Positions 1-32,000 of a stretch of 32,000 bases of DNA are shown here, in pieces (within the stretch, counting starts at the first letter, position 1; each line of letters begins with the position of its first letter). The stretch spans positions 1 through 32,000 of the forward strand of contig CAZPUN010000064.1 of NCBI GenBank assembly GCA_964589775.1. The letters run 5' to 3'. This DNA is from an uncultured archaeon (GTDB lineage Archaea > Asgardarchaeota > Thorarchaeia > Thorarchaeales > CAZPUN01). The translations under genes were made by a program, and so were the position numbers. Below the pieces are notes generated by a model that searched no databases, was not told where the DNA came from, and saw only the letters and a list, made by a program, of their open reading frames with translations.

Positions 1-2
1 AT

Positions 3-167
3 GATATTGGAGTTGTCTATACGCCTCTGTTGATGAGTATAACTGTTGTTATGTTATTCATAGCGATTCTGCGAATTCCCGAGCCACGTCCTAAAGAACC
101 TCCTATAAAGGAAGAAAAAGTATCAAAAGCTAAACCAAAATCAAAGAAACGGAGGTCCCGCCGATGA
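3..167 (+). CDS. 3' end of a membrane protein gene (partial, runs in from the window edge)
   Basis: Open frame from position 3: DIGVVYTPLLMSITVVMLFIAILRIPEPRPKEPPIKEEKVSKAKPKSKKRRSRR*, i.e. a TM helix plus a basic tail. Its stop overlaps the next start (ATGA, 164-167). Not in the ORF track. Confidence 0.7.
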   Translation, partial: DIGVVYTPLLMSITVVMLFIAILRIPEPRPKEPPIKEEKVSKAKPKSKKRRSRR

Positions 168-424
168 TTTTTGAGATCATACTTATTGGTCTATTATCAT
201 TTACATTTATGTTTTCCAACACAAAGCACAAGAAGGTCCATAAGCAATCCACGAATCTCATTAGGTATGCTCTATTATTCATGTTAATTGGAGAAATAGT
301 ATACTTTATTTCATGGTTCTTTATGCCTGCAATCCTCTACCAAATGGGAAACATACTACGTGGAATAAGCATTATTATTATCGCATATGGCATATATTTC
401 CTTGCAGGGGAAGATTCTTCCTGA
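164..424 (+). CDS. small membrane protein (about 3 TM), hypothetical
   Basis: Three hydrophobic segments; GGAGG at 151-155 upstream; ATGA coupling to the previous gene. Confidence 0.7.
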   Translation: MIFEIILIGLLSFTFMFSNTKHKKVHKQSTNLIRYALLFMLIGEIVYFISWFFMPAILYQMGNILRGISIIIIAYGIYFLAGEDSS

Positions 425-425
425 A

Positions 426-683
426 TTACGCATCCTCTATGTCTGTGATATCAAAGTGGATTATGAATTGTTTCCTTGAAGTCCTGAGCTCCTTCACAAG
501 CAAGGTAATCAGGTCTTCCACTTCATCTTCTTTTACTAAATTTGATTTCCATTCGATTCTATTTTGATCCACTGGCTTATACGGTTTGAAATGCTCAGGC
601 AACTTCATGTCTTTTGGAATTGCAGCAAGGACAGCATATTCATTTGTATTGGGTTTTCTGCCGACCCATATTTCACTATACAT
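426..683 (-). CDS. hypothetical protein (85 aa)
   Basis: Protein-like composition, ATG start, convergent with the previous gene with a 1-nt gap; no family recognised. Confidence 0.65.
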   Translation of the reverse strand: MYSEIWVGRKPNTNEYAVLAAIPKDMKLPEHFKPYKPVDQNRIEWKSNLVKEDEVEDLITLLVKELRTSRKQFIIHFDITDIEDA

Positions 684-1102
684 TTTTCTTCTCGCCGTCC
701 GATCTTTTCTACATTATAATTGCGCTTTTCCATTTATAATCTTATCTTTGCAATTTTTTGATAAAAAACGTTATTTTTTGCATTTTTTATCATTATTCTT
801 TAATTGCGATAAAAACAAGTTTCTCAATTTAGTATTGTAGTAGAAATGAATGTATTTTACTATTATGGCGCGTGTAGAAAATCTGTAACTTTTTCATCAT
901 TTTTTTCAATATATTTAAGAGATATTATTTGGGTTTATATTTATCTTTATATAATATATAAGCGAATATCACATTCATAAAAGCTTAAAAGTAAGAATTA
1001 AGACTGTTTAATATAGACGTATGTTAGAGGGAATATCTCTGAATTCCTAAACATTTGTATTTGAATATTATTTGATTTAATTTGTAAGGTGGCAAACGGA
1101 TT
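684..1102. promoter_or_regulatory. long, very AT-rich divergent promoter region
   Basis: About 420 nt non-coding between divergent genes; several TATA-like boxes (e.g. TTTATATAA near 947-955); inverted repeat TTTTTATC...GATAAAAA at about 784-815. Confidence 0.45.
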
Positions 1103-3205
1103 TTGACTCCAAAGGCATCATCAAAAAAGAGTAAGAAGAGTAAGGCTGTAAAGAGTATGACTAAGTCAACATCAAAAAGTAAGACTAAGTCAACATCAAA
1201 AAGTAAAACCAAGTCAACTACTAAGACTGTATCATCAACTCCGGAACCTGTAAGTGAACCTACTGTTACTACCACGTCTTCTTCGGGTGATATTAGACAA
1301 GGTACAATTGCAAAATTCATGAGGAAGCGAACTCAACTAGTAGGTTTTGAAATGGGATTAAATAAACATACCCAATATGTTGTTGAGTTCCTTGATAATG
1401 CACTTGATGCTATCGAGAGTCTATGGTGGAAACGTAAAAAGAATCCAAAGCTAACTCCAGAACTGGATCCACAATTAATAGAGCATTTAAAACAAAATGT
1501 GAAAGCACAAAATACTGTTCAGCGTGGTAAGGATAAGAACCAGCAGACTCTAGTATCTCCAAAGAAAGAGAAGGATGATTTGAAATCTCAAATGCGTCGT
1601 ATCCGTGAATTTCTTGAACCCTTTTCACCTCTAATAAAAGCAGAGGAGCCGTTTGTCGTTATTAAGCTTGAGGAAGTTGTTTTTCCGGACCTTACATTTA
1701 ATGAAGACCGTAGCGATTATCGTGTATATAGATTCACAATTTTTGATTCAGGCGTTGGAATGGTAAAATCAGATCTTGAAAAATACGGCATTTATCTTGC
1801 ATCTAGTAAATCTGAAAAACTTCGCCAAACAAGAGGTAGTCAAGGATTCGGTGCGCCTTCAGCTTTTAGTGATGCACAAAACACAACTGGAAAACCTATT
1901 GTTGCTCTAAGCCGTAGATTTACAGAAAAGATGGGTATTTTTACAGAATTCTTCACGACCACTGAGAATGATAAAGATTATGTTATTCCCCCTACCGAAG
2001 TTCGGGTTCCATTTAAGCATGGAACTTATGTTCAACTGTATTATCTAAATATTCAATATAAGCGTGGATATGCCGATGTATATGCGCGTATGTCTGCTCT
2101 TATGAATGCGCACATAACTATTATTTTCATTGATCCTTATGGCGAGGTGGCAATATATCCACGTGGTGTTGGAGAATTTCCAAAAGAGCCGAAATATGCA
2201 CAGGCACACCCTGCAAGTGTAAATATTGGTGAGTTTCAAGACTTACTTCGAGAAACACCTTATAAGACATTATTTGCATTCTTGAGAAAGGCATTTACAC
2301 GTATAAGTGCAAACATGGCTGATAAGATTATACAAGAAACTAATATCGAACTAAAGAAAGAACGATTGCCCTTGATAAGCCGACGAACTAAGCCTGATGA
2401 ATTATCAAAGCGGCAAGTTGAGAAATTATATCGTGTTTTCGCAAGTCAGGATTATTTGGCACCTCCAACTGATACAGTTGTTCCAGTTGGTGAAGAAGTA
2501 CTCGAAGAGATCATACAAAAGACATACGAGCCTGAGTTTGTTGCAGCAGTAACTCGAAAGCCTACGAGTGGTAAAGGGCTTTCATTTGCAGTTGAAGCAG
2601 CAATTGCATATGGGGGTAAGATTCAAAATGCGACAAGTGCAACGCAGGTGTTATGGCGATTTGTGAATAGAACCCCAAAGCTTAGGGACAATAGCGACTG
2701 TGCTACTTGGAAAGCAACTGCCATGGTTAATTGGAAGAATTATAAAATTGATACATTTGATAATGGAATTCCAAAAGGTCCGGTGATGCTTTTTATTCAT
2801 GTCTGTGGTGCTTATGCGCATGTTATGTTCAAAGGTCAAAGTAAGCAAGCATTAGCAGAAGATGACGTACTGATCAAAGAAGTAAAACTTGCCCTTGAGC
2901 AAATTGGTCGTACTTTAAGGTCATATATAACCCGAAAGCAACATGCTACTCGTAAGGCTAAACGAGCTGGTATTCTTGCAATGTATGCCGACCTGTTCGC
3001 TAAGAGTATTGTAAACATTGCAAAAACAGATCCAAAAATGAAGAAATACGATGCCGAAGCGTTGGCACAAAAGATTCGTGATGCGATTGAAGGTTTTGAG
3101 GATGAATCTAAATCTGAATCTAAGTCTAGTTCTCAGTCTGGAGCAATAATTTCTGGGACTTCTGAAGAAAAGTCGACTGTATCTGAAGCTGCAGAAGGTG
3201 AGTAG
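1103..3205 (+). CDS. top6B: DNA topoisomerase VI subunit B, with a basic N-terminal tail and a GHKL insertion
   Basis: GHKL motifs EFLDNALDA, DSGVGM, SSK..RQTRGSQGFG and HGT; transducer motifs RFVNRTP and FKGQSKQA; directly upstream of top6A; TTG start. Confidence 0.96.
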   Translation: MTPKASSKKSKKSKAVKSMTKSTSKSKTKSTSKSKTKSTTKTVSSTPEPVSEPTVTTTSSSGDIRQGTIAKFMRKRTQLVGFEMGLNKHTQYVVEFLDNALDAIESLWWKRKKNPKLTPELDPQLIEHLKQNVKAQNTVQRGKDKNQQTLVSPKKEKDDLKSQMRRIREFLEPFSPLIKAEEPFVVIKLEEVVFPDLTFNEDRSDYRVYRFTIFDSGVGMVKSDLEKYGIYLASSKSEKLRQTRGSQGFGAPSAFSDAQNTTGKPIVALSRRFTEKMGIFTEFFTTTENDKDYVIPPTEVRVPFKHGTYVQLYYLNIQYKRGYADVYARMSALMNAHITIIFIDPYGEVAIYPRGVGEFPKEPKYAQAHPASVNIGEFQDLLRETPYKTLFAFLRKAFTRISANMADKIIQETNIELKKERLPLISRRTKPDELSKRQVEKLYRVFASQDYLAPPTDTVVPVGEEVLEEIIQKTYEPEFVAAVTRKPTSGKGLSFAVEAAIAYGGKIQNATSATQVLWRFVNRTPKLRDNSDCATWKATAMVNWKNYKIDTFDNGIPKGPVMLFIHVCGAYAHVMFKGQSKQALAEDDVLIKEVKLALEQIGRTLRSYITRKQHATRKAKRAGILAMYADLFAKSIVNIAKTDPKMKKYDAEALAQKIRDAIEGFEDESKSESKSSSQSGAIISGTSEEKSTVSEAAEGE
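1159..1218 (+). repeat. 24-bp coding tandem repeat (TKSTSKSK units)
   Basis: GACTAAGTCAACATCAAAAAGTAA at 1159-1182 and 1183-1206, plus a degenerate half copy at 1207-1218. Confidence 0.9.
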
Positions 3206-3208
3206 TAA

Positions 3209-4471
3209 ATGCCAAAAGCAAAGAAGACTAAGAGCAAAAAACAAGCTGAAAAGGAACAAGTGGATAGAGTTCTTGCACTTGTCCGAAAAATGAAAGAAGA
3301 AATGCGCAAGAAAGATATAGAAGAAGAAAAGGCATTAAAGGCAAAATTGAAAAAAGAAAAGAAGACCGGAAAAAAGGTTGTTGACATTCAAAAATATTTC
3401 GAAGTTCAGGAATTATCGAAAGATGAGATTCACAAAAGAATTCATGAGCTCGTAAAAGAAATTATACAGCAGATTGAGACTACTGGACGACCTTATTTCG
3501 AAATTCCCTCACGTTCTGCAGATAACATCATTTGGGACGAGGAACGCGATCTTTTGATGCTCGGTAAAAAAACTTCCACACGTTCGTTCCATAGTTTATC
3601 CTCAGTAGTTGATGCTACCAGAACTGCTCGAGTGTTAGAAATTGTGCATGAATTAATTGAAAATAATTTACACGCAACGAAACGAGAAGTATTCTACAGT
3701 GATGTAAATCTTTTCAAGGAGCAGAAGAATAGCGACAAAATTATTGAAGACGTTGCAGTTATGCTAAAGACCACTCGTGATAGTACACATGTTGTTGCAT
3801 CTGCTCGCGGTTCTGCAATCGGGCGTGTCATTATTAAAGACGGTGGTGACCTCATAGATCTTACGAAGATGGGTACTGGTGGGTGGTCAATTACTCCATT
3901 CCTGGACCAAGTAGAAATTGTAGACAGTGATGCAGAATTTATATTACATGCAGAAAAAGATGCAGCTGTAATGCGTCTAGCAGAAGCTAAGTTCTGGAAA
4001 AAGTACCCCTGTATTATATTAACTGGAAAAGGAGCTGGAGATATTGCCACTCGAGCTTTCCTAAGACGCTTGGTAAAGGAACTACGAATTCCTGCATTCT
4101 CATTGGTCGATAGTGATCCTTATGGACATTATATCTATTCAATTTTCATACGCGGTAGCAAGAAGCTAAGTTATGAGTCTCCATTTCTTGCAACTCCGGA
4201 ATTGAAACTTTTAGGCGTTCTGAGTCGTGACCTGGACGAATTTAAGATTCCGAAATCCGTACGGATTCCTATGGAGCCCGCTGACATAAAAAGAACTAGG
4301 GAATTGATCAACGAGCCATTCGTTCAGAAAAACAAGGAATGGGTAAAAGACTTGAAACTGATGTTAAAAATTAAGGAGAAAGCGGAAATACAAGCTTTTG
4401 CAGCTCATAGTTTTAAATTCCTTGTGGAAGAATATTTGCCTACAAAATTAGAAACTGGGGATTGGATATAA
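3209..4471 (+). CDS. top6A: DNA topoisomerase VI subunit A (Spo11 family)
   Basis: Catalytic Tyr in TKREVFYS; TOPRIM AEKDA and DSDPYG; C-terminal KAEIQAF; 3 nt after the top6B stop. Confidence 0.97.
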   Translation: MPKAKKTKSKKQAEKEQVDRVLALVRKMKEEMRKKDIEEEKALKAKLKKEKKTGKKVVDIQKYFEVQELSKDEIHKRIHELVKEIIQQIETTGRPYFEIPSRSADNIIWDEERDLLMLGKKTSTRSFHSLSSVVDATRTARVLEIVHELIENNLHATKREVFYSDVNLFKEQKNSDKIIEDVAVMLKTTRDSTHVVASARGSAIGRVIIKDGGDLIDLTKMGTGGWSITPFLDQVEIVDSDAEFILHAEKDAAVMRLAEAKFWKKYPCIILTGKGAGDIATRAFLRRLVKELRIPAFSLVDSDPYGHYIYSIFIRGSKKLSYESPFLATPELKLLGVLSRDLDEFKIPKSVRIPMEPADIKRTRELINEPFVQKNKEWVKDLKLMLKIKEKAEIQAFAAHSFKFLVEEYLPTKLETGDWI

Positions 4472-4478
4472 ATCCCCT

Positions 4479-5513
4479 TTACAATTTCTTAATTTTCTTT
4501 TCAATCTCTCGAATACTCTTTGTATCGTTTATTTTCAAGTAGCAGTCTATAGCCTTTTGATATAATTCTAACGCGAGTTTCTTGTCATCACTTTTGACTG
4601 CCGCATCACCACGCTTTTTGTAATCCTCTGCAGCTTTCTCGTATGCTTCATTGATCTTATTTTCCATATTCTTTATGCGTTTGCTATCTTTTGCCTTGAT
4701 ATAGTAATCCTTTGCAATTTCAAATTGGCGAACCGCATCTTCATATTGTTTATTCTTTACTAGCGATTCTCCTTCTTTCCTGTAGATTTCTCCTAAACTA
4801 ATATACGCGTTTGTTATCTTTTCATTGGTGTTTTTAATTCCATCTTCATGGCTTGCGTGTTCATATATTCGTTTTGCTTTATTAAGAAGTTCAATTGCCT
4901 CAATATACTTCTTTTCTTTTATTAATGCATTTGCAGCTTCGACTCTTGCTTTGCCCATCGCTTCATAAACATATGTTGGATATTCGAAATTATCTGGCGT
5001 ATAAATATGGCCACATCGAGGACATGTAATAGTCGTAGTTACTGAGACTGCAGAAACTGAAACGCCTTCTTCTGTTGGTTCCTCAATTTCAAATTCGATA
5101 TCTTCCTCACCTGTAGTTTGTTTTGTATGTTTTTTAACTTGGGCTTCTGTTGTTTTCGGTTCAATTGCGGCTTCTAATACATCATCACTCGGTAATTCTG
5201 ATTCATCAATTTGAGTAAATGGCGATTCGACTACTTCCATATGTGTAGATTCTTCTTCGATCTTATGTTCGCCTTTTAATGCTTTTTCTAAGGCTTTTAC
5301 AGGAACTATTGTTTCCGATTTTGAGGGCTTAGCAGGGGCTTCTACTTTAGCAATAGGTTCTGGCTTTGTGGCTTTTTCGACAATCTTAACTTCTTCTTTT
5401 GGTTCAGACGATAATTCAATTTCATCAGTAATTGGCAATCCACAATTTGTGCATATTGGAATACTTGCGTCCGTTAATTCACCACAATGGGGGCACTTGA
5501 TTAGATCTGTCAA
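4479..5513 (-). CDS. zinc-ribbon + acidic linker + TPR/alpha-SNAP-like repeat protein
   Basis: N-terminal CPHCG..CTNCG; Glu/Pro/Thr-rich linker; internal CPRCG; helical repeats (YIEAIELLNKAKRIY, YEDAVRQFEIAKDYY, ALELYQKAIDCY); GAGGTG upstream of the TTG start. Confidence 0.8.
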   Translation of the reverse strand: MTDLIKCPHCGELTDASIPICTNCGLPITDEIELSSEPKEEVKIVEKATKPEPIAKVEAPAKPSKSETIVPVKALEKALKGEHKIEEESTHMEVVESPFTQIDESELPSDDVLEAAIEPKTTEAQVKKHTKQTTGEEDIEFEIEEPTEEGVSVSAVSVTTTITCPRCGHIYTPDNFEYPTYVYEAMGKARVEAANALIKEKKYIEAIELLNKAKRIYEHASHEDGIKNTNEKITNAYISLGEIYRKEGESLVKNKQYEDAVRQFEIAKDYYIKAKDSKRIKNMENKINEAYEKAAEDYKKRGDAAVKSDDKKLALELYQKAIDCYLKINDTKSIREIEKKIKKL

Positions 5514-5601
5514 TAAATTCCACCTCTATATTCTAATATCTAAGTTTTGTATGAATATACTATTAAGCCTACTGTAGCTAAATTACTCCCATATTATAAT
5601 A

Positions 5602-6198
5602 TTAAACAGGGAATAATATAAAATATACACAAAGTGTAATTAGAACTGATACGAAAACACCTGCTATTGCTTGGCTTGGCGTGTGAGCTTTTAATTTTAG
5701 TCTTGCCCATATCATAATAACTATCGGGATGACTAATATCAATGCAGGAATGCCATATAGATAGATCAATGCAGTACTTGGACCTGCTACGCCTGCTGTA
5801 TGTGCTGAGATTTTCCACTTCGTATTAATTATTAAAAGTCCGAGTGTAACAAATCCATAAGCTATCGCAATACTCATCATTACTATGTTTCCACAAAAAT
5901 GATATATTATGCCTGCTACAAAATACCAGAAAACCGCATTTGCATATAAGACATTTCTTCGCTCCATCTCACTTATGTCAAAATCCACTTTGCCTTTCTT
6001 TATCAATATTGCGGGGGGACCTCCTGGCATAATAACCATAAAGAAAATACCTATCGCTATGGATAAAATTGGCTGTTGAATTGTAAATTCGGCTGGGGGT
6101 ACTAACGATACAAATAGAACGATCCAGAAATCAACTAATGGCGGTGGAAAAAGTTTTGATATAGCATTTGCAATTTTAACAGACAATGTCATGGGCAC
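5602..6198 (-). CDS. PAP2-like membrane phosphoesterase family protein
   Basis: Multi-TM protein with WKISAH and WARLKLKAHT motifs. Confidence 0.75.
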   Translation of the reverse strand: MPMTLSVKIANAISKLFPPPLVDFWIVLFVSLVPPAEFTIQQPILSIAIGIFFMVIMPGGPPAILIKKGKVDFDISEMERRNVLYANAVFWYFVAGIIYHFCGNIVMMSIAIAYGFVTLGLLIINTKWKISAHTAGVAGPSTALIYLYGIPALILVIPIVIMIWARLKLKAHTPSQAIAGVFVSVLITLCVYFILFPV

Positions 6199-6421
6199 TC
6201 TTCCTCGAACTTGTTTTCTATTGTATGAAACTAAATGAATGCTTTCCTATATTCGTTAAATATTCCCAATTTGATTGGGATACAATATTTTATAAGTCTC
6301 TTTGTGAATGATATGTAGTAAATACTTTCGGATAACTGTCGTATTTAAATACTTAAACCGAAAGTATTATTATGAAGATGTATTAGTGATTATACATTTA
6401 ATCGTACTGGAGGGAACTGGT

Positions 6422-7444
6422 ATTCCCAAAGAACCTGATGATGAGTATTATGAAGATGATTTGGTTCCTCCTGAAACAGTAGGGGGTCCAGATACCGAAA
6501 GCGTGGCAGATATTAATTTAACTGAACTGCCAGGTGTAGGACCTGCAATAGCGAAAAGACTTGAAGCTGCTGGTTTTAAAACTGTAGAAGCAATTGCTGT
6601 GGCATCGCCAGGAGAATTAGCCGCGGCTGGTTCAATTGGTGAGGCAACTGCTCAGAAAATTATCAAAGCAGCCCGTGAGATGTTAGATATTGGATTTGAG
6701 ACTGCGGAAGTAGTATTAGAACGCAGATTAAACGCTGGTAGAATCACTACCGGCTCAAAAGCATTAGATGCCCTTCTTGGTGGTGGCATTGAAACACAAT
6801 CCATCACTGAGGTATATGGTTCATTTAGATCCGGAAAGACCCAGCTTGCACATCAATTGTCTGTAAATGTTCAATTACCTCCCGAACGTGGTGGTCTTGA
6901 AGGACGTGTCATCTATATCGACACAGAAGGTACATTTAGACCTGAACGCTTGGTTGATATGGCTACAGCACTTGGGCTTGATCCCAAGGAAATCTTGAAG
7001 AACGTAATTTATGCGCGTGCCTATAACTCTGACCATCAGATTTTGCTTGCAGACCAAGCTGCCGAAATGGCACGTGAGAAGAATATTAAATTAATCGTAG
7101 TCGATTCTCTTACAAGTCATTTTAGAGCTGAATACACCGGTCGTGGTATGCTTGCACCAAGACAACAAAAGCTAAACAAGCACTTGCACAATCTTCAAAG
7201 AACTGCCGAAATAAATAATCTGGCAGTATTTCTGACAAATCAAGTTATGGCAAAGCCGGATGCATTCTTCGGTGACCCGACATCTCCTGTTGGGGGTCAC
7301 GTTGTAGCTCACGTACCACAGACTAGATTGTATCTTCGTAAATCAAAAGGCGACCGTCGTATTTGTCGTTTGGTAGATTCTCCGAGTTTGCCTGAAGGCG
7401 AAGCTGTTTTCGTAATTTTGAAAGATGGTATAAGGGATCCATAA
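6422..7444 (+). CDS. radA: DNA repair and recombination protein RadA (start uncertain; ORF track gives 6308)
   Basis: N-terminal HhH LPGVGPA; Walker A GSFRSGKT; [13 protein letters not shown]; Walker B IVVDS; RQQKL; GGHVVAH; [12 protein letters not shown]. The start is placed at ATT 6422 because GGAGGG lies 7 nt upstream. Confidence 0.96.
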
Positions 7445-7458
7445 GAGATCCCTCTTAC

Positions 7459-7716
7459 TAAACACTATGCAAGAATGTATCGCTTTTAAAAGCGACGTTG
7501 AATCGCAATAAGAATCCATAAGTGCATGCATACAAAAATCAACTAATTTGAGAATTTATAGGGTGCGACTTGAATGTATGTGTCGCATCCAAAAACGTCT
7601 TCGGAAAAACTTGAGTATGTTGTATCTTCGTTGGGATACGGCGAGTTGCGAGAAATGGCTACCGCGAGGTAATCCATACGCAAAATCATCGTATTTCAAT
7701 ACGGAAAGTATATCAG
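7459..7716 (+). mobile_element. non-autonomous IS200/IS605-family miniature element, copy 1 (left end + omegaRNA-like scaffold + right end)
   Basis: Preceded by TTAC (7455-7458); left-end hairpin TGCAAGAATGTATCGCTTTTAAAAGCGACGTTGAATCGCA (7468-7507); right-end hairpin CGTATTTCAATACG, then AGTATATCAG (ends 7716); homologous to 25951-26143. Confidence 0.75.
7627..7716 (+). ncRNA. putative TnpB omegaRNA/reRNA-like scaffold, copy 1
   Basis: Stems TTCGTTG/CGGCGAG and TTGCG..ATGG..TACC-GCGA-GGTA..CCAT..CGCAA (GNRA loop), plus a terminal hairpin; covaries with the copy at 26051-26143. Confidence 0.6.
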
Positions 7717-8435
7717 TAAATATTTTTATCCAGCTGGGCTAGTACGTCTGGAAAGTTTTTGATACTTTCGATAACAAAATCTGCACCAGCAGCTTCAAGA
7801 TCTTTCTTACTTGATACTCCAGTTAGCACGCCAACTGTTGTGCAGCCAGCTCTTTTTCCAGAAATGATATCAACGTCCATATCGCCTATGACCACTGTAT
7901 TTTCAGGTTTCGATTCTAATTGTTTGATTACAAAAAGAATTGGGTCTGGATATGGTTTTGATTTAATTTTCAGTTTTGCGAGCTTGTCTGCGGTGAGTAT
8001 AATATCAAAGGCATCGTATATTCCAAATCTTTTTAGTCGTTTTGTGGTTCCCTTAATCTTAGCATAAGTGACGATTCCTTGTTTGTATTTCTCATGTAAA
8101 TTTCTTACAATTTCAATTGCGCCTTCTATTGTTTGAATCGTTCCTTCACGCTTTACGTATTCCTGCTTCATTGCTCTAATGAATTTTAATCTGTTAATTC
8201 GTGATAGTCCCAGGTTCTTTCCAACGTTCCATAAGAATTTAATCCAACCATATTTGCTTGGATTCGCAAAAACCTTTCTTCCTTCACTTATGATGGCTTG
8301 TTCATATGCACTAAAATCAGTTTCATTGGGTTTAACGATGTTGAATTTTCTAAGAAGAGATTTGAAAACCTCCCGAAGGAGGCTCATTGAATCTACAATT
8401 GTACCATCTAAATCATAAATTATGGCTTTGATCAA
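7713..8435 (-). CDS. HAD-superfamily phosphatase (phosphoglycolate phosphatase-like)
   Basis: Motif I YDLDGT, motif III KPYPD, motif IV IGDMDVD...GKRAG. Confidence 0.92.
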   Translation of the reverse strand: MIKAIIYDLDGTIVDSMSLLREVFKSLLRKFNIVKPNETDFSAYEQAIISEGRKVFANPSKYGWIKFLWNVGKNLGLSRINRLKFIRAMKQEYVKREGTIQTIEGAIEIVRNLHEKYKQGIVTYAKIKGTTKRLKRFGIYDAFDIILTADKLAKLKIKSKPYPDPILFVIKQLESKPENTVVIGDMDVDIISGKRAGCTTVGVLTGVSSKKDLEAAGADFVIESIKNFPDVLAQLDKNIY

Positions 8436-8447
8436 ATGTTCTCTCTC

Positions 8448-9806
8448 CTATTTCAGGCGAGAAACTCCCGAATCTTTATAGGCCTGTATGACTTTTTGTT
8501 TCCATTTCTCTAAATCTTCCGGGTTTTCTGGATAGTTTTCATATAGATGTGCTATCGTGTTCATGGCGTTCGCTGCTTTTTTGATTTTAAGTAGGAGTCC
8601 GACTTTTGGCATACCTCTAATGGCTCGTTTCAATTTGGTAATTAATGTCATATTTATGTTATCGCCACGATTTGCTGCCATCAAGTCTTCTTCTTCAAGA
8701 ATTCGCTTTTTCAGTCCGAAATTCAAATCCTCATCTGATACATCCTGCAATAAAAGTCTGAATACATCCAGTGATGCTAATCGTTTGCCCATTGTTCGCA
8801 TGAATTTCAAGTTATAGGACCATAATCCCTTATGACTTACATCTCCTTTATCTATGGCTTCCTTTGCCGTTTCGCCTGCCATGATTGCTGCACGTATTCC
8901 GGCTCCGATTCCACCACCATGGATCGGATTGACCTGTAATGCAGCATCACCGACGAACATGACCCCATCGGCAACAAGACTCCACACTGGGCGTCTTACG
9001 GGTACTGAACCACCTCCGGTCTCAATTACTTTTTGACCTTTTAGCATTGGATAGTTTTCTTTGAATTCCTGCCAGAATTTTCGCGGATTATATCCCATGC
9101 CACCTGGGACTCCAAGACCTGCATTTACTCTCTTCGGGCCTTTCGGGAATATCCACACATATCCTTTTGGTGCTGTTTTTCCACCTAATATAACAATAGC
9201 GGTTTCTGGATCTTCTAAAGGTTTATCAAGTTCTATAATATCTCTCCAACAGATCGCGACATCTCTTGGATCAACTTCTTTTTCGACCAGCGGATGGTTA
9301 ACTCTCTTGCGTATTACTGATGCGAATCCACTAGCGTCTATGACAATTTTACCACGAATTTCAAATTTCTCTTTTGTCTTTTTGTCTCTGCATATTACAC
9401 CCTTTACAAATCCATCTTCGATAATTGGACCTAATACATTTGTCGAATGTTTTAACTCTGCACCTGCCGCAATGGCTTCTGCTAATAATCGTTGTCCAAA
9501 CTCATGTCTATTCAAAGTCCATCCTGCAAATTCCTTCCAGCCATGCAAAACTAATGGGTCCTCATGGCTTGGTGGATATATTATTGCTCCTGAGATGACT
9601 CCAGCAATTTCGTCTCCTTCCGGATATTTCACTCCGGATTCATCAAAATGGCTTTTACTAACTTCATCGCCGCATACCTTTTTTCCAATTGTTTCCTTGT
9701 CCTTTTGGTCAATTAAAATAGTTTTTAATCCTAATTTGGCAGCTGTGGCTGCTGCGACACTTCCTGCTGAACCTGCGCCTACAACTATCACATCGTATTC
9801 TGCCAT
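8448..9806 (-). CDS. geranylgeranyl reductase family (digeranylgeranylglycerophospholipid reductase-like)
   Basis: GAGSAG FAD motif, K.VCGD, GYVWIFPKG, VGDAA..VNPIHGGGI; likely start MAEYDV at 9806 (ORF track gives 9836). Confidence 0.9.
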   Translation of the reverse strand: MAEYDVIVVGAGSAGSVAAATAAKLGLKTILIDQKDKETIGKKVCGDEVSKSHFDESGVKYPEGDEIAGVISGAIIYPPSHEDPLVLHGWKEFAGWTLNRHEFGQRLLAEAIAAGAELKHSTNVLGPIIEDGFVKGVICRDKKTKEKFEIRGKIVIDASGFASVIRKRVNHPLVEKEVDPRDVAICWRDIIELDKPLEDPETAIVILGGKTAPKGYVWIFPKGPKRVNAGLGVPGGMGYNPRKFWQEFKENYPMLKGQKVIETGGGSVPVRRPVWSLVADGVMFVGDAALQVNPIHGGGIGAGIRAAIMAGETAKEAIDKGDVSHKGLWSYNLKFMRTMGKRLASLDVFRLLLQDVSDEDLNFGLKKRILEEEDLMAANRGDNINMTLITKLKRAIRGMPKVGLLLKIKKAANAMNTIAHLYENYPENPEDLEKWKQKVIQAYKDSGVSRLK

Positions 9807-9947
9807 TATTATCACTGTCTCACTTCTTAGGCTCATTCATATAATAAGATTACTATTCGAAAAAACAAGAATTCTACTAAATTTATATTCTACTCCAAAA
9901 AAGTTAAACACATTTTGGCTAATTCTCGTTTCAGAAAACATAGGTGA

Positions 9948-11248
<1,301 letters not shown>

Positions 11249-11260
11249 CACCTTTTCTTT

Positions 11261-11809
11261 CTACCTGTGTTTTAATTCAATAAGAATGACACTCACAATA
11301 ATGAAGATAATCAATGTGAGGAATAGGGGTGGTATAACTCGTAGGAATCTTAATGGGTAATCTAAGAAGATATCTAATCCAAATTTCACTCTGGGAATTT
11401 TCGAGATTATTAAAATCGTTCCATAAATGAAGAAAGATGGCAATATTACATATCCTCCCGCCAGCAGAAAAATTAAAATTAGAACAGCCAATGAACTCTT
11501 TGTAGGGTCCAGTGCCTCGCGGTCTAATTCTTTATCTTCATCGAACATAAAATAATACGAAAGCAAGAATGGTGGTCTGCGTATTTTTCCAAAGTGTGAG
11601 ATTTGTAACCCCAATTGAACAGAAAGCAGAAATAATGAGTTTATAATTGCATATGCGAAAATTATGGCATATAAAATATCAATCTGAAAAATGAGTGGAT
11701 ATACCTCGACTATAGCATATAAAGTCACAAGCACAAAGATAAATACGAATATGTGAGCTATGATTCCAACAGCCAATTGCCTTTTGGTAGCTTCATGCAA
11801 TATTTTCAA
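11261..11809 (-). CDS. hypothetical membrane protein (about 4 TM)
   Basis: Two hydrophobic hairpins around a charged loop; TTG start 1 nt after the GTPase stop. Confidence 0.75.
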   Translation of the reverse strand: MKILHEATKRQLAVGIIAHIFVFIFVLVTLYAIVEVYPLIFQIDILYAIIFAYAIINSLFLLSVQLGLQISHFGKIRRPPFLLSYYFMFDEDKELDREALDPTKSSLAVLILIFLLAGGYVILPSFFIYGTILIISKIPRVKFGLDIFLDYPLRFLRVIPPLFLTLIIFIIVSVILIELKHR

Positions 11810-11810
11810 T

Positions 11811-12377
11811 TTAGATTAATCGCTCCTTTGATTTTGTATATGATTCTAATATTTTTGTGGCTATAATCTTGAATAGAGTTGTTATGTTTTCTCCTGTTTT
11901 TGCGCTCACTTCAAGTGTTGGGTATCCAAAACTATCTCTTAATCTTAATGTTTCCTGAACAGATACTTCTCTCTCTTTTAGTAGATCTATCTTATTTCCC
12001 ACTATGACTACCATTCCATCGGGAGTAATATTTTTGTATCCCTCTATCCAATTTTTTACGTTATTGTATGAAATTTTACTAGTAACGTCAAATACAACAA
12101 TTGCTAATTTTGCGCCTTCCATATATCTCTTTCTTACTTCTCCGTAGTGTGGCTGTCCTCCAAGATCCCATATTATGAGTTTTACATATTTTGAATCCAC
12201 TTGTACTCGCTTTATTGTAAATGTTGTGCCTATTGTTATTTTATAATCTTCTGAGAAGACTCCTTCTGAATATCTACGGATGATTGAGGTTTTTCCAGTT
12301 GCTGGGTCGCCTAACATAATTACTTTTGCTGAAATAATTGGAAACTCCGAAATCATTAAAGGCATCCTCAAACTCAT
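11811..12377 (-). CDS. Rab-like small GTPase (Ras superfamily)
   Basis: G1 GDPATGKT, G2 TIG, G3 WDLGGQ, G4 GNKID, G5 VSAK; Rab-like IVVFDVT; no C-terminal Cys motif. Confidence 0.93.
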   Translation of the reverse strand: MSLRMPLMISEFPIISAKVIMLGDPATGKTSIIRRYSEGVFSEDYKITIGTTFTIKRVQVDSKYVKLIIWDLGGQPHYGEVRKRYMEGAKLAIVVFDVTSKISYNNVKNWIEGYKNITPDGMVVIVGNKIDLLKEREVSVQETLRLRDSFGYPTLEVSAKTGENITTLFKIIATKILESYTKSKERLI

Positions 12378-12525
12378 TTCTTGGCGCTATAATATATGCT
12401 TATCTATATAACCTTATTTTATTTTAATATCTTTTCTATCTATATTAATTTTGGTTAGAATTATTTAATAGGATATTCCAACAAAAAGAATAATAGTGAC
12501 TTTACTGATTGTGGGGTTGCATAAA

Positions 12526-13191
12526 ATGGCAGAAGTTTTCCTAAAAAGATTGGAACACATTGAAACGAGTATAAAGGATATTAATGAATCTATGGCTAGG
12601 CTTGTTAAGCTGTTTGGCACATTTACTGAACTTAAAGTTGATATGAACGCTTTTAAAGATGAAATTTTGGCTCGTATTGAAGAGCTCGAGAGCAAAGTTG
12701 CTTCAGGTGAAGTTCAGACCAGTGGTGAAGGGGGCTCTGTTGATCTAAGTGAAGTTTATGAAAAAATAGATAATCTTGCTCAAAAGTTGGAATCCATCGA
12801 AGAAAAATTAGGTGAGATCTTATCATCTGGTGCGAAACCTGCTCCTGTAGAGGGTGCTGAACAAACTGAAACATTTGCAATTCCGGGCAGTCCTACTGAA
12901 GGTCTTGCGATTCCTCCCGAACGCGCAAAACCTGTTGTGGATATCTTGCGAGGAGTCATTGCTGCTATGAAATTTGGGGTCACATCTGGTGAATTAATGG
13001 AAAAGATGGAGCAAGCTAAAACTGATATTATGAAGTATCTTCCTAGTGATCCAGTTCTCGTAAAATTTGATCAATGGATGAACGTTCTTATGAAGACTCC
13101 CAAGCGGAATGAGGTCAAAACACGTGACATTCGATTCTTAAAGACCGAAGTGAATTCTGAAATTGAGCGAATAGGCCAGGGAATGTTTTAA
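12526..13191 (+). CDS. hypothetical coiled-coil/helical protein
   Basis: Heptad-patterned segments (LKRLEHIETSIKDINESMARL; VYEKIDNLAQKLESIEEKLGEI), a Gly/Pro linker and a helical C-domain; likely ATG at 12526 (ORF track gives 12496). Confidence 0.8.
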   Translation: MAEVFLKRLEHIETSIKDINESMARLVKLFGTFTELKVDMNAFKDEILARIEELESKVASGEVQTSGEGGSVDLSEVYEKIDNLAQKLESIEEKLGEILSSGAKPAPVEGAEQTETFAIPGSPTEGLAIPPERAKPVVDILRGVIAAMKFGVTSGELMEKMEQAKTDIMKYLPSDPVLVKFDQWMNVLMKTPKRNEVKTRDIRFLKTEVNSEIERIGQGMF

Positions 13192-13217
13192 TTCTAATTT
13201 TTTCCCAACCTTTTTAT
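13192..13217 (+). terminator. archaeal oligo-T terminator candidate
   Basis: TTCTAATTTTTTTCCCAACCTTTTTA directly after the stop. Confidence 0.4.
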
Positions 13218-13242
13218 ACTTGATTTGCTATATTGTGAATTT

Positions 13243-14454
13243 ATGAGCCAAACAAAATTTGATGTAATCGTTATTGGGGCAGGTCCATCAGGTTCAACTG
13301 CCGCACGTAATTTAGCTAAAAAAGGAATTTCAACATTAATTATTGATAAGCAGGAATTTCCACGATACAAGCCATGTGGCGGTGGTCTTTCAGGGCGTAT
13401 TAAGAATATTTTAGATATCGATATTTCTCAAGTTGTAGAGCGTGAGAGCTTTGGGATAAAAGTTTATGCTGATGGTATTTTCTTCGATGGCACCCTTGAT
13501 CAAAGCTCTGGATTTCTGGTAATGCGTAATAAATTTGATAACTTACTTCTTGAAAAAGCTATTGAATCTGGGGCTGAATTCAAAGGCTCAACACGTCTTA
13601 TTGGTTTAACTTATGAGCAGGATCATTATAAAATAAAAACCAGTAATGGTACATTTGAAGGATCTTATATCGTTGGTGCCGATGGTGTAAATAGTCTTGT
13701 TGCTAAACTATCCGGTCTTAGATACAGTTGGGACAAAGATGAAGTTGCAATAGCCATAGAAGCCGAACTTAAAGTTGGCAAGGAGGAAGTTGAGCGCATA
13801 ACTGCAAATCCAAATGATCCTGAACATGTGAGTATTGAAATATATTTCGGACCTGTGAAAAATGGCTATGCTTGGTGTTTTCCAAAATATGATACCCTAA
13901 GCTTAGGTGTGGGTGCGCGATTAGATAAAGCTGGGCGAATACGCGATAGCTGGTTTGCTTTCATAGATTATTTCTCAAAGATGAAGAAGATCAAAATAGA
14001 AAATCTCAAGTATACTGCACACATGTTGCCATTCGGTGGATTCTTGAAGAAGCCCTATAAAGACCGCTTACTTTTAGTTGGGGATGCTGCTGGATTTGTA
14101 TCTCCTGCTACTGGTGAAGGAATATACTACGGTATTCTTTCTGGGATTCATGCCGCAACTGCAATTAGTGAAGCAATTGAGTCTAACGATCCTTCAAAAA
14201 TTAAGAAATATGCAAAATATATCAAAGATGAAATAATACGAGATATGTCTGTTGGTAAATATCTTGCAAATATTTTGTATCGTAAAGAAAAGAATCCAGT
14301 CACAATAATTAAACTTGCAAACCAGGATAACGAAATTAAGACGCTGTTCAGTGCGCTCATAATGGGTTCAATTCCTTACGACGAAATCAAAAAGAGAATG
14401 ACCAAGCAAATACTGTTGCATTATCCCACGAAAGGTCTGAGGATGTTCCTATAA
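13243..14454 (+). CDS. geranylgeranyl reductase family FAD-dependent oxidoreductase (second paralog)
   Basis: GAGPSG, FPRYKPCGGG, GADG, GYAWCFPK, VGDAAGFVSPATGEGI; likely start MSQTKF. Confidence 0.9.
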   Translation: MSQTKFDVIVIGAGPSGSTAARNLAKKGISTLIIDKQEFPRYKPCGGGLSGRIKNILDIDISQVVERESFGIKVYADGIFFDGTLDQSSGFLVMRNKFDNLLLEKAIESGAEFKGSTRLIGLTYEQDHYKIKTSNGTFEGSYIVGADGVNSLVAKLSGLRYSWDKDEVAIAIEAELKVGKEEVERITANPNDPEHVSIEIYFGPVKNGYAWCFPKYDTLSLGVGARLDKAGRIRDSWFAFIDYFSKMKKIKIENLKYTAHMLPFGGFLKKPYKDRLLLVGDAAGFVSPATGEGIYYGILSGIHAATAISEAIESNDPSKIKKYAKYIKDEIIRDMSVGKYLANILYRKEKNPVTIIKLANQDNEIKTLFSALIMGSIPYDEIKKRMTKQILLHYPTKGLRMFL

Positions 14455-14475
14455 AGAAAAAGGAGAGATTGTGAA

Positions 14476-16137
14476 TTAGTAGAGCCATTCGTCTAGCAGG
14501 TCTATTTCAAAACCTGCGACTGGCATGATTATCTGGAAGTTCGTAAGGACTTCTGGGTGTATCTCTCCGATATATCCTATTTTTCTATCACCATAGTAAA
14601 TCTCTGCTACACGTCCCGGTATGAATGATGGATGTTCTACAGGTTTGTATGCTATTTTCTCTGAAATTCCTAATGTCATAAAGAGGTTTTCTGTTATTGT
14701 TTTTATGTTTGTAAAGTTCACTTTGTTTTCTGCGATTACTGCGGATAAACGCGGTAGGTTTCTGGTACGTGTCTCAGCTTGTTCGTCTATGATGACAACA
14801 TCGCCTACTTCAAACACTCTTTGTGGATATTCTTCATGGACATTCTTCGACAAGAAATCTAGCAGAATTGGTAATAGTCTATCTCGTAGAACTGAGAAAT
14901 CTTGGCTTTTTGGATTTGCCACTTCTACAACTTCATTTGTTGTTCGCATGTTCTCATTTAAGATCTTTTTGTTCGTCATGATATAGCTCATAACTTCCTG
15001 AAATCCTGCACCAACCATTATGTCCTTTACGCGTTCTTGTAGTCTAGTGGATTTCAGTACTTTGCCCTCTGTGAATGTTTGCGGCATTTCGGGTTCGATA
15101 TTATCAAAACCGTATCCGATAGCGACATCTTCTACAAGGTCTATTGGGTGCAATATATCCATACGGAATGCGGGGACTTCTACATCAATCAAGCGGACGT
15201 TCTTTTTCTTTGCATTGAATCTCATTTTTTGTAATGCAATTTCAATTTCGCGTGGTGAAAGATTTAATCCTGTAACCTCATTTACGTACTGAACACTAAG
15301 TTCCCATTTCTTAGGCGTAAGATCTGGAGTGGTCTCAGTTCCTTCCGGATATTCGATTCGTATAGCTTCTCCAATTCCTCTGCGTTCGAGTAGATTTGCT
15401 ACAAATATATTTAATGTATATTGTACAACTTCTTTTCTAGTTCCTGTAACTTCAATAAATATATCATGCACATCGGGTGTAACTTGTCCAATATCATTGC
15501 TATTGATGATTGGCGGCAAGCTTAAGATTTTTCCATCGCTATCTTTCAACAAGGGCCATCGCTCATATTTTTCAATTATATGTCCGAATTCCTGACCTTT
15601 TGGGTGTGATTGAAGTATTTGCTTTCCATTCATTATCTTATCCATTCCCAGAGGCACAAATTGGATGCGTTTCGGTTCTTCGGTTGTGTATATGACTGGG
15701 AATTTTATGTCCTTTAAAATATAAAGACCAATACTTGCATTTATCCTGTGTTTTCCAAATGTGGATGCTAGTTTCTCCTGCATGTGCATATATGATTTAA
15801 GTAATTCATCAGAGTTTTCGATTCCTCTTAGTATTGCAGCTGCGATATATGGACGTACTTCCTTTACTGATGAATGGACTTTTACAGACACTTTTGCGGG
15901 ATTCACTTTGTATTTCGGCATGCCCATTTCGATTTCCATGAATCCTTTCAAAGCACGTGCAATACCTTCAGCTGAGATCATATCTTGTCTATCTGGATTG
16001 ATTTCTAATTCTATCGTATCGCCTTTCCAACTTTCAACTTCGACTTTTAGTAAGAACAGTAGATCTTCCAATTCATCTTTATGTACTGGGCGTCCAATCA
16101 GTTCAACTAAATCTTTGTAGCTAACTTCGACTTCCAT
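14476..16137 (-). CDS. pheT: phenylalanine--tRNA ligase beta subunit (archaeal type)
   Basis: NPDRQDMISAEGIAR, RPYIAAA, LSLPPIINS, RMDILHPIDLVEDVAIGYG, GEIHPEVLTNF; GGAGG RBS; follows pheS. Confidence 0.97.
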   Translation of the reverse strand: MEVEVSYKDLVELIGRPVHKDELEDLLFLLKVEVESWKGDTIELEINPDRQDMISAEGIARALKGFMEIEMGMPKYKVNPAKVSVKVHSSVKEVRPYIAAAILRGIENSDELLKSYMHMQEKLASTFGKHRINASIGLYILKDIKFPVIYTTEEPKRIQFVPLGMDKIMNGKQILQSHPKGQEFGHIIEKYERWPLLKDSDGKILSLPPIINSNDIGQVTPDVHDIFIEVTGTRKEVVQYTLNIFVANLLERRGIGEAIRIEYPEGTETTPDLTPKKWELSVQYVNEVTGLNLSPREIEIALQKMRFNAKKKNVRLIDVEVPAFRMDILHPIDLVEDVAIGYGFDNIEPEMPQTFTEGKVLKSTRLQERVKDIMVGAGFQEVMSYIMTNKKILNENMRTTNEVVEVANPKSQDFSVLRDRLLPILLDFLSKNVHEEYPQRVFEVGDVVIIDEQAETRTRNLPRLSAVIAENKVNFTNIKTITENLFMTLGISEKIAYKPVEHPSFIPGRVAEIYYGDRKIGYIGEIHPEVLTNFQIIMPVAGFEIDLLDEWLY

Positions 16138-16150
16138 TATTGTGCCTCCT

Positions 16151-17686
16151 TCAGAATTTCAAGGGTACTCTCCTGAGCCAATTCAAATCTCGTGAGAATA
16201 GCTCTCGAATATCTGCAATATCTGCTGCAGCCATGAATAATCTATCTGCTCCGAGTCCCCATGCTAACACTGGATCTTTTATTCCCAGCGGATGTGTGAC
16301 CTCCGGTCTGAAGATGCCTCCGGGTGCAACTTCAATCCAGCCTAATTTTTCGTGCTTGACAAACCCTTCGATACTTGGTTCAGTGAATGGGAATTGTCCT
16401 GGTTTCCATTTTAATTTCTTAAGTCCGAGTGCTTTACAAATCTCACTTATATACCCCATCAGATGCTTCAAGGTCAGTTTCTTATCCATTATAATACCTT
16501 CACATTGATTGAATTCTTGACCATGTTTAGCACTCAGCTTTTCGCTCCTGAAGTTTCTATCAATACTAAACATCTTTAGTGGTCCAGTTTTTCGCTCCCA
16601 GAGGAATCTAACAGAGACCGCTGTTGTATGTGATCTTAAGATTAATCTTCTGGTTACATCTTCACTAAATTTGTGTTGCCAGCCAATGCTACCGGTCTTT
16701 CCACCATTTTCATGGACCTGAGCCACATCATAATATAGTTCCTTTGGGATTTGTCCAGGCATTGCAGGAGTTTTTATTCTGAACAAATCATGCATTTCTC
16801 GTGCTACGTGGTCTTGGGGAACAAATAGTACATCATAATTCCAGAATTCTGTTTCAACAAATGGTCCCTTAGACTCTTCAAATCCCATACCTACAAGAAT
16901 TTCTTTAAGCCATTTGATAAATTCGCCATATGGATGTTTCTTTCCAAAATATACTTTCGGTGTAGGGGCTTCCACATCATATTCAACAAATGGTTTTCCC
17001 TTCCAAGAGCCAGAAATTAGCATATCACTTGTTAGGTCTAATATGCCATCTGTTCTTACTTTCATCAGTCTTTTTGCTCGTTCCTCATTAGTAATTGAAA
17101 CAAAGAATGTTTTCTTCTGTTTTGGAATAATTAATTTTCGCTGAATTAAAATATTAACAGCTTTTTCTGCATCTGCAAATAGTTTCTTTGCATCACTTAG
17201 GGTTTTTACTTTACCCGCCTTAATTAGCTCTAATAGTTCTTGCTCTATTGGCTTTTCTGATAGAGCGCGTTTTCCTTCAAATGTAAGTGCAATAGTTGAT
17301 TCGCTTCCGGATTTTTTAATTTCCACCCAATTCTTCTTCTTACTCCAACTAAGCGCAATTCCTTTAGTGGGACCTCCGATGCCTGCAGCCTTTTCGATTC
17401 TATGCATTGCGATTCCTGAGGCTTTCTTACGGAGTGCTTTAATCAATCTTATTTCAGGAAGACCATTTTCTGCGTAATCTTCGCCTTCAATCGTAAGAGT
17501 AAGAATATTATCGACGAGTGTATTGATGTTTAAAAGACCTTTCTGAGCAAGAACATTTACTATAGATATGACTTTTGATTCTTCGATCCCTACCTTCTTG
17601 GCTATTTCGTCTGTAGGCATCTCCTTTTTAGATTCAAGAAGTGCCTGAATTATCTTTTTCTCATTTTCTGTTAATCGCATTGACAA
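16151..17686 (-). CDS. pheS: phenylalanine--tRNA ligase alpha subunit (archaeal/eukaryote-like long form)
   Basis: FWNYDVLFVPQDHVAREMHD, LRSHTT, FR..H..EFNQCEG, FPFTEPS, GIFRPEV, AWGLG; N-terminal winged-helix extension. Confidence 0.97.
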   Translation of the reverse strand: MSMRLTENEKKIIQALLESKKEMPTDEIAKKVGIEESKVISIVNVLAQKGLLNINTLVDNILTLTIEGEDYAENGLPEIRLIKALRKKASGIAMHRIEKAAGIGGPTKGIALSWSKKKNWVEIKKSGSESTIALTFEGKRALSEKPIEQELLELIKAGKVKTLSDAKKLFADAEKAVNILIQRKLIIPKQKKTFFVSITNEERAKRLMKVRTDGILDLTSDMLISGSWKGKPFVEYDVEAPTPKVYFGKKHPYGEFIKWLKEILVGMGFEESKGPFVETEFWNYDVLFVPQDHVAREMHDLFRIKTPAMPGQIPKELYYDVAQVHENGGKTGSIGWQHKFSEDVTRRLILRSHTTAVSVRFLWERKTGPLKMFSIDRNFRSEKLSAKHGQEFNQCEGIIMDKKLTLKHLMGYISEICKALGLKKLKWKPGQFPFTEPSIEGFVKHEKLGWIEVAPGGIFRPEVTHPLGIKDPVLAWGLGADRLFMAAADIADIRELFSRDLNWLRRVPLKF

Positions 17687-17884
17687 TTTCCGTCTCAGCT
17701 CCTTGAACTATCTGATTAGGTTCGTCAAGCATCTATTTTTTTCGATTCATTATACATATATAAATGCATTTGAGTATTTTTATTTCAACTTTTGGACCCT
17801 ATATGTTTTCTCCTTTATTAAATGTACGGAGGTATAGCCTTATAACATAGTTCCGCACAAAGCTATATGTTGTGAGTGAACATC

Positions 17885-18010
17885 ATGTGTCCTGAATATG
17901 ATGAAGCCAGTAAAACATGCAAACTCTACGGATTTAAATTCTATGAGGGTATGCAAAAACCGTGCGATTATGTTTCTGACCCCAAGAAATGCCCACGAGC
18001 AGTTATGTAG
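17885..18010 (+). CDS. 41-aa four-cysteine miniprotein (putative metal-binding), absent from the ORF track
   Basis: ATG 17885 to TAG 18010 reads MCPEYDEASKTCKLYGFKFYEGMQKPCDYVSDPKKCPRAVM; GTGAGTGA lies just upstream; fills an otherwise empty gap of about 370 nt. Confidence 0.65.
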   Translation: MCPEYDEASKTCKLYGFKFYEGMQKPCDYVSDPKKCPRAVM

Positions 18011-18055
18011 AAAAGTTTGGCAATATTTTGGTTATTTCCCATGATATTGCCTCTT

Positions 18056-18769
18056 TTATTTTTGTATTAATTCTCTGTATTTTTCAAAGTATTCTTGTGC
18101 CTTTTCAATTTCTCCTATCTCTTGTAGGATAATCCCGATATTTTCATATGCTGATGGATTGTGTGGGTCCAATTCAATAACTTTATCGAAGGCGAAAATT
18201 GCACCTGTAATATCTCCTAATTTTGCGAGCATTGCGCCTCTATTAAACCATGCTTCTGCGAAATCTTTATTGATTTTTATCGCATGTTCAAATGAACTCA
18301 AGGCATCCCGTGTTCTATTCATTTTATCCAAAATTAGTCCTTTTAAAAACCATAATTGAGCATCGTCAGGTGTAAATGTTAACCCGCGTTCAATGGATTC
18401 TAACGCTTCTTTGTAATTTTCGTTCTTATAGTATGAGATTCCAATGTTATACCATATATCCGCATCTTGTGGGTCTAATTTTGCGGCTTGCTTGAATGCC
18501 TCAATTGATCTCTCATTATCATCAGATTGCCCATAAATGACTGCAAGTAACCACCATGCGTTTTTCCTGTATGGATCCATTTCTACAATTTTCTGTAAGA
18601 GATCTGTTGCTTCATCATTTTTGCCGAGTTTAAATTTTGTAACCGCCAGATTATATAGCATCGCAATATTTCTCGGATTTTGTCTTATGCACTCGCCTAG
18701 TAGTTTTTCTGCTGTCTCGTAATCTATTTCTTTGAATGCTTGTAGTCCTCGTTCGCACACGTCATGCAA
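18056..18769 (-). CDS. tetratricopeptide repeat protein
   Basis: About 6-7 canonical 34-aa TPRs (WYNIG, WFLKG, AWFNRG, AYENIG; ..LDP..). Confidence 0.93.
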   Translation of the reverse strand: MHDVCERGLQAFKEIDYETAEKLLGECIRQNPRNIAMLYNLAVTKFKLGKNDEATDLLQKIVEMDPYRKNAWWLLAVIYGQSDDNERSIEAFKQAAKLDPQDADIWYNIGISYYKNENYKEALESIERGLTFTPDDAQLWFLKGLILDKMNRTRDALSSFEHAIKINKDFAEAWFNRGAMLAKLGDITGAIFAFDKVIELDPHNPSAYENIGIILQEIGEIEKAQEYFEKYRELIQK

Positions 18770-18969
18770 TTTTATCCACTCGATTTTGCTTTATGAATGC
18801 TTCATAATCTTCATGTATAAGCTCTTCGATTTTGCTATTTTCTGTAGTTATGCATTTTGTTTCATGAAATCATATATTTTTTATACCTGATACATTTTTC
18901 TGAATAATAGCGATACTGTTAAAAATGTAAACTGTTATATTTTTACTAAGTCCTAGGAGAGAACTGCAT

Positions 18970-19686
18970 ATGGCTGAAAAAACATTAGAAAGTGTAAATT
19001 CAATACTTGATGAAATAATTAGCTCATATGCTGCAGTTCAAGGTTGTTTAGTATGTACTAAAGAAGGCGAAGTAATATCTCATGCATTCCGTGAGTCCGA
19101 ACTTGAACCAACACGTCTATCAACGGTAGCTGCTGCTTTAATGTATAGCGGTCGTACAGCATATTCACAAATGTTTAACGCAGACCCATCTGTAATTATC
19201 CAAGCAACATCTTTTGAATATTATCTGTTATTCCGTCAGGAAGATTTTTCGCTTGTTGTAATTCTGACGAAAGATCTTGTTGAAGACAATGACCTTGAGC
19301 CGTTCATTCATGATTTTAATGAGTATGCTACAAGTATCCAGAGTCAATTATTGTCTATATCCACATATGAAAAGAATACCCTGCTTGGCGAACTCTTCAG
19401 TGAAGTATCAAAGATTAAGCAGGCACTCCTGTTGACTGTTGAAGGATTACCGCTGGCATCTAGAGGCTTTCAGGATGAAACCGAAATATCTGCAGTACTA
19501 AGTGCAATTTACGCTAACTGTCAAACCCTTTCTATGCTTACGGAATTCATAGTCATTGAAGGCGATAAGGATCGAATAATAATTTTTAAAGTGGATGACA
19601 AAAGACTACTAGCTCTAGTCAGTGCTGGTGAATCTTTGGGAATCATAATAAATCAAGTCAAGCGAGTACTTCGTGAGAGTACCTAA
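18970..19686 (+). CDS. tandem roadblock/LC7 domain protein
   Basis: Two roadblock-like units (VQGCLVCTKEGEVISH..RLSTVAAALM; IKQALLLTVEGLPLAS..ISAVLSAI); AGGAG RBS. Confidence 0.8.
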   Translation: MAEKTLESVNSILDEIISSYAAVQGCLVCTKEGEVISHAFRESELEPTRLSTVAAALMYSGRTAYSQMFNADPSVIIQATSFEYYLLFRQEDFSLVVILTKDLVEDNDLEPFIHDFNEYATSIQSQLLSISTYEKNTLLGELFSEVSKIKQALLLTVEGLPLASRGFQDETEISAVLSAIYANCQTLSMLTEFIVIEGDKDRIIIFKVDDKRLLALVSAGESLGIIINQVKRVLREST

Positions 19687-20283
19687 TCATTCTTTCCATT
19701 TTATCACCGAATTAAGTTTTGAACTCTTTATTGTCTTTAGTAAATCATGTGCAAGAATTCTGGAAACTCGAATGGGTTCTGGAATTCGCCCGAATTTTAC
19801 AAAAGTATTCAATAGGACTCGGGTTTCCCACTTGTCGATTCCTGCTCGTACGATAAAGATATCGAATCCATTGTTGAGAATCAGACGTTCGCGTTGTTCT
19901 TTGTTTATTAAATCTAATCGCCATTGCCAATCATCCGGAAAATATTCCTTTAAATACTTCTCAATTCCATCGCTAGGTCTATAAGATACGCAAATCGTAG
20001 GTCTTTCAGTTCTTTCTGCTATTTTATGGACATTTATGACATTGAACCAGCTAATTACGCAGCCACTAATCATAATGTATCGAATATCCCTGCGACCGAT
20101 ATCATTAAACATTTCAATTATTTTATCTGTTGCATCGTTTCCTCCAACGGTCGTTGTTGTGAAGCCAAAACCATCGATGTGAAGATCTCCGCGCATGATC
20201 ACTCCAGCAAGAATTCCATGCGGTTCTTTGTGCTTTATGAAACTTTCTGCAATACCTAAGACACGGACTCCTTTCTTAATCAT
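19687..20283 (-). CDS. DUF99/UPF0215 family protein (endonuclease V-like fold)
   Basis: RVLGIAESF, GVIMRGD..IDGF, TVGGNDAT, SGCVISWFNVI, GRIPEPIRV. Confidence 0.88.
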   Translation of the reverse strand: MIKKGVRVLGIAESFIKHKEPHGILAGVIMRGDLHIDGFGFTTTTVGGNDATDKIIEMFNDIGRRDIRYIMISGCVISWFNVINVHKIAERTERPTICVSYRPSDGIEKYLKEYFPDDWQWRLDLINKEQRERLILNNGFDIFIVRAGIDKWETRVLLNTFVKFGRIPEPIRVSRILAHDLLKTIKSSKLNSVIKWKE

Positions 20284-20420
20284 GGGTTTCGCTTCCTAAT
20301 AACTTGTTCATATTGAATACCGCATGAATACTTTTATCTTCTCTTTTTTCATGTATCAATAGGATTATAATCAATTGTTGATTTATATTTGTAGTCTGAA
20401 ATTACATGCGAGGTATTATG

Positions 20421-21128
20421 ATGTCAAAAAGTTCTGAGGATCTTGATTTTGATGAAATTACTACTGTTGTTGAACTTATCGATATAAAAAAGTCATATTC
20501 TCACATTACTGAAGATGTGTATGCAGTTCGCGATGTTAGTTTGAAGATAGAAAAAGGAGAATTTGTTGTCATAACTGGTGTGTCTGGTGCTGGGAAAACA
20601 ACGTTGTTGAATATTATGGGCGCAATAGATATACCTGATGAGGGTACCGTGAAACTTTTTGAAGTTCCCATTCTGGATTATGATGAGCAATTCCGTGCTC
20701 ATTTCAGAGCTGCATATACGGGTTTCATATTTCAGAGCTATAATTTGATTTCCACATTAAATGCTCTTGAGAATGTTATGTTTCCGATGCAACTTGTAGA
20801 TAAGCCCGAATCTGAAATTAAGAGTCGTGCGCTTGAATTGCTGGAAAAAGTAAATCTTGCCCATCGTCAAAATCATATGCCGTGGCAGTTAAGTTCTGGT
20901 GAACAACAACGAGTTGCTATTGCGCGTGCTCTAGCAAATGATCCACCGCTCATACTTGCAGATGAGCCTACCGCAAATCTCGATACTGAAACGGCTGTAT
21001 TAATTGGAAATATATTCAAAGAATTAGCAGAAGCTGGTAAGACCATTGTTTTAGTCACACATGATGAACGACTTGTAAAAATGGCTACACGGCACATAGA
21101 AATGAAAGATGGAACAATAGTGATGTAA
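20421..21128 (+). CDS. ABC transporter ATP-binding protein (LolD/MacB-like)
   Basis: Walker A GVSGAGKT, GFIFQSYNL, signature LSSGEQQR, Walker B ILADEPT, VTHD; start may be 20406, 20418 or 20421. Confidence 0.93.
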   Translation: MSKSSEDLDFDEITTVVELIDIKKSYSHITEDVYAVRDVSLKIEKGEFVVITGVSGAGKTTLLNIMGAIDIPDEGTVKLFEVPILDYDEQFRAHFRAAYTGFIFQSYNLISTLNALENVMFPMQLVDKPESEIKSRALELLEKVNLAHRQNHMPWQLSSGEQQRVAIARALANDPPLILADEPTANLDTETAVLIGNIFKELAEAGKTIVLVTHDERLVKMATRHIEMKDGTIVM

Positions 21129-21129
21129 A

Positions 21130-22965
21130 ATGAGTGGAAGTTTTCCTGCAAAAGATATGACTCGACGCCCCATTCAATTTGTCATAACCATATTTGGAAT
21201 TGCAAGTGCTGTAGCGACAACTGTATTCTTTCTATTGTATAGTTTGACCATTGGAGCCCATTTGGTTGGTTTATTTACCATCGGTTACAATGCATCGTTG
21301 TATAATATTCTTTCTAATTTTCTTACAATTGTCATTATCATGAGCTTTATCCTTGGAGCGGTATTACTGTCCAGCATTACTTCTTCATTTATGATGAACC
21401 GTTCAAGGGATATTGGGCTCTTGAAAAGTATCGGTGCTCTTGTGGATTTTATATATGACCACTTTATGGTTCAGGTCCTTATCCTTGCATTGATCGGTGG
21501 GATTCTCGGTGTTATTTTTGGTATTTCAATTTTTTACATAAATTCCCTATTTTATGGTCAAATAGTATATTCTGATTTTCCGGCTCTCATTGCAATAGGC
21601 ACTATTGTAATATTCCTAATCCTCGCATATTATTTTGGTCAGAGACCTGTATTTGATGCAATAAATACACCTCCAGTTATCAGTATGCGTCCCGATTTAA
21701 CTACTCCCACAAATGATGCATTTGAAAAGCTCGGACATACCTTCAAAATTGCATCAAGAATGCTTCATTATCGAAAAAATGCATATCGTCGAGTATTTGT
21801 AGCTACTGTTGTTACTGTCTCTTTAATTACGGTACTTGTCGTTGGTGGGAATGTTACTAAAAATACTACTTCTAGCTATGTCATGAATGCAATGGGCACA
21901 AATGTTGTATTAGTTGGTGCGGAGCCCATTGTATCTTCCTATTGGCAAGCATCAAATATTTCGTATGTAGATGGTAATTATTCATCAATAGATTGGACTG
22001 CCTCCTCAAGTCTGATCAGCGAACAAGTAATTTCAGATATCGCATCAATCAATGGGGTTTCGTTCATAGACCGACGAGTTATCAGCTATGAGCGTGTGGA
22101 AGAAATTGCGCATCCATATTGGGATACATATTATAATAAATACATGTTAATCGGAGACCATCACGTAAAATATGCATTTGTGATTGGTTTCAATCCATCC
22201 TTAACCGTAGCAAATTGGTACATCGATGGCAAAAGCATACCCAATACAAAAGCTGTTGTTGCTATGGTTGGCACTGGAATTGCAGAAATGTTTGAAGATT
22301 ATACGGTTGAGCATTTACAAGCGCGAAGTGCAAACTTTGAAATGTGTGGCGTGGTCTTTGATGTGATTCATGGTTCTAATGTGGTTTATACGCATTACGA
22401 CGAATGGAGTAGTGTTCTTGGAATAAACAGTCCGAATCTCCTCCTTGTGAAGTTAAAATATTATTCACAAGATGTCATTCAGCAGATCCAACAGGTTGCA
22501 CAAAATAATGGGTTCGTAATTAAAGACCTGAATCAGCTCGTTAAGTTCAATTTAGATTATCTTGATAGAATCTGGAGTTTTCTTACACCATTGGAATTTA
22601 TGGCTATGTTGATTGCGGTCATTTCATTATCATCATTTACTCTTGCATCATTGTCAAATAGTTTTCGAGATCTATCAATTATCTGGTCTATTGGAGGCAA
22701 CTCAAAGAAAATAGCAAAAATCAGTCTTGCACAAGGTCTAATACTCACATTAGATTCTGGGCTTCCCGGAATTGGTGTGGGCTTCTTGGTTTCAATATTT
22801 CTACTAATTCCAAATTCTGTAATTTCCCTAGGCGACCTTATTTTGGCAGGTAGTTTAATCGTAATGCTATTCATTGTTTCAGTTGTAATTGCAATTCCGA
22901 CTTATATGCTATTCAAGAAAATGAAGCGAATTAGTGTAAATGAATACTTGGCATATGGATTATAA
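21130..22965 (+). CDS. ABC transporter permease (FtsX/MacB-like, duplicated)
   Basis: RSRDIGLLKSIGA and a second degenerate RDLSIIWSIGG; multiple TMs; large extracytoplasmic loop; 1 nt after the ATPase gene. Confidence 0.9.
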   Translation: MSGSFPAKDMTRRPIQFVITIFGIASAVATTVFFLLYSLTIGAHLVGLFTIGYNASLYNILSNFLTIVIIMSFILGAVLLSSITSSFMMNRSRDIGLLKSIGALVDFIYDHFMVQVLILALIGGILGVIFGISIFYINSLFYGQIVYSDFPALIAIGTIVIFLILAYYFGQRPVFDAINTPPVISMRPDLTTPTNDAFEKLGHTFKIASRMLHYRKNAYRRVFVATVVTVSLITVLVVGGNVTKNTTSSYVMNAMGTNVVLVGAEPIVSSYWQASNISYVDGNYSSIDWTASSSLISEQVISDIASINGVSFIDRRVISYERVEEIAHPYWDTYYNKYMLIGDHHVKYAFVIGFNPSLTVANWYIDGKSIPNTKAVVAMVGTGIAEMFEDYTVEHLQARSANFEMCGVVFDVIHGSNVVYTHYDEWSSVLGINSPNLLLVKLKYYSQDVIQQIQQVAQNNGFVIKDLNQLVKFNLDYLDRIWSFLTPLEFMAMLIAVISLSSFTLASLSNSFRDLSIIWSIGGNSKKIAKISLAQGLILTLDSGLPGIGVGFLVSIFLLIPNSVISLGDLILAGSLIVMLFIVSVVIAIPTYMLFKKMKRISVNEYLAYGL

Positions 22966-23065
22966 TCCATTTCTCTTTCTTTTTTAGTATTTTACACGCG
23001 TAGAATAATTTAAAAACCCATTTTTCATGAATATGTTGATATTAGAATTGGAAAGGTCGATATTT

Positions 23066-23716
23066 ATGTTAGGAAAATTCAGGCAAACTTATGAGAAAGT
23101 CATGATGCCTGTTGGCAGGGTGTTAGGCAAGACTGGGATAACTCCAAATATGATTACTGTTTTCAGTCTCATCATGGCTGCTGTGACGGCATATATCTTT
23201 TATATCGGTGATTTACTACTAGGTACATTATTTATTGTTCTTACTGCGTTTGTTGATATGTTAGATGGTGCCATTGCTCGTGCTACTGGTAAGGCATCTA
23301 AGTTTGGTGCTGTATTTGATCACACATTAGATCGATACGCCGAATGGTTCTTCTATCTTGGTCTTATGCTTGGTGGTTTTCTACCTTGGTTATGGGGATA
23401 TTTCACGTTATTTGCTATGATTATGGCGAGTTTCACAAGAGCGAAAGCCGAGTCCGTTGGTGGTCTTGAAAAATGTACCGTGGGCATTGCTGAGCGTCAG
23501 GAAAAATTAATTCTACTGATTGCTGGCATTTTACTTACGTATTATTATCCTGCATCATGGATGACTGTCCTATCATATTTCCCTGTGAGCGTTCAGAATT
23601 TCTTTGTATCTTTAAATATTGTATCTCCTCTAACGCTTCTGGTTGTTATTGCAGGAGTTCTTTCGCACATTACTGTAATTCAGAGATTAAACTACACTAA
23701 GAAAAATGCGAGGTAA
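23066..23716 (+). CDS. CDP-alcohol phosphatidyltransferase (archaetidylinositol phosphate synthase-like)
   Basis: TPNMIT; signature DMLDGAIARATGKASKFGAVFDHTLDR; SFTRAKAES; VGIAERQE. Confidence 0.9.
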   Translation: MLGKFRQTYEKVMMPVGRVLGKTGITPNMITVFSLIMAAVTAYIFYIGDLLLGTLFIVLTAFVDMLDGAIARATGKASKFGAVFDHTLDRYAEWFFYLGLMLGGFLPWLWGYFTLFAMIMASFTRAKAESVGGLEKCTVGIAERQEKLILLIAGILLTYYYPASWMTVLSYFPVSVQNFFVSLNIVSPLTLLVVIAGVLSHITVIQRLNYTKKNAR

Positions 23717-23722
23717 TTTATT

Positions 23723-24649
23723 ATGAAAATGAAGTTTAAAGTAGTTGCAATTGGAAATCCCGTATATGATGAAATCATTACTCCCTATCTAAAAACAGAT
23801 GGTCGCGTTCTATCCGGCTGCAGTACAAATGCAGTTCTTGCAATAAGCAAGCTAGGTGTAAGACCTGTTGCACTTATTGGCTCTGTGGGTAAGGACCACA
23901 AGGAGCGATTCCTATCTGATTTGAAAAAGTACGGTATTGATGAAACCGTAATAGTTCCTGCTGATGAGACTGGCGGATTTAAATTAATCTATGACAAGAG
24001 TGGCGACCGAACTCTTGATGTCTTAGGAATTGCAAACAAGATCACGCGAAAGGATATTCCAGAAGATTTTCTGCACGCCGAATTTATAGCTGTTGGGCCT
24101 ATCCTACAGGAAGTTGATTTGGACCTAATTGAATGGCTTAAAGAATCTACAACTGCAAAGATTTTCTTGGATCCACAAGGTTTAGTTCGGAAAGTTGGTT
24201 CAGATGGTCGTATTATTCGCACCGCAGACCGAAAAGTCATGAAAAAAGTAATGAATTACGTGGATTTTGTCAAGCCTAATGAACATGAATCTGTTGTAAT
24301 TACTGGTGAAAAGGATCCTAAGAAGTCCGCAGAGATTCTTGTAGATTGGGGAGCTCCAGTGGCTATAGTTACTCTGGCAGAGCGTGGTAGTATTGTTTAT
24401 GATGGCGCAACATTTTACAAAATTCCCGCCTATGAGACATTCGCTAAGGATAGCACTGGTGCTGGCGATACATATATGGGTACATTCATAGTTGAATACG
24501 GACGAACAAAGAATATTTCTGAATCTGCACTTTATGCATCTTGTGGTGCGAGTATGATGGTTGAACAGACCGGTCCTGATTTTGTAATGACCGATGATGA
24601 AATTAAGAAGCGTCGGGAAACTATTCGTAATAAGTTAGAAGTTCTATAA
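23723..24649 (+). CDS. PfkB/ribokinase-family carbohydrate kinase
   Basis: IGNPVYD, LDPQG, KPNEHE, VTLAERGS, DSTGAGD. Confidence 0.92.
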   Translation: MKMKFKVVAIGNPVYDEIITPYLKTDGRVLSGCSTNAVLAISKLGVRPVALIGSVGKDHKERFLSDLKKYGIDETVIVPADETGGFKLIYDKSGDRTLDVLGIANKITRKDIPEDFLHAEFIAVGPILQEVDLDLIEWLKESTTAKIFLDPQGLVRKVGSDGRIIRTADRKVMKKVMNYVDFVKPNEHESVVITGEKDPKKSAEILVDWGAPVAIVTLAERGSIVYDGATFYKIPAYETFAKDSTGAGDTYMGTFIVEYGRTKNISESALYASCGASMMVEQTGPDFVMTDDEIKKRRETIRNKLEVL

Positions 24650-25627
24650 TCAGAACGGTGGTGGAGTTAAGCTCCTCACTTCTTTTTCTAACTTTGTCCA
24701 TTTTATGAATTCCTTAGATGGTGGAAAATCCTGATATAATTGTTTTCTTCGGGATTCTAATGGCGAATATTCTTTTTCTCCTGCCTCTGATGCGCACAAA
24801 ACTTTATGTTCTTTCTTGGCAGCAGCGTTAAACACTTCCGAAGCCCATTCTTTCCATGTTTCAATTCTTATTAAGTGATGATCAAAAATAACTATTGGAA
24901 TGTTCTGTACAATCCTTATCATATTGTTCCTTGCATTTTCTAGCTCTTCCTTTGAGACTTTATTCGTTAAATAAACTGGCGGTCCGCCTATATATGCAAT
25001 ATCTGGTTTCCATCTTAAAATTATATCCGCAGTTGAATTTTCTATTGGTCCTTGTACATCCGGGCAAAATGCAAATTTTCGTCCTTCATATTCGATTAAT
25101 GTCATGATTACGAATCCGAGTGGCGTTCCTGCCTTTCCATGTGGGACCGGAGTTGAAAACGTAATTCTTGTAGAATTGATTGTTATTTCTTTGCCATCTG
25201 CCCAATGAATCTCTTTCGCTTCAGAACGCGTGATTTTTTCAAAATGGTATCCTCTTTTGCGCTGAGAATAGTTTATGTTGTTCTTATTGTCTTTCGCATA
25301 TATGATCTTGTTATGAACAATGTTTCGTGCGAGTTGCTCACTGCTAAAATTGAATGTATAATTCGTAAATCCGGGTACGAAATGATCATAATGATAATGT
25401 GAAATAACGAGTAGTTCTGCTTTTTCGACGAATTCTAAAATTCGATCTAGGGATTCTTTTAATCTTGCATATTCTAATGGGTGCGGTAATAACCAAAATC
25501 TTCGGCTTAAAGATGCTGATGGGTCTAATATTATTTTTATGTCAGGCGTTTCCACATAGGTTGCCATTGAGCGAACTCCCAAACTTTCCGCAGCCAGTGG
25601 GACAATAGTTATGTTTCCTATTTTCAA
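24650..25627 (-). CDS. metallo-beta-lactamase-fold hydrolase (UPF0282-like)
   Basis: AESLGVRSMAT, SHYHYDH, PHG, DVQGP, GGPP.Y, DHHL.R. Confidence 0.9.
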   Translation of the reverse strand: MKIGNITIVPLAAESLGVRSMATYVETPDIKIILDPSASLSRRFWLLPHPLEYARLKESLDRILEFVEKAELLVISHYHYDHFVPGFTNYTFNFSSEQLARNIVHNKIIYAKDNKNNINYSQRKRGYHFEKITRSEAKEIHWADGKEITINSTRITFSTPVPHGKAGTPLGFVIMTLIEYEGRKFAFCPDVQGPIENSTADIILRWKPDIAYIGGPPVYLTNKVSKEELENARNNMIRIVQNIPIVIFDHHLIRIETWKEWASEVFNAAAKKEHKVLCASEAGEKEYSPLESRRKQLYQDFPPSKEFIKWTKLEKEVRSLTPPPF

Positions 25628-25950
25628 TCTTTTTCGCCAATATCTGTCATTATGAAGGATAAATTAAAATGTAATGCATTCTGAGTGGGTCAACAATTGT
25701 TATTAATTGACTATTATATAGTTTATGGTAATAAAGAAAAGAAAGATGTCATAAACTACCATATTTCATTCGACTTTAATATATAAAATACTTAGCACCA
25801 TGATTCTGTGTTGAAGTAATTTAGTGTATTAATATCAAATATGTAATGGTTGCGTTTGTTTTGTTTTTTCTAATGAGGTCGATGTCAACTTAATATGGAA
25901 CGCATAATCACCTTAAAAAATAGAAAAGAATTTTGAATTTAAGAAATTAC

Positions 25951-26143
25951 AAACTCTTTGCGAGAAATCATTGCTTTTCAAATGGTGATGAATCGCAGAA
26001 AAGGTTATTAATGACTATTCATAGGATAAATAATTGGAGCGTATTGTTTTCTCGCTGGAGCACAGCGAGTATATGCCCGAAATGGCTATCGTAAGATAAC
26101 GCTTAAGCAGAATCCTCGTATTTCAATGCGGGGTGTGTATCAG
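25951..26143 (+). mobile_element. non-autonomous IS200/IS605-family miniature element, copy 2
   Basis: Preceded by TTAC (25947-25950; boundary +/-1); left-end hairpin TGCGAGAAATCATTGCTTTTCAAATGGTGATGAATCGCA (25959-25997); right end GAATCCTCGTATTTCAATGCGGGGTGTGTATCAG; homologous to 7459-7716. Confidence 0.78.
26051..26143 (+). ncRNA. putative TnpB omegaRNA/reRNA-like scaffold, copy 2
   Basis: Stems CTCGCTG/CAGCGAG, TATC-GTAA-GATA (GNRA loop) and CCTCGTATT/AATGCGGGG. Confidence 0.62.
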
Positions 26144-26146
26144 AAA

Positions 26147-26226
26147 GATACGCCAAGTATATGTATGAATGGCTATTGCTATGTACCCTATGGAACCCGC
26201 ACATTTAAATGTGGGTAGTATGTTTG
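26147..26226 (+). repeat. third, partial and degenerate scaffold/right-end copy in tandem
   Basis: GATACGCCAAGTATATGTATGAATGGCTA aligns with both copies; ends in the hairpin GAACCCGCACATTTAAATGTGGGT followed by AGTATGTTTG. Confidence 0.55.
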
Positions 26227-26269
26227 TACTTAATTAAAAATTATATCTTCTTGAAGAGGAGGTTAATTT

Positions 26270-26608
26270 ATGCCGAAAGGAAGTTCAAAAAGAACCGCAA
26301 AGATATTATCCGGAATTGGATCTGTAATTGTAATTATTATATCGATTTTAAATATCCTTCAATCATTGGGCGGAGGAAGTATCAATATTAATTACTTGGT
26401 CTTTCAGATCTTAATACTTCTGTTTGGCTTAATTTGTTTAGCCAGCACTGGTGCAATCAATTTTCCAGTCAGTGCAAAATTATCATGGCCAATTTTACTG
26501 ATATTGGGTATTGCAATAATTATTCTTGGTGGATTTAGTTTATCTAGTGCAATGACTTGGGGTGCTATTTTAATCATTCTTGGTGCAATTGTTCTGTTGA
26601 TTGATTAA
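26270..26608 (+). CDS. small membrane protein (about 4 TM), hypothetical
   Basis: GAGGAGGT RBS; four Ile/Leu/Gly-rich helices. Confidence 0.8.
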   Translation: MPKGSSKRTAKILSGIGSVIVIIISILNILQSLGGGSININYLVFQILILLFGLICLASTGAINFPVSAKLSWPILLILGIAIIILGGFSLSSAMTWGAILIILGAIVLLID

Positions 26609-26727
26609 AATCCGATTTTTGCACTCCCCCTTTATTTTTGTTTTCGAGTATTACTTTTTCTTCGATAGGAAATTTTATCAGTATCTATCTTTTGTTTAAT
26701 CACACCGCGTTTGAAGAGGTGCTCATT

Positions 26728-28077
26728 ATGGAACAAAAACATATCGAACTTTTGAAAAAGTTTACCAAGAACCTCGACGAGAAAAAGGTTTCTGATAGCA
26801 ATTATTGGAGAAAGAGAGCAAAGAAGGTATTAGGAACCACCACAATTGACCGCGAGATTTACGGTACGGTTGATCATACTCGTGGTGAAGGTGTCTGGTT
26901 GTATGATGTGGAAGGAAACAAATATTTGGATTTAACAGGTGGAGTTGCGGTTCGTGCCTTAGGTTTGAGATACAAGCCTCAAATTGAATTTGAAAAGGAA
27001 ATCGCGGATCTTGCAATTGAATTACCCGGGCAGGATTTTGATGCTATTCCTCAGACTTTGCTGGCTGAAAAATTAGTAGAAATAACTCCCGGTGATTTTG
27101 ATAAGGGTGTAGTTTTCACAACAAGTGGTGGTAGAGCTGTTGAAAATTGTGCCAAGTCTGCCATGGACCTTAAGGGCAGAACGAAATTCGTAGCATTTAA
27201 GCCTGCATTTCATGGTCGTACTGGATATTCATTAGCATTTACCGCAAGTAAGAGTGTGCACAAGAATAAGTTTCCACAAGGTGTAGATGTAATACGTGCG
27301 CCCTATGCATACTGTTATCGCTGTCCATTTGGTCAAGATCCTGAATCATGCAATTTAGAATGTGCAGAATATCTTAGGGATAGTCTAGAACATGAAGGTA
27401 ACGACATAAATGCAATTGTTGTAGAGCCTCTCGGTGGCGAAGGTGGAATTCTTGTACCGCCAAGCAAATGGATTCAGGAGCTTCGTAAGATTGCTGATGA
27501 ATATGATGCATTCTTGATTGATGATGAAGTTCAGGCAGGTATGGGCCGTACAGGTAAATGGTGGGCAATTGAGCATCATGGTGTAGTTCCAGATTATATC
27601 TCTATAGCAAAAGCTATTGGTGGTGGATACCCATTAGGTGCAAGTATTGGACCACAACCTATGTTTTCAAAAACCGGGCGTCATTCTGAGACATTCTCCG
27701 CAGAACCTAAGGCAGCCATGCTTGCTTTGTTCGTAATTAATGAAATTGAGAAGAACAATCTGATTGAAAATGCTGCAAAAATGGGTGATTACTTCATTAA
27801 GAGACTTAAGGAATTACAAGAAAAGCACGAAGTAATCGGTGACGTGCGTGGTCTTGGACTTATGCTTGGAATTGAGATTGTAGAAGATCCTAAGACCAAG
27901 AAGGCTGCACCGAAATTACGCGATAAAATTGTCAAGAACGCAGTACAGAAGCAACACCTCTGGATGATCGGTGCTGGAACAAGCGTAATCCGATTCACGC
28001 CATCATACATCATTACAAAAGAAGAAATTGATGAAGCAGTAGAGCGTCTTGATAAAGCGATTTCAGAGACCAAATAA
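26728..28077 (+). CDS. class III PLP-dependent aminotransferase (4-aminobutyrate/ornithine aminotransferase-like)
   Basis: DVEGNKYLD, AFHGRT, EPLGGEGG, DDEVQAGMGRTG, PLP Lys in IAKAIGGG, DVRGLGLM; GAGGTG before ATG 26728. Confidence 0.93.
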   Translation: MEQKHIELLKKFTKNLDEKKVSDSNYWRKRAKKVLGTTTIDREIYGTVDHTRGEGVWLYDVEGNKYLDLTGGVAVRALGLRYKPQIEFEKEIADLAIELPGQDFDAIPQTLLAEKLVEITPGDFDKGVVFTTSGGRAVENCAKSAMDLKGRTKFVAFKPAFHGRTGYSLAFTASKSVHKNKFPQGVDVIRAPYAYCYRCPFGQDPESCNLECAEYLRDSLEHEGNDINAIVVEPLGGEGGILVPPSKWIQELRKIADEYDAFLIDDEVQAGMGRTGKWWAIEHHGVVPDYISIAKAIGGGYPLGASIGPQPMFSKTGRHSETFSAEPKAAMLALFVINEIEKNNLIENAAKMGDYFIKRLKELQEKHEVIGDVRGLGLMLGIEIVEDPKTKKAAPKLRDKIVKNAVQKQHLWMIGAGTSVIRFTPSYIITKEEIDEAVERLDKAISETK

Positions 28078-28086
28078 ATTCAATGG

Positions 28087-28106
28087 TCTTTTTTCTTTCT
28101 TTTTTA
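28087..28106 (+). terminator. oligo-T terminator candidate
   Basis: TCTTTTTTCTTTCTTTTTTA about 10 nt after the aminotransferase stop. Confidence 0.5.
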
Positions 28107-28220
28107 TCAAACGATGAATATATAAGAATTTAAGTAATTTTAAGTTCACAAACCTAGTGAGGTGTGATTGTACATTGAATACTTGGTGGGATCGCGTTTG
28201 CGTTAAAACAAATACAAGGT

Positions 28221-28460
28221 TTGCCCCCTTCTGCTAAGCTTGTATTTTTGCTACTAAACTTTTATCATAAGCTTAGTAGAAAACAGCTAATTGAACTGAG
28301 CTTTTTACCTCCACGCACGGTGGATTTCGCAATTAGAAAACTAAAGGATCTGAAATTAATCGATGATTTTGAAGTTGATAGAGAGAAAATCTTTATCCTT
28401 TTAAAATCTATACCGCATCTGAAAATGCCATATCATGACTCTGAACAGGTATGCGCATAG
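28221..28460 (+). CDS. small winged-helix DNA-binding protein (start uncertain)
   Basis: LPPSAKLV...LSRKQLIELSFLPPRTVDFAIRKLKDLKLI matches the archaeal LPPSAKLV-type wHTH pattern. Confidence 0.7.
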   Translation: MPPSAKLVFLLLNFYHKLSRKQLIELSFLPPRTVDFAIRKLKDLKLIDDFEVDREKIFILLKSIPHLKMPYHDSEQVCA

Positions 28461-28517
28461 AAAGACCTAAAAACTTCCAAATAATCGCATGAGTTAGTTC
28501 TCCCAAGGAGTGTTGAA

Positions 28518-29876
28518 ATGTTGGACTACTATGTTGCTGATAAGACAGAACCGATCAATGGTTGGATTAGAACTCATACTACAGATAAAATTACAACCGA
28601 ATTAGTAGATAAAGAAGTCATACTTATGGGTTGGGTTCATTCTGTTCGTGATATTGGAAAGCTAAAATTCGTAATGCTTCGTGATGAGCGTGGTATGATT
28701 CAAGTCACTGTTCCGAAGAAGAAAGTTACTCCCGAAGTATTTGAAAAGGTGGGGAAACTTAGTGTTGAGAGTGTAATTGCTGTAAAGGGAAAAGTAGTTG
28801 CTGCAAAGCAGGCACAACGTGGTGTTGAAATCATACCGATTGAACTTAAGATACTTAACAAAGCTGAGCGCATTCCAATTGATGTTGAAGAGAAAGTCGA
28901 TACAGAGCTTGATACGCGTCTTGACAATCGAATATTAGACCTACGAAAGCCTCGCGTGAAAGCAATTTTCGACGTTCAGAGCACTCTTGTAAAATACATG
29001 CGTAGATTTCTTGAAGATAATAATTTCATTGAGATACACACACCGAAAATTGTTGCCGAAGCTACTGAAGGCGGAGCAAACTTATTCGAAATAAAGTATT
29101 TTGACAAGCGTGCATTTCTGGCACAGAGTCCTCAGTTCTACAAGCAACTAATGGTCATTGCAGGATTTGGCAGGGTGTTTGAAATTGGCCCAGTATTTCG
29201 TGCTGAGTCCCATCATACACGGAAGCATGTAAATGAATATACAAGCTTCGATTTTGAAATGGCTTGGATCCGTTCAGACGATGACGTCATGCAAATGGAA
29301 GAAAACATGGTAAGTTATGCATTATCAAAAGTAAAAGAAGAAGTTCCACAATCTCTAGAAGTTCTGGGTGTTGATTTTGAAGTTCCTAAGACTCCATTCA
29401 AAAGAGTCAAATATGTCGAAGCGATAGACCTACTTGTATCCGAAGGCAAAGAGATAAGTGTCGGAGATGATTTCGATCCCGAAAGTGAACGCATGCTTGG
29501 GAGAATCTTCAAGGAAAAATTCGGTTCTGATTTCGTCTTTGTGACTTCATATCCTGCACCACTTCGCCCTCCATATACCATGCCTGACCCCGAAAACGAA
29601 GAATACACATTAAGTTTTGATCTATTATTCAAGGGAATGGAAGTCACCACCGGGGGTCAAAGAATTCACATTTACCCTCTATTGGTTGAAAAATTCAAGC
29701 AGAAAGGTCTAAACCCAGACGATTTCAAATTCTACATGGAACCATTTAAATTTGGAGCACCGCCTCATGGTGGGCTTGGTCTCGGAATCGAACGATTCAC
29801 AATGCAGCTATTAAACATTCCAAACATTCGTGAGTGTGCATTATTGCCTCGAGACCGTGAAAGATTAACACCATAA
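28518..29876 (+). CDS. aspS: aspartate--tRNA ligase, archaeal type (probably non-discriminating Asp/Asn)
   Basis: OB fold GWVHSVRDIG; RLDNRILDLR; AFLAQSPQFYKQ; motif 2 FRAE; GGQRIH; motif 3 PPHGGLGLGIER; PRDRERLTP. Confidence 0.96.
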   Translation: MLDYYVADKTEPINGWIRTHTTDKITTELVDKEVILMGWVHSVRDIGKLKFVMLRDERGMIQVTVPKKKVTPEVFEKVGKLSVESVIAVKGKVVAAKQAQRGVEIIPIELKILNKAERIPIDVEEKVDTELDTRLDNRILDLRKPRVKAIFDVQSTLVKYMRRFLEDNNFIEIHTPKIVAEATEGGANLFEIKYFDKRAFLAQSPQFYKQLMVIAGFGRVFEIGPVFRAESHHTRKHVNEYTSFDFEMAWIRSDDDVMQMEENMVSYALSKVKEEVPQSLEVLGVDFEVPKTPFKRVKYVEAIDLLVSEGKEISVGDDFDPESERMLGRIFKEKFGSDFVFVTSYPAPLRPPYTMPDPENEEYTLSFDLLFKGMEVTTGGQRIHIYPLLVEKFKQKGLNPDDFKFYMEPFKFGAPPHGGLGLGIERFTMQLLNIPNIRECALLPRDRERLTP

Positions 29877-29907
29877 ACATAAGTAAAAACAAAAAATAAA
29901 TGCAGAG

Positions 29908-31269
29908 TTAGTCTCTGCTTCCAATTCCTTTTATTCTGGCGATATTGAATTGTCGTAATGAAGCTACGAATTTTTCAGCATCTTCTTCTTCGCCTACCAA
30001 GAATGAAACTTTGCGTTTTCCTCTCGTAATGAGTGTAATTCTCCATAGTGGTAAAGCTGCTCCTATTAGATATAATACCGGAATTAATACTAGATTTGCT
30101 GGGAATTGCCACGGAAGAATTCTTGCAGGTGGCGCAATCAATATAAAATTGACTACTGTAAATACAAGAATTGCAAAGACCAATTTAATTCGGTCCCAAT
30201 CTGTACCCCATTTAATACCAATAATCGAATTATTGTTGATTTCTCTTAATGAGACCTCGAATGGATTTATGATGCTCTGCTTATCCTTTTCTATTTCATT
30301 ACTGATTATTACGCTTCTATTTGTGATGTATATCATATCTTTAATCGTACGTCCTCCAGAAGCAAAAAGGACTATAAATATGAATACAATAAAGTATGAG
30401 ATAATTACTAACCATTGTATACTTGGATTTTCAGGTAGTCGTTGAATCTCTGGGTAAAAGTATGTTACAAAAGACATAAGAATAACAGAAAGGAAAGCGA
30501 GTCCCAAGCCATATTGTCTTGCGATTTTTCGGCTTACTACAGGCTGCTCGATTACCTTTTCATCTTCTGGTAAGAGTATTGATGTGGGCGTGAATTCCAT
30601 TTCGAAGGATACGTTTCCTCTTTTTCGTATATTTCGTAAAATATCTACAAATTTATTTTCTTCATAGATTGAAATATCGTCCAAGCTCCATTCTTCGCCG
30701 CTTCGCATTTGGATTGTGAGATAGATCTCTTTTTGAATGCCCATCTTAATGATCAAGATTCCAATTAGCAGAACAATTATGAATCCTGCAATTGCTCCGA
30801 CTGTATATGGCGTAATTACAATATGTAGAATTATATCTACAAGGAAGAATGTTGCGAGTAGTGAATCTGCAAGAAGAAATAAAATTCCTATTAGAATTCT
30901 AAGCGGCATTATCTGACGTCTTCTACCAGCTGTGAAGCCTTCGATGAAATCATTTGGGAAATCTAAACTTCTTGTCTTAGTTTTTAATACTAATCTTCTA
31001 TTTGTTAATATAAGTGCAGAATTTGTATGCGAAAGCATGAATGTTATGACCGATAATATAATAATAATAGCTGATTTTGGACTGATTATTGTATAAATAG
31101 ATCTTTGCGATAATCCAATAAAGAATAGGCTACCATCCATTAGGACGCCACGGAGACCTATTAGCAATAACGCATATGAGACTCTTCTGATCCATCTGTC
31201 TATACTCTTACACTTTATTGAGGTGATTATATGTTCGTTATCAAGTTGAAATTGGCGATCTAAAGACAA
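29908..31269 (-). CDS. membrane protein with two repeated TM + PH-like modules
   Basis: Two halves, each with a TM pair, LILTNRRLVL or IYITNRSVII, a further TM pair and a beta-hairpin/helix end; GAGGTGA before the TTG start. Confidence 0.7.
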   Translation of the reverse strand: MSLDRQFQLDNEHIITSIKCKSIDRWIRRVSYALLLIGLRGVLMDGSLFFIGLSQRSIYTIISPKSAIIIILSVITFMLSHTNSALILTNRRLVLKTKTRSLDFPNDFIEGFTAGRRRQIMPLRILIGILFLLADSLLATFFLVDIILHIVITPYTVGAIAGFIIVLLIGILIIKMGIQKEIYLTIQMRSGEEWSLDDISIYEENKFVDILRNIRKRGNVSFEMEFTPTSILLPEDEKVIEQPVVSRKIARQYGLGLAFLSVILMSFVTYFYPEIQRLPENPSIQWLVIISYFIVFIFIVLFASGGRTIKDMIYITNRSVIISNEIEKDKQSIINPFEVSLREINNNSIIGIKWGTDWDRIKLVFAILVFTVVNFILIAPPARILPWQFPANLVLIPVLYLIGAALPLWRITLITRGKRKVSFLVGEEEDAEKFVASLRQFNIARIKGIGSRD

Positions 31270-31280
31270 TAAAAATCACC

Positions 31281-32000
31281 TCACTCTTCAGTTGGTGCTT
31301 CCTCTTTCGGTTCAATGGGTCTGAAGTATTGCCTAGCACGTTCTATCAAATTCTTTAATGATTCTTCATCAGAGTACGGCATTTCGATTGTACGACCACC
31401 CGTAGTAATTATGCTAACACTGAACTTCGCTTTCGGAAATGAGAGTAGAATCATGAAAATTGCCAGTGGTAATGTTATAAAACTGGCTTCACTTAATGAA
31501 GTTCCAAGTCCCATAACATCCGGTTGTAGAAATGTTGTGATTAAGGTTATTAAACCACTGAGGAATCGTTCCATCTTTATTGGTGTTTTCCCAATTGCCA
31601 AGCTTTCAACAGTCATATACGGGATATCCTCATATGTTGTACCTAATCGTCCTGCTTTTCGCTCTACCAATAATCTTGTCGTAGTACCATACACTGTTAC
31701 TTTTTCATTCATACTACCCATTAAGACAAGCATTGACATAAATATGAAAAGCGTAACTACAAAAAGAAACCATGGTGCAATAAACATTGAGTTAAATGGC
31801 GGTGAAGTGTATAGATACAGATAATAGAATAGATTAATGCTATTAGAATCAATGCCAAATCTATCTAAGATATGCCAATTAACCAATATGCTGTATGTTC
31901 CAAATAATAACAATATAAGCGTAAAGACAAGAGTATGTATGTTTGTATATTTATATTCATTCGTAAATTCAACTTTTTCGCCAGGTAGCAAAAATGACAT
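31281..32000 (-). CDS. membrane protein with one TM + PH-like module, paralogous to its neighbour
   Basis: LLPGEKV start, TM pair, VYGTTTRLLV, EDIPY..VESL, TM pair, VSIITTGGRTIE; ATG at the window edge. Confidence 0.7.
   Translation of the reverse strand: MSFLLPGEKVEFTNEYKYTNIHTLVFTLILLLFGTYSILVNWHILDRFGIDSNSINLFYYLYLYTSPPFNSMFIAPWFLFVVTLFIFMSMLVLMGSMNEKVTVYGTTTRLLVERKAGRLGTTYEDIPYMTVESLAIGKTPIKMERFLSGLITLITTFLQPDVMGLGTSLSEASFITLPLAIFMILLSFPKAKFSVSIITTGGRTIEMPYSDEESLKNLIERARQYFRPIEPKEEAPTEE

Follow-up and report, generated by a model that had tools for sequence, protein, structure and literature searches.

The window, which here means the whole 32,000-nucleotide stretch of archaeal DNA that was analysed, contains two intergenic stretches, copy 1 and copy 2, made of the same parts in the same order. 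The first lies at the end of a HAD-family hydrolase gene. Their features, and a third, truncated piece beside copy 2, are as follows.

7455 to 7458, forward strand: TTAC, target and left cleavage tetranucleotide of copy 1, in the flank and outside the element; present at the sister empty site (L150)
7459 to 7716, forward strand: copy 1, a long-type, ORF-less mini-element (PATE) of 258 nt (nhmmer 8e-52 against the family HMM)
7474-7477, forward strand: left guide position of copy 1, AATG against consensus AAAG, located by aligning the left end with those of full-length elements
7480-7495, forward strand: left subterminal hairpin of copy 1, a perfect 16-nt palindrome
7545 to 7609, forward strand: middle module of copy 1, confined to copies of the long type; what is left, in diverged form, of the tnpB region that codes for the zinc finger and RuvC-III
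7610 to 7716, forward strand: 3′ scaffold module of copy 1, a five-helix block homologous to the 3′ end of tnpB together with the right end (omegaRNA-coding region)
7683-7686, forward strand: right guide position of copy 1, AAAT against consensus GAAC
7689-7704, forward strand: right hairpin of copy 1
7713-7716, forward strand: TCAG end of copy 1
7713 to 8435, reverse strand: HAD-family hydrolase gene, from the ORF list; stop codon 7713-7715
25947 to 25950, forward strand: TTAC left flank of copy 2
25951 to 26143, forward strand: copy 2, a short-type mini-element of 193 nt (nhmmer matches to HMM positions 1-72 and 135-248)
25965-25968, forward strand: left guide of copy 2, AAAT
25969-25987, forward strand: left hairpin of copy 2
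26035-26143, forward strand: scaffold of copy 2
26110-26113, forward strand: right guide of copy 2, GAAT
26114-26133, forward strand: right hairpin of copy 2
26140-26143, forward strand: TCAG end of copy 2
26147 to 26222, forward strand: an extra, 5′-truncated right-end fragment (nhmmer, HMM positions 170-250, E 1.4e-8)

The first-pass annotation had described an ordered set of blocks shared by the two regions, and block-by-block alignment confirms it: TTAC, a left block of ~48 nt, a variable middle, a structured block of ~110 nt, a subterminal hairpin and TCAG. The lengths it gave, 258 and 193 nt, hold when counted from after TTAC through the end of TCAG. The 3′ halves of the copies match each other in searches within the genome (BLAST E 4e-8, nhmmer E 3e-9), well above what chance would give. 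In copy 1, whose nearest paralogue (at C48:827) is 80.5% identical, a single additional T separates TTAC from the first base of the consensus. Neither copy contains an ORF of at least 80 aa, the window has no tRNAs, and Rfam gave no match over the window at the gathering threshold. (Sub-threshold Rfam matches at E up to 10, to HgcC with 11 bits and to UnaL2 with 16 bits, were treated as chance.)

BLAST or nhmmer with either copy gives dozens of matches in the 2.16-Mb, 64-contig Asgard genome, and iterated nhmmer gives 50, at ~46 loci, 35 of them full length. Family-wide, similarity begins right after TTAC and ends at TCAG; the flanks of different copies are 33% identical, which is background, while inside the elements the median identity is 60% and the highest 86.6%. 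The search for further copies with unrelated flanks, by which the first-pass annotation proposed to be judged, thus came out in its favour. Elements are 193–277 nt long and fall into a long class of ~265 nt, to which copy 1 belongs, and a short class of ~200–225 nt, to which copy 2 belongs; the middle module occurs in the long ones and not in the short ones.

All copies are intergenic, as would be expected if the host kept them, as domesticated genes for structured RNAs or as cis-regulatory leaders, for a function unrelated to transposition. Against such a function, the copies lie in every orientation with respect to their neighbours and often, as copy 1 does, between convergent genes, and BLAST of 40 genomes of the same order found no copy of the minis. 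A cis-regulatory leader or riboswitch was rejected on the random orientation. Two other kinds of repeat were also set aside: a classical MITE, the ends not being mutual inverted repeats and the empty site described below having no target duplication, and a REP element, the assembly having no Y1 family gene (no RAYT). Scans of sequence collections with exact patterns were insensitive, recovering merely 9–13 of the genome's own ~46 copies, and four of the five pattern matches in genome contigs were chance.

The arrangement of the ends is clear from the family consensus. On the left, the foot of the hairpin is 18 nt 3′ of TTAC and has a guide, AAAG, immediately on its 5′ side; on the right, a GAAC guide stands 5′ of the foot of the right hairpin and TCAG ends 10 nt 3′ of that foot. 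The consensus hairpins, of 9 bp on the left and 8 bp on the right, are conserved with compensatory changes, and their G-U pairs fix the strand. TTAC occupies the left-flank position in 18 of 36 copies. Guides and sites match in the consensus, as they do in the full-length relatives introduced below, with AAAG for TTAC, GAAC for TCAG and, in the relative L100, AAAA for TTAT, so that guide and site covary, as the IS608 rule predicts, between L100 (TTAT/AAAA) and the rest of the family (TTAC/AAAG). The pairs TCAG with GAAC and TTAT with AAAA are natural examples of the guide/cleavage-site pairing rule. Both copies in the window depart from it, copy 1 having AATG on the left and AAAT on the right, and copy 2 AAAT and GAAT. 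All four motifs (TTAC, AAAG, GAAC and TCAG) are intact in 2 of 36 full-length copies, neither of them in the window, though some apparent losses in this audit are one-column alignment shifts.

The geometry of the family is that of IS608 (ISHp608 of Helicobacter pylori; He et al. 2011, PMC3201880). The two share the TTAC target and left cleavage site, the AAAG guide, a distance of 18–19 nt from TTAC to the hairpin foot, a right cleavage tetranucleotide ending 10 nt 3′ of the hairpin foot and the lack of target duplication. They differ in the right site and guide, which are TCAG/GAAC in the Asgard family and TCAA/GAAT in IS608, the guide again changing with its site, and beyond these motifs there is no sequence similarity between them.

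Relatives that carry genes were found in other assemblies. A degenerate pattern derived from the alignment picked out L081, a contig of a vent Thermoplasmata MAG, and several metagenome contigs, two of which are 99.8% identical to this genome. In L081 and in L089 the family's 3′ module directly follows a frameshifted, internally deleted tnpB; of these two only L089 spans both ends, its left end being preceded by TTAC. Searching with the TnpB-remnant protein led to many intact TnpBs of 400–410 aa. The family HMM matches both ends of L089, L097, L100, L102, L153 and L154, and the relatives with an intact tnpB differ in gene content: L100, L102, L153 and L154 carry tnpA and tnpB; in L097/L098, matched at both ends, tnpB is accompanied by a small ribbon-helix-helix (RHH) ORF; and L099, matched at the right end alone, has a 47-aa ORF plus tnpB. 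In L100 the tnpA product matches Y1_Tnp (7.6e-38) and the 402-aa tnpB product has PF12323, PF01385 and PF07282; this TnpB also gives a full-length match to that of ISDra2 (8bf8; E 1.9e-35), with the RuvC motifs present. (An intact tnpA plus tnpB element in the Thermoplasmata MAG, L087, is no relative of the family; it is of another IS605 lineage, whose 3′ RNA region is not the same.)

The gene content of the relatives has some features of its own. The predicted TnpAs (L100:1101-1520, L102:1115-1495, L153:815-1195 and L154:2108-2494) have H-I/V-Y, or Y-V-Y and P-V-N, at the position taken by the HUH motif (H-I-H) in 2ec2 and 2f4f, the solved Sulfolobus homologues, so that the tnpA of the parent clade, unlike that of IS608, has H-U-Y at the HUH motif. 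Three of these four are shorter and are without the aligned C-terminal R-Y-I tyrosine helix. In members with tnpB only, tnpA is replaced by an RHH ORF of 47–51 aa (DUF7557 / VapB-antitoxin-like) that overlaps the start of tnpB:

L097:1368-1523: RHH ORF
L099:1380-1523: RHH ORF
L089:4170-4310, reverse strand: RHH ORF

Two metagenome contigs (L091:2406-2527 and L092:884-968) have solo right-end modules of ~85 nt beside a gene for a polytopic membrane protein, and a spurious ORF of 63–82 aa reads through them.

What the minis retain of such elements is evident from the protein comparisons. HMM positions 74-165 align to the 3′ coding region of tnpB in L081, L089, L097, L099, L100 and L102. When 30 related TnpBs were compared with this genome by tblastn, they matched it through residues ~354–418, and exclusively inside minis; TnpB C-termini give 4 matches in the region of copy 2, and residues 357–406 are matched in other long copies. 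Since the TnpBs match the genome by their C-terminal part and within the minis, the latter are internal-deletion derivatives, consisting of the left end and the last 110–185 nt of the parent. The first-pass annotation had called them ORF-less IS200/IS605 derivatives, and this stands, both their ends being homologous to those of elements with tnpA (Y1_Tnp) and tnpB, and copy 1 having an empty counterpart in a sister species. The middle module of long-type copies, 7545-7609 in copy 1, has two nested stems. The homologous zinc-finger/RuvC-III stretch of TnpB in full-length elements is not self-complementary, so the stems may post-date the deletion.

OmegaRNA is encoded at the 3′ end of the element, where it overlaps the 3′ coding region of tnpB. 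Here, the tnpB ORF of L097, L100 and L102 crosses the five-helix block and ends ~13–40 nt from TCAG. The 3′ scaffold is therefore a putative omegaRNA, assigned by position and homology, and the proposal that the right end is an omegaRNA-like region is upheld by the matching of the last ~50 residues of TnpB inside the minis. Its helices, five with 32 pairs, were drawn by hand from one full-length member, and the pairs were then counted in 48 sequences: 77.7% of cells are standard pairs, as against 34–45% in slid controls, and the covariation score is 0.284 as against 0.10–0.16, with 0 of 500 shuffles reaching 0.284. There are double changes at 26 of the 32 pairs, and abundant G-U pairs fix the strand. 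(RNAalifold, run on the noisy 48-sequence alignment, predicted just 4 pairs.) Full-length relatives keep 31–32 of the pairs and the genome's own copies 15–30, copy 1 keeping 26 and copy 2 keeping 28.

Strand-specific helices with compensatory changes are also what domesticated RNA genes would be expected to show, as is a TATA-like box which, judged from the sequences, has been kept inside the copies from the left end. However, the covariation is already there among the tnpB-bearing parents, and so was possibly inherited, and erosion is markedly greater in the genome's own copies than in those parents. A further point against a host function comes from the sister species, where the orthologous site is without copy 1, and taken with the random orientation and the result from same-order genomes it makes domestication of the family extremely improbable.

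The sister assembly, GCA_053994715.1, has a HAD orthologue that is 78% identical, on a contig that keeps synteny with the window for 5.6 kb (~77% DNA identity). At its counterpart of the copy 1 site, RadA and HAD are convergent and 21 nt apart, and TTAC directly abuts the counterpart of the right flank of copy 1, without duplication. This, together with the conserved hairpins, bears out what had been claimed of subterminal hairpins and of insertion 3′ of TTAC with no duplicated target. (As excision of IS200/IS605 elements is seamless, the empty site could instead reflect excision in the sister.) The same assembly contains L100, a tnpA plus tnpB element of 1,742 bp (L100:1009-2750) with target TTAT and left guide AAAA. 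Its flanks are syntenic with contig C21 of the genome studied here (81% and 75% identity), where the site (C21:63740/63753) is empty, and comparison of the two places the right junction exactly at TCAG. Because of the empty site for copy 1 and the L100 element opposite an empty site in this genome, the family, on this comparative reading, has moved since the two species split and the lineage contains a predicted tnpA/tnpB locus with these ends. At the other copy the comparison is less informative: on the sister contig that carries the neighbour gene of copy 2 (L152), synteny breaks off where that gene begins and nothing in the 520 nt upstream matches the family, so that this is not a clean empty site.

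The findings that the first-pass annotation had named as telling against it all turned out the other way, homology stopping at TTAC and TCAG, Rfam being without a match, copies being many and a tnpA/tnpB locus existing in the lineage. On that last point the expectation of a locus with the same ends was borne out for the sister species, by L100, and failed for the present assembly.

Three observations on the HAD gene belong here. On the minus strand (7713-7718) its last codon spans the junction, and its stop codon is supplied by the TCAG end of copy 1. The product is 240 aa long here and 236 aa in the sister, where the gene ends on its own TAA; were copy 1 removed, the TTAC flank would help to form a TAG, and the gene would end there, a codon sooner. 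No HAD orthologue was found in 30 genomes of the same order.

The family is not confined to Asgard archaea. The TnpB remnant from Thermoplasmata is about 81% identical to the TnpB of the sister Asgard species, whereas no TnpB from 86 other genomes of the order exceeds 35% identity to this clade. The IS608-type family is thus common to vent Thermoplasmata and an Asgard lineage, and this disparity points to its horizontal transfer between archaea of vents.

Neither TnpA nor TnpB was found in the genome in which the minis abound. Its assembly, of 64 contigs and 96.75% completeness, has no match to TnpA (PF01797, Y1_Tnp) and none above threshold to TnpB (PF07282, PF01385), and the N-terminal or RuvC part of TnpB is absent by tblastn at E up to 10, contig ends included. 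(Weak tblastn matches outside the minis, to HypA, Yip1/zinc-ribbon and TackOD1 proteins, are to unrelated zinc ribbons.) As the assembly is a MAG, a tnpA/tnpB element present in repeated copies may have escaped assembly or binning. Since it is without TnpA and TnpB and the copies have drifted, the copies in this genome are best read as stranded, decaying and immobile fossils. Two proposals of the first-pass annotation accordingly find no support in this genome. Against mobilisation in trans by a TnpA at the present day stand the lack of any Y1_Tnp over threshold, the age and erosion of the copies and the mutated left guides of those in the window; a role as guide-RNA genes for a TnpB, or for a domesticated derivative, encoded in this genome finds no PF07282 or PF01385 protein above threshold to serve.

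The minis might nonetheless still be active, or be working guide-RNA genes in trans, or both, if served by a TnpA and TnpB that are unassembled or incoming. In the sister, tnpA and tnpB ORFs of full length, bounded by these ends, sit in syntenic chromosomal DNA; the assembly studied here is a draft, and PATEs often encode omegaRNAs that need TnpB in trans (Meers et al., PMC10055086); moreover, two copies retain all four motifs and a few retain 28–30 of the 32 scaffold pairs. However, with a maximum identity between pairs of 86.6%, recent transposition is not indicated, most copies have eroded helices, and tblastn at E up to 10 shows nothing of the N-terminal or RuvC portions of TnpB. In IS608, mutation of the left guide (GL) abolishes formation of the transpososome complex (PMC3201880), and it is the left guides that are mutated in both copies of the window. 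Continuing activity is on balance very unlikely.

Both stretches are, with high probability, protein-free deletion derivatives (PATEs) of an IS608-like IS200/IS605 element and are now immobile fossils. The parent carries tnpA, for the Y1 transposase, and tnpB, for the RNA-guided nuclease. Internal deletion joined its left end of ~75 nt, with the hairpin, the AAAG guide and the TATA-like box, to its last 110–185 nt. The 3′ part so kept is the tail of tnpB, doubling as the omegaRNA scaffold, followed by the right end with its hairpin, GAAC as guide and TCAG as cleavage site. Elements of this type travel as single-stranded circles: TnpA acting in trans recognises both hairpins, locates the cleavage sites through their pairing with the guide tetranucleotides and inserts the element 3′ of TTAC without target duplication. 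Up to this point the reading is shown by homology, by the geometry of the ends and by an empty site. In the active family the scaffold and ~16–20 nt of right flank would probably have given an omegaRNA usable by TnpB in trans. Such effects as the copies still have, for instance the stop codon of the HAD gene, would be incidental. There is a small chance that some of the better-kept copies are transcribed from the TATA-like box as orphan omegaRNA-like RNAs, which TnpB could load whenever a related autonomous element, such as that of the sister species, returned to the population, or that single copies now serve the host as a promoter, a terminator or the end of a gene.

Elements of this kind are already known, and the family is a further member of the PATEs. 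Those of Haloquadratum walsbyi have no inverted repeats, near-terminal palindromes and no target duplication, are core deletions of IS605-type elements and in some cases keep C-terminal coding remnants (PMC3119063). The Asgard copies resemble its heterogeneous PATEs and HqIRS71 (Dyall-Smith et al. 2011, PMC3119063) in being short, heterogeneous, without a transposase and with palindromes near the termini. They differ in host, which is not haloarchaeal, and in sequence family; no SMR-A (small mobile repeats) were seen inserted in them, and neither tnpA nor tnpB was found in the assembly. The PATE-like elements of ISGst in Geobacillus stearothermophilus (Meers et al. 2023, PMC10055086) are likewise protein-free, have ends common to the tnpB-bearing IS and keep the omegaRNA region, and the prediction for them is that both TnpA and TnpB must be supplied in trans. 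In Geobacillus, tnpA and many tnpB are in the same genome and omegaRNA expression has been measured, whereas in the Asgard genome the proteins are absent from the assembly and the copies have decayed.

The current understanding of such elements is unchanged by these results. What is explained is a set of ~46 hairpin-rich intergenic repeats in an Asgard genome, each of which might, without this explanation, pass for a riboswitch, a small-RNA gene or a regulatory leader. For biochemistry, the sister species offers a ready candidate in its intact TnpB, for which the scaffold is well defined and the adjacent motif is TTAC.

The extra right-end fragment at 26147-26222 starts 3 nt past the TCAG of copy 2, and a comparable extra piece follows the copy at G000:C21:44448-44483. 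Such fragments may have originated by nested insertion, by alternative use of a right end or by recombination.

What the first reader, a model, noticed from the sequence alone, without database searches (positions are those of the whole stretch)
26051..26143. Compensatory changes indicate a conserved RNA fold in the 3' block of the mini-elements
Seen, copy 1 versus copy 2: stem A TTCGTTG/CGGCGAG versus CTCGCTG/CAGCGAG (G-U pairs become Watson-Crick). Stem B TACC-GCGA-GGTA versus TATC-GTAA-GATA (a C-G to T-A double change, both loops GNRA), enclosed by TTGCG/CGCAA versus TGC/GCA. Terminal stem CGTATT/AATACG versus CCTCGTATT/AATGCGGGG. AAATGGCTA is invariant. GNRA loops and G-U tolerance point to selection on RNA rather than only on ssDNA hairpins. 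Predicted guides 3' of TCAG are TAAATATTTTTATCCAGCTG (copy 1) and AAAGATACGCCAAGTATATG (copy 2).
Basis: partly seen in the sequence, partly recalled or inferred. Interest (0 to 1): 0.72.

Follow-up and report, generated by a model that had tools for sequence, protein, structure and literature searches.

The report
Decaying mini-transposon with fossil guide RNA
This stretch is the end of one of about 40 old, protein-free copies of an IS605-type transposon in an Asgard archaeon; it still shows the fold of the guide RNA that its lost TnpB nuclease once used, but the copies are mostly decaying, and this kind of element is already known.

Summary
The stems and guides are at the stated places. The block is the right end of a protein-free IS200/IS605 element (PATE; copy 2 at 25951-26143, copy 1 at 7459-7716), with 44 hits genome-wide. 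The ends follow IS608 rules (TTAC/AAAG, GAAC/TCAG). Five loci from related organisms carry the empty copy-1 site, with no target duplication. Intact tnpA/tnpB elements of a sister clade have the same end design. G-U-forming and pair-breaking changes are equal (86:86). The cited stem B double change assorts independently (p=0.74). GNRA loops occur in 6/38 copies and AAATGGCTA in 19/38. Only 79% of pairs hold, against 95% in tnpB-linked RNAs. A modest excess of double changes (52 vs 35 expected) is real and mostly reflects founder lineages. Copy 2 has a broken pseudoknot and damaged ends, and its 'guide' is debris of an older copy. No TnpB or TnpA was found in this 97%-complete genome, and the exact parent was not found. 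This scan already noted the family on other contigs of this genome. Verdict: new member of a known kind.

The parts
25947..25950 (+). TTAC target tetranucleotide (left cleavage site, predicted TnpB TAM), outside the element
   Evidence: TTAC sits at or within a base of the same offset in most copies with a readable left end
25951..26143 (+). Copy 2: 193-bp protein-free IS200/IS605 element (PATE)
   Evidence: 108.6 bits with the family model
25965..25993 (+). Left end: DNA guide at +15..+18 (AAAT here, AAAG in the consensus, so damaged), subterminal hairpin 25969-25987, then GATGAAT
   Evidence: same layout in autonomous tnpA-tnpB element L093 and in 46 sister-clade left ends
25998..26012 (+). 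BRE/TATA-like site about 24 nt before the scaffold; weak
   Evidence: score reached by 11% of random 60-mers; not significant
26036..26050 (+). Remnant of the first hairpin (GGAGC with GTTTT; consensus 3' arm GCTCC)
26051..26069 (+). Stem A, the pseudoknot ('nexus') hairpin; 7/7 pairs; variant shared with the foreign copy L026
26074..26109 (+). Interrupted stem: outer helix 26074-26077/26106-26109 (3 of 4 pairs) and stem B 26084-26101 (5 of 7 pairs, GTAA loop)
26110..26133 (+). Right-end DNA guide (GAAT here, GAAC in the consensus) and subterminal hairpin with TTCA loop; serves both as TnpA ssDNA signal and as last omegaRNA stem
   Evidence: IS608 rules in PMC5934647
26138..26143 (+). 3' pseudoknot strand (26138-26141; only 2 of 4 pairs possible with loop 26059-26062 in this copy) and TCAG right cleavage site
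26144..26163 (+). 3' flank in guide position; mostly part of an older decayed scaffold
   Evidence: alignment to the family consensus
26147..26226 (+). Second, partial and more decayed 3' block directly behind copy 2
   Evidence: nhmmer E 1.3e-11; cmsearch E 5e-5
7455..7458 (+). TTAC target of copy 1, also present at the empty site in related organisms
   Evidence: L001, L017-L020
7459..7716 (+). Copy 1: 258-bp PATE between radA and a HAD hydrolase gene; pseudoknot 4/4 pairs, both DNA guides damaged (AATG, AAAT)

Best explanation
The block is the 3' end of a non-autonomous IS200/IS605 (IS605/IS1341-type) element that lost tnpA and almost all of tnpB by internal deletion but kept both ends and the omegaRNA scaffold that overlapped the tnpB 3' end. 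Shown: many dispersed copies; insertion 3' of TTAC without duplication; IS608-type guide and cleavage pairs; same end design as intact tnpA/tnpB elements; a consensus fold of first hairpin, pseudoknot hairpin, interrupted stem and right-end hairpin. Inferred: a Y1 TnpA acting in trans spread several founder variants by peel-and-paste. In the parent, the RNA (scaffold plus 3' flank) guided TnpB to the empty TTAC+flank site. TnpA and TnpB were then lost or are unassembled, and the copies have since decayed, mainly by C-to-T and G-to-A changes. The fold is an ancestral property. Most differences between copies 1 and 2 are decay, plus one real founder difference in stem A. Copy 2 is probably neither mobile nor a working guide.
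For: 44 hits on 27 contigs. Empty site with TTAC and no duplication in five loci from related organisms. Left end TTAC+14 nt+AAAG+hairpin+GATGAAT matches autonomous element L093. Right end GAAC+hairpin+AGTATGTCAG matches about 45 of 50 tnpB elements of the sister clade. The pseudoknot loop pairs with the 3' end in the consensus, in L026 and fully in 18/38 copies; this is a universal omegaRNA feature (10.1101/2023.11.20.567912; PMC12558985). Weak Rfam HgcC similarity: L028 E 0.42, sister L130 E 0.002. Decay: 79% of cells paired; T.G 86 vs C.A 86; no copy keeps all 30 pairs; 55% of substitutions are C>T or G>A. Median pairwise identity 63%, maximum 90%. Star-like tree. Positive control of tnpB-linked omegaRNAs: 95% paired, pseudoknot 98%, T.G 37 vs C.A 14, p=0.002. 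No TnpB or TnpA in the genome.
Against: The parent tnpB element with this exact scaffold was not found. The sister clade shares only the ends and topology (best cmsearch hit 31 bits). A residual excess of C-G to T-A double changes remains (52 vs 34.7; 35 vs 28.3, p=0.04, after post hoc removal of lineage-sharing copies), and paired C mutates to T less often than unpaired C (22% vs 33%, p=0.002), so some constraint cannot be excluded. The assembly is 96.75% complete and IS genes often fail to assemble.
Confidence: 0.85

Rival explanations
1. The copies, or a subset including copy 2, are transcribed standalone omegaRNAs still under selection as trans-acting guides or as exapted host RNAs.
For: Excess of double changes and lower C>T rate in stems. 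Deletion in copy 2 places a TATA-like site about 24 nt before the scaffold, as in the intact foreign copy L026. PATE-derived RNAs are transcribed in Halobacterium (PMC4615843), and standalone omegaRNAs act in trans (PMC10691335).
Against: No wobble bias (86:86). Pseudoknot broken in copy 2, and pseudoknot loss abolishes TnpB cleavage in a tested system. No TnpB in the genome. None of 16 guides has a TTAC-flanked target in the genome. The promoter score is not significant. The orthologous intervals of related organisms lack the copies.
Confidence: 0.1
2. The stems were kept only as ssDNA signals for TnpA, or made more perfect by palindrome-templated repair, and the inner block was never an RNA scaffold.
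For: The symmetric wobble/mismatch pattern is not RNA-specific. The terminal hairpin is needed by TnpA as DNA. Template-switch repair of palindromes gives double changes without selection (my knowledge, not tested).
Against: TnpA needs only the subterminal hairpin. The three further helices, the loop-to-end pseudoknot, the position about 125 nt behind a frameshifted trace resembling the TnpB C-terminal motif, and the HgcC similarity all match omegaRNA anatomy.
Confidence: 0.05

Closest known systems
PATEs (palindrome-associated transposable elements) of Haloquadratum (PMC3119063), Halobacterium (PMC4615843) and Geobacillus stearothermophilus (PMC10055086)
   Same: Protein-free, subterminal palindromes, no terminal inverted repeats, no target duplication, derived from IS605-type elements by core deletion, heterogeneous copies. 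Meers et al. state that PATEs often encode omegaRNAs.
   Different: Asgard host; scaffold sequence not matched by any element found; no helper TnpA or TnpB found in the assembly.
TnpB omegaRNA / reRNA / sotRNA, incl. Rfam HgcC (RF00062)
   Same: [quoted passage not shown]
   Different: Scores far below the Rfam gathering threshold (18.8 vs 50 bits for the best copy, no hit in the window); no tnpB upstream; fold degraded in every copy.
IS608 (Helicobacter pylori) ends
   Same: TTAC target with AAAG guide 5' of the left hairpin; right guide 5' of the right hairpin pairing with the terminal tetranucleotide.
   Different: Right pair is GAAC/TCAG instead of GAAT/TCAA (a matched change at position 4; one sister element, L183, has GAAT/TCAA); AAAG sits at +15..+18 rather than +16..+19.
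Archaeal IS605 tnpA-tnpB clade fetched here (L093, L120-L290; Thorarchaeota, Thermoplasmata, Methanosarcinales, Micrarchaeota, Bathyarchaeia)
   Same: Same left-end and right-end motifs and the same order of RNA helices with a pseudoknot.
   Different: The inner scaffold sequence differs (6-bp pseudoknot, different second stem), so it is a sister group and not the direct parent.

Membership tests
PATE / non-autonomous IS200/IS605 element | Subterminal hairpins at both ends, no terminal inverted repeats | tested here: met
PATE / non-autonomous IS200/IS605 element | Insertion 3' of a fixed tetranucleotide without target duplication | tested here: met
   Empty copy-1 site in L001, L017-L020; no comparable empty site for copy 2 because that interval is replaced in L021/L022
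PATE / non-autonomous IS200/IS605 element | DNA guide tetranucleotides matching the cleavage sites | tested here: met
   Consensus AAAG/TTAC and GAAC/TCAG; damaged in copies 1 and 2 themselves
PATE / non-autonomous IS200/IS605 element | No transposase or nuclease ORF; multiple dispersed copies | tested here: met
   about 190-270 bp; 44 hits on 27 contigs
PATE / non-autonomous IS200/IS605 element | Mobilised in trans by a Y1 TnpA | not testable with these tools
   No TnpA in the assembly; needs an excision assay
TnpB omegaRNA | Lies at the right end, with the guide beginning after the cleavage site | tested here: met
   Conservation stops at TCAG; flanks are unrelated
TnpB omegaRNA | Three stem-loops plus pseudoknot to the 3' end | tested here: met
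   Met for the consensus, L026 (z -6.2) and copy 1; pseudoknot not met in copy 2 (2/4)
TnpB omegaRNA | Covariation typical of a selected RNA among extant copies | tested here: inconclusive
   Modest double-change excess, but 79% pairing and no wobble bias against 95% in the positive control; R-scape not available
TnpB omegaRNA | Overlaps or follows a tnpB gene; cognate TnpB present | tested here: not met
   only a frameshifted trace read by eye in one subfamily
TnpB omegaRNA | Transcribed and bound by TnpB | not testable with these tools
   Needs RNA data from the host community and a binding assay
Rfam HgcC (RF00062) | Reaches the gathering score of 50 bits | tested here: not met
   18.8 bits for L028, none for the window

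The most novel reading that the evidence does not exclude
The scaffold is an undescribed omegaRNA subfamily that also travels as a promoter-driven standalone guide (as the intact copy L026 suggests), and a few copies here, such as the promoter-fused copy 2, are still transcribed and retained for a function in a host that has no TnpB of its own.
Probability: 0.07. Interest if true: 0.55.

Novelty: new member of a known kind. Interest (0 to 1): 0.2.

Why it matters
As it stands it documents an old IS605 burst in an Asgard archaeon and supplies a new omegaRNA scaffold variant with a predicted TTAC TAM. It is also a clear case of neutral C>T/G>A decay imitating G-U tolerance and compensatory change when only two copies are compared. 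It would matter more only if copies proved to be transcribed and used without a resident TnpB.

Tried and rejected
Rfam scan of the window: no hit. Searches for the parent tnpB found nothing in those searched: RNA model over 150 Asgard genomes and 150 genomes each of two other archaeal phyla; four exact patterns in GTDB genomes; three in viral contigs; blastn in plasmids and phages. The metagenome pattern scan gave only L025 (same organism) and L026. TTAC+guide targets: none in the genome or in viral contigs. Sequencing runs: no RNA holder listed; contigs of run X1, possibly the source sample, cover copy 2. RNAalifold on the copies recovered only 4 pairs. The outer helix was mis-indexed; all whole-structure pair statistics quoted come from the corrected (other helices were unaffected). 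Leaving out lineage-sharing copies was post hoc. Handles search of the sister-species assemblies was not possible. The promoter idea gave a non-significant score. CRISPR, riboswitch and terminator readings were rejected because of the TTAC/empty-site evidence and the IS608-type ends.

Full report
Observation. The copies are homologous (E 4e-8) and fold better than shuffles (z about -2.9). Rfam has no match in the window. The host is an Asgard archaeon: RadA and Topo VI in the window, ESCRT-II, Vps4 and roadblock genes in orthologous loci. It is in the same GTDB order as a genome whose tnpB locus is identical to one titled Ca. Thorarchaeota (the order assignment is my inference). The genome is 2.16 Mb and 96.75% complete.

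What it is. Iterated nhmmer finds 44 hits on 27 contigs. Full copies are about 190-270 bp. They start after TTAC, carry AAAG at +15..+18 before a hairpin and GATGAAT, have a variable middle, and end with GAAC, a hairpin and AGTATGTCAG. Five loci from related organisms carry the radA-HAD interval without copy 1; there TTAC is followed directly by sequence like the right flank, with no duplication. These are the IS608 rules (TTAC/AAAG, TCAA/GAAT; PMC5934647), with a matched change to TCAG/GAAC. Among 30 Asgard TnpB loci, three end in the same right-end design. One, L093, is an autonomous tnpA-tnpB element with the same left-end layout. About 45 of 50 relatives from many archaea share the right end, and 46 left ends share the AAAG-hairpin-GATGAAT layout. 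The element is therefore a protein-free IS200/IS605 derivative, a PATE (PMC3119063; PMC10055086). No TnpB or TnpA was found in the genome by Pfam, by a clade profile or by tblastn with 141 TnpBs.

The fold. The consensus and an intact copy on a contig from a different organism (L026, z -6.2) give four elements: a first hairpin, stem A, an interrupted stem whose inner helix is the 7-bp stem B, and the right-end hairpin with a YTCA loop. The stem A loop (GRYA) can pair with TGYC just before the end. This pseudoknot from the second hairpin to the 3' end is a general omegaRNA feature and is needed for TnpB cleavage in a tested system. The sister-clade RNAs have the same order of helices and a 6-bp pseudoknot, but a different inner sequence. 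Rfam HgcC, which shares the right-end tetraloop of tnpB-associated RNAs (PMC4615843), is the only family hit, far below threshold. One subfamily keeps a frameshifted trace resembling the TnpB C-terminal D-x-N-G-A-x-N-I motif about 125 nt before the end (read by eye). The direct parent was not found.

On 38 genomic copies (corrected), 79% of cells pair and no copy keeps all 30 pairs (median 24). At 19 consensus C-G pairs, the wobble-forming T.G and the pair-breaking C.A states are equally common, 86 and 86. Selection on an RNA of this strand predicts a wobble excess, and the positive control of 42 tnpB-linked omegaRNAs shows it (95% paired, 37 vs 14, p=0.002). G>A rates are the same in stems and loops (22% vs 24%), and C>T plus G>A make up 55% of all changes. 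The tree is star-like: 9.9 of 11.1 substitutions per site lie on terminal branches and no node reaches 95% support. There is a real but modest signal: double changes number 52 against 34.7 +/- 4.1 under a null that keeps copy and pair margins. This falls to 35 against 28.3 (p=0.04) when lineage-sharing copies are left out post hoc. C>T is also rarer in stems than in loops (22% vs 33%, p=0.002). The clearest true compensations mark founder lineages: the stem A variant of copy 2 is shared with foreign L026, and a four-copy clade has an alternative terminal stem. So the fold is ancestral, and present-day selection is not shown.

Copy 2 itself. Its left DNA guide reads AAAT, its right guide GAAT against TCAG, two outer pairs of stem B are broken, and only 2 of 4 pseudoknot pairs can form. 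Its 3' flank is the start of a second, more decayed scaffold at 26147-26226, so the 'guide' is transposon debris. No TTAC-flanked target exists in the genome for any of 16 guides tested.

Mechanism. Inferred: internal deletion of an IS605-type element; spread in trans by a Y1 TnpA via ssDNA excision at TTAC/TCAG; in the parent, an omegaRNA guiding TnpB to the vacated site (PMC10055086); then loss of the proteins and mutational decay. Shown here: ends, empty site, copy number, fold, decay pattern, absence of the proteins from the assembly. Confidence 0.85. Rivals: still-functional standalone omegaRNAs (0.10); stems that were never an RNA scaffold (0.05).

Novelty. PATEs that keep an omegaRNA, and standalone omegaRNAs, are described. 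Earlier notes of this scan reported the same family on other contigs of this genome; I had reached this reading before looking them up and tested it here. The scaffold sequence appears new, the kind does not. Interest 0.2.

Noticed in passing
L026:745-866 (-) (JGI contig Ga0209834_10083414): A fully intact copy of the scaffold in a different organism (all stems and the pseudoknot perfect, z -6.2), with no left end. It has a TATA-like box about 25 nt upstream, a divergent small ribbon-helix-helix-like ORF, and a region of short GCGAGCCA repeats downstream. It is a candidate standalone omegaRNA.
   Followed up: partly
G000 C61:22725-22790 (in L034), C56:44404-44457, C15:11054-11107: A second, younger family: three copies (93-96% identical) of an about 50-bp terminal-only PATE (TTAC, AAAG, one shared hairpin, AGTATGTCAG) of the sister-clade type. 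One lies next to a 3' block of the main family in reverse orientation. This suggests a compatible TnpA was active more recently.
   Followed up: partly
window 7713-7730: Copy 1 inserted into the end of the HAD hydrolase gene on the minus strand: the predicted original TAG stop is split and the element's TCA supplies a new TGA, adding one Tyr.
   Followed up: partly
G000 C21:44300-44489 (L035): A copy with its right-end hairpin repeated after a short unique spacer that contains TTAC, giving a repeat-spacer-repeat look; probably a partial duplication or nested end.
   Followed up: no
window 25882-25920, 31214-31252 (-) and 10044-10075: A separate dispersed AT-rich repeat of about 39 bp (79% inverted match), unrelated to the element; many contigs in the read-laying piled up near 10016-10640. 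Unexplained.
   Followed up: no
L025 versus G000 C57:6046-6401: The same locus in another sample has TTAT in place of the TTAC target, a C>T polymorphism in keeping with ongoing decay.
   Followed up: no
L021:6794-7642: In a related organism the interval that holds copy 2 instead carries a different, AT-rich gene region (52-aa and 188-aa ORFs), so this site is a turnover hotspot and gives no clean empty allele.
   Followed up: partly
window 1150-1225: Three tandem 24-bp repeats in the N-terminal part of the Topo VI B gene.
   Followed up: no
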